A stretch of DNA of 64,000 bases, taken from NCBI GenBank assembly GCA_963726255.1, contig CAVSBL010000002.1, positions 160,001 through 224,000 of the forward strand, written 5' to 3'. The stretch comes from Candidatus Bathyarchaeota archaeon (lineage in GTDB: Archaea > Thermoproteota > Bathyarchaeia > 40CM-2-53-6). Every line of letters starts with the position of its first letter. Within the stretch, counting starts at the first letter, position 1. This document shows positions 1 through 64,000 of the stretch, piece after piece. Made by a program: the position numbers and the translations under genes. The notes beneath the pieces are model-generated. The model ran no database searches, was not told where the DNA came from, and worked only from the letters and a program-made list of their open reading frames with translations.

Positions 1-2
1 TG

Positions 3-443
3 AACGCTGGCAACCTTGCCGTTTACGATGCAAACGTCACCGCCACCTCTGATGTCGTAGTGCCTAGCGCTATATCCAGCGCCTTCTTGGGCGAAATCGA
101 CCCAAACATACCCAGACCATTCAGCTTAGTGGTAGTTTTCAAGGGAAACGTCGCTCCGGGAAACTACTCAATTCAAATTACGGCATCTGCAATAGACAAC
201 GGTAGACCCGGATTTCCATACTTGGCCCAGGGAACCGCACCTATTCAACTAAGAAGACAGACTTCGATTCCGAATCAAGGGCGTGGAGGGCCTACCGGCG
301 TACTCGGAATCCTATTAGAGATTCTCAGGTATCTTGAAGGAATATTCTTCGGCTCCACAAGCAACTTCAGCCTTCGGCACCCACTCATGCTTTCAATGGC
401 AGATTGCGAATCGGCTATTAGTCTGTGTATTCGATCCTCTTAG
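3..443 (+). CDS. C-terminal part of COG1361-like S-layer/Ig-fold exported protein (5'-truncated by window)
   Basis: Frame is open from position 3 (NAGNLAVYDANVT...GEIDPNIPRPFSL), a beta-rich pattern typical of archaeal COG1361 proteins that neighbour MacB-type ABC transporters. Confidence 0.5.
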   Translation, partial: NAGNLAVYDANVTATSDVVVPSAISSAFLGEIDPNIPRPFSLVVVFKGNVAPGNYSIQITASAIDNGRPGFPYLAQGTAPIQLRRQTSIPNQGRGGPTGVLGILLEILRYLEGIFFGSTSNFSLRHPLMLSMADCESAISLCIRSS

Positions 444-541
444 CTGAAGGCTTTACAGTAACGGTGAACTACTGCGGTTCTCAATGATTTTCGTTAGCTG
501 CGCCTAAGCCCTGTGCAGTCGGAAGATGATTCGCAGTGGGC

Positions 542-1801
542 CTATTCGTACTTTAAGGCTACGACCGCGTTCATTCGTGAAGCACGCCAGGCGGGATAAA
601 GCCCCGCTATGGTTGCTAGTATTACCGGGAAGACTAATGAGAAAACAATGAGTCCCGTTGAGAAGACTGGAACGATGGTCATTCCACCTCCTCCACCCCC
701 TCCGCCTCCTCCGAATGCGACGCGTCCGCCGCCTAATCCTCCGAGCATGCCTCCCATCAGGAAGGATAGCGCATAGCCTAGGGCAAGTCCGCAGAAGGCT
801 CCAATTACTCCTGTGAGTGCAGCTTCTGCTAGGAACATGCCCATTATCTGTTTCGGTCTGTATCCTATGGCTTTCAGGATACCGATTTCCCTAGTGCGTT
901 CCATCACTGAGACGTACATTGTATTGACTATGCCCACGGTGGCTACAAAGAGAGACACTGCTCCAATGCTGCCTAAGAACACAGTTAGCTGCCCGGTGAT
1001 TCCTTGAATACTCGACAAGATTTGCCCGGGGCTTATTACTCGAACATTGTTCGAGTAGTATGTTTCAATAGTGTTCTGGACGGTGGCAACGTCATCTGTG
1101 TTGTCAACTATGACGTATATTCCTGTGAAGTAGGGGCTTCTTGCGAGGATTTGGGCTGCCTGGAACGATATGTAGACCGTATCATCTATGTTTGCGAAGA
1201 GTGCTGACCCATATTGCGCGAGAATTCCGCTCGCGAGAACAGCATAAGAAAGAGCGCCCTTGGTACCTTTGATTCCTGTAATAGACATAGCAACCATTTG
1301 GTGAAGGCCGATCTGCGTTCCGGATGTCGGATTTGCGATCCCCCATCCAATAGCTGCAGAAGTCGTATCGCCTAGAAGCGGAATAGTTCCTTCGGCAACT
1401 GTCAGTCCCTTGTACAATAGTGGGAGGGCAGTTAGATCTATTCCAACTACGCTCGCCTGGAGTGAGGATCCGCCATTGTTGATGTTTGCCCCATAACTAT
1501 AGAAAGGGTAGGCCTCAGCTACGCCGGGTAGCGATTTGATGTAGACTACATCCTGTTGACTCAGCTGGTAAGTGTTTGTTGAACCGCTGGAGAAAAATCC
1601 TCCAGCATTTCGTACAGTGAGAACGTTCGCCCCGGTTTTCTCAATATTGCTGGCTATGCCAGCGTTGAGTCCGCTTGAGCTAGCGATCAGAGACAGAATG
1701 ATGGCTGAACCAACCGTGATTCCCAGTATCGTTAGGACACTGCGGATCTTTCTATCGAGCAGCGCCTTGTACGCTAGCTTGAACGTGTCACCAAGTCGCA
1801 T
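542..1801 (-). CDS. MacB/FtsX-family ABC transporter permease
   Basis: RSVLTILGITVG, SVMERTREIGILKAIG and YPAWRASRMNAVVALKYE motifs. Confidence 0.95.
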   Translation of the reverse strand: MRLGDTFKLAYKALLDRKIRSVLTILGITVGSAIILSLIASSSGLNAGIASNIEKTGANVLTVRNAGGFFSSGSTNTYQLSQQDVVYIKSLPGVAEAYPFYSYGANINNGGSSLQASVVGIDLTALPLLYKGLTVAEGTIPLLGDTTSAAIGWGIANPTSGTQIGLHQMVAMSITGIKGTKGALSYAVLASGILAQYGSALFANIDDTVYISFQAAQILARSPYFTGIYVIVDNTDDVATVQNTIETYYSNNVRVISPGQILSSIQGITGQLTVFLGSIGAVSLFVATVGIVNTMYVSVMERTREIGILKAIGYRPKQIMGMFLAEAALTGVIGAFCGLALGYALSFLMGGMLGGLGGGRVAFGGGGGGGGGGMTIVPVFSTGLIVFSLVFPVILATIAGLYPAWRASRMNAVVALKYE

Positions 1802-1806
1802 TGCTC

Positions 1807-2541
1807 TTACCTCAATGTATAATCGTCTATTCTTTGGATATATTCTTCTTTATCGACTAGGCCGTCCTTCAGGCTGATTACGCGCTGTGTCATGCTGGAA
1901 ATTTCTGAGTTGTGAGTAACGACCAGAATGGTCGTTCCGAATTCTTTGTTCACTTGGATAAACTGATTTACGACCTCACGAGTAGTCTTCGAGTCCAAAT
2001 TCCCAGTAGGTTCATCGGCTATTATCAGGGCTGGCTCTGCTATTAGGGCTCTAGCAATGGCCACGCGTTGTTGCTCTCCGCCACTCAACTCGGCTGGCCG
2101 TTTGTTGGCCTTCCCATTCAACCCGACAGCGCTTAGCATTTTTAGTGATTTGCTTCTTCGAACCCGTTCAGGTATTCCTCGAGAAATCAGTGGCATCTCG
2201 ACGTTCTCGGCTGACGTAAGCCGCTGAATCAGGTTGAAGGACTGGTAGACAAAACCCAGTTTCCGATTTCGGAGCAGGGAGAGTCTATCCTCATCCAGCT
2301 TCTTGAGGTCAACTCCGTCTATGATTACTCGGCCTGAGGTCGGGCGATCGAGGGCTCCTATTAGGTTCAGGAGGGTCGATTTGCCGCTGCCTGAGGGTCC
2401 CATGATCGCCACAAACTCCCCTCTTTCCACCTTGATGTTGATGCCCCGCAATGCCGGGTAATCAACATGGCCCACGCGGTATACCTTCGTAACATCAATA
2501 GTTTGTACCGCAGGGGCGGATCGTGAAGCCATGATCATCAA
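1807..2541 (-). CDS. ABC transporter ATP-binding protein (LolD/MacB type)
   Basis: Walker A GPSGSGKST, signature LSGGEQQR, Walker B IIADEPTGNLD. Confidence 0.95.
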   Translation of the reverse strand: MMIMASRSAPAVQTIDVTKVYRVGHVDYPALRGINIKVERGEFVAIMGPSGSGKSTLLNLIGALDRPTSGRVIIDGVDLKKLDEDRLSLLRNRKLGFVYQSFNLIQRLTSAENVEMPLISRGIPERVRRSKSLKMLSAVGLNGKANKRPAELSGGEQQRVAIARALIAEPALIIADEPTGNLDSKTTREVVNQFIQVNKEFGTTILVVTHNSEISSMTQRVISLKDGLVDKEEYIQRIDDYTLR

Positions 2542-2612
2542 CTACACGCCATAGTTTACTGTCTAGATTTACATGTTACGCTGGGGGGAGAGGTTGCAGG
2601 GCTTGGGTGTGC

Positions 2613-2759
2613 TCAGTTTTTCCCTCTTAGCTTCGTTGTATATGCATCGATTAGCTTTCCGAGCTTGTAAATTAGCCAAATGAACGCGACGGCTATTGCA
2701 ACTCCGATTATGCCTCGAATGAGCCCAAACAGGCCAAAACCCACTGGCATTTGTGGCAT
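2613..2759 (-). CDS. 48-aa cationic single-TM peptide (MPQMPVGFGLFGLIRGIIGVAIAVAFIWLIYKLGKLIDAYTTKLRGKN)
   Basis: Perfect SD GGAGGTGA 9 nt upstream of the ATG; one hydrophobic helix and a basic tail; co-oriented just upstream of the ABC ATPase; absent from the ORF track. Confidence 0.75.
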   Translation of the reverse strand: MPQMPVGFGLFGLIRGIIGVAIAVAFIWLIYKLGKLIDAYTTKLRGKN

Positions 2760-2887
2760 CTCTATCTCTCACCTCCAAGCTTCCGATCCAACCGGGTCTG
2801 CGCCTAGCTAAAGCGGTTGAGGATGAATCATCCATCTGCGCTATGAGATGAGGACGGGGTGTAGTTAGCTAATTCAAATGGTATGCT

Positions 2888-2989
2888 TGGTGGGGGCGCT
2901 GGGATTTGAACCCAGGACTTCGCGGTTGCGGTTTAGGCAACTCACGCGGGCCCAAGCCGCGTATCATAACCATGCTAGACTACGCCCCC
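2888..2989 (-). tRNA. tRNA-Pro(TGG) with 24-nt intron at 45/46 (2919-2942), CCA encoded
   Basis: Acceptor GGGGGCG/CGCCCCC, anticodon arm CGCGG-CTTGGGC-CCGCG, T arm CTGGG-TTCAAAT-CCCAG. Intron removal gives variable loop TGGTC. Confidence 0.93.
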
Positions 2990-3220
2990 GAAGAAAGTTT
3001 CGTCTAGCATAGCAGGCCGCTATTGCGCACAGCTTGAGTAAAGAAGATTTCTGGATGGCAGATTCAATAGGCATCGGAATGAAAGTTACGTTCGGGAAGA
3101 ACGTTAATGCAAAGTATGGGTTATCGCCTAGGAGGGTTAACTTGGCGAGTATGGGCCCAGCCGTGTCGCACGAAAGGCTTTTGAGCAATTGGCTCAAAAC
3201 ATACGGTTACGTGTTCTCCC

Positions 3221-3373
3221 TTGCAAGAGGTTGGTGAGTATGAGTTGATTGAAGAAGTACCAGTGGCAGAGGGTGGCGACTATGTCTATGTATGTGAAGA
3301 GTGTGGTCGTGAGTTGACCGAGATTCCGTACTACAACCGATTCTACTGCGGATATTGCGGTCTGCACTACTGA
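3221..3373 (+). CDS. 50-aa zinc-ribbon microprotein (CEEC...CGYC)
   Basis: TTG start; MQEVGEYELIEEVPVAEGGDYVYVCEECGRELTEIPYYNRFYCGYCGLHY with two CxxC motifs; absent from the ORF track. Confidence 0.7.
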   Translation: MQEVGEYELIEEVPVAEGGDYVYVCEECGRELTEIPYYNRFYCGYCGLHY

Positions 3374-3527
3374 TCGGCCTGTTTTCCATCGCAAGCTTTG
3401 CTTAGGCATCGGAGATTCCGCCCGTTGCGTATTGCCTATGTTGCAGGCCAAGAGGGCGCTCTAGCACCAAATCTAATGCGCTTTAGTGGGGTTAATTTAA
3501 AACCCCAATCCTCATCATGTCGGCTGA

Positions 3528-4718
3528 GTGCCTTTCTTGGCGGCGAAGCTTGGTTTCATCACCGAGTCTGTTATCGCTGAAATGACTAGTTTGAGTGATG
3601 AATATGGGGCCATAAACCTCGCCGAAGGCATGCCAGATTTCGCAGCACCCCCAAACCTGATCGAAGCAGCAGTTGAAGCGATAAGACACGGCTCGAACCA
3701 GTATGCGAACACATGGGGCTACAAGGGCCTTAGAGAGGCAGTTGCCAACAAAGTCAAGGATTACAACGGCATTGAGGCCGATCCCGAAAAGAACGTTACA
3801 ATCACATGCGGTTCAACCGAAGCCCTCGCCGCCGCAATTTTCGGCTTAACAAATCCCGGCGATCGAATTGTGGTCCCGGACCCCTTCTATGAGAACTATG
3901 TTCCAGACGCAATCATGGCGAACTGCGAACTAACCTACGTCCCCTTCGTGGGGCGTAATCTGCTGCTCGACGAAGAGGCTCTAAAGAACGCCATGGCAAC
4001 CCATCCCAAACTCCTCGTCCTAAACACTCCCAACAACCCAACAGGAAAGGTGATGAGCATAGAGCAATTGAAACTGATTGCGGACTTATGCGAAGAAGAA
4101 AAGACAATCGCTGTTACGGACGAGATATACGAGCACATCATTTACGATGGCAAGAAACATGTAAGCCTAGCATCTTTAGGCAATATGCATGAGCGAACCG
4201 TAACTGTTAGTGGCGCATCAAAGACTTACAGTGTCACAGGATGGAGGGTTGGTTGGGCCATAGCGGAAGCAAAACTCACGAATGCCCTGCGAAAGGTTCA
4301 CGATTACTTAACCATCTGTGCCCCAACTCCGCTGCAAGAAGCTCTCGTCACCGCTCTGAACTTTTCACCCTCGTATTACGATAGACTTTCAGAAGCATAT
4401 GACAGAAAACGCAGGACGATGATGAAAATCCTCGACGAAACCGGGCTTCAATACCACAGGCCAGAGGGTGCTTACTACATTCTCGTGAACGCCCCCGACC
4501 AATTCAAGGATGGGGAACAATTCACCAATTACCTACTGAAGACTGTTGGGTTGGCCGTGTTGCCCGCGAGCGCTCTCTGCCACGACAAGGAGCTGGGCAG
4601 ACGAAAGGTTCGCTTAGCGTACTGTAAGAAAGATACGACCTTGCAAGAAGTCAAGCGGCGCATTAAGAAGCTCAGTGAAAAGCCGAAACAGAGGCTGCCA
4701 GCAAAAACAAGGGCATAA
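3528..4718 (+). CDS. PLP-dependent aminotransferase class I/II
   Basis: INLAEGMPD, NTPNNPTG, DEIY and SKTYSVTGWRVG motifs. Confidence 0.93.
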   Translation: MPFLAAKLGFITESVIAEMTSLSDEYGAINLAEGMPDFAAPPNLIEAAVEAIRHGSNQYANTWGYKGLREAVANKVKDYNGIEADPEKNVTITCGSTEALAAAIFGLTNPGDRIVVPDPFYENYVPDAIMANCELTYVPFVGRNLLLDEEALKNAMATHPKLLVLNTPNNPTGKVMSIEQLKLIADLCEEEKTIAVTDEIYEHIIYDGKKHVSLASLGNMHERTVTVSGASKTYSVTGWRVGWAIAEAKLTNALRKVHDYLTICAPTPLQEALVTALNFSPSYYDRLSEAYDRKRRTMMKILDETGLQYHRPEGAYYILVNAPDQFKDGEQFTNYLLKTVGLAVLPASALCHDKELGRRKVRLAYCKKDTTLQEVKRRIKKLSEKPKQRLPAKTRA

Positions 4719-4721
4719 TCA

Positions 4722-5372
4722 GTGGCGCCGCCGCGAATGGCTTCCGGGAGAATTCTTCAAATCCTGCAAACGCTCTCGCGACAACCAAGCCCGGGGCCAG
4801 CTCCTGCCTTCACACATGTTGATGTCGCTCAAGCAATTCTTACAATTGGAGATGAAGGCCAGATCGGGAGAATTGAGCTTTCAAGGAGATTAGGGGTTGG
4901 CGAGGGCGCGGCACGTACGATCATAAAGCATCTGATGCAAGCAAACTTGATTAAAGTCGCGAAAAACGGGTGCGTGTTGACGAAGCGCGGAGCACCACTT
5001 TACAAATCACTGAGGTCAAAGGTTTCCAAGGTCTCCCGAGTAGAGGCGAAGCAGTTTGCCCTCGACAGAGTCAGTGCGGCTGTCTCAGTCAGGCGAGTAG
5101 GGCGCTTCATGAAGAAGGGTATCGAGCAGAGAGATGCCGCCATACGGGCTGGAGCGACAGGAGCTTGCACACTCGTATTTCAGGGCCGAGAATTCTCGAT
5201 GCCGATGAGTGAGACTGAGGATTGGAGGTTGAGCCGAGATGATCCGCTCTTCCAGGACTTGAGAAAACTGTTCAGCCCAGAGGAGGGTGACGTAGTGGTG
5301 TTAAGCAGCGCTCCCGATAGGGCGACAGCTGAGCACGGAGCTATGGCTGCCGCTCTGACGTTGATGGCATGA
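4722..5372 (+). CDS. DUF4443/DUF2111-like winged-helix protein
   Basis: IGRIELSRRLGVGEGAARTII HTH plus GIEQRDAAIRAGATGA motif. Confidence 0.75.
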   Translation: MAPPRMASGRILQILQTLSRQPSPGPAPAFTHVDVAQAILTIGDEGQIGRIELSRRLGVGEGAARTIIKHLMQANLIKVAKNGCVLTKRGAPLYKSLRSKVSKVSRVEAKQFALDRVSAAVSVRRVGRFMKKGIEQRDAAIRAGATGACTLVFQGREFSMPMSETEDWRLSRDDPLFQDLRKLFSPEEGDVVVLSSAPDRATAEHGAMAAALTLMA

Positions 5373-5411
5373 TTATTTCGCAGCAGGAACGCTGAGAGTT
5401 CTTGTCCCGCT

Positions 5412-6482
5412 TCATTTGCCTCGGATGAATTCTTCGAGCATGCGTCTGGCTACATCGTCGGGGTATTGTTCTGGCGGGGATTTCATAAAGTATGCCGAAG
5501 GTGCCTTCAATGCGCCGGCGATGCCTCTATCCAATGCCAGCTTGGCGCATCTGATGGCATCGATCACAACGCCTGCGCTGTTCGGGGAATCCCAGACTTC
5601 AAGCTTGGTTTCAATGTTCAGTGGGACGTTTCCGAAGGTGGTCCCCTCTAAGCGGATGTAGGCCCATTTGCGATCCAACAGCCACGGCACGTAATCGCTC
5701 GGGCCAATGTGCACGTTGTCAGGGTTCATCTTATAGTCGAGTACTGAGGTCACTGCGCCGGTCTTTGAGATCTTCTTACTTTCCAGCCTCTCCCGTTCCA
5801 GCATGTTGAGAAAATCTGTGTTTCCGCCCACATTGAGCTGCATGGTGCGTTCAAGTTTGACACCTCGGTCTTTGAAGAGTTGAGTGAGAACTCTATGAAC
5901 GATTGTTGCGCCGACTTGTGATTTGATATCGTCTCCGATTATTGGAAGGCCGCGTTTCTCAAACACTTGTTGCCATCGCTTTTCTCTCGCTATGAAGACG
6001 GGGATGCAGTTTACGACTGCGCACCCTGCATCCAGCGCCTGTTCCACGTACCATTTGGTGGCGAACTCGCTGCCAACGGGAAGGTAATTGAGGACAATAT
6101 CCGTTTTAGTTTCCTTCAAGACGTGGCTTACGTCTACCGTGTGGGACGGATGCTTCTCTATGACCTTGCTCAGGTATTTTCCTAACCCATCGTGGGTCAT
6201 GCCTCGTTGAACCTCCACGCCGAGCCTCGGGACGCTGCTGAACTTTATCGTGTTGTTGGGTTTCGTGTAAATTGCGTCCGCTAGATCCTTCCCAACCTTG
6301 TTCTTGTCGATGTCAAAGGCGGCGGTGAAGGTCACGTCACGAACGTGATAGCCGCCCAACCTAACGTGCATCAATCCCGGAACGAACTGATTGTCCTTGG
6401 CATCCTTGTAGAATTCTACCCCTTGAACGAGGGAGGATGCGCAGTTGCCCACGCCGACGATTGCAACGCGAATCTTTGCCAT
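5412..6482 (-). CDS. ino1: Myo-inositol-1-phosphate synthase
   Basis: [34 protein letters not shown] and DSPNSAG motifs; start placed at MAKIRV. Confidence 0.95.
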
Positions 6483-6638
6483 TATGCATGCGCCCAAACT
6501 CTGAGGGTGGCTCGTGAAGCTGCTGAAGTCATATGTAAAGAGCTAGTTCGCGGCGTGGAGGTGAAAACGACTGGGGCGTAGGTTATAGAGAAACTATATT
6601 GGCGGTCGGGTGAATCCAATAGTCCAATTGTCATACTG

Positions 6639-7820
6639 GTGAGCAGAGGATTGGACAAGGGAGAACAGACATCGCTCTTACACGACGTAGATGAGTTCTG
6701 CAAGGAACTGAGGCCTATTGAAGAGGTCTGCTACGTCGAGCACACTTTCAATGAGCAACTGATTCCGTTATGCAGAAAGTACAACCTTCTCGGTATCCCA
6801 GTCAGAAAAGAGTATGGCGGCCGCGGAGCGGATTCGCTAACGTATGCGAGAGCTTTAGCTCGTATCGGAATGGAAGGAACTGGTATTCGAACGTTTTTCT
6901 CGGGCCACACATCCATCGGGCAGGTTCCAATCCAGAATTGGGGAAACGAAGAGCAACGTAAGCGTTACCTTCCGCCATCCACAAAGGGGGAGAAAATTCT
7001 CGCGTTCGGTTTGACGGAACCCGAGGCTGGCAGCAACCCGCTTGAAATGAAAATGACATACCATGAAGAGGCAGGTAACTATGTTCTGAACGGAGTCAAG
7101 TACCTAATCTCTAATGCGGGGATTGCCCATGCCATTGTGACCTTCGCATACCCCAAGGCCGGAGGCCGCGTAAGTGCGTTCATAGTTGACACTGACAAGG
7201 AAGGAATTCTGAGACAGGATTTGACGACGAAACTGGGGATGCCAACTGCCAATACTGCGCTCTTCGAGTTGCACGACTACCCCGTGCCAAAGGAGAATAT
7301 GCTTGGCAAGGAGGGAGACGGGTTCAAGATCGCCATGTCCACGCTGATGAGCGGCCGTTTGAGTGTTGCCGCAGGGTGCGTCGGTGTGATTGCCGACTGT
7401 CTAAATGAGATAGTGCGCTACTCTAAGGAAAGGAGCCAACACGGAAAGCCGATCGCAAAACATCAACTCGTACAGGAACATATTGCAATGGTGAGAACTG
7501 AATTGGACGCCGCAATGTGCCTAGTCTACAAGTCCGCCCGCGCCAAGAATGCGTATGATGCAGATCCCACGAACGCGAAGGTCCGCGCCTATGCTGACCG
7601 GTTGATTGCTGAAGGCAAGTTCTATTCTTCCAACGCGGCCTGGGACGCTGCAGATAGGGCGGTGCAGGTTTTCGGAGGGCGAGGTTTCTCCTACCTATTC
7701 AGGCCTGGCAGGCATTTGATGGATGTTAGGGTCTGTAGGCTGTATGAAGGAACGGATGAGATTATGAAGCTGAAAATCGCGTCCGCCGTCTTGGGCAAAG
7801 AGTACGAGGCGTACAGATAA
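6639..7820 (+). CDS. Acyl-CoA dehydrogenase
   Basis: FGLTEPEAGSN, AVQVFGGRG and LYEGTDEI motifs. Confidence 0.93.
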   Translation: MSRGLDKGEQTSLLHDVDEFCKELRPIEEVCYVEHTFNEQLIPLCRKYNLLGIPVRKEYGGRGADSLTYARALARIGMEGTGIRTFFSGHTSIGQVPIQNWGNEEQRKRYLPPSTKGEKILAFGLTEPEAGSNPLEMKMTYHEEAGNYVLNGVKYLISNAGIAHAIVTFAYPKAGGRVSAFIVDTDKEGILRQDLTTKLGMPTANTALFELHDYPVPKENMLGKEGDGFKIAMSTLMSGRLSVAAGCVGVIADCLNEIVRYSKERSQHGKPIAKHQLVQEHIAMVRTELDAAMCLVYKSARAKNAYDADPTNAKVRAYADRLIAEGKFYSSNAAWDAADRAVQVFGGRGFSYLFRPGRHLMDVRVCRLYEGTDEIMKLKIASAVLGKEYEAYR

Positions 7821-8270
7821 TTATCCTGCGGATTCAAGCTTTGACTTTACACATTCGAAGAACTGCTGCGTGAATCTGTTCGTGCTGCTCTGAATAAGGC
7901 TAGGGGAAATCTCGCCTAACAAACCACCAAGTTCTGCGTCAGTCCTCCAAGCCAATTCCGTTGTCCCAGAGTCTACTTCATTCAGGTCCATGGTTGCATT
8001 TAATTGAACGGAAACGCCCGCACCCTTACCAAAGGCTTGGAATCTTGAATGAGAGGGAGGTTGCTGGTCGAGCAAGGTGAAATCAAATCTGAAACTCCCA
8101 CGAACGAAAGCGATTCCGACTTTCACGGTCACCGAGAAGGTTTTCGAATCCTTGACTTCTAGGCTTTGCAAATCTGGAAGGCACTTAACAATTTCCTCCG
8201 GCCTCGAAATGAACTGCCAAACCTCAGCGCGCGGCCTCTTCAGAATGTAGGCGCCTTCGAGATGCATCAA
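7821..8270 (-). CDS. CoxG/SRPBCC-family protein
   Basis: Typical CoxG pattern (VWQFIS.PE...CLP..., A.LGG.LG). Confidence 0.8.
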   Translation of the reverse strand: MMHLEGAYILKRPRAEVWQFISRPEEIVKCLPDLQSLEVKDSKTFSVTVKVGIAFVRGSFRFDFTLLDQQPPSHSRFQAFGKGAGVSVQLNATMDLNEVDSGTTELAWRTDAELGGLLGEISPSLIQSSTNRFTQQFFECVKSKLESAG

Positions 8271-8320
8271 TCGTCGTGTTAAACCAGAGCCGTTGGTTCA
8301 TAAAAACTGTCTTGAAGGCT

Positions 8321-8449
8321 TTAGACTACACCTTTCGTGTGCAGTTCTGAAATGCGATGGGCATCGTAACCCAGTAATGTGTGCAGGATTTCATCTGTAT
8401 GTTCGCAAGTAACTTCAGAGGGCCATGTAAGGGTGCCCGCGAAGGGCAC
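8321..8449 (-). pseudogene. C-terminal remnant of a family III (CaiB/BaiF) CoA-transferase
   Basis: Translates as LL[G, 1-nt deletion]EHTDEILHTLLGYDAHRISELHTKGVV*, matching the family III C-terminus (LLGEHTDEVL..LLGY....I..L...GVV). Confidence 0.65.
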
Positions 8450-8456
8450 TGGGTCT

Positions 8457-8957
8457 TCAATTATTTCCGGTCGGGGGCTTGGTGAGAATAGTCTTGCTCA
8501 CTAAGACATATGCACAATATCCTATCATGACCGCGATGAATTGGCAGATGAATGCTGAGTAGCCGGCTTCGGTTGATGAAATCCCTGAAACGATTGGCAA
8601 AAGGTAGGTCAGCCAAAGCGACGTTATGGCTACGTAGGCTAGGCAACCTGCAAGGGTACTAAACCTCCGTGCATAGTAGATTACCAGGAGGCCGATGAAC
8701 GAGAACAGCGGGGATAACGTGGCGATCGGTGATGCTTCCACGCCAAGGTTTGCTATGAATTGGCCAAGCGTCAACCCAAATACGGCTGGCATCCCGAAAA
8801 TGGCGACGAAGGCGCTTGGCATTTCACCTATCTTGACTTGGTATGCGAGCAACGGGATTTTGGGGAGCCCTAAGGTACCTGCGGCGTAGATAGCGGTGAA
8901 GATGACGAACGTCCCAAAGTCTTGTAGCTTCAACCTAAGAGTCGACTCCCCTGCCAC
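8457..8957 (-). CDS. QueT-like membrane protein (ECF S-component type)
   Basis: TAIYAAGT, YQVKIGE and FGMPAVFGLTLGQFIANL resemble QueT family motifs. Confidence 0.65.
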   Translation of the reverse strand: MAGESTLRLKLQDFGTFVIFTAIYAAGTLGLPKIPLLAYQVKIGEMPSAFVAIFGMPAVFGLTLGQFIANLGVEASPIATLSPLFSFIGLLVIYYARRFSTLAGCLAYVAITSLWLTYLLPIVSGISSTEAGYSAFICQFIAVMIGYCAYVLVSKTILTKPPTGNN

Positions 8958-9775
8958 ATCAGAGCGAAGAGCACCAACCAGATTATGTGCACGAAGTGCC
9001 AGTACGTTGAGGTAGCCTCAACAAACCCATGGTTCTTCGGGGAGTATTGCCCCATGAATGCCCGGATGTCAGTATAGCCATAGGCGATTACTCCGACAAC
9101 TACGTGCGCTCCGTGAATTCCCGTTAGGAGAAAGAAGGTTGCCCCGAAGAATCCGCTTGCCGGAGTCAGTATGTTATTTAGAATCAGGTGCGGCCATTCG
9201 AAGCCGAATTGAAGAATAGGAAACAGGCTCCCTAGAATCGTAGTTCCAACGATACCCGCCTTGAAGGCTCTCTGCCTGCCCAGTTTCAGTTGCCAAACAG
9301 CCCATTCTACAAGAACGCTGCTTGAGATCAGTACGAGTGTCTGGATGCGGGCGATTGAGTCGTCCAGGATTGGTGCCCCAGCAGGTGGCCAAAACGGGAA
9401 CTGGGCTCTGATTGCAAAATACATTCCGAAGGCTCCTCCGAAAAGAAGAAGCTCCGTGAGAATGATGATTTGGATTGTAAGGTTAATGTCGACGGGGAAT
9501 GGGCCGAGCACTGTGTCTCGCGGTAGTCGAGGAAGAGATTTGGTCATGGCAGAGGACCAGTTCCTCGTCTCGCTGTAGAGGAACCCCACCAGAACAGCGC
9601 CAAATGATAGCATCATCAACAAGCCCGCCAACCAGATTACCCCTTTGAAAAGGAAGAAGAGGCCTGTTACTGCCACTCCAGTGGCAAGGGCGATAAGTAC
9701 TGGCCAGATGCTATGTTCCAAATATTCCGGAACATGTTCTTGTGGCATTTTCGAAGTTTCTCCGGCAGTACCCAA
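8930..9775 (-). CDS. coxC: Heme-copper oxidase subunit III
   Basis: SIWP, TELLLFG, FFLLTGIHGAHV and YWHFV motifs; the start may instead be ATG 9748. Confidence 0.9.
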   Translation of the reverse strand: MGTAGETSKMPQEHVPEYLEHSIWPVLIALATGVAVTGLFFLFKGVIWLAGLLMMLSFGAVLVGFLYSETRNWSSAMTKSLPRLPRDTVLGPFPVDINLTIQIIILTELLLFGGAFGMYFAIRAQFPFWPPAGAPILDDSIARIQTLVLISSSVLVEWAVWQLKLGRQRAFKAGIVGTTILGSLFPILQFGFEWPHLILNNILTPASGFFGATFFLLTGIHGAHVVVGVIAYGYTDIRAFMGQYSPKNHGFVEATSTYWHFVHIIWLVLFALMWQGSRLLG

Positions 9776-9906
9776 TTTTAGGAGCCCTTCGCCCAGCGCA
9801 GCTGCATGAAATATAAATTTTCGGTAAAGCGCATCTCAATTATAGCATCCGACAAAAATCACATTCTTATTAGCTAAGGTTTACTTTTCGCAGGGCTCGA
9901 ATAACC

Positions 9907-10803
9907 TTGGTTTCACGGCGGCTCTACGAAATTCTTGGTATTGCATGCGGTTTCGTACTCATCGACTATGGTTTCAGCTTCGTTGCCGCAGGCTTCCCAG
10001 GAGCGCGCGCATTGACTTCGCAACTGCTTGGCGCCAACTTACTGGTTGGAGGGTCGGTTGCAGTTTTCGCTTCCCTTTACTATTTGCTTAAACCTGACTC
10101 TGTACCTAGTCCAACGGTGACATCGACTCCGTTGTCTCCTCCGGATGTGGGTGTGGAGACGATTGTAGAGGAAGAGACGCCCCCGAAATCAGGGTTCTAC
10201 AGAAATATCGAGTACGTGGGATATTTCTTTACGGTTCTAGGCCTCTTTTCTGCTGCGGACCTAGTTCTCCAAGTCTTCCTTCGCTCCACATACAACGAAG
10301 GCCGGTGGTGGGTTGAAGTCCTGCTTGTAACCTTCGGGGTACTTTCCTACACAATCTTCGGCTCCATTGGTCGCCTTGGGTCCCAAGAAGAAGCCAAATT
10401 GGCGGGCCCACCTGCCCAGCCTAGACTCTACCCCGACAATGTAGCGCCGCCACCAACAGCACCTACGATGCCCAGCCCATCACTCCCGGAGTCTTTGGAA
10501 ATACAAATCGTAGACTTTACGAGGTCGCCGAGCGGCGAATACGAACAGCATCTGTCGGGCCAAGTTTACGACATGTTCCGAATAGAAAGAGAGGGCGTCA
10601 CAGTTTGGAGAGAAGATAGGCAGAGAATTCGTTCTGTCTATTTGGCTGGGCCATATGAGGTAAGCAGGAAGATGTTGGAAGAAGGCGTGAAGCGCGACGA
10701 AGAGTTGAAGATCGGGTCTTTGAAGCTCTCGGTTGATTCGATGCAAGGTTTGCTGGCTTTGCTTGAGCGCCCACCTGAAAGCGCCACTCCTGTTTCGAGT
10801 TAG
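9907..10803 (+). CDS. Hypothetical membrane protein (about 4 TM, Pro-rich linkers, soluble C-terminal domain)
   Basis: 298-aa ORF with hydrophobic segments; no family recognised. Confidence 0.7.
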   Translation: MVSRRLYEILGIACGFVLIDYGFSFVAAGFPGARALTSQLLGANLLVGGSVAVFASLYYLLKPDSVPSPTVTSTPLSPPDVGVETIVEEETPPKSGFYRNIEYVGYFFTVLGLFSAADLVLQVFLRSTYNEGRWWVEVLLVTFGVLSYTIFGSIGRLGSQEEAKLAGPPAQPRLYPDNVAPPPTAPTMPSPSLPESLEIQIVDFTRSPSGEYEQHLSGQVYDMFRIEREGVTVWREDRQRIRSVYLAGPYEVSRKMLEEGVKRDEELKIGSLKLSVDSMQGLLALLERPPESATPVSS

Positions 10804-10809
10804 TCTGAG

Positions 10810-10899
10810 CTACTTCGTTAAGAGGGCACGTAGGATAACCGATATCACGACGACAGTCGTTATGGCGAACGCGATCACAACCACCTGCTCTTTACTCAT
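10810..10899 (-). CDS. 29-aa single-TM microprotein (MSKEQVVVIAFAITTVVVISVILRALLTK)
   Basis: ATGA overlap with the heme A synthase stop codon; one uninterrupted hydrophobic helix; absent from the ORF track. Confidence 0.65.
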   Translation of the reverse strand: MSKEQVVVIAFAITTVVVISVILRALLTK

Positions 10900-11357
10900 C
10901 TAGCGTGCATCCCCCCAGAATCGGAGAACAGAGCGGTCAGGGTTGTTGTCAACGCGCTAGCGAACACCAACGTCGCTACGGCAAGGTGAGAGGTGACCAC
11001 GATCGGTAGCGTCCTCGTGCTTACGGTCACCATGCCAAGAATGATTTGGCAAAACAACAAGACGAAAGTTAGCGTCGAAAGTTTCGTTAGCCTGCTACGC
11101 CAATGGTATTTGCTCCAAGCAAAAAGCATCGTAGCTACAACTAACATCGTAACGACGATTGTCCAAACCCTATGTGTGAACTCGATCAGAACACTGAGCG
11201 TCAGCGCCGGAACCACCTGTCCTCGGCACAGGGGCCAATCTGGGCAGGCTAGTCCGGAACCCGTGGAGGACACTACTCCGCCGATTACTATCAGGATGTA
11301 GACGGCGATTGCTGTGGCCAGCGACAAGTAGCGGAAGGCTGTGAGCTTCAAGGCCAT
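10896..11357 (-). CDS. ctaA: Heme A synthase, short 4-TM form
   Basis: GLACPDWPLC, EFTHR and VTSHL motifs; start MALKLT overlaps the subunit I stop; 153 aa. Confidence 0.88.
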   Translation of the reverse strand: MALKLTAFRYLSLATAIAVYILIVIGGVVSSTGSGLACPDWPLCRGQVVPALTLSVLIEFTHRVWTIVVTMLVVATMLFAWSKYHWRSRLTKLSTLTFVLLFCQIILGMVTVSTRTLPIVVTSHLAVATLVFASALTTTLTALFSDSGGMHAR

Positions 11358-12835
11358 GGGTCTCCGGTTACCCGTGGCCCGCGAAGCCAACTGAAAACCA
11401 GGTTTAGCACCAGAATGATCACGCCTATTCCTATGAGGAAACCTGCGATGCTGGCCAGAAGGTTCGGCGTTGCGTACTGGAGTGGGTAGGTGTACCAGCG
11501 CCGTGGCATGCCTTCCATCCCGAGGAGTAGCATCATCGAGAAGAGGAGGAAAAGGCCGACTTCCGTAATTACGAATTGGATGTTTCCCCATTTTTCGTTA
11601 TACATTCTTCCCGACATGTAGGGGAAGTAGAAGTATAGGGCAGCGAAAATGGCTTGAGTTGAGGAGCCCAAGAGCATGAGGTGCAGGTGGCCGACAACCC
11701 AGTATGTGTCGTGAAACAAGTAGTCTACGGGAATCGCCGCTTGAAAGACGCCTGTGGCGCCGGCGAAGAAGAACGTGGAGATGAATGCTATGGCATATTT
11801 CATCGGCACCTTAAGGCTGATACGACCCCCTAGCATTGTCCCAATCCAATTGAACACTTTGATTCCAGACGGGACGGCGATGGCGAGGGTCATAGCCATG
11901 AAGGGAAATCGGGCGGTTATCGATAGCCCCGATGTGAACATGTGGTGCGCCCACACGCCGAACCCGAAGACACCTATCATGATTCCGGACCCGGCGACCA
12001 TTCCATACCCGAAAATCTTCTTGTGAGACATGATCGGGATTATTTCGGATATTAGCCCAAATGCTGGAATAATCATTATGTATACTTCGGGGTGGCCGAA
12101 GAACCAGAACATGTGCTGCCACATAAGCGGGTCGCCCCCTAGTTTGGGCAGAAAGAATCCTGTTCCAAGGTTTCGGTCGAAAAGAAGCATTACCAGTGCG
12201 GCTGAGAGGACAGGGGTTGCGCCAATGATCAAGAATGAGTTAACTAAGATCATCCAGACGAAGAGCGACATGTTTCTGAACATGACGCCGGGGCCGCGGA
12301 GCCTGTAGATTGTGACGACGAAGTTCACAGCGCCCAGTATCGAAGAGACACCGAGAACGGTCAGGCCCAGAAGCCATAGGTCAATCCCATAGCCGGGGGA
12401 ATAAACTGAAAGGGGTGCGTAGCCGCTCCAACCCGCGTCAGGTAACCCTGCCCAGATCAGAGCACCCCCGACCGGAAGCAGCCAGAAGCTTAGCGCGTTT
12501 AGACGGGGGAAGTACATGTCTTTGGCCCCGATTAATTTCGGCACTAAGTAGTTCCCGAATCCGACGAGGCAGGGTATCACCCACAGGAAAATCATCGTGG
12601 TGCCATGGGTTGTGAAGAGGCTGTCGTAAATCTCAGGCGTTACAACAGCATTCCCAGGCTCAGCCAGTTGGGTTCTGATTAATAGCGCCGCGACGCCGCC
12701 CAAGATGAAGAAGAAGAACGAAGTGCAGATGTAGAGAATGCCAATGTCGGTATGATGCGTGGTTGTGAGTATCCCTCTCAAGCTAGAATAGAACGCTGGC
12801 GTTTCTTTCGGTTTTTCCTCAACTGTGACTTGCAA
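11348..12835 (-). CDS. coxA: Heme-copper oxidase subunit I, A1 type
   Basis: HTDIG, HGTTMIF, WFFGHPEVY, VWAHHMF, HDTYWVVGHLH and GMPRR motifs; K-channel IAVPSGIK; TTG start. Confidence 0.97.
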   Translation of the reverse strand: MQVTVEEKPKETPAFYSSLRGILTTTHHTDIGILYICTSFFFFILGGVAALLIRTQLAEPGNAVVTPEIYDSLFTTHGTTMIFLWVIPCLVGFGNYLVPKLIGAKDMYFPRLNALSFWLLPVGGALIWAGLPDAGWSGYAPLSVYSPGYGIDLWLLGLTVLGVSSILGAVNFVVTIYRLRGPGVMFRNMSLFVWMILVNSFLIIGATPVLSAALVMLLFDRNLGTGFFLPKLGGDPLMWQHMFWFFGHPEVYIMIIPAFGLISEIIPIMSHKKIFGYGMVAGSGIMIGVFGFGVWAHHMFTSGLSITARFPFMAMTLAIAVPSGIKVFNWIGTMLGGRISLKVPMKYAIAFISTFFFAGATGVFQAAIPVDYLFHDTYWVVGHLHLMLLGSSTQAIFAALYFYFPYMSGRMYNEKWGNIQFVITEVGLFLLFSMMLLLGMEGMPRRWYTYPLQYATPNLLASIAGFLIGIGVIILVLNLVFSWLRGPRVTGDPWP

Positions 12836-12852
12836 CGCTCATCTTAGCTCCG

Positions 12853-13329
12853 TCACGCGACTGCGACGAGTTGGCCTATCATCGTATAATGACCTGTACC
12901 ACAGAACTGTGTGCATTCAATCCGGTATTGTCCCGGGCTGTCTGCCCTCAGCCAGTAATGGTTATCATGGCCTGGAATGGCATCGATGTGAATTCCCAGC
13001 TCATAAATGAAGAAACTATGTGCCACATCCATGCTAACGATCTCTAAATCTACTTCCTGCCCAGCCTTAACGTAGAGGGTGTTCTGTATGGAAGTTCCGT
13101 TAGGATATTCTTTGGTTGTTCCGTTGGGGAACGTTATCGAACTTCCTGGTGCATATTCGAACGTCCAGTAAAATTGACGGGCGATGACTTTCACATGGAG
13201 CGCTCCCGGTTGTTGGGGTGGTGTATCTACGGCGATTAACTGAACGCCGGCCACGACTCCTATGTATGCTAGAACGACGGAGGTGATCAGTATGGATAGA
13301 ATCTCAATGGCATTAGTCTTCGAAACCAT
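12853..13329 (-). CDS. coxB: Heme-copper oxidase subunit II (one TM helix plus CuA domain)
   Basis: ARQFYW, DVAHSF and CTQFCGTGHYTM CuA ligands. Confidence 0.93.
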   Translation of the reverse strand: MVSKTNAIEILSILITSVVLAYIGVVAGVQLIAVDTPPQQPGALHVKVIARQFYWTFEYAPGSSITFPNGTTKEYPNGTSIQNTLYVKAGQEVDLEIVSMDVAHSFFIYELGIHIDAIPGHDNHYWLRADSPGQYRIECTQFCGTGHYTMIGQLVAVA

Positions 13330-13562
13330 TACTTCGCACCAGCCTTTTGCGGTTTCTCTCTAAATCTGATTATGGCGTAGAACAGAAGACCGAAGACTAC
13401 TAGCCCCACAATTATTCCAATGATCAGAATCTGGTTGAACAGGGCCCATTCGGCTTCAACTTGAAAGGACTGCGCGAAAGCGAAGGGTGTTGACAGGAAG
13501 AAAACGAAAAAAACAACTAATGCGAGCAGTTTGCGTGTGAAACGCAGGGCGTGTACTTGCAC
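13329..13562 (-). CDS. Separated N-terminal part of oxidase subunit II (signal peptide plus TM helix I)
   Basis: LFNQILIIGIIVGLVVFGLLFYAIIRFRE matches CoxB helix I; TAATG overlap with coxB. Confidence 0.75.
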   Translation of the reverse strand: MQVHALRFTRKLLALVVFFVFFLSTPFAFAQSFQVEAEWALFNQILIIGIIVGLVVFGLLFYAIIRFREKPQKAGAK

Positions 13563-13735
13563 TAAGGATTACCACAGCGATTTTGAGTGCTGCAAATCGT
13601 TTGGTCTGATATTTAGGTTTGGGTGTTCCTCGTTTCGGTAATGAAAAAAGGCAGTGCTAACATTTCCACATTTGCCTGTTCTGCTTTCAGGGGCAAAAGC
13701 CTACGGCTGCGACTGAAGAAAGAGGCACAGAAGAA

Positions 13736-14452
13736 TTGAATCGCATTGTTCCGTTAGGCCTGACTCCAAATGAAGCTAGGGGCTGGTATCTTCGCGCCGT
13801 GCTAATGCCGTGGCTACTGAGGGGCGTCATTGCAATCAGCGTCGCCTCCACGATGATTCTTTCTATGCTTACCACGCTACGCACCTACCTTGAGTCGACT
13901 TTGATTTTGCACATGGTGGCGGAACCATTCATCTATATCGCTGCGGGTTTTCTCCTAGCGTACGGACTACATTCGCTTCTATTTGTGGCGTCCCGGTTTC
14001 ACAAGAAGATCAAAGAAATCTACCGCCAACTCCTGAAGGCCAATTACGTATTCAATAGATGGGGCGTGTTCACCTTCATCATAGCTTGTCTACTAACTGC
14101 CTACTGGTACCTACCAGTCAATTTTGATGTAGCTGTGCTGAATGGTTTGGCTCATTATGAGATGCATATCACCTTACTCGTCGCAGGCGCTCTAGTGTAC
14201 GTAGGGTCGAGAGGGTTGACGAAGGGGGCGCGGCGACTTGCGCCGATAATTGTAGGGAAAGCGTTGGGTTTGTATGGTCTTGTTCTGCTCCTTACGCCCA
14301 CGTACATTTACTCTGTGTACCCTGTGTCCGAGCAGGTTGAAGCCGGCGTGGCTATGGAGGTCCTGATGTTCGTGCTGGATCTAACTGTTATGCCCCTCTG
14401 GTTGTACAATTACTTCGGCAAGGGTCCAGTAAGCTTAGAAAGGCAGCCATGA
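13736..14452 (+). CDS. CtaG/DUF1404-like oxidase assembly membrane protein
   Basis: LHMVAE, YWYLP..FD.A and HYEMH motifs; divergent from the cox operon; start uncertain. Confidence 0.65.
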   Translation: MNRIVPLGLTPNEARGWYLRAVLMPWLLRGVIAISVASTMILSMLTTLRTYLESTLILHMVAEPFIYIAAGFLLAYGLHSLLFVASRFHKKIKEIYRQLLKANYVFNRWGVFTFIIACLLTAYWYLPVNFDVAVLNGLAHYEMHITLLVAGALVYVGSRGLTKGARRLAPIIVGKALGLYGLVLLLTPTYIYSVYPVSEQVEAGVAMEVLMFVLDLTVMPLWLYNYFGKGPVSLERQP

Positions 14453-14487
14453 TTTCTTAGCAATTCAATCGGGATGGATGAACTAGT

Positions 14488-14727
14488 TTGGCTTACGAGT
14501 TCGTGGAAGCTTTCTCCTCAGTCTTTCCTAAGATTCGTATTACTCAGATTCTAGCGGTTCTAGGAATACTGGTGGACTTGGCCTGGAGGGTTGCAAGCCG
14601 CAATTTTGTGCACCCTTCATTTATCGACATTCCCGCCGCTCTCCTAGTCGGCCTCTATTTGGGAAAGCGCCCTAATGCGGTGAGGACGGACGAAGGGAAG
14701 AAGTCGAGATGGATTAGGCTGTCTTGA
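14488..14727 (+). CDS. Small hypothetical membrane protein
   Basis: 79-aa ORF with two hydrophobic stretches that fills the intergenic gap. Confidence 0.45.
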   Translation: MAYEFVEAFSSVFPKIRITQILAVLGILVDLAWRVASRNFVHPSFIDIPAALLVGLYLGKRPNAVRTDEGKKSRWIRLS

Positions 14728-14743
14728 GAGTCTCAATAGTACC

Positions 14744-15358
14744 TCAAGGCGAAATACCCGTCAATAAGTAGACTCCGACGATCCCAGCTAGGACCAGCAT
14801 AGTCACGATCACCATTATGACTCCCACCCGGAGGCCTTCATGCCTCGGTTGGAGGAATTTAATGTCCGGGTAGGCTTTCAGTACAGCTTGGCACAACAGC
14901 AGTGATACCACTGCTCCCGACAAGACCTGAAGAGAGTTTATCGTTACAAGTTCCGCAAAAGCGGCGCCAACTCCGTACAACGGGGTTTCCACAGAAAAGT
15001 AGCCAAGCAACATCGCAATTGCGCCCGCCACCACACCAGCCACCTTGAGAGGAAGTCTCCTATTATTTCCGATTAGGCCAGTTAGGAAACCTTCAGTCCC
15101 TTTGATGAAGAGTGTTAACGGCGAGAAGTACGCATAGCCCAAGAGAATGTCAGAGATTGCCGAGCCAACGCCACCCGCAATACCACCAAGCCTTGCGCCG
15201 AATAGCAAGCCTGCGAGCATGACCATCGCATCACCTAGGTTGAAGTAACCACGAGTGGGCGGGAACGGTATGCTGATGACCATAGTAACGGCCGCAGTCG
15301 CAGCCGTCATAACGGCGGTGAGCGCTACCTCTCGAGGTTGCAGCGGCTTAGTACCCAA
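14744..15358 (-). CDS. ECF transporter S-component
   Basis: IPFPPTRGYFNLGD, GGVGSAISDILLGY and IKGTEG motifs; TTG start after GGTAGGAG. Confidence 0.88.
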   Translation of the reverse strand: MGTKPLQPREVALTAVMTAATAAVTMVISIPFPPTRGYFNLGDAMVMLAGLLFGARLGGIAGGVGSAISDILLGYAYFSPLTLFIKGTEGFLTGLIGNNRRLPLKVAGVVAGAIAMLLGYFSVETPLYGVGAAFAELVTINSLQVLSGAVVSLLLCQAVLKAYPDIKFLQPRHEGLRVGVIMVIVTMLVLAGIVGVYLLTGISP

Positions 15359-15434
15359 TACTCCTACCCGCACTGCTACCCCCACGTCAAGTTGAATTAA
15401 ACTTCGCCCTTCATGAGTCATGAGCCATGGGGAC

Positions 15435-16097
15435 TTATCGCAATAGGTTCTTGGCCCAAGCGGATAGGTCTCGAACTGTTTCTTCGCTAACCTCGTGCCC
15501 CATTGGATACTCCCGATAGTCTACGCGGGCTCCGGCCTTCTTCAGCAGCTCTGCGGATTCACGGGCTAGGCGTACGGGTATAATTTCGTCGTATGTACCG
15601 TGGGCGATGAAGGCGGAAAAGCTGCCAAGATTTTCTAGGGTGAGTGACAAGCCGGAGCGTTGCGGGATGTAACCGCTCAAGGCGGCGATTCCGAGAAACG
15701 AAGCTGGGTCCATTAACGATACGGCATAGGCCAACATAGTTCCCTGACTGAAACCTAGGAGCATGATCCGTTCAGGGTTCACAGGGTAACCTGTCCTGAT
15801 CTCGTCTATGAACCGACGTAAAATGTCGAGGCTCGAAACGAACGTCTGAGCATGTGGCATTCCCTCCTGGCCCACGTCGTACCAAGCGAATCCTCCACCA
15901 AACTGGAATGGTCGCGGTGCACGTGGAGAAATAATAAGAACGTCAGTCAAACCCAGCGAACTCACGAGTGGTATCAAATCGTACTCGTCGGTTCCACGAC
16001 CATGGAATGCGACAACAGCTGCATATCGCTCGGCTTTCTGGGTAGGATAGAAAACGACATGTTCGAGCGACGCCGCTATCGGGGAGCCTTCCTTCAT
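15435..16097 (-). CDS. Phospholipase/carboxylesterase (alpha/beta hydrolase)
   Basis: FHGRG, GFSQG nucleophile, HGTYD and MGHE motifs. Confidence 0.9.
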   Translation of the reverse strand: MKEGSPIAASLEHVVFYPTQKAERYAAVVAFHGRGTDEYDLIPLVSSLGLTDVLIISPRAPRPFQFGGGFAWYDVGQEGMPHAQTFVSSLDILRRFIDEIRTGYPVNPERIMLLGFSQGTMLAYAVSLMDPASFLGIAALSGYIPQRSGLSLTLENLGSFSAFIAHGTYDEIIPVRLARESAELLKKAGARVDYREYPMGHEVSEETVRDLSAWAKNLLR

Positions 16098-16162
16098 TGT
16101 CGATTCTACATCTCTGGAAAGGTTGTTATCGAGCCTCGTGGGCCATAGTCTCGTTGGAAGTT

Positions 16163-17290
16163 ATGAAGCTTCAGCCTTTTGAATTGGAGCGTTGGCAATC
16201 TACATGGGAGCACCAAGTCGAATACAATCTGTCAGAGAGCGGCGTGGAACCGCTCAAGCTCCGTGAGTTGCTTGACGGCGACGCGTCCGTTATGCTCACC
16301 CAATCCCTAGGATACAGTCAAACGAATGGAACCGAGGAACTGAGGAAGGCAATTGCGGCAACTTATCCCAAGGCGACGGCCAATGATTTGTTGGTAACAA
16401 ATGGAAGCTCTGAAGCAATCTTTGTGGCCCTCTGGCATTTCCTCCAAAGAGGCACCGAGGTCGTCGTCATGCTTCCAAACTACATGCAAATCTGGGGCTT
16501 GGCCAAAACGATGCAAGCCAAGGTCAAACCGTTTTGGCTGAGGGAAGAAGGAGGTCAATGGTCGTTCGATCTGAGGGCTTTGAGAAAAATTCTGAGTAAG
16601 AAAACAAAGCTCATCGCGGTCTGCAACCCCAACAACCCGACCGGCGCTGTGCTCGATGAGGAGAGGGTTGAGGCTGTTTGTGAAATTGCTAGAAAGGCGG
16701 GTGCTTGGATTCTCTCGGACGAAGTGTACCGTGGCGCGGAACTAGACGGAGTGGAAACTCCGACATTTTGGGGTAGGTATGATAAGGTCATCGTTACGAA
16801 CGGGTTGTCAAAGGTCTATGGCCTGCCTGGATTGAGGATTGGTTGGGCATTAGCTGGCCGGGAGTTGGCGGCCAAACTCTGGTCCTACCATGACTATACA
16901 ACCATTGGTCCAAATGCTTTGAGCGACTATATCGCAAGCAGAGCACTGCAACCGGAAATGCGAGCAAGAATCTTAGAGCGAACTCGCACAATCCTCCGTT
17001 CGAACCTGTCTCTTCTGGAGCGTTGGGTGCATGAACATCGAGAGTACTTATCTTTCATTCCACCGAAGGCCGGGGCGATCGCGTTCCTCAGGTACCATCT
17101 CAAAATCAACTCGACCGAACTGGCCGAACGGCTACTCCATGAAAAGAGCACGTTGATAGTGCCCGGCGACCACTTCGGCATGGATCACTACTTGCGAATC
17201 GGTTACGGTTCCGACAGTAGACGTTTATCTGCCGGCCTCGAACGCGTCGGAGAACTGCTTTCAACCTTAGAAAAGGCGGCAATCGCATAG
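16163..17290 (+). CDS. PLP-dependent aminotransferase class I/II
   Basis: NLSESG, NPNNPTG, DEVY and SKVYGLPGLRIGW motifs; start at MKLQPF. Confidence 0.92.
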   Translation: MKLQPFELERWQSTWEHQVEYNLSESGVEPLKLRELLDGDASVMLTQSLGYSQTNGTEELRKAIAATYPKATANDLLVTNGSSEAIFVALWHFLQRGTEVVVMLPNYMQIWGLAKTMQAKVKPFWLREEGGQWSFDLRALRKILSKKTKLIAVCNPNNPTGAVLDEERVEAVCEIARKAGAWILSDEVYRGAELDGVETPTFWGRYDKVIVTNGLSKVYGLPGLRIGWALAGRELAAKLWSYHDYTTIGPNALSDYIASRALQPEMRARILERTRTILRSNLSLLERWVHEHREYLSFIPPKAGAIAFLRYHLKINSTELAERLLHEKSTLIVPGDHFGMDHYLRIGYGSDSRRLSAGLERVGELLSTLEKAAIA

Positions 17291-17395
17291 CCCTTACTCG
17301 AAGGGCCCGATCGCCCGCTATTTCGCGAAATAACGAACCGAAAGGTTTCAATTGGGGGAGGCAGAACTCTCGGATTCAATTGTGAAGTATTAGTT

Positions 17396-17590
17396 ATGAG
17401 TCAAAAGACAACGCACGTAAAACTAAGGTGTTTGGAATGCAAAGCGAAGTTCGACAGCAAGTATGACGCCTTCGACACGTCGGTCATAACAAGCGTAGGG
17501 CAAGTCCTAGAGAACTTCATCTTCTGCCAGAAAATCGGGAAACGGGGATGCGGGAAACGGGTTTCAGTCGTAGTTATCGATATTAGATAG
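17396..17590 (+). CDS. Small Cys-rich putative Zn-binding protein
   Basis: CLEC...CQKIGKRGC; co-oriented 25 nt upstream of the SQR-like gene. Confidence 0.6.
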   Translation: MSQKTTHVKLRCLECKAKFDSKYDAFDTSVITSVGQVLENFIFCQKIGKRGCGKRVSVVVIDIR

Positions 17591-17615
17591 AACCCATATT
17601 CGTCGTGAAATTGGC

Positions 17616-18764
17616 GTGGGCAAGAATATCCTAATTCTAGGCGGAGGCTTTGGTGGTCTAGCGGCGGCTAACAAACTCCGGAAAGGCCTCAGCTCCGAGC
17701 ATACAGTAATCTTGGTTGACAAGCAACCACTCTTTTTCATGGGTCTTACAAAACTCTGGGTAATTAACGGCAGAAGGCAAGTGGGCCAGAATCCCGGTAA
17801 TAGAACTCTGTTGGCGAAGCGTGGGATCAATTTCGTCGAAGGTGAAGTAAGCGAAATTGACCTTGCAAACCGTGAAGTTCGAATCGGAACCGAGCGCTTC
17901 ACCTATGACTACCTGATTATCGCCTTGGGGGCCGACTATTCGCTCGGCTCGCCAAAGGGCTTCGCTAGGTATGCTAAGAACATGTATACGGAGAGCGGTT
18001 GCGCGGAGATTAGGGATCTGCTTCCTTCGCTTAGAGGAGGGACGTTGACTGTCCTTGTTTGCGGGTTACCGTTCAAGTGTCCCCCAGCACCTTACGAGGC
18101 ATCAATGATCATAGACGATGTCCTAAGGAAAAATGGGGTCAGGGACGAAGTGAGAATGCAAATTGTAACCCCTGAGGCTCACCCACTCGGTATACTTGGT
18201 TCTGAAGCCGGAAAGAGGGTAACCACGCTCCTCGCAAGTCGAGAAATCGCCTACTATCCCTCGCAAAAAGTGAAAGAAATTCGACAAACGAGTATCCTAA
18301 CTGAAGAAGGGAAAGAGATCCCGCACGATGCGATTTTCGCGATTCCCATACATGTAGCCCCCTCAGTGCTGAAGAATTCTAGACTATTGGATGAGTCTGG
18401 ATGGATTCCGGTAGATTCAGCGACGCTAGCGACGCAGATTCCGAACGTTTATGCGGTCGGCGACTGCGCGGACCCCAAGACGCCTAAAGGGGCCATGCTT
18501 CCTAGGGCAGGCGTTTTAGCAGAAGAGCAAGGAAAGGTTGTAGCGCAGAATATAATTAACGAAATCCAAGGCGCCGGGAAATCAGCCTCCTTTGACGGTC
18601 AAGGAGTTTGCTTCATGGAAGCCGGAGATGGAATAGCCGCACCGCTTCGCGCGAATTTCTATGCGCAGCCTAATCCGGAATGGGAACTCGAGCCCCCGAG
18701 TGAGGATGGATTCCGGCAGAAGCAAAATTACTTGGAGGACCGCATGAAAGCCTGGTTCGACTGA
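17616..18764 (+). CDS. Sulfide:quinone oxidoreductase-like FAD-dependent oxidoreductase
   Basis: GGGFGG, FKCPPAPYE, YAVGD and C-terminal VCFME (two redox Cys). Confidence 0.8.
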   Translation: MGKNILILGGGFGGLAAANKLRKGLSSEHTVILVDKQPLFFMGLTKLWVINGRRQVGQNPGNRTLLAKRGINFVEGEVSEIDLANREVRIGTERFTYDYLIIALGADYSLGSPKGFARYAKNMYTESGCAEIRDLLPSLRGGTLTVLVCGLPFKCPPAPYEASMIIDDVLRKNGVRDEVRMQIVTPEAHPLGILGSEAGKRVTTLLASREIAYYPSQKVKEIRQTSILTEEGKEIPHDAIFAIPIHVAPSVLKNSRLLDESGWIPVDSATLATQIPNVYAVGDCADPKTPKGAMLPRAGVLAEEQGKVVAQNIINEIQGAGKSASFDGQGVCFMEAGDGIAAPLRANFYAQPNPEWELEPPSEDGFRQKQNYLEDRMKAWFD

Positions 18765-18811
18765 AAACCCATCGTAATCCAGAATAGAGTCTCCCCAATC
18801 AGTCCACGCAG

Positions 18812-19720
18812 GTGTACCCAAAGCATTTGCAGTCGAAAGCCCCAGGCCTAGTCTTCAGTGCACTCTGCATAATCTGGGGCAGCACGTGGCTTGGAATAAA
18901 GATTGGTTTAGAATTCCTGCCATCATTCCTCTTTGCGGGCCTTCGCTTCGCAACAGCGACCGTTGCATTACTCGTCCTGGCGAAGATACTTCACGCTCGC
19001 ATGCCCAGAGACCATTCCTCTTGGAATGTGATGCTGTTTCTAGGGGCATTTCAGATCAGCCTACCGTACGCGTTAGTATTCTGGGGCGAAGAGTTCATCT
19101 CGTCAGGTTTATCCGCTGTCCTGTTTGCCACCCTACCTTTCTTCGTTGCTATCTTCGCCCATATCCTCACCTCGGAGAAATTGACACGAATCAAAACTGC
19201 AGGAATCATCCTATCCTTTTTCGGCCTGGTAGCAATTTTCTGGAGAGATATTGCAGCATTTCAAAACCTCGCCGGCCACTATTCTGTTTTGGGAAGCATG
19301 GCCGTAGTCGGAAGCGCAGCTTCGGGTGGACTGGCCAATGTGGTGGCTAAGCAACACGCGGAGAGAATTGACCCCGCTGCCAATGTTCTGGTTCAGCATG
19401 CAATTGGAGCCATTGCTCTACTGTCTCTCGGCCTGATGAGTGAATCAACGATTTCGCTCAATTTCACACCCGTAGCAGTCGTGGTCGTCCTTTACTTGGG
19501 CATAGTCGGCTCCGCACTCGGATTCATCGGACTATACTGGCTTCTGAAGAAAACTACCGCCACTAATGCTTCCATGATCACTTTTCTGAACCCCATAGTG
19601 GCATTGCTGTTGGGTTGGATAGTACTGCAGGAAGTTCCCGATCCGAATGTTGGCGTAGGCGCAGTACTGATCTTAGCTGGCGTTTACATGACTTTGAAAC
19701 CGACCGGGCGCCATACCTGA
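18812..19720 (+). CDS. EamA/DMT transporter
   Basis: IIWGSTW and FLNPIVALLLG motifs; about 10 TM. Confidence 0.92.
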   Translation: MYPKHLQSKAPGLVFSALCIIWGSTWLGIKIGLEFLPSFLFAGLRFATATVALLVLAKILHARMPRDHSSWNVMLFLGAFQISLPYALVFWGEEFISSGLSAVLFATLPFFVAIFAHILTSEKLTRIKTAGIILSFFGLVAIFWRDIAAFQNLAGHYSVLGSMAVVGSAASGGLANVVAKQHAERIDPAANVLVQHAIGAIALLSLGLMSESTISLNFTPVAVVVVLYLGIVGSALGFIGLYWLLKKTTATNASMITFLNPIVALLLGWIVLQEVPDPNVGVGAVLILAGVYMTLKPTGRHT

Positions 19721-19737
19721 GAAGTTGTCTTTCGTTG

Positions 19738-20151
19738 TTATCGCTGTGCTAGTTCCATCGCAAGGTCAACGTTTCGAGCTATCTCTTCCATCGGAGGCTC
19801 AATTCCTCGGTATGTCTCCACAATACCCACTTCAGTCCGGAGTAGAACCATGTAGGTTGGGTAGGCCGCGAATCTGAGGAGTCGCCTGAAATCTTGTAAT
19901 TTGTCCCTAAACTGGTTATTCTCCGAAACGTGAATCGAACCGAATTGTACTCGGTCGCCGTATTTCTCTTGGATTTGGTTTGCTAGTTTCTCAAAGAGCG
20001 GTTTTTGTATTTCACATCCTGCACATCGGTCGCGTGTTAAGGCATAAACGTAGACGGTCTTCTCGTGTTGCGCCAGCGAAGCTAAGGGCTCTGTCTCTGA
20101 CATTTTGGATTGGCGAAGATAATCCTCGTACGTCAGTCGAGTTATGGGCAT
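19738..20151 (-). CDS. Thioredoxin-fold protein
   Basis: CAGC motif and cis-Pro-like YPT. Confidence 0.7.
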   Translation of the reverse strand: MPITRLTYEDYLRQSKMSETEPLASLAQHEKTVYVYALTRDRCAGCEIQKPLFEKLANQIQEKYGDRVQFGSIHVSENNQFRDKLQDFRRLLRFAAYPTYMVLLRTEVGIVETYRGIEPPMEEIARNVDLAMELAQR

Positions 20152-20174
20152 ACGGACTTGTTTATTGAACCGCC

Positions 20175-20654
20175 CTATATACCCAAGGCTTCGCCCATGG
20201 GGATTACGGACGTAACGAACGTGAACATGTCGCCCAGGGAAACTTGGTGCGCTGCTATGAAACCAGCGTTTACCTCTAGCACGTACGTTGCCTCAACTGT
20301 TGGTGTGAAGACTGGGCAAACAGTAGGGCTGCAAGGCGGAAGGTCTTGTTCGATGAACACTGCCTGCCTACTTGAGTTGAACCATATCATATCTAACGGG
20401 AAGTTCATCTCATACATCCAGAAGCTCCAGTAATCTTCGCTTTGAAAGACGAAAAGCATCCCATGATCTGGAGCCATTGAACTACGCCCCGACAAGCCCT
20501 TCTGCTGCTCAGCGGGTGTTGTCGCTAGATCCACACTGAGTACGACCCCGTCGATCATTATGCGAACCGTGTTTCGCGGCTGGAATACAAAGTAACCGAT
20601 AGATACGGCTGCGATCACCAAGATAGCCAAAACAATGATGCCTTTTTTCTTCAA
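20175..20654 (-). CDS. DUF192 family protein
   Basis: EQQKGLS, GMLFVF, FWM..M.FPLD and YVLEVNAG motifs. Confidence 0.9.
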   Translation of the reverse strand: MKKKGIIVLAILVIAAVSIGYFVFQPRNTVRIMIDGVVLSVDLATTPAEQQKGLSGRSSMAPDHGMLFVFQSEDYWSFWMYEMNFPLDMIWFNSSRQAVFIEQDLPPCSPTVCPVFTPTVEATYVLEVNAGFIAAHQVSLGDMFTFVTSVIPMGEALGI

Positions 20655-20774
20655 TTATTGGACGCCGCGTTTCATCTGGATAATTGTCGGTGAAATGTGT
20701 TCTCCTATTGAACGCTTTGATACGAGGGTTATGCCAGGTTTGTGGGGAAATCCATGCCCCGCCGGGCGACAAAC

Positions 20775-21104
20775 CTACCCTTTCTTAGCCCCTAAGTAGA
20801 AGCCTAGGCTGAAGCTTCCACCAATCGGTAAGATTTGGCCTACAAAGGCGAGGGAGCTGACAAGGCCAGCTATAGCCCCGGCGAAGCCACTTCCGACGGC
20901 GGTGGAAAACGCGTTGAAATTGACCGATATAACGCCGATAGATGCTAACCAGGTTAGGCCAAGCATGAAGAGGCCTGAAATCAATGCCAGGATTTTGAGA
21001 ATTATCGTGGCGACTTTCTTCAGACCGTAACCTAGAAGGAATCCCAGAGTCCCCCCGAACCCGATCTGGGTCATAATTAGGGTTGCTAGCCCATTAGTGT
21101 CCAC
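20775..21104 (-). CDS. FUN14 family membrane protein
   Basis: QIGFGGTLGFLLGYGLKK and GFYLG motifs. Confidence 0.85.
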   Translation of the reverse strand: MDTNGLATLIMTQIGFGGTLGFLLGYGLKKVATIILKILALISGLFMLGLTWLASIGVISVNFNAFSTAVGSGFAGAIAGLVSSLAFVGQILPIGGSFSLGFYLGAKKG

Positions 21105-21248
21105 GGTCTAAACACGCAAATAAGGGTGGTTTGATTCTGAGGCATTAAATGTTCGACACGGGTGCCCGCATAAATCGCGGGCGAGCCGCTTGGAATTGAA
21201 CATAGTCGTCGAAAAATAGGAAGTTTCACCGAAAAGAATGAATTTGCG

Positions 21249-21884
21249 TTGATCCCTGGCGCCGCCTCTCTCGCAGTTTTCATGGTCTCCGCGCTGGCCT
21301 TGAATATCTCTCCGGGCCCAGACATGTTGTACGTGATCTCTCGCAGCCTAGAGCTGGGAAGGAGGGCGGGCGTTGTTTCCGCGTTCGGAATCGGAGTTGG
21401 GACGTTAGTGTATACATTCATTACAGCAATTGGGCTGTCTGCACTACTCGTCTCTGTGCCGATAGCGTTTGAACTGGTCAAATTCGGTGGGGCAGCCTAC
21501 CTGGTCTACTTGGGAATCCGAATGTTGGTAACGAAGGCCAACGTCAAAGCAACAACGCACACGTCTGGCCGAACGAGCAGCCTAACTCTTCGAAGTGTTT
21601 TTCGGCAGGGAGTGACGACCAACGTCCTCAACCCGAAGGTCGCGCTTTTCTTCCTAGCTTTTCTACCACAATTTGTTGACCGGTCACAAGGCGCGTTCGC
21701 CCTGCAGATGGTCTTTCTCGGCTTGTTGTTTGATACATCTGGGACGAGTGTAAATGTGATGGTGGCTACGCTCGCTGGCCATGTTAGCGAGTCTTTGAAA
21801 AAACGTTCAGGCTTCATGCGTTTTCAAAAACTGGTCCCGGCAAGCATTCTCATAGCACTTGGGCTTTTGGTGGCAGTTAGGTGA
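21249..21884 (+). CDS. LysE/RhtB family exporter
   Basis: SPGPD, KFGGAAYLVYLG and NVLNPK motifs. Confidence 0.92.
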   Translation: MIPGAASLAVFMVSALALNISPGPDMLYVISRSLELGRRAGVVSAFGIGVGTLVYTFITAIGLSALLVSVPIAFELVKFGGAAYLVYLGIRMLVTKANVKATTHTSGRTSSLTLRSVFRQGVTTNVLNPKVALFFLAFLPQFVDRSQGAFALQMVFLGLLFDTSGTSVNVMVATLAGHVSESLKKRSGFMRFQKLVPASILIALGLLVAVR

Positions 21885-21973
21885 GCAGAAGGTAGGAACA
21901 ACTGCGATACGTCGGACTCGATCTAGCTGGGTCACCGAGGCGCCCCACCGGGGGCTGCGTAATCGATGATGCA

Positions 21974-22519
21974 TTGAAGGTGAAATGCGCGGTTCTCCAT
22001 ACGGATGAGGAGATTTTTGATTTCGTTCGAAGAAGCAGAACCAAGTACGTGGCGGTCGATGCTCCGCTTGCATTGCCAAAGGGCCGCCATTGTCTCGGGG
22101 AACATTGTCGAGGCCGCGCACACTTTCGAGCGTGTGACAGGGTTCTAACGTGGATGGGAATCAAATTCTTCCCGATAACAATAGGGCCGATGAGAACCCT
22201 CACGGCTCGAGGCATCTGCCTCAAGGAAAAACTGGAGCACCTCGGACTCGAAGTGTTTGAGACTTACCCTGGCGCTGCGCAAGATTTGCTCGGCATCCCA
22301 CGGAAACAACGTGGCCTACCAGACCTTCAAGAAAACCTAGTAAGGCTCGGGTGCCAGGGAGACATCACCGCAAGGCAGTTGACAGGTGATGAACTCGATT
22401 CGATCAACTGTGCCCTCGTTGCCAAAGAGTACGCCGAAGGAAGCTACCTCGCAATCGGGGACCCTTCCGAAATCATGATGATATTGCCCAGGCTAGGGAA
22501 GGTGGGTAAAGCTCCATGA
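21974..22519 (+). CDS. DUF429 family protein (RNase H-like fold)
   Basis: VAVDAPL, RACD, ETYPG and DELDS motifs; start may lie slightly upstream. Confidence 0.8.
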   Translation: MKVKCAVLHTDEEIFDFVRRSRTKYVAVDAPLALPKGRHCLGEHCRGRAHFRACDRVLTWMGIKFFPITIGPMRTLTARGICLKEKLEHLGLEVFETYPGAAQDLLGIPRKQRGLPDLQENLVRLGCQGDITARQLTGDELDSINCALVAKEYAEGSYLAIGDPSEIMMILPRLGKVGKAP

Positions 22520-23358
22520 CATCGGCGAACGCCCCAAGTGGCGCGGAGCCAAGAAGAGTGACCCCTGATGAATTAACCGAAAGTTTTGAGCAGCTTGGTC
22601 TAGGTGAGGGTGACTCGGTAATCATGCATTCGCCTCTCGACAAGATTGGCGCAGTGGATGGTGGTGCTGCGATGGTGTTACACCGGTTGCTGGGGGTTCT
22701 CGGCAAGGGTGGTACGTTGTTGATGCCTACGTTTACCTCTGTCACGAGGCATGCCAGCGCAAGTGAGAACTTCACGAGGCCAGGTTGTTGGTGCGAAGGG
22801 CATGAAGATCGGCACTTGCCGTTTATTCCTGAGCTGCAACCGGATAGGAACATCGGGACAATCGCCCAGAGGCTATGCAGTTGGCCTTCCTCTAGGCGAA
22901 GCAACCACCCAGCTTACTCGTTCGTCGCTGTAGGTAAGCGCGGAGACGAGTTGATCCGGGATTACTCGTTAGACGACCCCCTGCTACCGATCAAAAGATT
23001 CCTGAAGCAAGATCCAAAGATACTACTTGTCGGTGTGGGTTTCGATTCGGTAATCGCGATTCATGTGGCCGAGCAACTTAGGCTGTATGTTAAGTTCGTG
23101 AGGGAACGTGCCCTCACCTTCACTTCGAAAGGACGGACTTGGGTTGACATCACCGCGCTGGGGTGCAGCAATGGCTTTGAGAAGCTCAAAGCCCACATAG
23201 GAGGCAAGGATTCTACGGAGACAATGATTGGAGCGGCAAACTCCCAGGTTTACCAAATGAAGAAGTTGATTGAGCGCGCTGACTCGCTGATAGAAAAACA
23301 ACCAAAGGCGTTGCTCTGCGACAATCCAGCTTGCTTGAGCTGTTCGTTAGTATCCTAG
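22516..23358 (+). CDS. Aminoglycoside 3-N-acetyltransferase (AAC(3)/YokD) family protein
   Basis: LGLGEGD.VIMHS, GTLLMPTF, RSNHP..SF.A.G and HVAE motifs. Confidence 0.8.
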   Translation: MTSANAPSGAEPRRVTPDELTESFEQLGLGEGDSVIMHSPLDKIGAVDGGAAMVLHRLLGVLGKGGTLLMPTFTSVTRHASASENFTRPGCWCEGHEDRHLPFIPELQPDRNIGTIAQRLCSWPSSRRSNHPAYSFVAVGKRGDELIRDYSLDDPLLPIKRFLKQDPKILLVGVGFDSVIAIHVAEQLRLYVKFVRERALTFTSKGRTWVDITALGCSNGFEKLKAHIGGKDSTETMIGAANSQVYQMKKLIERADSLIEKQPKALLCDNPACLSCSLVS

Positions 23359-23390
23359 TAACATGACACAAATAGGCGGAGAATATCGGA

Positions 23391-24506
23391 TTACCGCCAC
23401 CACCCAAATTCCTTTGGAAGCAACTTCGTCAGCACCCTCCCTCCTCGTTTCGTAACGAGGATATCGTCTTCGATTCGTATTCCCGTTTTACCTTGCATGT
23501 AGACCCCGGGCTCGATCGTGAAGACCATTGAGGCGTCAACCGTCTCGTTGCCGCCAGGGACAACGTATGGTGCTTCGTGGACCTCGAGCCCTAACCCGTG
23601 CCCTATCCGGTGAACAAAATACTTGTCGAGCCCATTCCGCTGGAGGCGACTTCTGGCTGCGTAGTCGATGGAGCCCACGGTTGCGCTTGGCTGTGAGGCA
23701 TTGATTGCTGCGACCTGCGCGTCGAGTACGTTTTGATAGAGGTTTTCGAATGTTGGGTCCTTGCCGATGATGAACGTACGGGTTATATCAGCAAAATAAC
23801 CCGAAAATGTGCATGAAGCATCGACCACGACGGCCTCATTTCGCTTTATTCTCCTGGCGCCTGCCTGATGATGCCCGTCCGCCGCCATCGCTCCGGATTG
23901 GACGAGCACATCCTGCGCGGATTCAGCACCGTTGAGCGAAATACGTTCCGTGATCTTCCGGGCTAGCTCAAGCTCACTCATGCCGGTTTTCAGGAGGTTT
24001 GGAATCTTCATGAATGACTTGGAGAGAATCGACGCTGCCCGTTGTAACAGCTCAATTTCGCCAGCCTCCTTTATCGCTCTAATCCCTTGAAGTAGGGGCT
24101 CGGCGTTTTCGAGCTGAGGTTGTGAGTACTTGAGTAGTGCGTCGATGTACTGGTACGGTACCCTACCTTCCAGCCCCCATTTGCCACGAATTCCGAGTTG
24201 CTGAACGGTTTCTTCAATTGCCTTACCAGGCCCCAATTCATCGTCCCAGGAATGCACGACTATGTTGATGGGACTTCTCAAGTACGGGCCTGATTCAAGT
24301 GTCGGCGCGACGAGGTGTGGAGGGCCCTCTTTACACACAAAGAACAGGAACGGCCTTTCAAAAAGAAATGAATTGACGTCAGTATAGTACCGTAAGTTTG
24401 GGCCGGGGACGAGAACGATTCCTTCAAGTCCACTGTCCGTGGCTAATTTTCTTAGTTTTTCAAGACGAAGCATGTACACTTCGGCCTGAGGTTGTTTCGG
24501 TGTCAC
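23391..24506 (-). CDS. Xaa-Pro peptidase (M24B)
   Basis: DITRT, HRIGHGLGLEVHE, TIEPG and RIEDD motifs. Confidence 0.93.
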   Translation of the reverse strand: MTPKQPQAEVYMLRLEKLRKLATDSGLEGIVLVPGPNLRYYTDVNSFLFERPFLFFVCKEGPPHLVAPTLESGPYLRSPINIVVHSWDDELGPGKAIEETVQQLGIRGKWGLEGRVPYQYIDALLKYSQPQLENAEPLLQGIRAIKEAGEIELLQRAASILSKSFMKIPNLLKTGMSELELARKITERISLNGAESAQDVLVQSGAMAADGHHQAGARRIKRNEAVVVDASCTFSGYFADITRTFIIGKDPTFENLYQNVLDAQVAAINASQPSATVGSIDYAARSRLQRNGLDKYFVHRIGHGLGLEVHEAPYVVPGGNETVDASMVFTIEPGVYMQGKTGIRIEDDILVTKRGGRVLTKLLPKEFGWWR

Positions 24507-24690
24507 CTTTTGATACCCTCATGCATTGCGCTTGGTCTAGGCATCAGGCCTGAATGGGCGATGTTGTGAAATATGCCTTTCAAATTCGGATTCCATCCTG
24601 GAACGACGTTCCTTCCACATACTGCTTGCTGAACTGGGCCAGAACGTCAACATTGTATAAGACTTCCTGAACACGATTTAGTGACATCGG

Positions 24691-26088
24691 ATGAAAAGAA
24701 GGGCTATGAGCAGTTTCGCCAGGGCAGCTATCGTCTTACTTTTGGCCACGCTCTCTTCGCTTCAACCGGCGATTTCATCCGGAAAAATCTCATTCACAAC
24801 CGTTGCTCATGAAACGGTTTCCGTCTGGAGTAAGATAACGATTGGGATGGCGGACGCTTATTCCACAGTTGCTGAGCGTCCAATCGAAGACTGTTTGAGG
24901 CCCAACCGTGTTGATTGCTTTTCCATTCAACAGAACTTTTGGATCACCGATTCGCTGGGGAACTTCGTGTTATGGGCTCAGAATACCGTTGAATTAGCTA
25001 AACTTGCGAGTCCGATCTACTACGGAACCTACACATTCCAAGTTTGGAACAGCGCTACGGTACCCCAACCTGTCTTATGTGAACCTGAATCGAGCCGCAC
25101 TACATCATGCCGTGCCCCCTTCTACACCGACCCCGTCCCATTCCCTCAATCATTCATCTTCTACTCACACATATCGAACGAAGGCCCGGGGTACGTGCTT
25201 CAAATGTCCAACAATCTGGGAGCGATTACATGGGCAATTCCGAGTTCGGTCAAGTGCCCATGCTACATCGAGACGGTCCTCGACAAATCGCTACCATGGG
25301 GCCAGACTCCATTTGAATTGGTCGCGGTTGGATTGGACAGTTCTGCAATGGCATTTTTCAGAAATGATACCATCGGCACCTTCGGGCCCATCCTTGTCGA
25401 ATCCGCTGACGGATCCTGGCATAGAGCTTCGGTGGAGGCAATTCACTGCCTCAATTCAGGCGGTTGCCTAGGGATGTTGGCTACCGCGGAAACTTCGATG
25501 AACCTCGTATGGAATAGTACTAGCGGGGAATTTTACTGGTCTGCAGTCGGATCTGATCAAGGAGCCTACGTATCAACAGTATCAGACGCATCAGTCGACC
25601 CGCCAGCGAAGCCCACTCCAAGCACCGAAACCTTCCTGTACGCCGAGTTCCGGTCTACGTATGCATACCTTACAATTTATGACGCCGCGGAAAGGGCCCT
25701 CGGAGTTGACCCTCAATCAGGCAAACGCGTCGAAGAAATCCCGAATGCGTCAATTACTCACAATTCTTCGGAAGACTTGCTAATCGTGAACCCAACCGGC
25801 GAATACGTTCTCGTATTGACGGCGGGAGGAAACACGGCGTTCCAATTATTCGTGAGCAAGGCAACTAACATCGGAGATGTCTCGGTGGGGCGACATTATA
25901 ACGGCACACTGAACGTGGGCTATTCCACGAGTCTGCATATCAACGTCAACGACATGATCCTCATCCCACAAGTAACAAACCTGAGTACGCAATTAGCCCC
26001 GATTGCTGGAATTATCCTGACGCTCCTCGTGCTTATTGGGGTAATCGCCGCCGTCCTAATCCTTCGCCGAAAACGATCTGATGCGTAG
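24691..26088 (+). CDS. Secreted, C-terminally anchored thermopsin-like protein
   Basis: Signal peptide; FSIQQN, WAQN, FELV and TAET segments resemble peptidase A5; C-terminal TM followed by RRKR. Confidence 0.5.
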   Translation: MKRRAMSSFARAAIVLLLATLSSLQPAISSGKISFTTVAHETVSVWSKITIGMADAYSTVAERPIEDCLRPNRVDCFSIQQNFWITDSLGNFVLWAQNTVELAKLASPIYYGTYTFQVWNSATVPQPVLCEPESSRTTSCRAPFYTDPVPFPQSFIFYSHISNEGPGYVLQMSNNLGAITWAIPSSVKCPCYIETVLDKSLPWGQTPFELVAVGLDSSAMAFFRNDTIGTFGPILVESADGSWHRASVEAIHCLNSGGCLGMLATAETSMNLVWNSTSGEFYWSAVGSDQGAYVSTVSDASVDPPAKPTPSTETFLYAEFRSTYAYLTIYDAAERALGVDPQSGKRVEEIPNASITHNSSEDLLIVNPTGEYVLVLTAGGNTAFQLFVSKATNIGDVSVGRHYNGTLNVGYSTSLHINVNDMILIPQVTNLSTQLAPIAGIILTLLVLIGVIAAVLILRRKRSDA

Positions 26089-26187
26089 TTAGCATTTCGT
26101 GCAACTTTACCCGGGGCTCTCGGGATTCCACGTAAGGAAGCAAGGCCAAATAGCAGATGACGATTACCCAGAGCTTGAGGCTACAAC

Positions 26188-26391
26188 ATGAATCGAAGGT
26201 TAATTGGTTCTACAATCCTTGCCGCAGTCATGCTTCTGTTGGGACTCGTTTGGTTTCTGCAGGGAATTGGTATCTTGCCTGGAAGTGTAATGAGCGGTTC
26301 GCAGTTCTGGGAGTTCGCCGGGGCCGTGACATTCGCGGTCGGCATCGTAATCCTGGCGTTTGTGGCGAAGAGTCTTGCGCGGAAAGGGTGA
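26188..26391 (+). CDS. Small 2-TM membrane protein
   Basis: GLVWFLQGIGILPGSVMSG pattern seen in a conserved small membrane protein family. Confidence 0.75.
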   Translation: MNRRLIGSTILAAVMLLLGLVWFLQGIGILPGSVMSGSQFWEFAGAVTFAVGIVILAFVAKSLARKG

Positions 26392-26842
26392 ACAGCAATC
26401 GATGGCGACAGAACGTTTCGAAGTGGGCCATCATCTCTGTTAGCTTCGGATTTCGGGGAACTGTAAAGTTAGACGCCGCAGAGATCGCTTAGGATTTCAA
26501 TTACTCAGACAGATATAACAGGCAGAATGCGCACGGGAGGGGTGTAGACAGCCGTCCGAACTATCTTGGTCGAGCAACTGCTATGAATTTCGCAGAATTC
26601 TTCGCGAGAGTACTATGACTCTACGCGAATCCTATAGAACCTCAACCCTTCCAGGCGATGTGCCCGAGTTGTTTGGGTGTGAGGGGTCAAACCAGAGTCG
26701 CGCACTTCCTCGCCCGTAGCTTCTCGACTTGAAGTTTGCAAAATCCGCTCGTCTTCAATATCGGCGTCGCTACCCGTTGTTAGAAAAGATACAATTGAGC
26801 TAAGTTGAGATTCGTGCCCCACGAGCTTCAGATTGCGTGAGG

Positions 26843-27697
26843 TCATTCTGTTCCTGTGACCTTCAAGCGTGATGCGAGTCTAACCACTATACTGAGACTG
26901 AGCACGATAACGAGCAGTATCAAGGCAGCTCCCCATGCGAGGGCATGGGCGTTCTCGTATGGGGATGTTCCGAAGTCGAAGATGAGCAATGTTAGTGAAG
27001 TTGCGGGATCGTTTATGCTCGTCATCATGAACTGATTTCCTAGCGCGGTGAATAGTAGTGGTGCAGTTTCGCCCATGACACGAGCAACGGCTAGTGCGAT
27101 GCCGGTAATAACGCCGCTCCTCGCCGAACTAAGGAGAATGTACACTAATGTCTTGGCCCGGGAGATTCCTAGTGCCAATCCACCTTCCCTTATGGAGGAT
27201 GAGACGAGCTTAAGCGACTCATGTGTAGATATTGCAACGATCGGAATCATCATCACACCGAGTGCGACGCCACCGCTGAAGGCTGAAAACCGATGTTCGG
27301 TAGCTACTATCAACTCGTAGATGAAAATTCCAGTCACAATAGATGGTACGCCGGTCAGAACCTCTGCGAGAAGCCTCACGTAGTACCCAAACTTACCTGG
27401 ATATTCAGCTAGGTATGCTCCAGCAAAAACGCCGACTGGAATACCGATAAGAGAAGCTAGGCCCACCATTACTAGGCTGCCTTCAATCGCGTTCAATATT
27501 CCTCCTCCGCTACCTCCTATCGGGGGGCTAACTTGGGTGAAGAATGCTAGACTTACGGCTGCGCCTCCGAGGGCGATCGTTTCGTAGAGAATTGAAATCA
27601 GCGGTACTAAGGCTGCGAAGAAGCAGGCTGTCGCGAGAATGATGTATATTGCGTTGCTGAGCTTCCTTCTTCTACTGAAACTAAGCAGGGACGTCAC
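26843..27697 (-). CDS. pstA: Phosphate ABC transporter permease PstA
   Basis: GAYLAEY, GVPSIVTG and ARVMGETAPLLFT motifs. Confidence 0.95.
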   Translation of the reverse strand: MTSLLSFSRRRKLSNAIYIILATACFFAALVPLISILYETIALGGAAVSLAFFTQVSPPIGGSGGGILNAIEGSLVMVGLASLIGIPVGVFAGAYLAEYPGKFGYYVRLLAEVLTGVPSIVTGIFIYELIVATEHRFSAFSGGVALGVMMIPIVAISTHESLKLVSSSIREGGLALGISRAKTLVYILLSSARSGVITGIALAVARVMGETAPLLFTALGNQFMMTSINDPATSLTLLIFDFGTSPYENAHALAWGAALILLVIVLSLSIVVRLASRLKVTGTE

Positions 27698-28655
27698 CTC
27701 GAACTTTGAAGCTCAGTCTGTTGATGACCACTCTTCCTACAAGGTTCATGATCAGTGCAACTGCAAATAATATTAATCCCAGCTCGAAGAGTGCGGAAAG
27801 GTACACGCCGTTTCCAGCGACCTCTGTGAATTCGTTGGCAATTACGCTGGGTATGGTCTCCGCAGGCAAGAAGAGGGAAGGTGAAATTCTAGCAACGTTT
27901 CCAATTACCATTGCCACAGCCATGGTTTCACCGATGGCACGTCCCATGGCGAGCACAACCGCTGCGATTATCCCAGTTCGCGCGAAAGGCAGAACTGCAG
28001 TACGAATCATTTCCCAATTCGTCGCACCAAGAGCAATGCTTGCCTCCCGTTGACTTCGGGGCACGGCGACGATTACTTCGCGCATGACAGATGACCCATA
28101 AGGAATTATCATTATTGCCAATATTACGCCCGCAGTCAACATACCCAAACCAGTCGTAGGCCCTGTGAAAAGCGGCAGGAATCCTAGGCTTGAACTCAGC
28201 TGTGGATTAACGTAATCACGCATGAAAGGAACTAACACTAGTAAGCCCCAGAGACCGTACACAACGCTCGGGACTGACGCAAGAATCTCTATCATGAATA
28301 GTGAGGGGATTCTGAACTTGACAGGTGCGAGATCACTCTGGAAAAGAGCGACACCCAGACTAACAGGAACTGCAAGAACCAGAGCAAGCGCGGTTGTGAC
28401 CATGGAGCCATAGATCGACGGTAGCGCGCCGAGTATGGGCGGGCCTCCGTTAGGAGGGTTTGGGATCCAATCTGAGCTGAAAAGAAAACCGATGCCAAAG
28501 GCTGAAATAGAGTCTAAACTGCCGTTGCCAATTTCGTATAGCGTGAGAGCTGTTATTGCAGGTATTATTGCTGCAGCTACCACAAGTAAACGAAAAAAGA
28601 AATTTGAAGACCGCGCCCGCTGTGGGGCACGGCTTCTTGGTTTTGGGTTTTTCAT
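27681..28655 (-). CDS. pstC: Phosphate ABC transporter permease PstC
   Basis: VPSVVYGLWG and GRAIGETMAV motifs. Confidence 0.95.
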   Translation of the reverse strand: MKNPKPRSRAPQRARSSNFFFRLLVVAAAIIPAITALTLYEIGNGSLDSISAFGIGFLFSSDWIPNPPNGGPPILGALPSIYGSMVTTALALVLAVPVSLGVALFQSDLAPVKFRIPSLFMIEILASVPSVVYGLWGLLVLVPFMRDYVNPQLSSSLGFLPLFTGPTTGLGMLTAGVILAIMIIPYGSSVMREVIVAVPRSQREASIALGATNWEMIRTAVLPFARTGIIAAVVLAMGRAIGETMAVAMVIGNVARISPSLFLPAETIPSVIANEFTEVAGNGVYLSALFELGLILFAVALIMNLVGRVVINRLSFKVRGDVPA

Positions 28656-28662
28656 TTTAGGT

Positions 28663-29853
28663 TTACTGGCTAAGTAGTGGTTGGCCCTGGTAATTCAGGC
28701 TCTTTAGCAGTTGTTCATCTGCGGCCACAACGTTTTGTGGAAGTGGCACGTAGATTAGGGCTGAGGAGTATTGTTGTCCATCGTGTATAGCCCACCAAAG
28801 GAAGTTGGCTAGAGCCTTGGCCTTGTCCAGAGTCATACTTGGTTGTGCTGACATGTCCTTGTAGATGAGGATGTACGTGTAGGTTGCAATAGGATATGAC
28901 TGGTCGCCAGACGCGTTGACTATGTGGAGTCGCAAATCATTAGGGTTCGGCGTCCCGGTTCCACTTGCAGCAGCAGCAAGAATCGACTGTATGGTAGGAG
29001 TCACGAAGTTTCCCGCGGCGTTCTGCACTGCGCCTACTCCCAGGTTGTTTTGAACTGCGTAGATGACGTCAACGTATCCGATTGACCCGGGCGTATTTAC
29101 CACAGCACCTGCAACCCCAGCGTTACCTTTGCCACCGACTCCGGTTGCTTGCTTATCAACCGGCCATGTTACCGAGGTGCTGTATCCCACCTCAGTTGCC
29201 CATGCGCTATCGACGACTGATAGATAATTTGTGAAGGCATAGGTCGTGCCGCTTCCGTCTGACCTATGGACGACAGTAATTTGGTTAGTCGGAAGTGCGA
29301 CACCTGGGTTGAGCGCTTGGATTTGAGGGTCGTTCCACTTGGTGATGTTGCCGGCAAAGATCGATGCTAAGAGAGGACCTGTGAAGTGGAGAACAGTAGA
29401 GTTTGGAACTCCGAACTTAACAAGGTTGTAGGTTACTGCAACCCCACCCAGAGTTTCTGGGAAGAGCACCAAGCCAGGAGCTGCCGTGAGTTGTTGGTCG
29501 TTCAGTGGTGCATCCGACGCGCCGAAGTCGACCGTCTTCTGAGTGATTTGCTGAATGCCACCACCGCTACCGATTGGGTTGTAACTTATCGTGATGCCTG
29601 GATTTAGTTGGCCATATCGCACAGTCCACTTCTGGATGAGTGGAGCCGGAAAGGTAGCCCCAGCGCCGAGCAGTGAGGCAGGAGCCATACTGCTCTCGCT
29701 CATCATGCTACTGGTTTCACTCGCCATGCTGGTTGTATTGCCCGTAAGTGTTGTTTGGTAGTAGAGTCCGCCTGCAATTATCACTATTATGATTATAGCA
29801 ATAATCACATATCGAACATTTCGTTTGCTTGTTTGGTTTGACATATTCATCAT
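28663..29853 (-). CDS. pstS: Phosphate-binding protein PstS
   Basis: GAGATFP, GSGGG, DFGASD and RSDGSGTT motifs; N-terminal anchor; start at ATG 29853, 29850 or 29844. Confidence 0.95.
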
Positions 29854-29921
29854 CGTGGCTGCATGTGCCTCCATCATCGTATTTAGTGGAATACCATGAT
29901 GATTACGCAGACACATGCATC

Positions 29922-29978
29922 TATACGAGTCGTATACCGTACCTTCAACTACGGTGCGGACCGTGGGTCTATAGAGCC
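29922..29978. promoter_or_regulatory. Overlapping palindromes in the divergent pstS/pstB promoter region (candidate operators)
   Basis: TATACGA-G-TCGTATA (29922-29936), ACCGTA-N8-TACGGT (29936-29955) and ACGGT-N4-ACCGT (29951-29964). Confidence 0.45.
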
Positions 29979-30056
29979 GTAATGATTAATTCAAATGCTC
30001 TAGTCGAATTGGTAAGAAAGTCGGTAAGTGAGGACAACAGGGGAAATTTACTGGAC

Positions 30057-30815
30057 TTGGGAACTAAGCTTCAAGTCGTAGAACTCAGCGCAGGTTTCGG
30101 AAAGAAGCAGGTCTTGGAAAAAATCAGTATCGAGTTTAAAGAGAAAGCTGTGACTGCTCTGATTGGGCCATCTGGATGTGGAAAATCAACATTTATTCGT
30201 TGCCTTAACCGAATGCATGAAGTTACTCCGGGCGCGTGGGTTTCTGGCAAAATTCTTCTCGACGATGCTGACGTACTTTCTGAGGATGTCGACCCAGTAA
30301 GTGTTCGGCGGAGAGTCGGCATGGTATTTCAAAGGCCAAACCCCTTTCCTACCATGTCCGTTTTTGACAACGTAGCGGCCGGCCTTCGGTTGAACGGAGC
30401 AAGGGACCATAAGTTGCTAGCTGAGAAAGTCGAGCAGAATCTAAGCCAAGCCTTTTTGTTGGAGGAAATCGGTGACCGCTTGAATGAGTCTGGCGCAAGC
30501 CTTTCGGGTGGTCAACAGCAGAGACTCTGCATTGCACGTGCATTAGCTGTTGAGCCAGAAATCGTTCTCATGGATGAACCCTGTTCGGCCCTCGACCCAG
30601 TTGCGACGGCTAAGATCGAGGAATTGATAGTGAAGCTAAAGGAAACTTACACGGTTATCGTCGTAACGCACAACATGCAGCAGGCGGCCCGAATCTCTGA
30701 CTTTACTGGGTTCCTCTATCTCGGAAAGCTGATCGAATTCGGAATGACTGAGCAAATATTCTCGAATCCAAAGAATGAACTGACCGAGCGATACATTAGC
30801 GGAAAATTCGGTTGA
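30057..30815 (+). CDS. pstB: Phosphate ABC transporter ATPase PstB
   Basis: [34 protein letters not shown] and terminal YISGKFG; TTG 30057 is the likely start. Confidence 0.96.
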
Positions 30816-30821
30816 ATCAGA

Positions 30822-31448
30822 TTGCCACGCCTAATGGATATGGGTCTTGAAAGACTATCAAATGCCATCAGCGACATGGGGAACCTAGCTCAAGACTCTG
30901 TCATGAAAGCGATTCAAGCCTACGCGAAAGGAGAACAGATAACTGAGCAGGCGCTTGACCGCGCCCGTCAGCTATCGACGCTGGCCAATGAGGTTGAAGA
31001 ACTAGCAGTTGAATTACTTGCCCGATATCAGCCGGTCGCCTCAGACCTACGTTACATAAAGTCATGTCTTGAAATCGCGTACGGGTTCTCTAGATTCGGT
31101 AGGTACGCATACGATATCGCACAGGTCCTTGAGATTTTCGGAGATGTTTCACGATGCGATAGGATAGCTGTCGAAGAACTCTCGGGAAGAGTCACTCTGA
31201 TGATTCAAACTAGTGTTCAATCTTTCAGAACGAAGGACACCAAACTTGCAAGGTCCCTACGCCACGAGGACGACCAGGTTGACAAGATGTACCTCGATTA
31301 TATGAAACGAATCACGAGGGACAAGACGATATCAGTGAAATGTGCGCTTGCTTCAACGCTAGTCATGAGATACCTAGAACGGATCGCGGACCATGCCTGC
31401 TATATCGGTGATTCGGTAATATACATTGTTACGGCCAGCAAGATATAG
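30822..31448 (+). CDS. phoU: PhoU-family protein
   Basis: QPVASDLR, DDQVD and YLERIADHA motifs. Confidence 0.9.
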   Translation: MPRLMDMGLERLSNAISDMGNLAQDSVMKAIQAYAKGEQITEQALDRARQLSTLANEVEELAVELLARYQPVASDLRYIKSCLEIAYGFSRFGRYAYDIAQVLEIFGDVSRCDRIAVEELSGRVTLMIQTSVQSFRTKDTKLARSLRHEDDQVDKMYLDYMKRITRDKTISVKCALASTLVMRYLERIADHACYIGDSVIYIVTASKI

Positions 31449-31487
31449 TAATCTGGAAGTCCTACATAGAACTCTTGGCGTCTCTAT

Positions 31488-32582
31488 ATGCGTACCATGA
31501 AACCAGTCATAAATGCGGACAAGGGCTTGGAGGACAGGTACGTACGCCGCGTCCAAGTGACGGGTCGGGGGTCCTACATTGTATCTATCCCGAAGCATTG
31601 GGTCGAATCGGCGGGGCTGAAGAAGGGGGGACGTGTTGAGTTCAGCAAGCAGCAGAACAGCGGCCTTCTGCTGATTCCGTTTGAGTCCGTGCGGGGAGAT
31701 CAGGAGCGCGCAAGGTGCGAGTTGTCGGTTGCACCTGACGCAGACCCTGATGCCGTAACGAGAAAGATCATTTCATTGTACGTAGTCGGATATTCGACGA
31801 TCGACATTAGCTCAAATGCGGGTAACCTCGCGGCACCGATTCGTGACGCGATACGGGATGTCGCTCGACAGAAGTTAGTGGGAACCGAGATGGTGACGGA
31901 GTCGGCGAGGAGCGCTACTCTGCAGGTGCTTCTCAATTATCCACAGCTACTCGTTCCCGATGCGCTACGGCGAATGGGTTCGATAATGAGCTCCATGCAA
32001 CAAGACGCGATGCAGGCCCTCATTGCGGGAGACATGGACTTAGCGGCACAGGTCGTTAAGATTGACGACGAAATAGACAGGTTCAGCCTCTACATAATCA
32101 GGCAACTCAAATGGGCAGTGCAACATCTACCGCTACTGGAACGAATAGGCCTGAAATCTCCAGTCGAGTGCCTGGGGTACAGGATAATCACCAAAAGCGT
32201 CGAGCGCTCAGCAGACCACGCCTGCCGAGTGGCGCAGAATTCACTGGCCCTAAACCATCCACTTGAACCTGCGGTTACAAAGGAGACTAATGCTCTTGCA
32301 CAATTCTCGTACAAAGTGATGGAAAGCGCATTGCGCGCCCTTTTCTCGCATGACTATGAGCTTGCAGAGAAGACGCTCCTTGAGAAGGACAAGATGGCAG
32401 TACTCGAATCTAAGCTTCTGGAACGCCTTGTTAAGGAGAGAATGCCTGCTGCTGATCTGTCTGCAACGACCCTGATCTCGGACAGCCTTAGGAGAATTGG
32501 CGAGTACGCCAGCGATGTTGCGGAAGTTGTGCTAAATCTCACAGTGGTAGAAGCAACACAACAGAGTGCAAAGAAGCAATGA
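31488..32582 (+). CDS. Archaeal AbrB-PhoU phosphate uptake regulator
   Basis: N-terminal RRVQVTGRGSYIVSIPK.W (AbrB) plus two PhoU repeats. Confidence 0.9.
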   Translation: MRTMKPVINADKGLEDRYVRRVQVTGRGSYIVSIPKHWVESAGLKKGGRVEFSKQQNSGLLLIPFESVRGDQERARCELSVAPDADPDAVTRKIISLYVVGYSTIDISSNAGNLAAPIRDAIRDVARQKLVGTEMVTESARSATLQVLLNYPQLLVPDALRRMGSIMSSMQQDAMQALIAGDMDLAAQVVKIDDEIDRFSLYIIRQLKWAVQHLPLLERIGLKSPVECLGYRIITKSVERSADHACRVAQNSLALNHPLEPAVTKETNALAQFSYKVMESALRALFSHDYELAEKTLLEKDKMAVLESKLLERLVKERMPAADLSATTLISDSLRRIGEYASDVAEVVLNLTVVEATQQSAKKQ

Positions 32583-32680
32583 TGCTATGGATGTAATGGA
32601 ATCATATAGCTTACATGAATCGTAGCGACCACACAAATAGACCTCATATCCAGACAAAGCGTTTTGAAGGTGGTGAAGAC

Positions 32681-32755
32681 ATGAAAAAAGAAAAGCCAAG
32701 ACGGATGTCAGAAGAGGAGACTTCTGCGGAACCCTATTTCTGGTTCCAAGAGTAG
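32681..32755 (+). CDS. Possible 24-aa micropeptide MKKEKPRRMSEEETSAEPYFWFQE
   Basis: SD-like AGGTGGTGA 4 nt before the ATG; very short. Confidence 0.35.
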   Translation: MKKEKPRRMSEEETSAEPYFWFQE

Positions 32756-32904
32756 CCAAAATCAAACCGACTGATTCTCAGATAATTTGGCCTGCGTCTG
32801 TCGAATCGATTCGTTTCATCTTTTCTGCTGATGGCCCACCGGTCCAAAGTGTTCTTGTTGATGCAGCACAGCCTTGATGCCTTGTCGAGCTCATCGCGAG
32901 CCAT

Positions 32905-35697
32905 CTATGAAATCTTAGCTCTGTCCTTCAGAGCTTTCGTAAAGTATTTCCTGCCTTCTTCAATCAACAGCACCAAAGGCGCTAGACTGTAGAGCATAAC
33001 CCAATCCATCAAAGTGAGCGAAGCAGTGTGGAATAAGGGCTGAAGGAATGGAGCGTAGACTATTGAGACGAGGATGGCAAGTTGCGCCAATAAGCCAGGA
33101 AATAGCCACCGGTTTCTCAGAGGGTTGAGTCGAAAGGCAGACTCGGAGCTTGTCCGTGCGGAGAAGAAATTGCCAAGCTGACCTGCCATAATGCCTGCCA
33201 GGACTACTGTCGTCCCCTTGGCGTAAATCCACGGATCATTGACTGCCACCTGACCAAAGCTCCATCCTCCAGTCATCCAAGTGCGAAACGCCCACAGGAG
33301 AGTCCCAATCGATGCTATAACGCCAACATAAAGCGAGCGAAGCAGGACCGGAGCGTCAATCAGTCTGCTGCCCAGTCGTCTCGGCGGTCTTTTCATTACT
33401 CCAGGTTCTGGCGGTTCAAGGATTAGGGCTAACGATGGGAAGACATCCATCCCTAAGTCAATCGCGAGTACCTGTACTACTAGTAATGGTAATGGGACTT
33501 GGAGCAGCACGAATGCGACGAAGGTTACCAATTCTGCCCAATTGTGAGTGAAAACGTAGTACACGAATTTCTTCAGGTTATCGAACATGCCCCTTCCAAG
33601 TTTCACGCCTTCGACGATTGAGGCAAAGTTGTCGTCGAGCAAGACCATGTCTGCGGACTCTCTGGCGACATCTGTTCCACCGACCCCCATTGCGATCCCG
33701 ACCTCGGCCTCCATCAATGCAGGCGCGTCATTTACGCCGTCGCCTGTCACGGCTACTGTTTCTCCTTCAGCTTTGAGAGCCCTAACTACCCGTAGCTTCT
33801 GCTCCGGCGTCGTTCGCGCGAAGACGATTTCTCGTTTGTCGAGCACCTCGGACAATTCCTTGTCGGAGAGTGCTGATAGCTCGTGACCTGAAACCACTAG
33901 ATATTCCGGCGACGTGATGATTCCAATTCTCTTGGCAATCGACTCAGCCGTAAGCTCGTGATCTCCCGTTACCATGATTACGCGCATTCCCGCACTCCTA
34001 GCCTCAGATACAGCCGACTCGATCATTGGTCTGGGCGGGTCAAACAATGCCGCTAAGCCGAGAAACGTGAGGCTGTTCTCGACTGCTTCCGATGCAAACT
34101 CGGTCATCTCGTTGGGGAGGACTCGCATGGCCATTGAGAGGACTCTAAATCCTTCGGCTGCAAAATCATCGTACTGACGTTTCACTGCGCTTTTCTTATC
34201 ATCATCGAGTGGGACAGGTTCATTTTGTAGGAATATTGTCGAACATCTGGAGAGAAGTTCGTTGGGTGCTCCTTTGGTGTATGCGATTAGCGTGCCGTCA
34301 GGTGTCCTATGAATGCTTGTCATCAATCGCCTCTTTGAATCGAAGGGGATTAGCGCTACCCTGGGGTTCTGTGCTAGAGCTTCGCTTACGTTGAAGTCAC
34401 CTTTACCGGCGAACACTAGGAACGCGCCGTCTGTTGGATCGCCAAGCACGGTCCACCTGGGGATTCTGTCAGATGGCGCGTTCAGTTTGGCGTTGTTACA
34501 GAATGCTGCAACCTCAAAGAGTCTGTAGACGTGTGGTCGTTCGACGCTGTTAACTCTCCTGTTTTCGACAGTCACGAATCCCTCAGGACTATATCCGTCG
34601 CCAGTTACTTCAAACATCTCCCCATTGGCCCAGAGTTTCTTCACCATCATCTCGCCGCTTGTTATGGTGCCCGTCTTGTCGACGCACATCACCGTGGTCG
34701 AGCCAAGTGTCTCAACAGACGAGAGTCGTTTTACGACGACATTCTTCTTGGACATCGCGAGAGCCGTTAGGGCCAGGGATAATGAGACGGTGAGTTGGAA
34801 TCCTTCTGGTACTAGCGATACCATTACTCCGATCGCAAAGAGGAGGCTGTCGATCATCTGCAGGTTCACGAATATCTTGGCCACAAGAAAGAAGATCGCA
34901 GCGACCAAGATGGCGACAAGAGAATTGATCTTTGCAGTGTAGTCGATCTCTCTTTGGAGGGGACTTGGGGGTTCCTTTATTTCGCGAGATAGAGAGACTA
35001 TTTTGCCGAATTCTGTCTCCTTGCCCGTTTTGATGACGACACCTCTTCCAACGCCCGAGACGATTGTGGTTCCTGCGAAAACGATGGTCTGGTAATCGGT
35101 TGGGTTATCGACTGTGGCGCCTGGGGTCATTGTGGCGAAGCGTCGCTGAGGATCAGATTCCCCCGTCAACATGGAATTGTCAACAGAAACCTCGAACGCA
35201 TTCGTCAGTCTAACATCCGCGGGGACTCTGTCACCTTCCTCTAATGCGATGAGATCGCCGGGGACAATCTCGGCGACGTTGACTTCGTTCAGCTGGTGGT
35301 CTCTCATCACTTTAGCGTTGGCCGGGACCAGCTTGGAGATGGCTTGTACGGCTTGTTCTGCTCGGTACTCCTGAATCATGCTGAAGAATGAGTTCAGTAT
35401 CACGACGCCGAGAATCGCGAGCCCCATTGAGGTCGAGCCAGGGTCTCCGTAGTACCAGCCGGTCGCGAACGAGAGCAGTGAGGCTACGAGTAGCAGTACA
35501 TTGAATAAGTTCTTGAATTGAGCAAAGAACTTCTGTGCAGCGCTTACCTTCCTAGCTGAAGGAATGGCGTTCGGTCCGAATTTTCGGAGCCTTAACTTTG
35601 CTTGTTCGCTAGAAAGGCCTTCGGGGGTTGTTTCAAGTTCAGCAAGTAACCCCTCGGGGTCTGCGAAGGCTTCTCGGTCATATGGCAAGTTGTGCAC
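32905..35697 (-). CDS. P-type cation-transporting ATPase (type II, Na/K-ATPase-like)
   Basis: TGES, VPEG, DKTGT, DPPR, TGD and GDGVND motifs. Confidence 0.95.
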   Translation of the reverse strand: [930 protein letters not shown]

Positions 35698-35816
35698 CTA
35701 TTTGAGGGGTATCTCATGCTTTGTTGCCCTTTCGTTTCCGACCCATGATTTTCGCTGCTTTAAGATTTCCGTGGGCCTAGTGGTGCACCACCACACGGTG
35801 AGGTGGTTGTTGTTCT

Positions 35817-36013
35817 TTCCTGGATAGTGTGATAGTTGCTTCACTAGCGTTGATGGGGTTCGTAACGTACGAGCTATGGACCGCCGCCTTGGTGACGCAT
35901 TGACGATTCTTGTGGCCGCTGTTAATGCGCTATTGTTGATTCGTTTTCGCGTTAATTCCGGTTGGCTAGTCCCGGCAGGAGCGGTGATAGGGCTGGTGAG
36001 ATTTGCCGTTTGA
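35817..36013 (+). pseudogene. Frameshifted C-terminal remnant of chromate transporter ChrA
   Basis: FLDSVIVASLALMGFVTYELWTAALV, then a 1-nt deletion near 35894, then DALTILVAAVNALLLIRFRVNSGWLVPAGAVIGLV; matches the ChrA C-terminal consensus. Confidence 0.7.
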
Positions 36014-36400
36014 ATCGGTAGCATTAGCGGTGCGCGCACGCTTGGAGGTACCCCTAGAGGGGCGGGTCCCTTCTTGGGGTCAATCGGGGCTGATTTTGCG
36101 GTTTTCTGGTTGTGTCTGCAAGTGTAGTGGTACCAAATGGTCCCACCCTTCATCGGGTGGTCCCACCCCTGATGAACTAACTACAAGGTAGTCGGGGAGT
36201 GGAAGGTAAGATTCGGCACTAGCTGAATTCGAATACGAAGAACTATGCCTACTACTCTCTTTGCTTTTACGGCTGATGTCGCCAGAACGGCCTCTTTCTT
36301 TCTGCGAGTTCATTCTGATTGCGAATTGACGTTATCGTAAGGAGATTCGTTGTGTGTCCACACTGCAACGGCATTCGGTTACGGGGTGGGCTAAGTTTCG

Positions 36401-36799
36401 CTACTCTGTGGTTTGCCCGTCGAAGTGCTCTTCACTTGCCATGGCTTCTCCTTTCGTATGGCGGACCACACCATCCTTGTGTTCAGGTGGGGAGTAAATC
36501 GTGTAGAGTCTAAGGGTCGCTCGCTTAGAGGTATTGATTACATTATGTCTAGCGCCCGCGGGGACGATGATTCCGTTCCCGTCCCTAACACGGTGTTCTA
36601 CGCCGTCAATGACTACTTTTCCTTCTCCCCGTTCAAATCGAAAGAATTGATCGTGGTCCTCGTGTGTCTCTGCACCTATTTCTTCTGATGGTCTTAGGCT
36701 CATGAGTACGAGCTGACAGTGCTTCCCAGTATACAACACCCGCCGAAAATCTGCATTCTTCCTCGTCTCTTTCTCAATTTGAATTATGTATCCTTTCAT
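36401..36799 (-). CDS. Cupin-domain protein
   Basis: FRRVLYTG, QLVLMSL, IGAETH..HDQFFR, HNV and YSPPEH motifs; start MKGY. Confidence 0.9.
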   Translation of the reverse strand: MKGYIIQIEKETRKNADFRRVLYTGKHCQLVLMSLRPSEEIGAETHEDHDQFFRFERGEGKVVIDGVEHRVRDGNGIIVPAGARHNVINTSKRATLRLYTIYSPPEHKDGVVRHTKGEAMASEEHFDGQTTE

Positions 36800-37133
36800 T
36801 TTCTCACACTCATTCACGTACACCTCGTGTTCATGAATCTGTCGTATACGATGCATTCTTGAAAGGATCTAGAACTATGTCAAGAAACCAAGAGAAGGTC
36901 CTCATGAAAGCAGAATGATTCAACAGTAGGTTGGGGAGATGGTTGGCGCGCTACCATGCAAGCTATGATTTACTTCGCGATGAGGCGGCCAATTATCGTA
37001 AGCATGATGCCCAGCACGTACCCCCACGTCGATGAGACATACCCTTTGATCAATTCGTTGATTGGTATTCCTTGGTGCCACGCGAGGCTCATGATGATCA
37101 TGAAACCGAAGAGATTCATGGGGTGATTTCAAG

Positions 37134-37253
37134 ATGGCGAAGAAAAGTAGAGGAGGAAGAATGACTGCGGCTAAGAGGCGTGCCGCTAAGTCAGCTGGTG
37201 GACGCGGTCCTGTAAGAAAACGTCGAGCGGGCCGAAACATCATGAGAACTTAA
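37134..37253 (+). CDS. 39-aa highly basic peptide MAKKSRGGRMTAAKRRAAKSAGGRGPVRKRRAGRNIMRT
   Basis: SD GGGGTGA 7 nt before the ATG; 15 K/R and no D/E; T-run downstream; absent from the ORF track. Confidence 0.7.
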   Translation: MAKKSRGGRMTAAKRRAAKSAGGRGPVRKRRAGRNIMRT

Positions 37254-37485
37254 GCGTAAAGGGGCCTAGAATTGTTACAGACCCTTCCCTGAACGGATAT
37301 TCATTTTTTCGTAGTCCGGTAGACCAAACGGAGGCTTCACACAACCCAAATTCATGCAGGTCTATGATGCAAAAGAAAAAATGTACAGCCATTCAATGAA
37401 GGGGGCGGCCACCGGATGAGTTGAACCCAATCGGGAACAGAAACGTTTATCGGAGCAAGCTTCTGGTTTTACCAGCCGAAAGGTT

Positions 37486-37995
37486 TTGTCGGCTCAAGCG
37501 AAACAAGATATTAGAATCAGGCCGAGTCTTGTGCCGTTCGCTTGGAAAGGTTTTGTCGTAGTGTTATTGGGTATCGTGGTTTACGGTGTAAGCTTTGTCT
37601 TCATGTTTCCATTACCATCTGCTAATTCTCTCCTACGCTATGCAGGCTTGGCAGTGATTGGCATAGGTCTCCTGGGTGTGTTGATTGGTGCTGTTCGTAG
37701 GAACGCGTTCACGTATCTGATTACTGACTCTGATGTTGTTGTGAAGCGGCAGTTGTTGCGTCGTAGTGTTCGGCGCATTCCGTTCTCGTCTATTAGTGAT
37801 GTGCAGGTCTCGCAGAGTATTGTGGGTCGATTGGCGAGGTATGGGGACGTTGTTCCTGTGACAAAGAGTGGCTACGGCTTAGTTCGCGGGACGGAGCCTG
37901 GTGAAAACATAGTCGCAGAGATGGCCGACGTCCCGAACCCGGACAAGGTGGCTGATTTGGTCATGTCCAGATTACGCGCCAGCAAAGTCACTTAG
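37486..37995 (+). CDS. Membrane protein with bacterial PH (bPH_2) domain
   Basis: Two TM helices then YLITD.. IP...ISDVQVSQSIVGRL..YGDV. Confidence 0.85.
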   Translation: MSAQAKQDIRIRPSLVPFAWKGFVVVLLGIVVYGVSFVFMFPLPSANSLLRYAGLAVIGIGLLGVLIGAVRRNAFTYLITDSDVVVKRQLLRRSVRRIPFSSISDVQVSQSIVGRLARYGDVVPVTKSGYGLVRGTEPGENIVAEMADVPNPDKVADLVMSRLRASKVT

Positions 37996-38090
37996 CACCC
38001 GCGACCTTTGGATTATTGGCGACGGGAAAAGGGTACTTCTCTTTCATTCTAATTGTGTATTCGCACCTTTAGACCTGTGTGGGAGTATTA

Positions 38091-38275
38091 TGGTGCGGGG
38101 AGTGGGATTCGAACCCACGAAGGCCTACGCCACGGGATAGCTCACCCGCGCACGTGAACCCTCGCGCCGAGCGCGAATCTTGAGTGTAGCGCGCGTGGCC
38201 AAGCGTAGGCATTAGCATGCCGCACGCGTTCGCAGCACGCGACCCGCCCATTTGACCTGGCTCTGGTATCCCCGC
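38091..38275 (-). tRNA. tRNA-Leu(CAA) with two introns: 57 nt at 30/31 (38186-38242) and 40 nt at 37/38 (38139-38178); CCA encoded
   Basis: Spliced sequence GCGGGGATACCAGAGCCAGGTCAAATGGGCGGGACTCAAGATCCCGTGGCGTAGGCCTTCGTGGGTTCGAATCCCACTCCCCGCACCA. Both introns form bulge-helix-bulge motifs. TATA-like TTTAATTT lies about 30 nt upstream. Confidence 0.95.
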
Positions 38276-38360
38276 ACCGGGAACCCATACAAACCTCTGC
38301 GCCAAATTAAAGTGATGTACAGACGCAAAAACTGTTTGAACGGATAGTTCTGAGACTGCC

Positions 38361-39017
38361 CTACAAGTAGATGTTTCCGGACGCTTGGTCGAAACTTATG
38401 TTAATCTTTTCTAACGGGTAAGGGGCTGGCCCCGCGAGGACTCGTGCATTGTTGCTTGGGTCGTAGATGGCACCGTGGCATGGGCACGAAATGTCCTGCG
38501 CGCTAGGGTCAAATTGGACCTGGCAACCAGCATGCGTGCATATTGCGCTGTAGGCCACGAATTGCCCATTCGTCAGGTGAATCAGGAGCATAGGTCCGTA
38601 TATCGGGTCGTTTAGCGTCAGCGATTGCCCCGACCGAATGTTGGCAGCGTTCGCCAGCAGCCGTTGCCCTGATTGCGGGCCGGGGTTCGATACGTACGAT
38701 GGTGTTTGGGCTTGGGGCGAGAAGAACGCAACTTTAACCCATAAGAGGAATGGCAGGGAAACCGCGGCTACGCCCAGTACATTTCGAAGGAAGTTCCGTC
38801 GTTCCCTCCGAAGCCTAACCTCCGGCGCGGTTCTAACTGCGTCAGCTCGGAATGCCGCACGCGACAGCAAAGCGGGAATTTTCGGTTTCGAAGCGTAGAT
38901 CGACGCAACAACGTCAGCTGAAACCTTTAGCTCATATTTCCGTGCTAGTGTCTCAGCGAACTTCTGCGCATTCTCTTCTTCTGCCAACTTAATCACTCGG
39001 TTTGTGGCTGCTGCCAA
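38361..39017 (-). CDS. Rieske [2Fe-2S] protein with internal Tat-like motif
   Basis: RRNFL plus TM helix, CTHAGC and CPCHGA boxes. Confidence 0.9.
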   Translation of the reverse strand: MAAATNRVIKLAEEENAQKFAETLARKYELKVSADVVASIYASKPKIPALLSRAAFRADAVRTAPEVRLRRERRNFLRNVLGVAAVSLPFLLWVKVAFFSPQAQTPSYVSNPGPQSGQRLLANAANIRSGQSLTLNDPIYGPMLLIHLTNGQFVAYSAICTHAGCQVQFDPSAQDISCPCHGAIYDPSNNARVLAGPAPYPLEKINISFDQASGNIYL

Positions 39018-39790
39018 GTGTCTCTTTCTACCAGCGTCCGTAGGCCGTTCAGTATTTTGGCTGAGTCGTTTCGGTCCACGCCCACGCTGATGACGAAGGC
39101 TCGTACGAATTCGAGTATCGTCTGCGTTTCGTCATGCGAAACGAATTGCGAATCAATTCGGTCAAAGGCTCGGTTCACTTCAGCCACTTGCCTAGGGTAG
39201 AGTTTCGCCCTCTCGGGCGGTTGAATCCTAGTCTCGGGTGGTTCCATCTCCTGTTGGGCTGGCTCTGCAGCGACTGGTAACTGGACTGGAGCTGGGGCAA
39301 GCCATCGCAATTTGGGAGCGCGCTTGGCTATTGCTGCGTCTATGCTCAGGCCCTGTTGCGGACCTGCCAAGAGGAGCGTCAACCAGCACAGTACGAACAC
39401 TATGTCAGAACCGAAGTAGAACGGAAAAGCGTTCCACGTGGCTGAAAGGAAGAACGTGAAATTAAGCAACAGCCCTGCAAACGCTGCGATTCGGTAGAGA
39501 AATCCAAGCAGCACGGCAACCCCGATGAGTGATTCCCCTACCGCGACCATATACCCGAACATGACTGCATTTGGTGCAACGACGCCCAACAGGAAGTCAT
39601 GGATCGGGGATCCTACCGCGTATTGAGCAACGAGGTGTCCAATGTATCCAGGTTTCGAGGGGTCAAAGTACGATGGGTCTGTGAGGTGTTGTAGGCCAGC
39701 GTACAGGAAGGTTGCACCCATGAATATGCGTAGGGGGAGAATCAGGTTCGCGGGCAGACCCGGTAGTTGCCTCTTACCTGAGGCTTTCAA
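38993..39790 (-). CDS. DoxD/DoxX-family membrane protein (TQO small-subunit-like)
   Basis: LRIFMG.TFLYAGL, GESLIGVAVLLG, SATW...P and GSDIVF motifs. Confidence 0.8.
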   Translation of the reverse strand: MKASGKRQLPGLPANLILPLRIFMGATFLYAGLQHLTDPSYFDPSKPGYIGHLVAQYAVGSPIHDFLLGVVAPNAVMFGYMVAVGESLIGVAVLLGFLYRIAAFAGLLLNFTFFLSATWNAFPFYFGSDIVFVLCWLTLLLAGPQQGLSIDAAIAKRAPKLRWLAPAPVQLPVAAEPAQQEMEPPETRIQPPERAKLYPRQVAEVNRAFDRIDSQFVSHDETQTILEFVRAFVISVGVDRNDSAKILNGLRTLVERDTWQQPQTE

Positions 39791-39932
39791 TTCAGAATTC
39801 GAACCCCATCACCTAATGCCGACCGGCTGAGCATTCAGTACTTGATAAAGACCACTCCGGCAGTCGATACCGTCACGGCATGCTAGTTGAATCTAAATAT
39901 CTCCACGAAGAAATCCCGGCCTCTGACAGGAA

Positions 39933-40244
39933 TTGAGGCTAAGCAAACGTCGAATCAAACTCCAACTCGCAAAAACGAGCGGTTGGCGGCTTACGGGCAG
40001 GGAAATTTCAAGAGCATTTGTGTTCGAGGATTTCGCTCAGAGCATTCGGTTCGTATCCCGAATCGCAAAGTATGCTGAATCGATGAATCATCACCCAGAC
40101 ATCCTAATCCGATACAACAAAGTCCGCCTTACGCTGACAACGCATGACGAAGGCGGCTTAACGATGAAGGATTTCAGGTTAGCCCAGAAAATCAACAGAA
40201 TCGTGAAGTACCAGCCGCGAACTAGAGAAGTTCAATCTCGATAA
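39933..40244 (+). CDS. Pterin-4a-carbinolamine dehydratase
   Basis: AESMNHHPD and [13 protein letters not shown] motifs. Confidence 0.93.
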
Positions 40245-40530
40245 AGACTTTCTCAGGGGTCTGAATCCGCATCAACCGTTTGAGAAAACGTTCGTTCGGG
40301 TCCACGTCGATCAAGCGTTTGTGGATCCGCATTTCCCAACTATCCCATGTATGTGTCCCTTCGCCACATGGGCTCTTTCGCGTCGGCACCCAAAGCCTCT
40401 TAGTCGGGAGCGGAATGGGCCCGCGCAGTTTCACACCCGTGCGGTCGGCGATCTTCATGATCTCGCTGCAAATGCTGTTCAAGCCCTGCGGGTCAGTGCT
40501 TGAAAGCCGAATTCTTGCCTTGTTTGCCAA
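40222..40530 (-). CDS. rps10: 30S ribosomal protein uS10
   Basis: GPIPLPT and [24 protein letters not shown] motifs. Confidence 0.97.
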
Positions 40531-40639
40531 CCGAGTCTTCCGTCCTTCTAGGTGCGAAACAGCTCCCTAGGCCGGTGGGGCCAATAAAAAGCGTTCGCTA
40601 GCCGGAGTGGACTTGAAAAATAAATTCGGCCTGAGAAGC

Positions 40640-41965
40640 TTACGCTTTCTTCTCAGGTATCTGCGCTTTCTGAGTGATCTCCTGAACTACGCCGACCGCG
40701 ATCGTGCTGCCCATATCGCGAATTGCGAACCGCCCAAGTTGCGGAATGTCGGAATATGATTCCACTGACAGCGGACGAAGCGGCTTTATCTTTACAAGGG
40801 CAGCGTCCCCAGTCTTTAAGAAGTCAGGCTTTTCTTGCGTGACTTGGCCGGAGCGCGCATCGATCTTCTGCAGCAGCTCGGTTAGGGTGGCTGAGGTGGT
40901 TGCCGTGTGCGCGTGAAGGACCGGTGTGTAGCCTGCAGCTATGGCGGTTGGGTGGAATACTACGATGATTCTGCCTATGAATTCGGCTGCAACCGTGGGT
41001 GGCTTGTTAGCGTGTCCCGCTACGTCGCCCCTGTGTATGTCCGTCTTTCCGATTCCCCTCACGTTGAAGCCAATGTTGTCTCCAGGGACGGCCTGTGGAA
41101 TCTTCGTGTGGTGGGTTTCAATGTCTTTGCATTCGCCTGTGGCGTTGGGTGGCATGAAGATGATGTTATCGCCAACCTTCATGACCCCTGTCTCAACCCG
41201 CCCTACTGGCACCGTTCCTATGCCAGTGATCGAGTAAACGTCTTGAACCGGAATCCGCAGAGGCTTGTCTGTTGGTTTCAGTGGCTCGGTGAATCCGTTC
41301 AACACTTCCAGTAATGTTGGGCCCTTGTACCAGGGCATCTTGGGTGACGGCTTCACGAGATTGTCGCCAAGCCACCCTGATACGGGGATGAATTTTATTT
41401 TTGATGTGTCGTACCCGACAACCTTCAGGAGGGCCTCCATTTCCTTACTGCACTCCTTGTACCTCTCCTCAGAATAGTTTGTTGTGGCGTCGTCCATTTT
41501 GTTGATGGCGACGGCTAGTTGGGCGACGCCTAAGGTTCGGGCTAGGTATGCGTGCTCTCGGGTCTGGCCTCCTGGGCCGACCCCGACTTCGAACTCGCCC
41601 TTCTTAGAGGACACGACGAGTATTGCAGCGTCGGCTTGGCTTGTGCCCGTAATCATGTTCTTGATGAAATCACGATGGCCAGGGGCGTCGATGATGGTGA
41701 AGAAGACCTTGTCGGTCTCGAATTTCTCGAACCTAAGGTCAATCGTGACACCACGTTCCCTCTCTTCCTTGAGCGTGTCGAGAACCCACGCGAACTTGAA
41801 AGTCTCCCCAGCTCCGAGTTTGTTTGACTCGTCAGCGTACTTGGCGATGGTCTTCTCGTCCACGTTCCCCGTATCAAAGAGTAGGTGGCCTGTCATCGTG
41901 CTCTTTCCATGGTCAACGTGACCGATGATGATCAGGTTCAGATGCGGCTTTTTGGCTGCAGACAT
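40640..41965 (-). CDS. tuf: Translation elongation factor EF-1alpha
   Basis: [26 protein letters not shown] and NKMD motifs. Confidence 0.98.
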
Positions 41966-42093
41966 GCTTCATCTTTCCAATTTGTCTGATGATTTGCTAG
42001 TCAAGACTGGCACCCGTATTTAAGGGTTAGAATATTACGAAAGAGGAAAAGTGCCCGGCCGGGGAATTTAGGAAAACCTTCGTCGGGATTTGA

Positions 42094-42678
42094 TTAACGC
42101 GATGCTAAAGCCACTCGTTCCATTTCATCTCGCTTTCTTACGGCGAAGCTTCTGTTGTCGCGTTGGGCGGCGTAGGTGATTTCTTCTGCGAGGCATTCAT
42201 CAATAGTCCTAGGGTTGCTGTAGGCTGCTTGGCGCGCGCCGTCAGTCATGAAGCGCAAGGACATGTCGATTCTTCTAAGAGGGGCTATGTCAATGGAGAT
42301 GGGGTAGACAATTCCACCATAAGCTATTCGGGTGACATCCTCCGCCGGGGCTGTATTCTCCACGGCCTTCACGAGAACTTCTACCGGGTTCTTGCCGGTC
42401 TTCAGGCTGATTATGTCAAGCGCGTTTCGAACAATGCCAATTGCTTTGGTCTTCTTACCGCCTACCCTGCCGTGGCGCATCATGTTGTTGACAAGGCGTT
42501 CCACAATGTTGAGGGAGGCCTTTCGAAAGCGTTTATGCTCATGTCGCCCGCCGCTGTGCGGAAAAAGAATGGGTGTGACTGAGAGATATTTCTCGAGGCC
42601 CGGGTCTATAACTTCAATATTATCAGTGCTCCATTTCTCGAAGATCTTGATTTCCGGTGGCTTACGACTCATGGGCAC
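42094..42678 (-). CDS. rps7: 30S ribosomal protein uS7
   Basis: PHSGGRH, IVERLVN and KRDEMERVALASR motifs. Confidence 0.97.
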   Translation of the reverse strand: MPMSRKPPEIKIFEKWSTDNIEVIDPGLEKYLSVTPILFPHSGGRHEHKRFRKASLNIVERLVNNMMRHGRVGGKKTKAIGIVRNALDIISLKTGKNPVEVLVKAVENTAPAEDVTRIAYGGIVYPISIDIAPLRRIDMSLRFMTDGARQAAYSNPRTIDECLAEEITYAAQRDNRSFAVRKRDEMERVALASR

Positions 42679-42759
42679 AGACCTGATGTGAACTGAATTT
42701 TCGATAGCCTACAATCGGTCGCCGTATTAAGCGTTAACGATTTGAGGGGAGAACAAAAT

Positions 42760-43085
42760 GGCGATGGCAGCATCCCCGTTGAATTGGCATTCCACGCCCT
42801 AGCGGTTTCTCCAAAACCTCCTAAACTCTGTTATCCCATCAGCGCCTTGGCGCTCGCCTTACGACTGCTCTCTTCCGAGCCTCATCGGGTTCGACGATGA
42901 AGAGATGAATTCTTCCCTTCAGAAGGATTCTCCCCTGCGCTGGCCCGGTGGGGCAGAGTCTCATTGTTGGCTTTGGAAGCCTACTAAGGTTAGGAGATGA
43001 CTCTCCCTCGGGTTAACGGGTCCCCGCGTATAGCCGATTTCGGGTCACAGGGAACGGCTGGCTCCCCGATCCTCCTGCCATCGCC
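42760..43085 (-). ncRNA. ffs: Archaeal SRP (7S) RNA
   Basis: Helix 1 GGCGATGGCAG/CTGCCATCGCC; Alu-like GGGGAGCCAGCCGTTCCCTGTGACCCGAAATCGG; helix 8 GAGGCTC-GGAA-GAGAGCA; TTTATA box about 25 nt upstream. Confidence 0.92.
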
Positions 43086-43148
43086 GGATGATTCTCAACT
43101 TAGTTGTCATATAAATGCGGCAGTGATGGCGCACGGGGTTGGTTAAGC

Positions 43149-44072
43149 TCAAGCTGCGATGGCTTCGAGCATTATGCATGCTTCGCATAGCTGGTGCGGC
43201 GTTGGGTCGCCGCATTTCTCGCATTGATGCAACTCCAAGAGCGGTACTGTCTCAGCCAATGCGTCCCGTAGCCTCTCGGCGGTCCTTTGCAAGGTGAACT
43301 TGCTTCCCGGATGCTTCTGCTCCAGCTGGTTGAGGAAGGAGCGAATGTCGTTTCTTAGGGCATCATGCCCATGTGGGCATTCGATACTCTGAAATTCAAT
43401 CCCGCTCAAGTATGCGTAGAGAACTACTTCCTTCTCAGGCATGTCGCAAAGGGGCTTGAGCCGCGGAAGGAATTTACCCCTAGGGTCTCGAAGGACTGGG
43501 CCCGAGCGAACAATCCTCATCGGGTCGCCATGCAACATGTTCAGAAGAACCGTCTGTACTTCATCATCCAGGTTATGCGCGGTCGCGATTTTTGTGGCCC
43601 CAATATTAACGGCGGCTTTGTTGATGGCCTTACGCCTAAGTACGCCGCAGAATGAGCACGGGGTCTGACCCATCTTCATTCTTACGATCTCGTCGGTCGT
43701 AACACCGAAGAGTTCACGGTACGATACCACGACGTGTTCGACGTTGAGCTGCCGACAGGCGTTACGAGCGAGTTCGAGGCCCTCATCCCTGTATCCTTCG
43801 ATGCCTTCGTCCACGCTGATGGCGGTGAGATGGCTTTTGGGAAACCGCCCTTCCAACTTCACCAGGACATTGAGCAGAGTTAAGCTGTCTTTGCCACCGG
43901 ACACGGCGACAGCGACATGGTCGTCGTACTCTAGCATGTGGTTGTGTGTGATTGTTTTGCGTACCTTCTCTTCTAGGGCTTGGCGAAAGCACTTGCAGCA
44001 GAAGGAAACGCCTTCATACTGGCGAGTGTAGACCGCGCTTCCTGAACAGAATGTGCAAGTTGCAACTTGCAA
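43149..44072 (-). CDS. tRNA 2-thiolation protein (TtuA/Ncs6, TIGR00269-like)
   Basis: SGGKDS, CSFCGVLRR, HNLDDE and N- and C-terminal Zn fingers. Confidence 0.9.
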   Translation of the reverse strand: MQVATCTFCSGSAVYTRQYEGVSFCCKCFRQALEEKVRKTITHNHMLEYDDHVAVAVSGGKDSLTLLNVLVKLEGRFPKSHLTAISVDEGIEGYRDEGLELARNACRQLNVEHVVVSYRELFGVTTDEIVRMKMGQTPCSFCGVLRRKAINKAAVNIGATKIATAHNLDDEVQTVLLNMLHGDPMRIVRSGPVLRDPRGKFLPRLKPLCDMPEKEVVLYAYLSGIEFQSIECPHGHDALRNDIRSFLNQLEQKHPGSKFTLQRTAERLRDALAETVPLLELHQCEKCGDPTPHQLCEACIMLEAIAA

Positions 44073-44076
44073 CTGC

Positions 44077-45249
44077 TTAGAACCTCAGGAAACCAAACCT
44101 GAGAAATGAGAACGCAATATTCAGAGCAAGGATGGAGTAAGCTGCGAGATTTGCTGCCGTACGAATTTCCTTCCTTCTACTAACTCCGAATACGTTGAGG
44201 GCTGTATCTAGGAATTTGTCTCCATCGAACGGGTACATGGGAAGCATGTTGATCAATGCGACGCTGACGAGGACGATTGAAAGCCAGAATTCCGCATGCT
44301 GAAGTATTGGAGGAAAGTCGCTTGAAAGGCCTGGGACCTTCGGGTTGTAGACTATGTTGTCTGTCAACCCGCTTATTCCGATGAGGGCATGGCTTGAGTT
44401 GGTTTGGTCCACGCCTGTTGTTACCGGGAAGCTGCCGCGTTGCGTCCCAACAACAATCTCTTGCCCAGGAACCACATTCGACATGTACTGACGTAGGTCA
44501 TTGATGCTCGTGATTCTTGTCCCATTTATGCTGGTCACTACATCACCGTCTTGCAATCCGGAAGAATGCGCGGGGAGGTTCGCCGGGACCGAGCCGATGG
44601 CAACGCCTGTTGAAGCAACGGTGTAGAATGGGGTAATTGTCGCCGAGAAGTTCACCAAAAGAAGAATGCAAAGTACTCCGAGTACGGCGTTTGTGAACGA
44701 ACCTGCCGCGAAGACCCGTAGCTTTGTTATGTCCTTAGCCTGGTTCAATTTCTCCTCGTCGGGTTCAACGAACCCTCCCATCAGTACGTGTGCGAAGAAG
44801 GCACCGGTGGATTTGAGCGGAACGTGGTCGGCAAGGCTCGCAATTCCGTGAGAGAGCTCATGAGTCACCACCACAACCGACAGGGCAAAGACAAGGTACG
44901 GAAAGGTTTCGAAACTCACGAAAACACCGGGGAGTGGGACTATGGGTTGAATCGAGACGGCCTGTTGCGTTCGATAGAAGAGGTTGAGCAGGTTAGTTAC
45001 AAGCTGGTAGAAGATGAAAGCCATTGCGCCTACCACAGTTACGACGCCAATGTTCCAGAAGGTTCGCCAGACCTTGGGCTTTGAATTCGAAATCCTCTCA
45101 ATTACGTTGTTCAACCGTGTCGTTCGGTAAATTATGTAGAATGGTAGGCCAGAGACGCCGAACCTCTCCGCTTTGAACGCCCACCACGCAATGGTAATGA
45201 TGACCCATATCGCGATGTAGACGGCGAAGAAGGAAAAAACGGATGCCAT
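44077..45249 (-). CDS. Site-2 protease (M50) with PDZ domain
   Basis: HELSH, GFVEPD, AAGSFTN and NMLP..PFDG motifs. Confidence 0.93.
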   Translation of the reverse strand: MASVFSFFAVYIAIWVIITIAWWAFKAERFGVSGLPFYIIYRTTRLNNVIERISNSKPKVWRTFWNIGVVTVVGAMAFIFYQLVTNLLNLFYRTQQAVSIQPIVPLPGVFVSFETFPYLVFALSVVVVTHELSHGIASLADHVPLKSTGAFFAHVLMGGFVEPDEEKLNQAKDITKLRVFAAGSFTNAVLGVLCILLLVNFSATITPFYTVASTGVAIGSVPANLPAHSSGLQDGDVVTSINGTRITSINDLRQYMSNVVPGQEIVVGTQRGSFPVTTGVDQTNSSHALIGISGLTDNIVYNPKVPGLSSDFPPILQHAEFWLSIVLVSVALINMLPMYPFDGDKFLDTALNVFGVSRRKEIRTAANLAAYSILALNIAFSFLRFGFLRF

Positions 45250-45306
45250 TCGAATTCTTCGGCAGTGAAATTAGGGTGTTCAACTAAAACCTTTCTGGGG
45301 CGCAAA

Positions 45307-45621
45307 ATGCCGCGAATCATCGTCCTCTCGACATGTGGAAGCACGCAAGAAGCCCGCATGATAGCGCGGGATTTGCTCGAAAGGAAACTTGCTGCTTGTG
45401 TCAACATTCTCCAAGTCAGTTCTTGCTACAGATGGAAGCGAAAGATAGTGAAAGAGCACGAATGGCTGATGATAATCAAAACAAACTCGAAGATTTTCCC
45501 AAAGGTGAAACAGCGAATTCTTGCTCTGCATAGCTATGAGGTACCAGAGGTGGTATCTCTTAAAATCGACAGCGGCTCTCAACCATACCTTGCATGGCTG
45601 GACAGGGAGCTACTTAGCTAA
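45307..45621 (+). CDS. cutA: Divalent-cation tolerance protein CutA
   Basis: KLAACVN, HSYEVPEV and YLAW motifs. Confidence 0.92.
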   Translation: MPRIIVLSTCGSTQEARMIARDLLERKLAACVNILQVSSCYRWKRKIVKEHEWLMIIKTNSKIFPKVKQRILALHSYEVPEVVSLKIDSGSQPYLAWLDRELLS

Positions 45622-45713
45622 GAGTAGTTTCACGGTTGGAACTTCGGCACTTGGTCGATTTTTTCTTCTGATGTTTGAGAAATTCGGGGAACGCTTAATA
45701 GGCCGCCGCAAAT

Positions 45714-45890
45714 ATGCGCGAGCCCTTAGTCGGGAAAAAACCATTGACGCCGGAAGAAGAAGACAAAGTAGTCGAAGCGCTTGAGGAGTTGCGAATAAAC
45801 TATAACCTTAGACAGTGGCGTGTCTGTTCACTGATATGCGAGTCACTCGCAGACAAGTTCCGTTCAGTAGCTAAGACTGAGAACAAGTAA
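45714..45890 (+). CDS. 58-aa hypothetical protein
   Basis: MREPLVGKKPLTPEEEDKVVEALEELRINYNLRQWRVCSLICESLADKFRSVAKTENK; protein-like helical composition; fills the gap; below the ORF-track cutoff. Confidence 0.6.
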   Translation: MREPLVGKKPLTPEEEDKVVEALEELRINYNLRQWRVCSLICESLADKFRSVAKTENK

Positions 45891-45899
45891 CCTGGGCTG

Positions 45900-46178
45900 C
45901 TAGAGTTCCTTCAGCCTCTTGTAGAAATCTATTAACGCCTTAGTTTTCTCTTCGGCTTCGTTAAGCGTAAAAATCTTCATACCTTTATCGAATCTCTCGT
46001 AGAGAATTATCTTCTCCTTAACTAGTGGCTGAACAATTCTGGCGATTGTTGAAGGGGACAAGCCGAGAAGGTTCGCTAGGACTGCCTGGTTGAATACACG
46101 CTGCGCCCCTGCGTTCTCCAAGAAATATTCCAGGAGCTTGACCTGCGCTTTGGATTGGAAGACGTCGCTTAGTTTCAA
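45900..46178 (-). CDS. Winged-helix HTH protein
   Basis: NQAVLANLLGLSPSTIARIV helix-turn-helix. Confidence 0.8.
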   Translation of the reverse strand: MKLSDVFQSKAQVKLLEYFLENAGAQRVFNQAVLANLLGLSPSTIARIVQPLVKEKIILYERFDKGMKIFTLNEAEEKTKALIDFYKRLKEL

Positions 46179-46190
46179 GGAGCTGACCGC

Positions 46191-46868
46191 CTAGCCTGGC
46201 ACAACGCGAGTTCCTACCTGTTCGTTCCTTAACGCCCGGGTGACATTTGCTGGGGTTCGACCATCCAGGATTACTGTCGGGATCTTTGAGCGGGCTATGA
46301 TGCGTAGGGCGAGGGGGTCCATGAGGTCGTAGGCGCCGGCCGTCATGTCGGCGTTGGACAGGATTTGTGTTAGTTCGCTGACGGTGACTTCTTCCAGTTT
46401 CTTAGCTTTCTTATCCTTGCTTGGGTCGGTGGTGAAGACGCCTTCAACATTTGTGGCGTTCACGAAGAGCTCTGCACCGACCGTTTCGGCAGCGATTGCA
46501 GCCACTGCGTTGGTCGAGTGGCCAGGTGTGAGTCCGCCCATGGCCACGATTTTTCCGGATGCAAAGTAATGTTTCAACTCGCCGATGTTCACAGGGATTT
46601 CCGGAAAGGCGTACTCCCCCAAACCATCTACCAAGAGCCGTGCGTTCAGCCTGCTTACGAGTATGCCTATTTGATCGCATAGCGATTCCGAGACGCCCAT
46701 GTCACGAGCGGCTTTGATGTATGTGCGAGCGATTCTGCCTCCACCGGTGACAACTACGAGGTCGTATTCCCCAATCAGTTGCTTTAGCAGCTTCACGTAT
46801 TCGTTAACGAGAAGCTTTCCGGGTTCACCTGGAAAGGCGAATCCGCCGAGCTTCACGACCGCTTTCAA
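46191..46868 (-). CDS. pyrH: Uridylate kinase
   Basis: KLGG, GGGRIAR.YI, PGHSTNAVAA and TNVEGV motifs. Confidence 0.95.
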   Translation of the reverse strand: MKAVVKLGGFAFPGEPGKLLVNEYVKLLKQLIGEYDLVVVTGGGRIARTYIKAARDMGVSESLCDQIGILVSRLNARLLVDGLGEYAFPEIPVNIGELKHYFASGKIVAMGGLTPGHSTNAVAAIAAETVGAELFVNATNVEGVFTTDPSKDKKAKKLEEVTVSELTQILSNADMTAGAYDLMDPLALRIIARSKIPTVILDGRTPANVTRALRNEQVGTRVVPG

Positions 46869-46973
46869 AATTCAGACCCGTCTTCATACTATTTCCTGGG
46901 TGTTATTTGATTTCTGAAGCTCGGCGTGATTAACCAACCTATATAAAATCCCGAAGGCTACCCATGCGCAAAC

Positions 46974-48245
46974 GTGTTTCCAATGTCGAATACGGCCATT
47001 TCGGATTCTGTGTCCCGTTTTAGGCTGAAACGGACATTGGAAATGCTGGATTCGAAGGAAGGGCGGGGCACCGAGCTCATAAGCCTCTACGTTCCGCCGG
47101 GGCGAAGGATCCACGAGGTGATGGCTAACCTGCGTGAGGAGTACGGTACGGCCTCCAACATCAAATCACGTACAACGCGAAAGAACGTTATGGAGGCGAT
47201 TGAAAGGGTGCAGCAACGCCTGAAACTGTTCAGAGAACCGCCGAAGAATGGGTTGGTTATCTTCTGCGGCGCAATTCCACATGGCGGCCCCGGGACGGAG
47301 AAGATGGAAACCTATGTTCTGGAGCCACCCGAGCCAATCAACGTTTACTTCTACCGATGCGACGCGAAGTTTCACATTGAACCTTTAGTGGAGATGGCTA
47401 CGGAGCGGGATGCTTTCGGGGTCATAGTCATTGATTCCACCGAGGCCGTTGTCGGCATGGTAAGGGGCCAAAGGATGGAGGTTCTGCGGGAATTCACCTC
47501 AGGCATACCGGGCAAGCATCGAGCGGGCGGCCAATCAGCCAGGCGTTTCGAGCGTATCCGGGAGCAGGCTATGAACGATTACTTCAGAAGGGTTGGAACA
47601 CACGCCTACGAGCTGCTAGTTAAGGTTCAGGGTTTGAAAGGCCTGATCATAGGTGGGCCGGGTCCGACGAAGCAGGACTTCGTGGAAGGGGACTACTTGA
47701 ACTACATGCTGAAGGAGAAGATTATGGCCACTGTTGACACGTCCTACGTTGGCGAGCAGGGCGTCGAAGAGATAATTTCCAAGAGCCAAGACGTCCTCAA
47801 AGGCGTCAGGTACCTGGAAGAAAAACGCCTCGTCCAGAAATTCCTCTATGAAATCGGCCATGAAACTGGCCTAGGGGTTTACGGGGAGACCCAGGTTAGA
47901 AAATTCCTGAACGCAGGAATAGTTGAGCTTCTGCTCGTTTCCGAGAAGATGAACATTCTGCACGTCTATACGAAATGTAAGAACTGCGGTGCCGTTGATG
48001 ATTCGCTGATACCGCAAGCAAACCTGGTTAAATTCGAACAGGACCTGATGGGTAGTCCCTGCAAGAAGTGCAACGCAACAGCCCTCTACATTGAGAATAC
48101 CAAAGATCTGGTTGACGAACTTATCGAGATTGCGGAGAAACAGAACGCCAACATCGCTGTTATATCGACCGAAACCAATGAGGGTGTGATGTTGAAGGAT
48201 TCCTTTGGTGGAATCGCCGCGATCCTTCGCTACAAAGCGTCTTAA
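46974..48245 (+). CDS. prf1: Peptide chain release factor aRF1
   Basis: GTELISL, TASNIKS, YRCD and GGQS motifs; start may be ATG 46983. Confidence 0.97.
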   Translation: MFPMSNTAISDSVSRFRLKRTLEMLDSKEGRGTELISLYVPPGRRIHEVMANLREEYGTASNIKSRTTRKNVMEAIERVQQRLKLFREPPKNGLVIFCGAIPHGGPGTEKMETYVLEPPEPINVYFYRCDAKFHIEPLVEMATERDAFGVIVIDSTEAVVGMVRGQRMEVLREFTSGIPGKHRAGGQSARRFERIREQAMNDYFRRVGTHAYELLVKVQGLKGLIIGGPGPTKQDFVEGDYLNYMLKEKIMATVDTSYVGEQGVEEIISKSQDVLKGVRYLEEKRLVQKFLYEIGHETGLGVYGETQVRKFLNAGIVELLLVSEKMNILHVYTKCKNCGAVDDSLIPQANLVKFEQDLMGSPCKKCNATALYIENTKDLVDELIEIAEKQNANIAVISTETNEGVMLKDSFGGIAAILRYKAS

Positions 48246-49444
48246 GTGAAGCGTACCGAAGGGAATTCGCGCCTCAAACGTCGGACTTCCTTTCTGACCT
48301 TACTTGGGTCTTCGTTTCCAATCCACACTCGTGAAATCAATTCAGCTATTTCACCCATCTGGGTCTCGCGCATGCCCCGTCGCGTTTCCTCACTCGTCCC
48401 AACCCTTATTCCTACGTCGACGATGATGTTCGCCTCTTCAAGTTTCCTAGCCAAGCGGAAGCCCTCGGCTTCGGATGGCACGTCGACTACGACCTGGTGG
48501 GATTGGGTGAACCCAAGTTCCTTTCCAAGCAGCCTGACGCCGTGTTCATCCAGGGCTTTTGCGAGTGCTTTGCTGTTGCGCACTACCTGCTGTGCATAAC
48601 GTCTGCCAAACCTTTTCATTTCGTTGAGGGCAACCTGAAGCGCCGCGATCCGGTTCCAGTGGGCGTTGTCCACGATGGCTGGATGAACAGCATCCCGGAG
48701 TTTTTCCTCGTACGCGTTTGAGAGGATGATTCCGCCCTGTGGGCCGAAGAAACTCTTGTGTGTAGAACCAATCAGAACCTCCGCACCCTCTCGAAGCGGA
48801 TCCTGGAACTGGCCACCCGCAATCAGCCCTAGCACGTGGGAGCCGTCGAAGACGACCTTTGCGCCAACCTGCTGACAGACTCCGGTCAGCGCTCTGACGG
48901 GGTGTGGAAAGAGGATCATACTGGCTCCGAAGACTACGACGCTGGGTCGTTCCTGCTCTATAGCGGTGTTTGCTCGTTCCGCGTCGATATTGAAGATTCG
49001 TCTGTTGAAAGGAAATTCAAGAACTTGCAGCTGGTAGATTTTCGGATAACCCTCACTTGAGATGCCTGGATATCCACCGTTGTCCTTTCCCACCACCATG
49101 ATCTTGTCTCCACGGTTTGCCAACGCGGTTAGGGCGATCATGTCTGCGGAGTGGCCTGAGATTGGCCTAACATCCGCGTACTTGGCCCCGAAGACCTCTT
49201 TCGCGAGGTCCTCGGTTTCGGCCTGTATCTGGTCAGTGTACCTTGTTCCCATGTAGTAGTGTTCGTGGGACGTGTACCTATTTGCGAGGTCGCAGCTGAG
49301 CATCTGGCGTACTGCGGGGCTGGAGAAGTTCTCTGAAGGAAGTAGGTTTAGGCAGCTTTTCACTCGCCAATCTTCATGTTGACGGAGGAGCTTCTTCAGA
49401 GAGGATGGGACGGGGGCTCTTCCTGTGGTGGCATGGCGTTTCAA
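48242..49444 (-). CDS. glyA: Serine hydroxymethyltransferase
   Basis: NLLPSEN, DGSHVLG and STHKSFFGPQGG motifs. Confidence 0.93.
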   Translation of the reverse strand: MKRHATTGRAPVPSSLKKLLRQHEDWRVKSCLNLLPSENFSSPAVRQMLSCDLANRYTSHEHYYMGTRYTDQIQAETEDLAKEVFGAKYADVRPISGHSADMIALTALANRGDKIMVVGKDNGGYPGISSEGYPKIYQLQVLEFPFNRRIFNIDAERANTAIEQERPSVVVFGASMILFPHPVRALTGVCQQVGAKVVFDGSHVLGLIAGGQFQDPLREGAEVLIGSTHKSFFGPQGGIILSNAYEEKLRDAVHPAIVDNAHWNRIAALQVALNEMKRFGRRYAQQVVRNSKALAKALDEHGVRLLGKELGFTQSHQVVVDVPSEAEGFRLARKLEEANIIVDVGIRVGTSEETRRGMRETQMGEIAELISRVWIGNEDPSKVRKEVRRLRREFPSVRFT

Positions 49445-49485
49445 CGAAGCATTCCCAACACGGTGAGATGCAGTCGCCCCGCTGA

Positions 49486-49887
49486 TCAGACTCGTCTGCC
49501 GCGTCGACCGCCGGGCCGGCGTGTACCGTCATGGGGGATCGGTGTGACGTCCTCGATTCTGCCGATCCTGAACCCTGATCGGGCAAGCATTCTAATCGCC
49601 GCTTGCGCACCTGGGCCTGGGGTTCTCGCTTTGTGCCCACCGGGGGCCCTAACTCTGATGTGGAGGGATGTGATTCCTCTGTCTTTCGCTACCCGGGATG
49701 CTGCAGCGGCAGCTTGCATTGCAGCGTAAGGGGACCCTTGGAGACGGTCCGCCTTCACATGCTGTCCCCCTGCGCTTCGGGATATGGTTTCAGCGCCGCT
49801 GAGGTCGGTTATGTGGACTAGGGTATTGTTGAATGATGAATAGATGTTGGCTATGCCCCAGCGTTGAGGTATTTTCTTCTCGGACAG
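49486..49887 (-). CDS. rps11: 30S ribosomal protein uS11 (CTG start)
   Basis: [13 protein letters not shown]...SPYAAM...[21 protein letters not shown]. The frame is closed by TGA two codons before CTG 49887. Confidence 0.93.
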
Positions 49888-50026
49888 TGGTCACACATCC
49901 ACGTGAACTTTCGAAGTTGGTCAACCCAGTTCGCCATATTTAACTTTGGGGCGAATAAACTGAAGGAATTCTGAGAAGTTTTTGTGGTGGAGCTGGACGA
50001 TAGGCGAATTAGAATTTGAAGGAAGG

Positions 50027-50998
50027 TTAGAGCTGAACACTGTACCGCGCCGGCTGTCCACTTAGGACCCTAGTGAACTCTTCAACGACCTTCCTCTGCT
50101 TCTCCTTAATTGAACGCTCCGAATAGAACGCACTGTGTGGCGAAACTATGATGTTGGGTAAAGTGAACAGTGGATCTGAAGGGCTTGGCGGTTCCTCCTC
50201 AAGGACGTCTAATGCGGCGCCTGCGATCCAACCCTCCTTTACTGCTCTATAGACAGCCTGCTGGTCAACAACTTTCCCACGGCAAGTGTTTACGAGGTAA
50301 GCTGTCTTCTTCATTATGCGTAGCTGCGGTTCCCCGATCATATGGTAAGTTTCTGGAGTTAGAGGGACCTCAAGGTTCACAACGTCACTCTCCTTAAGCA
50401 GAGTCCCGAGGTCTACTGCTTCAGCGCCGAAGATTTTCTCGCACCCTAGCGGGATGTATGGGTCGCATTCTAAGACCCGCATCCCAAACGCGTGCGCTCG
50501 CAGTGCGACGACTGAGCCTATCCGCCCAAGCCCGATGATTCCAATCACACTGTCCCGCAGAGCCTTCGTGGGCCTGAGGCGAGGCCAATCCCAAATCCCA
50601 CTTTTCACATCAGAATTTCCCTGGAACAGTTTCCTCATGAGCGCAAGCGCCATTGTTACAGCGTGGTCCGCTACCTCTTCTACGCAGTAGTCAGGCATGT
50701 TCGAAACGCTGATTCCACGTCTCTGTGCGGCCGCAATATCGACGTAGTCGTAGCCGGTACTGTAAAGTACGATGGCTTTGCACTTCGGCAGCTGATCAAT
50801 CGTATTTCCATCTATGGGCAATAGGTCTACGAATACCCCGTCGGCGTCCTTTGCGATCTTAACCAGTTCATCGCCATTGTTGCAAGCTTTCATAACTACA
50901 TCAAAATGCTCAGCGAGCATGTCGCGCAATTCTTCGGTGGATTCGTCCACAGAACCCATGGCTATCTTCAACCGAGAAGGACTCGTTCCTCTCACCAC
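50027..50998 (-). CDS. D-2-hydroxyacid dehydrogenase (CtBP-like)
   Basis: GYD.VD, PDYCVEEVADH, GLGRIG, DVLEEEP and PHSAFYS motifs; start uncertain. Confidence 0.9.
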   Translation of the reverse strand: MVRGTSPSRLKIAMGSVDESTEELRDMLAEHFDVVMKACNNGDELVKIAKDADGVFVDLLPIDGNTIDQLPKCKAIVLYSTGYDYVDIAAAQRRGISVSNMPDYCVEEVADHAVTMALALMRKLFQGNSDVKSGIWDWPRLRPTKALRDSVIGIIGLGRIGSVVALRAHAFGMRVLECDPYIPLGCEKIFGAEAVDLGTLLKESDVVNLEVPLTPETYHMIGEPQLRIMKKTAYLVNTCRGKVVDQQAVYRAVKEGWIAGAALDVLEEEPPSPSDPLFTLPNIIVSPHSAFYSERSIKEKQRKVVEEFTRVLSGQPARYSVQL

Positions 50999-51172
50999 AT
51001 GCCGCTCTTCTACAGAGACGCCTATCAGCGTTGTTATGACAGCAATCGTGTCTGCGCCGAGGGCATGGGCAAGTCTTATCAAAACTTCAAGCGCACGGTT
51101 CTGACAAAACCGCATACGTAATTAACTTTCCTCGGACGTAGGCTAATTGAAACATGGGCAGATGGCCTTCCC

Positions 51173-51652
51173 TTGAAGAATTTGCGAATCCGGCCTGCAT
51201 CGCCATCAGACCTTCCGGGCATTTGCCTGATCGAAGATAATTCATTCTCTGACCCATATCCCCCCTACCTCCTAGAGAGACTGTTGCAGGAAATTGGGAA
51301 GGGCTTCTTAGTGGCAGAGGAAGCGCCTGACAAACTGGTCGGATATTGTGTGTCATCTATAGAAGGAAGAATGGCCCACCTGATTTCAATCGCCGTTCTG
51401 ACAAAGAGTCGCAGGAAGGGCGTGGCGACATCGCTAGTACGGGACCTCATCGAATACTTACAAGCGCACAGGGTCGATGAGCTCTGGCTTGAAGTGAAAC
51501 AAGGGAACAAGGAGGCCATCAAACTCTACGAGAAATTCGGGTTTGCAAAGGTCATGATTTTGGAAAATTACTATTCAGACGGTTCACCAGCTCTCCGGAT
51601 GCGAACGAGCTTGAGAAAACAGGTTCTGAAGGTCAAACGTAACAAAAGGTAA
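51173..51652 (+). CDS. RimI/Ard1-like N-acetyltransferase
   Basis: HLISIAV, RRKGVA, LEVK..N..AI.LYEKFGF and YYSDG motifs. Confidence 0.9.
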   Translation: MKNLRIRPASPSDLPGICLIEDNSFSDPYPPYLLERLLQEIGKGFLVAEEAPDKLVGYCVSSIEGRMAHLISIAVLTKSRRKGVATSLVRDLIEYLQAHRVDELWLEVKQGNKEAIKLYEKFGFAKVMILENYYSDGSPALRMRTSLRKQVLKVKRNKR

Positions 51653-51659
51653 TTGCCTA

Positions 51660-53993
51660 ATGAAATCTAGATTCTACCTTCTCGATGATAATGAGATTGA
51701 GTGGAAAGGGAAACCTTGCGTTAGATTCTGGGGCATAGGCGAAAAGGGCAAGAGAATTTGCGTTCTTAGCAACCAAATAATGCCATACTTCTACTTTCTA
51801 CCCAACGAGCAGGACAACCTCGAGACAAGTAGGCAAAGGATCCTTGAAGACAAGAAGCGTTTTCCAAAAATCCTCAGCGTCTCAATTGAAAGTAAGAAAC
51901 TCCTCGGACAAGAACGTAGGGCGTTGAAAATAACCTGCGAAGAGTCTGAAGTCCGATCAAGCTACTCGAAGGAACTGCAAAAGCTCCTCGGCAAGGGCGA
52001 AGGCTTTGAGGGCGATCTCAGGCTTTCAGCCAGGTACATAACCGATCTGATGTTGACGCCATGCGGCTGGAACGAATGTGAAGTCAGTAAATTGGCATTC
52101 GACGGACCGTACGATGCCTACGTAGCAACAGAAGCTCCTCGGGGTGTTGTCGATGACTCGGTTCCCAACCTCCGGATTCTCGCATGCCACACGCTGACTG
52201 CTGGAATGAAAGGGTCAGCGAAACCGGAAAGGGACCCAATACGGGCGATAGCTGCAGTAACTAACTCGGGGAAGTCAACGACTCTTGTCTCCGGAGAAGG
52301 GAAGGAGGGTGATGTCAACGTCCTGAAGGACTTCGTTGAATTCGTAAACAGCTTCGACCCCGACATCATCGTTGGCTTCGAAAGCAACACGCAAGACTGG
52401 CCATACATGATTCAACGGTCAAAGGTGCTCAAGCTGAAGCTTTCCGTGGGGCGGGATTCGAGCGAGCCCCATACAAGCGTCTACGGCCACGTATCAGTAA
52501 CTGGCAGGGCAAACGTAGACCTATCCGATGTCGCAGGCGGCATCCCTGAAATCAAAGTGAAAACGCTTGAGAACGTTTCCAAATACCTTCAACTTCCCTC
52601 CGCAGGAAAGTTCACCACGGTCGAAGAATGGGACAGATACGACTTGTGGATGGAAGAGGCGAGGAGGAAAAGGCTGCTGCAGAACGGGCGGATGATGGCA
52701 CAAGCCTCACTGGAACTGGCTGAGGCGACGTTGAATTTTCCAATGCAGCTTTCTGCTTTGACGGGCTTGCCCCTTGACCAGGTCATGGCGGCGGCCGTTG
52801 GATTCCGAGTTGACTCGTACTTGGTCCGGCAGGCGAACCGAATTGGGGAACTTATACCTGCAAGGAACGACCAGCCTTACTTCACCTACCGGGGAGCAAT
52901 CGTGCTCGAGCCCAAAACCGGGCTCCATGAGGATGTTGTCGTACTAGACTTCGCTTCTATGTACCCAACGCTGATGGAGAAGTACAATCTTTCACCAGAT
53001 GCACTAGTGAAACCTGAGGAACACCCTTCAGAAGACTCGGTCTTTGTCATCCCCGACGTACAACATAAGTTTCGGAAAAAACCCGACGGGTTCTATCGAA
53101 CCGTTCTCTCACAGCTAATTCATGAGCGGTCCGAAATCAAAGCTGAGTTGAAAGAAACTGGCTCAGCTTCAACTCGGAGCAAGGTTCTGAAGGAACGTGA
53201 ACGGGCCTTGAAGGTGATTACGAACGCATGCTATGGCTATGCTGGATGGGCGGGAGCCCGTTGGTATGCAAGGGAAGTTGCAGAGTCCGCAACCGCCCTA
53301 GGACGCGAAACGATTACGAAGACCATAGCAAAAGCAGAATCCCTAGGGCTCACAATAATCTACGGCGACACAGACTCCCTCTTCGTCAAGAATGAACGTT
53401 CTAGGATTGCACAGCTTCTTGATTGGGTTCACAAGGATCTCGACCTGGAGATCCGAGTTGAGCGGGAGTACCGGCGAATCCTATTCACGGAGGCGATGAA
53501 GCGATACGCCGGGCTACTTACGGACGGAAGCCTAGACATAGTCGGCTTAGAAGTTGTTCGCGGCGACTGGTCTGAAATCGCACGCCAAGTGCAAGAAGAA
53601 GTTCTGGAGAAAATTCTTCAAGACCAATCACCTGAGAAAGCTGTTGAAGCAGTGCGGACGATAATCCGCAAACTAGAAAACGGCGAAGTCCCAATTGCTG
53701 AATTGACTATTCGAAAGACATTGACCAAGCCGATCGAGAAGTACGCTGTCAGGGTACCTCATGTCGAAGTCGCAAGGAAACTCTTGAAGGAGGGTTGGAC
53801 TCTAATGGTCGGTGACAAGGTTGCCTACGTCATCGTAAAGGGATCCGGCAAACTATTCCAGAAAGCTAAGCCCTACAATCAAGTGAAACAGGAAGAAGTT
53901 GATAAGGAGTACTACCTGGAAAACCAAATCAAGCCTGCCGCGATGCGAATCCTAGAACGATTCGGCGTGAACGCCAAACAATTGGAGGTTTAG
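51660..53993 (+). CDS. polB: Family B DNA polymerase (PolB3-like), exonuclease motifs degenerate
   Basis: DFASMYP, K...NACYGY, YGDTDS, KRY, GLEVVRGDW and YYLENQ motifs. Confidence 0.95.
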   Translation: MKSRFYLLDDNEIEWKGKPCVRFWGIGEKGKRICVLSNQIMPYFYFLPNEQDNLETSRQRILEDKKRFPKILSVSIESKKLLGQERRALKITCEESEVRSSYSKELQKLLGKGEGFEGDLRLSARYITDLMLTPCGWNECEVSKLAFDGPYDAYVATEAPRGVVDDSVPNLRILACHTLTAGMKGSAKPERDPIRAIAAVTNSGKSTTLVSGEGKEGDVNVLKDFVEFVNSFDPDIIVGFESNTQDWPYMIQRSKVLKLKLSVGRDSSEPHTSVYGHVSVTGRANVDLSDVAGGIPEIKVKTLENVSKYLQLPSAGKFTTVEEWDRYDLWMEEARRKRLLQNGRMMAQASLELAEATLNFPMQLSALTGLPLDQVMAAAVGFRVDSYLVRQANRIGELIPARNDQPYFTYRGAIVLEPKTGLHEDVVVLDFASMYPTLMEKYNLSPDALVKPEEHPSEDSVFVIPDVQHKFRKKPDGFYRTVLSQLIHERSEIKAELKETGSASTRSKVLKERERALKVITNACYGYAGWAGARWYAREVAESATALGRETITKTIAKAESLGLTIIYGDTDSLFVKNERSRIAQLLDWVHKDLDLEIRVEREYRRILFTEAMKRYAGLLTDGSLDIVGLEVVRGDWSEIARQVQEEVLEKILQDQSPEKAVEAVRTIIRKLENGEVPIAELTIRKTLTKPIEKYAVRVPHVEVARKLLKEGWTLMVGDKVAYVIVKGSGKLFQKAKPYNQVKQEEVDKEYYLENQIKPAAMRILERFGVNAKQLEV

Positions 53994-55171
53994 GCGGTCG
54001 GTGGACCAGCGACTTCCGGGAGGGTCATGATCTTAACGGAGGCTGCCCTACGTGCTAGGTCCGCAATTCGGTCACCCACGATCAGCTTGACGCCCTTTTC
54101 TTCGGCCAAATCTACTAACCTCTGGGTAACTACTCCGTCGAAGACAATCGTATCAACGCCCTGATAGTCGCCGAGTTTGCCAGCAAGTTCACTCACAGGT
54201 AGCCTAGCGAGTTCGCTCATATTCTGGTCAAGCAATACCCCCTCTAGGGACCCGCGCAATTCGCGGGCTTTGACCACAACGTTCTGGGGGAGTTGTGGGG
54301 GAGGTGCCCGTGGAACCGGAATTGGTGCTGGGCGCGTGCCCGGAGGTCTTCCAGATTCGACCGGCACTTTCTCGCGCAGGGCCTTAATGATTTCCTTCGG
54401 TACGAGGTCTTCGACCTCCTTCCCCAAAGGCGCTCGTGCAACATAGTCAACGGGCGCTACCTGCATCAACTCTTTCAGGATGAGGTCTCCACCCCTATCG
54501 CCATCTAGGAAGGCTGTCGTTTCCTTAGTCTTGGAAAGCTCCATTATCGTTCGGGGGATCTTCGTTCCTTCAATCGCTACCGCGTTCCTAATTCCGCATC
54601 GCAGAAGGTTGATGATGTCTGCCCTACCTTCCACGAAGATTACGTCTGCGCTAGTGGCAACGTCGGGGCCTGCGGGGAGATGGTCCGTCCCATATTCAGC
54701 GACGTCCGCTGACCGTATCACTCCTGATACGTCTTTGACCATTTCCTCTGTGCTTGGCGATTCTTCTATGACCCAGGTGCGTAGGATATCCTTCGCCTTG
54801 TCAAGAATTACCTTACGTTTTTCTTCCCTGATGTCAGCGACTTTATCTAGTGTTACCTTGGCGATGCATGGGCCTATTCGGTCTACGCTTTGGACCGCGG
54901 CCGCAATGATGGCTGTCGAGGTCTTGTCAAGGCTCGACGGGATGGTTATTACTCCAACTGTCTTATCCTGTTTGGAATCTAGTTGAATTTCTATGCGCCC
55001 GATTCGACCTGATTTTTGAAGCTCGCGTAGGTCCAGGTCCGGACCAAACAATCCTTCTGTTTGACCGAATATGGCGCCTATCACGTCAGGCTTCTCTACG
55101 ACGCCCTCCACTTCGAAACGGGCGACGATCATATACTTTGTCGTAGGTGCATACTGTGAATTTGCTCCCAA
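53990..55171 (-). CDS. dnaG: Archaeal DnaG (exosome-associated primase homologue)
   Basis: GVVEKPDVIGAIFGQTEGL, VEGRAD and DGDRGG motifs. Confidence 0.96.
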   Translation of the reverse strand: MGANSQYAPTTKYMIVARFEVEGVVEKPDVIGAIFGQTEGLFGPDLDLRELQKSGRIGRIEIQLDSKQDKTVGVITIPSSLDKTSTAIIAAAVQSVDRIGPCIAKVTLDKVADIREEKRKVILDKAKDILRTWVIEESPSTEEMVKDVSGVIRSADVAEYGTDHLPAGPDVATSADVIFVEGRADIINLLRCGIRNAVAIEGTKIPRTIMELSKTKETTAFLDGDRGGDLILKELMQVAPVDYVARAPLGKEVEDLVPKEIIKALREKVPVESGRPPGTRPAPIPVPRAPPPQLPQNVVVKARELRGSLEGVLLDQNMSELARLPVSELAGKLGDYQGVDTIVFDGVVTQRLVDLAEEKGVKLIVGDRIADLARRAASVKIMTLPEVAGPPTA

Positions 55172-55358
55172 TTACTCGTGAACCTCCTAATTTGCTCACG
55201 TTTACGAAAGTAAGTGACATGAGCATCCGAAACGTACCATCGGAAGTTCCCAATATAAACTGTGTGCACTCGAACGAGTTCGAAATCCATGAACACGTAT
55301 TACCTGGAAAACATCTTATTCAGACCTCATTCTGTCTCAGAACTGGTGCATTAGACTC

Positions 55359-56357
55359 GTGACAAGAATCGGAATTAACGGGTTCGGAAGAATCGGCCGC
55401 TGCTTTTTCAGGGCTGCCACAGAGGCTGGTTTGCAAATAGTCGCTGCCAACGACATAATGGATCCGAAGACGGCGGCTCACCTCCTCAAGTACGACTCCG
55501 TGTTCGGTAAGCTGCAGAACACCATTAATGTTGAGACTGACGGTTTCAAAGTCGATGGAAAGGAAGTCAAAATTCTCTCAGTTAGGGATCCCGGCGAGAT
55601 TCCTTGGTCCAAGTACGGCGTCGAGATTGTGGTCGAATCCACCGGACTGTTCACAAACAGGGAGACGGCTGCGAAGCACATGATAGGCGGAGCTAAGAAA
55701 GTGCTCATTTCCGCCCCAGCCAAGAACCCTGACATCACGATTGTCCCGGGCGTCAACCTGGACAAGTACGACCCGAAGAAACATGATGTTGTTTCACTTG
55801 CATCCTGCACTACAAACTGTGTAACGCCAGTAGTCAAAGTGCTAAACGATGCGTGTACGATAAAGCATGGTTTCATGACCACGGCCCACGCGTATACTGG
55901 CGACCAGCGACTTCAGGACCTGCCCCATAGCGATTTGAGGCGGGCTAGAGCTGCAGCACTCTCGATCATCCCGACTTCCACAGGTGCCGCCATCTCCACA
56001 ACCGAGGTAATCCCTGAACTGAAAGGCAAGATTCACGGCGTGGCACTGCGCGTTCCGGTCCCAGACGGGTCGATTGTCGACTTTGTCGCTGAAGTAGGCC
56101 GTGACGTAACCGTCGACTTCGTGAACAAGGCATTCCATGCAGCGGCGAACGGCCCGATGCAGCATATACTCGAATACTCCGAAGAACCGTTGGTTTCCGC
56201 CGACATTATCGGGAACCCACATTCAGCCGTCTTCGATTCACTCACAACAATGGTTCTAGAAAACAGGCTGGTCAAAGTCTTCGCATGGTACGACAACGAG
56301 TGGGGATACTCGAATAGGCTTGTAGACATGGTGCAAACCATGTCAAAATACCTCTGA
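55359..56357 (+). CDS. gap: Glyceraldehyde-3-phosphate dehydrogenase, class I (bacterial type)
   Basis: GINGFGRIGR, ASCTTNC, IIPTSTGAA and WYDNEWGYS motifs. Confidence 0.96.
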   Translation: MTRIGINGFGRIGRCFFRAATEAGLQIVAANDIMDPKTAAHLLKYDSVFGKLQNTINVETDGFKVDGKEVKILSVRDPGEIPWSKYGVEIVVESTGLFTNRETAAKHMIGGAKKVLISAPAKNPDITIVPGVNLDKYDPKKHDVVSLASCTTNCVTPVVKVLNDACTIKHGFMTTAHAYTGDQRLQDLPHSDLRRARAAALSIIPTSTGAAISTTEVIPELKGKIHGVALRVPVPDGSIVDFVAEVGRDVTVDFVNKAFHAAANGPMQHILEYSEEPLVSADIIGNPHSAVFDSLTTMVLENRLVKVFAWYDNEWGYSNRLVDMVQTMSKYL

Positions 56358-56402
56358 GGCGTCTGAGGAAATCGATCGGGCGGTTAACTCGCCTGACATG
56401 AC

Positions 56403-57065
56403 TCACTTCTGGCCGTGCTTGATGTGTTTCCTTACGAGTAAGTACAACGCGATTGCGGCTATGAAGACAAGAGGCACTATTGCTTCTGATATGATGTTTG
56501 ATGAAGAATTCTGTGGTATTTGTGAAGTGGCAGATTGTGGAGGTTGAGGCATCTGAAGTGAATTGGTCGTTGGAGGGTATGACGTATAGGGCGTAAGACT
56601 GACTTGCGTCGTGGTATTAGTTGCAGGAGTACCGTTCATCGTAATTGTTGCAGTTGCGCCGTCGATAGTCGCAGGGTTGCCCCAAGCAACGAGAAATATG
56701 AAATATTTCGATCCGGTTGTGAGATTCTGGTCAGCCTCAAGGCTTGTCGCATTCCAATCAGCGAATATGCCTCCATTTGAGGTTAGGTCCTGGACTTGAA
56801 GATGTTCTCCGCACGGAATGTAGTTGAGAGTTTGAAATATGTAGAAATCCATCGGCACGGCCGAACGGAAGCTTATGTGAACTGGCCCCGTGAACGGGAT
56901 GGCAACCGAATCCACGCCACAATAGTTGCCTGTTCCCAGTGGGTAGATGGTAGTTAGAGTCGCCGTCGTCGTCGAACTATCCTTTGGGGCAGGGCCGAGG
57001 GATGCTTGTATTCCAACTACCGAGGCCACGACTAGAATGCAGGCCAGAAGAATGTGGAATCGCAT
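56403..57065 (-). CDS. Hypothetical secreted, membrane-anchored Thr/Ser-rich protein
   Basis: Signal peptide, Thr-rich linkers, C-terminal TM followed by a basic tail. Confidence 0.7.
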   Translation of the reverse strand: MRFHILLACILVVASVVGIQASLGPAPKDSSTTTATLTTIYPLGTGNYCGVDSVAIPFTGPVHISFRSAVPMDFYIFQTLNYIPCGEHLQVQDLTSNGGIFADWNATSLEADQNLTTGSKYFIFLVAWGNPATIDGATATITMNGTPATNTTTQVSLTPYTSYPPTTNSLQMPQPPQSATSQIPQNSSSNIISEAIVPLVFIAAIALYLLVRKHIKHGQK

Positions 57066-57133
57066 AATCAGCTAAGGTTAGGATTCATGGATCGTAATAA
57101 AACGGTTTGCATCGATATCTAATCAACAGAACT

Positions 57134-57631
57134 TCAAATTCGACTTGCTCTTCGAAACCGGCCTCGCTCTTTGTCCCGTCGAGGCTGGTATCGTGTTTCA
57201 TATTCCCGCCGGGCTGATATGGGGCCGAAAAATACTTCAGCCCTAAGCCGACTGTGGAATTTCGGCAGTTCTTCGATGCTGCGAACGTCTGACCTCGTTA
57301 GTCCACGCAGTTCGCGCCATAAGACTAGGTTTGCGTGAATCTTCTGGTAATTCAAGCTGCGAGCCAGACGCTTCGCCAAGGACACGCCTTCGCGGTCAAA
57401 ATCCGTGAGAACTATTACCTTTCTCCCAGCGTCCAGCTCTTCAACGAAACCTAGGGGATTCTTTCGGCTGCTCTGCAAACAGAGGATTGTTCCTGGGATT
57501 CCCATATTACGAAGGGAGTCTCGGTCGCGAGTTCCTTCAACTACGATGATGCCCCCTTGTTCCGACTCGTGGGTGACTCTTTGAATGAGTTTCTCTAGCC
57601 GATCTAGCCTAACTTCGGCTGGGGCGCGCAT
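57134..57631 (-). CDS. Small TOPRIM-domain protein (COG1658/RNase M5-like)
   Basis: IVVEG.RD and LTDFDREG motifs. Confidence 0.88.
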   Translation of the reverse strand: MRAPAEVRLDRLEKLIQRVTHESEQGGIIVVEGTRDRDSLRNMGIPGTILCLQSSRKNPLGFVEELDAGRKVIVLTDFDREGVSLAKRLARSLNYQKIHANLVLWRELRGLTRSDVRSIEELPKFHSRLRAEVFFGPISARREYETRYQPRRDKERGRFRRASRI

Positions 57632-57640
57632 TTCGAGTTG

Positions 57641-58729
57641 TTACCTTGTAATTTCTATCTGTTCCATCTTGTGAAGTAGCTCGGGATGTTTCTCGAATTC
57701 TTCTCTAACTGGTTCGAGGATTTTGATGAGGCTTTCCGCTACTGAGACCTTAAGGTCTTGCGGGTGAATCTTCCCCGCTCGGTACTCTGATTCCAGTTCC
57801 TTATACGTAGTGAAAGTCGCGGGGCCACCGTACTTGCTCGGCCTATCCAGCGAAACTGAATTGGACCACGGAAAGATGATGTGGCGAGCGATTTCAAGGA
57901 CTGGATTGTTCTCTGTCTCCTTCTGGGGGCAGTAGGCGCCTTTGAGTTTGTGTTTGATTGCTTCTGGTTCATCGTGGACGATTATCCCGGTTTCCGTGAT
58001 GCTCTTTGACATCTTAGAAGAGATTTGGGAGCTGACATCTCGATTTTCATCGAACTTGGCCGTGTCCATCCTTTTCGCCCCCGCTAGTCCTATGAGCAGA
58101 GGTGTGTGCAGACTCGTTGGTTTCGGCCAGCCTAGCTTGTCTGCGACATCGCACGCTAAGGCGTGAGCTTTCCTCTGGTCTATGCCTGCACATGCGACAT
58201 CTAGCTTTAGTTCGAATATGTCGGCTGCTTGCATGCATGGGTAGAAGGTTGACGCGGCTTCGAGGTCTTTGGTATCCATCTCCCTGCCCATTATTGGAAG
58301 CGCACGCCAAACGCGGTTTACGTTGATCGACTTGCCAATCCGCACCACCCTTTCCCAGTACTCCCGTTTTGATGCTAGGTCAGACGCCCATGAGTACGTG
58401 GCCTTTGATGGCGGAATTCCTATCGCAGTGAAGCATTGTTTGATGTATTCTCCACAGGTGCGAATATTCTCCATCTGGCCCCCCAGCTTGTTGTTGATCC
58501 AAGCGTGCCAGTCGGCGAGGAAGACGGTGTAATCGAAACCAGCCTCAATCATATCTATGATTTTCCTGCCGCACAGTAGACCCATTCCTATGTGCATCAT
58601 GCCACTCGACTCGAAGCCCCAGTAGGCGCGCGGACGAGTCTTGGTCTCTAGAATCGTCCGCAGTTCTTCGCGGGTGATGATTTCTTCTGTATCTCTGGCG
58701 ACGAGCTCAAGCCGTGTTTCCAGGTCCAA
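57641..58729 (-). CDS. tyrS: Tyrosyl-tRNA synthetase
   Basis: YWGFE.SG..HIG, ADWHAW, YPCMQAADI, GIDQRKAH and KMSKS motifs. Confidence 0.96.
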   Translation of the reverse strand: MDLETRLELVARDTEEIITREELRTILETKTRPRAYWGFESSGMMHIGMGLLCGRKIIDMIEAGFDYTVFLADWHAWINNKLGGQMENIRTCGEYIKQCFTAIGIPPSKATYSWASDLASKREYWERVVRIGKSINVNRVWRALPIMGREMDTKDLEAASTFYPCMQAADIFELKLDVACAGIDQRKAHALACDVADKLGWPKPTSLHTPLLIGLAGAKRMDTAKFDENRDVSSQISSKMSKSITETGIIVHDEPEAIKHKLKGAYCPQKETENNPVLEIARHIIFPWSNSVSLDRPSKYGGPATFTTYKELESEYRAGKIHPQDLKVSVAESLIKILEPVREEFEKHPELLHKMEQIEITR

Positions 58730-58776
58730 CTTTCCTTCCTTCAGGTTTTCCCTTCAGTTCGGGCTATTATTCTTCT

Positions 58777-58933
58777 TTCGTTGGAGGGGATTCGCCGCAG
58801 GGTCGGAGCGCCGGTATTACCAGCGATCCGGCCCCTTTCGCCCACGACACTAACACGCAAACTTCACTGGAGGGCTTCGCCCCACTCAGTTGGCTCTCTC
58901 GGAGGTGGGCGGCTCTGGTGCCTCTCCAACGAA
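58777..58933. ncRNA. Unidentified structured RNA-like element between pheT and tyrS
   Basis: Terminal helix TTCGTTGGAG/CTCCAACGAA enclosing several GC-rich hairpins; no family recognised. Confidence 0.55.
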
Positions 58934-58934
58934 C

Positions 58935-60647
58935 CTATCGTCTCTGCAACTGGAAGAGTTGGTCAAGGTCTAGCTCCATTCCGGCTACAGGGTTTTCCAG
59001 TCTCCAGTTTTCGAGGACTTGGGGGTGAACCTCTCCTATTATCCCAACCTCCCGGTCGCCAATAAGTATGCTACCAACGCGCCCCTCCAAGTAGCTCGGG
59101 TCGACGGTTGGCTTGAGAGTGAACTCGAAGCCGAGATTGAGCATAAGCGGTTGGAGGCTGGCTTTCATTTCCGTGAAGTTGGCTTTCGAGTGGCTTGAGA
59201 CACAGGCCAGCTTTCTAGCGTCTCTCGCCCGGTTGGGTACGGCCGGGTCCCAAATTGCACAGTCTCCGACCTCGAACACTCTCTGAGGGTATTCGACGTG
59301 AGTGTTGTTCGCCAGGAAGTCCATCAGGCTAGGTAAGAGCGAAGGGCGTAGGCATGTCATTGTCATGATTTTCGGGTTTGCAATCTCCACTGCCAGACCA
59401 GGTTGCCTGTTCATCTTCGTAAACAACTTCTCTTGGTTCCCCATCATGAAGCCGAGCATTTCTTGGAAACCAAGTCCCACCATGAGTTCTCTCACCGAAT
59501 CTGAGAACTCTTCCATAGGTGACAGGCCGCCGATTGTTAGGTCAGATGGCCATTTCGGTTCCATTTTGTTTAGGCCGTAGGCGATGGCGACATCTTCGAA
59601 GATGTCAACAGGGTGTAGGATGTCCAATCGGTAGCATGGGACGCGAACGGTGAGTTGTTTGCCGGTCGAATTCGCTACCTCATACCTTGCGCGGCGAAGA
59701 AGGGACACTATCTGGGCGCCGCTGAGGTCCAGCCCGATCATGCCTCTAAGGCTGTCGAGCGATAGTTTGACTCGGCGCTCGTTGAGGTCTGGCGTTTTGA
59801 CTGTCCGTGGTTTGCCGTACTCGTAATGTACTACGGCTGGTGAGATTTCAGCGCCTCGGTCGGCTAGGGTGGTTGTGAGTATGGTTACGGCGTTCATGAC
59901 CGTTTCGTCAGAGGTGCCCGTGACTTCGACAAGGATGTTCTTGGTTTCGGGCGTTACTCGGCCTAGGTCATCGGAGTTAATGATGGGTGGGAAAGAGAGC
60001 ACTTTGTGTTTCGAATCCAGCAGGATGGGCATTCTTTCATGTTCCTTTACGATGTGGCCGTACTCTAGCCCCTTCGGGTGCGCTTCGAGAATTTCGCGTA
60101 GCGACATTTCCTTCTCGCCTTCCAAGGGTACGAATTTCACGTCATCCGGACCCACCGCGCCGTACGTGAGTGGTGGATCAATCAAATCGAAATCGTAGAA
60201 CCCTATGGATGACCTTCGGCGCTTTCTCCCGTAGCTCTGGTCAAGCTTCTCTTGGAGGTGGATTAATCCCCGAATAATCACGTCATTCAGCTTGATGCGG
60301 CGGGCGACTACGCACGCAATAAACGGCCTAATCTCTTTCAGTTCTTTATCCACTTGGATTTCGACAGCAGGTTTCTTTGCAAGCGGGTAGGTCTTGAGGC
60401 CCACTTCGATTCCCAGCAACCCCCTTAGCGCTCGGGCTATGCCTTCAGTGCTCCAGGTGTCCGGCCGGTTGGTGTCTTTGTTTTCCAACTGAAGTTCGGA
60501 ATCTTCCGAGATGTCTTCCGTGCGGCTTAGGCCGGAGAGTTCGCACTTCACGGAGTAAAGTATCTCATCGAGTTGCTCGTGGTCCCTAGGCAGCTTCCTC
60601 CCGACTAGTTGTTCCAAGTCGTCTATTCGGGTGAAGATTGTGACCAT
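58935..60647 (-). CDS. pheT: Phenylalanyl-tRNA synthetase beta subunit
   Basis: NRPD, QEKL, SFPPIINS and YR.DILH.VD..EDVAIAYG motifs. Confidence 0.96.
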   Translation of the reverse strand: MVTIFTRIDDLEQLVGRKLPRDHEQLDEILYSVKCELSGLSRTEDISEDSELQLENKDTNRPDTWSTEGIARALRGLLGIEVGLKTYPLAKKPAVEIQVDKELKEIRPFIACVVARRIKLNDVIIRGLIHLQEKLDQSYGRKRRRSSIGFYDFDLIDPPLTYGAVGPDDVKFVPLEGEKEMSLREILEAHPKGLEYGHIVKEHERMPILLDSKHKVLSFPPIINSDDLGRVTPETKNILVEVTGTSDETVMNAVTILTTTLADRGAEISPAVVHYEYGKPRTVKTPDLNERRVKLSLDSLRGMIGLDLSGAQIVSLLRRARYEVANSTGKQLTVRVPCYRLDILHPVDIFEDVAIAYGLNKMEPKWPSDLTIGGLSPMEEFSDSVRELMVGLGFQEMLGFMMGNQEKLFTKMNRQPGLAVEIANPKIMTMTCLRPSLLPSLMDFLANNTHVEYPQRVFEVGDCAIWDPAVPNRARDARKLACVSSHSKANFTEMKASLQPLMLNLGFEFTLKPTVDPSYLEGRVGSILIGDREVGIIGEVHPQVLENWRLENPVAGMELDLDQLFQLQRR

Positions 60648-60648
60648 G

Positions 60649-62166
60649 TCAGAGCACCTTCTGTTTTCTCATCCAGTCTAGGTCTTGGGCGAAGAGTAGG
60701 CGTATGTCGTCGATTCCTGCACGCATCATGTAGAGCCTATCGACGCCTATGCCCCATGCGATGACAGGCACCTTGATTCCCAACGGGAGCGTCAGTTCAG
60801 GCCTAAAGATTCCTGACCCGCCGAATTCGAGCCACCCATATCCCTCTTTGTACGCTTGCAGCTCGACGCTTGGTTCGGTGAATGGGAAATAATCTGGCCT
60901 AAAGCGGACTTTGTCTGCACCCGCGATGTCGATGGCAAAGCGCTCAAGCACGCCCAAGAGGTCCCTTAATGATAAGTCAGCGCCGACCACGATGCCTTCT
61001 GCTTGGTTGAATTCTGTAAGGTGAGTGCGGTCCACTTGGTCGGGTCTAAAGCATCTTGCGAGTGAGAAGTATTTTCCAGGTATCTTCAATTGCTTGCTAA
61101 CAAGTGTTCGAGCGCTGAGAGCGGTTCCTTGGCTTCTCAATATCAGTTTCAGGGCTTCGCTACGCGAGTAGGAGTATTTCCATCCGGTTGATCCGGTCTT
61201 CCAACCATTTTCATGGGTCTTTGAAACCGGATCCATGAAACGTTCGTATTCTCCAAGGCTTCCCCTTTCTTGTGTCTTGACGAAGTAAATGTCATGTATC
61301 TCACGCGCGGGGTGGTCTTGTGGCATGAAGAGCGCGTCGCAGTTGAAGAACATCAGTTCGACTGTTGGGCCTGTCATCTCCTTGAAGCCTAGGTTGACAA
61401 GTTTCGTTTTTAAGTTGTCGAGGAAGAGGCGGTATGGTTGCTTCTTTCCCGGCCAGGCCGAAGTGACTGGGGCTGCGATGTTGTACTTGCGAAATGCTAC
61501 TGCCTTCCATTGCTGGGATGTGATCATTTCGGGTGTGAGGTCGCTTATTTCTTCGGGGACAGTGATTCCTTCTTCGAGTGCTTTCCAACCCTGCGGCGTC
61601 AGTTCGACGTAGCGCTTCGTTTGCCTTCTGCTTGTGACCAGCTGTCGCCTCTTCAAGGTCTCGACGTTTCCGCGAACAGATGGTGCTAATTCCTCTAGGG
61701 AGGTTTCGGGTTTTGTTGCGAGGAGTTCGAGTGTTCGTTCCGTGTCGGTCTTGTCGGGTATGCCGGCTGCTTTCAGGACTACGCTCTGGAGCTGGGTTGT
61801 AACCTCGCACCAGCCTGCGACCTTGACCCAGCCTAGCGCGACTGAAGCGAGGTTCGGGGGAATGTTAGCGCGTCTCGCTGCTTGGTCGAGAGTTGCTTCG
61901 CCGCCGAGTTCAAGTACGGCCTGAAGAAGCCGTCTTTCGGGCAAACCTTGCTTTGCATGATTCATTGCTTCTTCTGTGAGTTTGAGGACTGTTCGTTCAG
62001 CTTCCGTTACTCGAACAAGCTGTCGCTCTTGTAGGGTTGTTAAGGCTCGCGTGACGGCGGCACTGCTTTGTTTCGTGTTCACAACTAGCTCTTCGAAGGA
62101 GCAGTTGCCGCCGGAGGATTGCAACGAGTGCATTACGGCCGCTTCGTTCTCACGCATCTGAATCAA
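60649..62166 (-). CDS. pheS: Phenylalanyl-tRNA synthetase alpha subunit
   Basis: PQDHPARE, THLTEFNQ, YFPFTEPS, EFGGSG and WGIGVDR motifs. Confidence 0.96.
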   Translation of the reverse strand: MIQMRENEAAVMHSLQSSGGNCSFEELVVNTKQSSAAVTRALTTLQERQLVRVTEAERTVLKLTEEAMNHAKQGLPERRLLQAVLELGGEATLDQAARRANIPPNLASVALGWVKVAGWCEVTTQLQSVVLKAAGIPDKTDTERTLELLATKPETSLEELAPSVRGNVETLKRRQLVTSRRQTKRYVELTPQGWKALEEGITVPEEISDLTPEMITSQQWKAVAFRKYNIAAPVTSAWPGKKQPYRLFLDNLKTKLVNLGFKEMTGPTVELMFFNCDALFMPQDHPAREIHDIYFVKTQERGSLGEYERFMDPVSKTHENGWKTGSTGWKYSYSRSEALKLILRSQGTALSARTLVSKQLKIPGKYFSLARCFRPDQVDRTHLTEFNQAEGIVVGADLSLRDLLGVLERFAIDIAGADKVRFRPDYFPFTEPSVELQAYKEGYGWLEFGGSGIFRPELTLPLGIKVPVIAWGIGVDRLYMMRAGIDDIRLLFAQDLDWMRKQKVL

Positions 62167-62171
62167 GGCAT

Positions 62172-63305
62172 CTAGGCATCCTTGGGATTGAAGAGATACT
62201 CTTCGAAGTTATCTTTGGCTTTCTCCCGTTTCGCCTGGAATTCTTTGAGGAACCTTTCCACGCGCTCCGCGAGTATCAGTTTGCAGTCTCCACACATGAT
62301 GTTTCCGGCGAGGCAGTTGTATCGAAGGTCTTCGATCTCCTTGTCGTTCATAAAGAGGAAGTAATCGTAAGCGAAGACCGAGCATATGTCGGGGTTGGCT
62401 CCAAGTCGTTTTTGTTCCTCGACCGTAGCCCGTCCTCCCGTGAAGGCGTTCATAACTTTCTTTTTCGCTTGCTGTGGGTCGTCTACCGTAAAGATGGCTG
62501 TTTCGGGCATTGAGGCAGACATCTTGCCACCGCGCCCGAGTCCCGGCACGAAGCGGCAGTGGATCTGGGCGGGTTTGTAGTATCCTAGCTTAGGGGCGAC
62601 GTCCCGAGTTATCCTCCAGTACGGGTCTTGGTCAATGGCTGCCGGGATCAAGCATGGGACATTGTGTCCCACTAGGGCCGATTCCAAGAAGGCTGGAACT
62701 GCTTGGATAGCGGGGTAGAACGCCATGCCTATGTTCGTGCTCTCTCGGAAGCCAAACACTGCTTTGGCTGTTGAGAAAGTCACATGTTTCGCGACCTTGA
62801 TTGCCAAGCCGTAGAGAGCGCCCATGTTCTTCGTGTCGGTGATGATTCGTGTTTTCTTCGGGTCGAAACCGACGGCGATTATGTCAAGGGCGTTCTCGTA
62901 CGCCCATTTCGTTGGTTCATCCATCGAGAACTCGTCATGTTGGAGAAATCTCTCGTCGTCCGTTATCTGGAAGTAGAGTTTGGCGCCGAACTTGTCCTGG
63001 AGGTATTTCGTGAATATCCAGGGGACCAAATGGCCGATGTGGACCGGCCCAGAAGGGCCTCGACCTGTATAGAGTATAAATTTCTCTCCCGCCTCATACC
63101 TCTGAAGAATCCAATCGAAATCCCTGTGTGAGAAGAAAATTCTTCTTGCGAGTTGTGGGTGTAATTCGCCGGTAAGTTTCGTGACCTTCTCTAGGATTTC
63201 TGGGGTGAGGGGTTGTGTTCCAAATTCCCTTATCAGCTTGTCATAATCGATCTTGCCCGTGACTTCCCACGGCGTTACAACCATTTCTTCGTTGTTGACT
63301 GACAC
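62172..63305 (-). CDS. trpS: Tryptophanyl-tRNA synthetase
   Basis: VTPWEV, YTGRGPS, HIGH, IDQDPY and KMSAS motifs. Confidence 0.96.
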   Translation of the reverse strand: MSVNNEEMVVTPWEVTGKIDYDKLIREFGTQPLTPEILEKVTKLTGELHPQLARRIFFSHRDFDWILQRYEAGEKFILYTGRGPSGPVHIGHLVPWIFTKYLQDKFGAKLYFQITDDERFLQHDEFSMDEPTKWAYENALDIIAVGFDPKKTRIITDTKNMGALYGLAIKVAKHVTFSTAKAVFGFRESTNIGMAFYPAIQAVPAFLESALVGHNVPCLIPAAIDQDPYWRITRDVAPKLGYYKPAQIHCRFVPGLGRGGKMSASMPETAIFTVDDPQQAKKKVMNAFTGGRATVEEQKRLGANPDICSVFAYDYFLFMNDKEIEDLRYNCLAGNIMCGDCKLILAERVERFLKEFQAKREKAKDNFEEYLFNPKDA

Positions 63306-63446
63306 GGCTCAGATTCTCCCGCCTTCAGAAACGACTCTCCGACTTGGTTGCTTCCCCACAACTCATGCTCGTACTGTGCATTGTCTTTCTGAATCCTAAA
63401 TAAACAGCTAGGGACAGTGGTTTCATCTAAAGAAGGTTTAGCCACA

Positions 63447-64000
63447 GTGAGCCAGCAACTGGAAATGTTCGCGAAATCCGGGAGAATCCTAGCACAGGTT
63501 CGAGAATTCGTGAAAACCCTTCCCCTGGCTGGCAATAGCGTGTTGGAATTATGTGAGCAAGTTGAGGGAAAGATACGAGGATTAGGCGGTGAGCCGGCCT
63601 TCCCATGCAATGTCGGAATCAACGAGATCGCAGCTCACTACACTAGCCCGTGGAACGACGCGAGCTCAGTTCCTGATGGTTGCATCGTGAAAGTGGATTT
63701 TGGCGTGGCGCTCGATGGGTTCGTTACAGATAGCGCGATAACAGTTTCGCTTAATCCTGCTTACGACTCTATGAAAGTAGCCGCTGAGTCCGCCCTTGAG
63801 GAAGCACTTGCCGCTGTGGCTCCCGGGCGAAGGCTTTCGGAAATCGGGACCGTCGTCGAACGCTGCATAGTGAGATATGGTTTCAGACCGATCAGAAACT
63901 TGACCGGTCACAAAATCGACCGCTATACGATTCATGCGGGAAAGTCGGTTCCTAATGTTTCGGGGATGGAGAGCGGTCGTTTTGAGGTTGGGGAAGTCTA
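63447..64000 (+). CDS. map: Methionine aminopeptidase type II (3'-truncated by window)
   Basis: GEPAFPCNVGINEIAAHYT, KVDFG, TDSA, NLTGH and IHAGK motifs; absent from the ORF track because it runs off the window end. Confidence 0.92.
   Translation, partial: MSQQLEMFAKSGRILAQVREFVKTLPLAGNSVLELCEQVEGKIRGLGGEPAFPCNVGINEIAAHYTSPWNDASSVPDGCIVKVDFGVALDGFVTDSAITVSLNPAYDSMKVAAESALEEALAAVAPGRRLSEIGTVVERCIVRYGFRPIRNLTGHKIDRYTIHAGKSVPNVSGMESGRFEVGEV

Follow-up and report, generated by a model that had tools for sequence, protein, structure and literature searches.

A putative box H/ACA-type guide RNA from between pheT and tyrS of a Bathyarchaeota archaeon, excised through a bulge-helix-bulge as a 124-nt circle and possibly directed at helix 69 of the 23S rRNA

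Several described archaeal RNAs come close to the element analyzed here. According to the sections of PMC7075261 drawn on for this comparison, stem-loop 2 (SL2) of the Haloferax volcanii RNA sR-h45 is the guide for two pseudouridines of 23S rRNA helix 69, those at 1940 and 1942; both are made from an unpaired UNUN, with UCUG also working, the ACA box is needed, and the distances to the ACA position are 17 and 19. sR-h45 itself is linear, comprises two hairpins and is encoded by a gene of its own. Nanoarchaeum equitans, as described in part of PMC3491384, possesses a 159-nt H/ACA sRNA that displays kink-turns and ACA and is encoded in an intergenic region beside the TyrRS gene NEQ389; it comprises two guide hairpins and has its own promoter and terminator, and that part of the source reports neither a bulge-helix-bulge (BHB) nor a circle. 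Circular forms of the Sulfolobus solfataricus H/ACA RNA sR109 have been sequenced, with few junction reads (2 and 2) and with no BHB mentioned in the passages of PMC3326292 that treat this RNA, the circle seeming to be a minor form. Lastly, the archaeal circles known to be excised through a BHB include, in the portions of PMC7714728 and PMC4731332 cited here, tRNA introns (among them the tRNA-Trp intron with its C/D box sRNA), pre-rRNA circles, the permuted SRP RNA of Thermoproteus, and a circle from the 5' UTR of HVO_1309.

The element described here occupies positions 58777-58933 of the window, that is, of the whole 64,000-nt stretch of DNA that was analyzed. Like SL2 of sR-h45, it exhibits a hairpin with a kink-turn (a putative one in the element) and an ACA-type box and, for its proposed target, a helix 69 loop with both uridines unpaired at distances of 17 and 19, the likeness being one of architecture. 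Unlike sR-h45, it is composed of a single guide hairpin and a plain hairpin, and is BHB-excised and circular. It resembles the N. equitans sRNA, by description, in its intergenic position beside a TyrRS gene, and sR109 in combining H/ACA features with a circular form. With the BHB circles it shares the succession of helix, 3-nt bulge, 4-bp helix, 3-nt bulge and helix, the cuts within the bulges and the circular ligation; it differs from those described in the cited portions of both sources in carrying an H/ACA guide and in lying between two protein genes of an aminoacyl-tRNA synthetase cluster. The reading that we favor, with some reserve, is that it encodes a box H/ACA-type guide RNA, excised through a BHB as a 124-nt circle and probably serving helix 69.

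The genome comprises 2.42 Mb. On the minus strand, the gene order is pheS (60649-62166, protein-coding, upstream of pheT), pheT (58935-60647; Pfam PF17759, B5 and B3_4), the element, tyrS (57641-58729, with a TTG start; NF006330 TyrRS, 1.4e-128, 428.8 bits), and a Toprim-domain gene. As the preliminary description of this DNA had stated, the element follows the pheT stop after 1 nt and ends 47 nt ahead of the tyrS start. Since this single nucleotide is all that lies between the pheT stop and the outer helix, the element is most likely transcribed on the minus strand together with pheS-pheT; by eye, no TATA-like box is seen in the 60 nt upstream of the element, inside pheT. A genome search, proposed earlier as a check for further copies, reports the element once, and it therefore does not belong to a dispersed repeat family.

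Rfam analysis of the whole window at gathering score reports just two RNAs, a tRNA and an archaeal SRP RNA. At the element, it returns no match at gathering score and, in a permissive scan, two chance matches (E 4-9). Identities as RNase P, 5S or SRP RNA were dropped because all three RNAs are located elsewhere. Folding energy alone decides nothing, as both strands only moderately beat shuffled sequences (minimum-energy fold, z of -2.6 for the minus strand and -3.5 for the plus strand), and the main support for the structure is comparative. Among 21 full-length relatives, the hand-drawn structure has 83.9% of its cells paired, versus 38-45% when the partners are slid. Compensatory changes occur at 27 of the 55 pairs of the whole element in these relatives, a number reached by none of 500 shuffles; they affect 8 of 13 pairs in the outer helix and all 15 pairs of the second hairpin. 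Most of the helices recognized from the single sequence stand. The perfect 10-bp helix TTCGTTGGAG/CTCCAACGAA pairs 58777-58786 with 58924-58933 and reaches 13 bp with one A.C, and CGCCCAC/GTGGGCG, GGGGC-GAA-GCCCT and the long hairpin at 58799-58835 were all found on the minus strand where they had been placed. The letters of CTC-CGAGA-GAG are likewise present, but they are part of an invariant single-stranded loop and not of the hairpin that had been drawn there. The earlier analysis considered that G-U wobbles left the strand undecided. In the relatives, the G.A pairs of the kink-turn and the ACA box exist on the minus strand only, and G.U pairs are frequent (one pair is G.U in 16 of 21 sequences, for example), so that these sequence features assign the element to the minus strand. 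An additional kink-turn, suspected by eye at the outer-helix junction, was discarded, its letters matching a BHB instead.

Of 61 related genomes, 36 contain the element by BLAST, at full length inside the genus and as a core match only, equivalent to 58840-58910 of the window, in other families. The more sensitive covariance model R1 matches once per genome in 86 of the 105 order-level genomes, with all families represented, and likewise in 84 of a class-wide sample of 151 genomes. The tyrS neighborhood is strikingly conserved. In the first 30 loci inspected, tyrS lies downstream on the same strand in 29 and pheT upstream in 28, locus L032 of family f2 having no tyrS within 1.5 kb. The same downstream arrangement occurs in 13 of 18 additional order-level loci, 4 of the others having an adjacent divergent tyrS and 1 having none found, and in 11 of 16 loci from other orders, the 5 remaining ones having only pheT upstream. 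All four divergent loci (L057, L058, L065 and L066) belong to f2, and in these 4 of 4 the element and tyrS occupy opposite strands; the fifth f2 locus is L032. Because f2 is divergent and some loci are devoid of tyrS, an obligatory role as a 5' leader of the tyrS message is ruled out.

The core hairpin (58839-58911, minus strand) comprises a lower stem, a large internal loop and an upper stem with a putative kink-turn, and is followed by an ANA/ACA box. Its stems are constant inside the genus, and covariation appears in a wider set of 28 diverse sequences gathered by means of R1. In this set, compensatory changes occur in 13 of the 19 pairs of the core, from an alignment fitted to the covariance model, and 91.4% of the cells are paired versus 32-46% when slid, a figure that the model-fitted alignment favors. 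The lower stem pairs 58905-58911 with 58839-58845, with compensatory changes in 4 of 7 pairs and the variants GCCCAC/GUGGGC, GCCUAC/GUAGGC, GCCUGC/GCAGGC, GCUUGC/GCAAGC and GCCCGC/GCGGGC. Above it, the pocket is formed by a 5' strand CUCCGAGAGA (58895-58904) and a 3' strand GUGUUAGUGUC (58846-58856). In the alignment of 30 loci, this internal loop is nearly constant, reading CYCYGAGAGARC on the 5' side and GUGUUAGUGUY on the 3' side; in the wider alignment, the invariant loop letters are restricted to GAGAG (58896-58900) on the 5' strand and GUUAGU (58849-58854) on the 3' strand, both constant in 28 of 28 order-level rows. Helix 2 (58888-58894 with 58857-58863), within the upper part of the hairpin (58857-58894), shows compensatory changes in 5 of 6 pairs, and the apical stem with its GAA loop (58869-58885) in 4 of 5.

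Between these two helices, G58887 and A58886 face G58865 and A58864 next to a bulge formed by A58868, G58867 and U58866. We take this to be a kink-turn by its consensus, in which one strand carries G-A and the other a 3-nt bulge followed by G-A. A58886 and the U-G-A at 58866-58864 are invariant or almost so, and the G of the non-bulged strand becomes C, A or U outside the genus. The kink-turn is separated from the pocket by 7 positions, including one mismatch, with the letters of the tandem G.A and of the 3-nt bulge conserved. In the portion of PMC2651775 cited here, the kink-turn or K-loop of archaeal H/ACA RNAs is located 5-6 bp above the pocket. One nucleotide 3' of the lower stem lies the ANA box (58836-58838), AAA in the window. 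Its A-N-A is invariant, the full ACA being present in 22 of the 28 order-level sequences and in 16 of 16 from other orders; the remaining boxes are five AAA or AUA rows in the window's own family f1 and one AUA in f6. The genome encodes Cbf5 (TruB_N, C2:296573-296866) and Nop10 (C2:1587826-1587963), and the H/ACA proteins Cbf5, Nop10, Gar1 and L7Ae would presumably bind the RNA. Overall, most of what defines an archaeal H/ACA guide and a BHB substrate is present in the element, and what defines a T-box or a mobile element is lacking. We consider it likely that it is an H/ACA-type guide. The second hairpin (58799-58835, minus strand) has no pocket and varies in length and sequence, being shortened in L005, L012, L015 and others.

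The outer parts of the element adopt the arrangement of a BHB. The outer helix pairs its 5' strand (58921-58933) with its 3' strand (58777-58789) over 13 bp with one A.C, and a central 4-bp helix pairs CACC (58917-58920) with GGCG (58793-58796), again with one A.C. Among 21 relatives, the second pair of the latter is A.C in 13, A-U in 4 and G-C in 4, and the central helix as a whole covaries, with CACC/GGUG and, in other families, UGCG or GCGA/UCGC, CGCC/GGCG, CGGC/GCCG, CGCG/CGCG and UUGC/GCAA. The two 3-nt bulges are AGA (58914-58916) on the 5' side and AAU (58790-58792) on the 3' side. Canonical BHB cleavage takes place after the second nucleotide of the bulge. In the element, both cut sites obey this register: the 5' one falls between G58915 and A58914, the contig junction described below containing 58914 and not 58915, and the 3' one falls between A58791 and U58790, as read from the same junction. 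When a BHB is scored beside the core, 16 of 28 loci reach at least 20, versus 12% of 560 shuffles, and 10 of 28 reach at least 25, versus about 1% of the shuffles. The BHB is clear in families f1, f2, f9 and f5; no clear BHB was found at 12 of the 28 loci, namely those of f3, f4, f6, f7, f8 and f10 and single members of f1, f2 and f5.

Metatranscriptomic contigs reveal what becomes of these ends. Six runs covered a small part of a 1.1-kb query, and four were aligned in detail. In all four, the contigs of the element span only from 58827 or 58831 to 58914 (58928 in run X15), to which X16 adds a weak piece of pheT and X20 a weak piece of tyrS (58422-58456, depth 9.5, 3 mismatches). The depth of the element in X16 is 527-1281 versus 2.5-6.1 for the pheT stretch, a roughly 100-fold difference, contig depths being rough values that may add up several relatives. 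Permuted contigs from X16, X19 and X20, which belong to three studies, pass from 58914 directly into TTCGCCGCAG, equivalent to 58791-58800, then run through a relative's version of the second hairpin and re-enter the element at 58831 or 58838. Two contigs of 154 nt (X19 and X20) repeat themselves with a period of 124, the output expected of a k=31 assembler for a 124-nt circle, and one in X16, from a shorter relative, does so with a period of 116. The mature RNA is thus a circle of 124 nt (58791-58914, minus strand), with its 5' A58914 joined to its 3' A58791. This evidence consists of contigs, mostly from close relatives (95-99% alike), in which neither the strand nor the ratio of circle to linear form can be read. 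As the covariance model matches once per genome in 86 genomes, no tandem duplication accounts for the junction, which arises at the RNA level. A contig of X15 (depth 2.3) crosses the 5' cut site and is either the precursor or DNA of a relative. No RNA contig contains the exon-exon joint (58915 to 58790), although contigs say little about absence. The cutting and joining enzymes would presumably be the two EndA paralogs and the RtcB that the genome encodes. Taken on its own, the identification of the element as an excised, circular and stable RNA is very probable.

The target of the guide is a more delicate matter. A generic scan of 16S and 23S rRNA for two-sided complementarity, using contiguous or one-mismatch duplexes, gave a best real score of 30, versus 27-39 in 30 shuffles, and hence no match exceeding those in shuffled rRNA. 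The top genome-wide matches, C2:2349520 (10+8 bp), C2:728398 and C2:541385, are inside protein-coding ORFs and were set aside as chance. A restricted search was then limited to complements of the invariant GAGAG and GUUAGU letters with an unpaired gap of 2-6 nt, a design made afterwards and thus partly post hoc; in its wobble-tolerant form, it reports two sites in the 23S rRNA, helix 69 and one inside a 703-nt intron. The helix 69 stretch reads GGGAG-UAAC-UCUGA-CUCUC-UU and matches with 4 + 5 Watson-Crick pairs, GUUA facing UAAC and GAGAG facing CUCUC. The pattern UAAC, U, one to five nucleotides and CUCUC exists once in 16S and 23S together, at helix 69, and in 1.7% of 300 dinucleotide shuffles. 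In E. coli numbering, we take UAAC to be 1911-1914, CUCUC to be 1920-1924 and the unpaired uridines, both of them universally modified, to be U1915 and U1917. By our own count, 17 and 19 nt separate the equivalents of these uridines from the ANA box. Six genomes, drawn from 5 families, and one genome of another order have exactly the same stretch, which would explain why the loop of the guide is invariant.

The proposed pairing has weak points. Its 3' duplex amounts to only 4 bp, the invariant G58850, U58849 and G58848 are left unexplained, and 5-6 target nucleotides stay unpaired, versus four in Haloferax. The ordinary H/ACA rule places the target U 14-16 nt from the ACA, and 17 and 19 are outside this typical range. 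In an alternative register, GUUAG faces CUGAC and UCUU faces GAGA, the target being then the equivalent of U1921. Genome G111, whose guide has the variant pocket GAUAG, was searched for guide-target covariation, but no 23S match was returned from it. Overall, we would give helix 69 an even chance of being the target.

On the favored reading, the RNA would be made and would act as follows. In the precursor, the outer helix, the 4-bp helix and the two 3-nt bulges would fold into the BHB; the tRNA splicing endonuclease EndA would cut both bulges, and the RNA ligase RtcB would seal the released piece into the 124-nt circle. This circle would consist of one H/ACA hairpin, with the kink-turn for L7Ae and the ANA box for Cbf5, and of one plain hairpin. 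Together with Cbf5-Nop10-Gar1-L7Ae, it would bind helix 69 of the 23S rRNA, the GUUA of the 3' pocket strand pairing with U1911-C1914 and the GAGAG of the 5' strand with C1920-C1924, so that UCUG(A), including U1915 and U1917, would be left unpaired in the atypical dual-guide geometry of sR-h45 SL2. The excision may possibly affect the pheT-tyrS transcript.

The rival reading that survives best keeps the circle and gives up the target. It holds that the element is a stable intron-like circle whose role is mainly one of processing, EndA separating or re-joining the pheT and tyrS cistrons, with the H/ACA-like shape serving stability or protein binding, or being that of an orphan guide. The BHB and the circle speak for it, Haloferax offers a precedent in which an mRNA 5' UTR yields a BHB-flanked circle (described in part of PMC7714728), and the rRNA target match is weak under general scoring. 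Against it, GAGAG and GUUAGU are invariant across the order whereas the flanking BHB sequences vary freely, which is the prediction for a trans-acting guide of an invariant target, and contigs containing the exon-exon junction, poor evidence as their absence may be, have not turned up. We consider this processing role rather unlikely.

Another reading assigns the H/ACA guide to a different RNA, namely to the anticodon of pre-tRNA-Tyr, where it would direct pseudouridine 35 as proposed for Sulfolobales; this would explain the link with tyrS. The UAG at 58850-58852, at a distance of exactly 14 nt from the ANA box, might pair with C32-U33-G34, no Pus7/TruD (PF01142) was detected in this genome, which is 98.5% complete, H/ACA guides for U35 of tRNA-Tyr have been proposed and reconstituted in vitro (in the part of PMC2651775 cited here), and the sole H/ACA sRNA of N. 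equitans adjoins tyrS (as given in part of PMC3491384). However, the genome yielded no tRNA-Tyr gene, whether searched with ARAGORN, with and without introns, with five home-made scans directed at the anticodon arm, a BHB intron, the D-arm, the T-arm and a C1-G72 acceptor, or with the Rfam tRNA model, which gives 32 matches at E<=10. Of 6684 YUGUA sites that show complementarity to the guide, none is in a tRNA-like context, and the element is also present in TruD-positive families (f7 4/4, f8 3/3, f10 2/6 and f2 15/16). At the BLAST level, the element and TruD had appeared to be mutually exclusive, a sensitivity artefact that vanished when the covariance model found the element in TruD-positive families. 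As a separate observation on this genome, only about 30 tRNAs are recognizable in it, nearly all of them bearing introns. The assignment to pre-tRNA-Tyr is unsupported but not refuted, and we judge it improbable.

The preliminary description had offered two interpretations, a cis-regulatory leader for tyrS or an independent ncRNA. The second one stands, in view of the excised circle, of a depth far above that of the one pheT stretch covered and of the H/ACA hallmarks. The first one, in which a T-box-like, cis-acting leader would sense tRNA-Tyr or TyrRS and control the transcription or translation of tyrS, draws on the position of the element directly upstream of tyrS and on the same strand in 29/30, 13/18 and 11/16 loci, which it shares, together with the presence of a kink-turn, with the T-box leaders of bacterial aminoacyl-tRNA synthetase genes. 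It also drew on a TGGT and a TAC noted in the tip of the second hairpin and tentatively seen as cues for tRNA-Tyr. This tip is not conserved: the loop differs in nearly every relative, and the tip is partly deleted in some and deleted in L005. Unlike a T-box, the element is devoid of a conserved specifier codon, of a conserved UGGN bulge and of a terminator/antiterminator; Rfam reports no T-box or riboswitch match, even at E<=10 for the T-box. Its strand can flip, as in f2, and 5 of 16 other-order loci have no downstream tyrS. Besides, the RNA is cut out and accumulates by itself, and its invariant letters are located in the H/ACA-type pocket, with its kink-turn and ACA, so that a tyrS leader is very doubtful. 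A mobile element (MITE) or chance inverted repeat, to which the long terminal inverted repeat might point, is refuted by the single copy in this genome and the one per genome in relatives, by the fixed synteny and by the compensatory helix changes, and its likelihood is negligible.

The H/ACA-type guide with helix 69 as its probable target can now be set among what is known. In a literature search of full texts, which included few subscription journals, no H/ACA guide was found described as flanked by a BHB, lying between protein genes and accumulating as a circle. The unusual point is the maturation, in which the tRNA-splicing endonuclease would release the guide from its place between two protein genes, the guide then remaining circular. 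An extension of this reading, which we think unlikely, is that throughout the class the helix 69 guide exists only as a closed circle, made by the tRNA-splicing machinery from the pheST-tyrS messenger, and that its excision is a processing switch setting the amount of intact tyrS message. Such a switch would explain why the guide is kept beside tyrS, even in Nanoarchaeum, and would tie ribosome maturation to the supply of aminoacyl-tRNA synthetases.

The element is an interesting case of annotation and processing, and not a new class of regulator. It also calls for caution, as a structured RNA upstream of an archaeal aminoacyl-tRNA synthetase gene is not automatically a riboswitch. H/ACA guides are poorly catalogued beyond a few cultured archaea, and no Rfam model finds this one; a guide that occurs as a single copy throughout the class and serves the ribosome's most conserved pseudouridines would be useful to annotate and could be employed as a marker RNA. 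It would likewise represent a new class of substrate for the tRNA-splicing endonuclease and provide a natural test of whether a circular guide functions in an H/ACA RNP.

Ligation of the pheT-tyrS intergenic element into its proposed circle would bring window positions 58791-58796 and 58911-58914 together as GGC-GAAA-GCC. A GNRA tetraloop on a stem of 3 bp could fold at this junction, an arrangement possible in the circle only. The potential stem is kept within the genus (2-3 bp) and is not evident in other families.

At the Rfam gathering score, the whole window returns an archaeal SRP RNA (window 42764-43081 (-), 163.6 bits) and an intron-containing tRNA (window 2891-2989 (-)), and no other match. 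Elsewhere in G000, the genome that holds the window, locus L035 (C2:2348000-2351000) contains two weak C/D-box sRNA-like matches under the gathering score, to sR21 (1235-1300 (-), E 0.15) and to snoR60 (2045-2111 (-), E 0.48), with an ORF between them. Across the whole genome, recognisable tRNA genes number only about 30, and nearly all of them contain an intron, seven being without one. No scan of the whole genome found a tRNA-Tyr gene or a tRNA gene with a C1-G72 acceptor pair.

Regarding the pseudouridine synthases, Pus7/TruD (PF01142) was not found in G000, a genome 98.5% complete, and was detected in 2 of 15 genomes of the same family, but in all sampled genomes of families f7, f8, and f10. 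The matches of family f2 comprise two pieces, in frames of ~350 residues. The Cbf5 match of G000 (TruB_N, C2:296573-296866) is weak and consists of two adjacent pieces, within a 260-residue frame. Split or intron-containing cbf5 genes are known from some Crenarchaeota.

The G000 23S rRNA gene, which lies outside the window, carries a 703-nt insertion (C2:95122-95824, ~3556-4258 of locus L033). The insertion point directly follows AAGGUA and lies a few bases downstream (3') of helix 69, the proposed target of the guide. The insertion encloses a 165-residue ORF with a LAGLIDADG-like motif. The 23S insertions of relatives occupy other points within the same few bases, after CUCUUAA in G050 and after CUCUC in G045.

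The homologues from family f22, which belongs to another order (L075, L082, L084, L086, and L088), read GUU--UGUU at the 3' pocket strand, that is, GUUAGU devoid of A-G. This strand is therefore two nucleotides shorter, which places the first pairing G 14 nt from the ACA box. The f22 pocket may represent a switch from an atypical dual-site to a typical single-site geometry.
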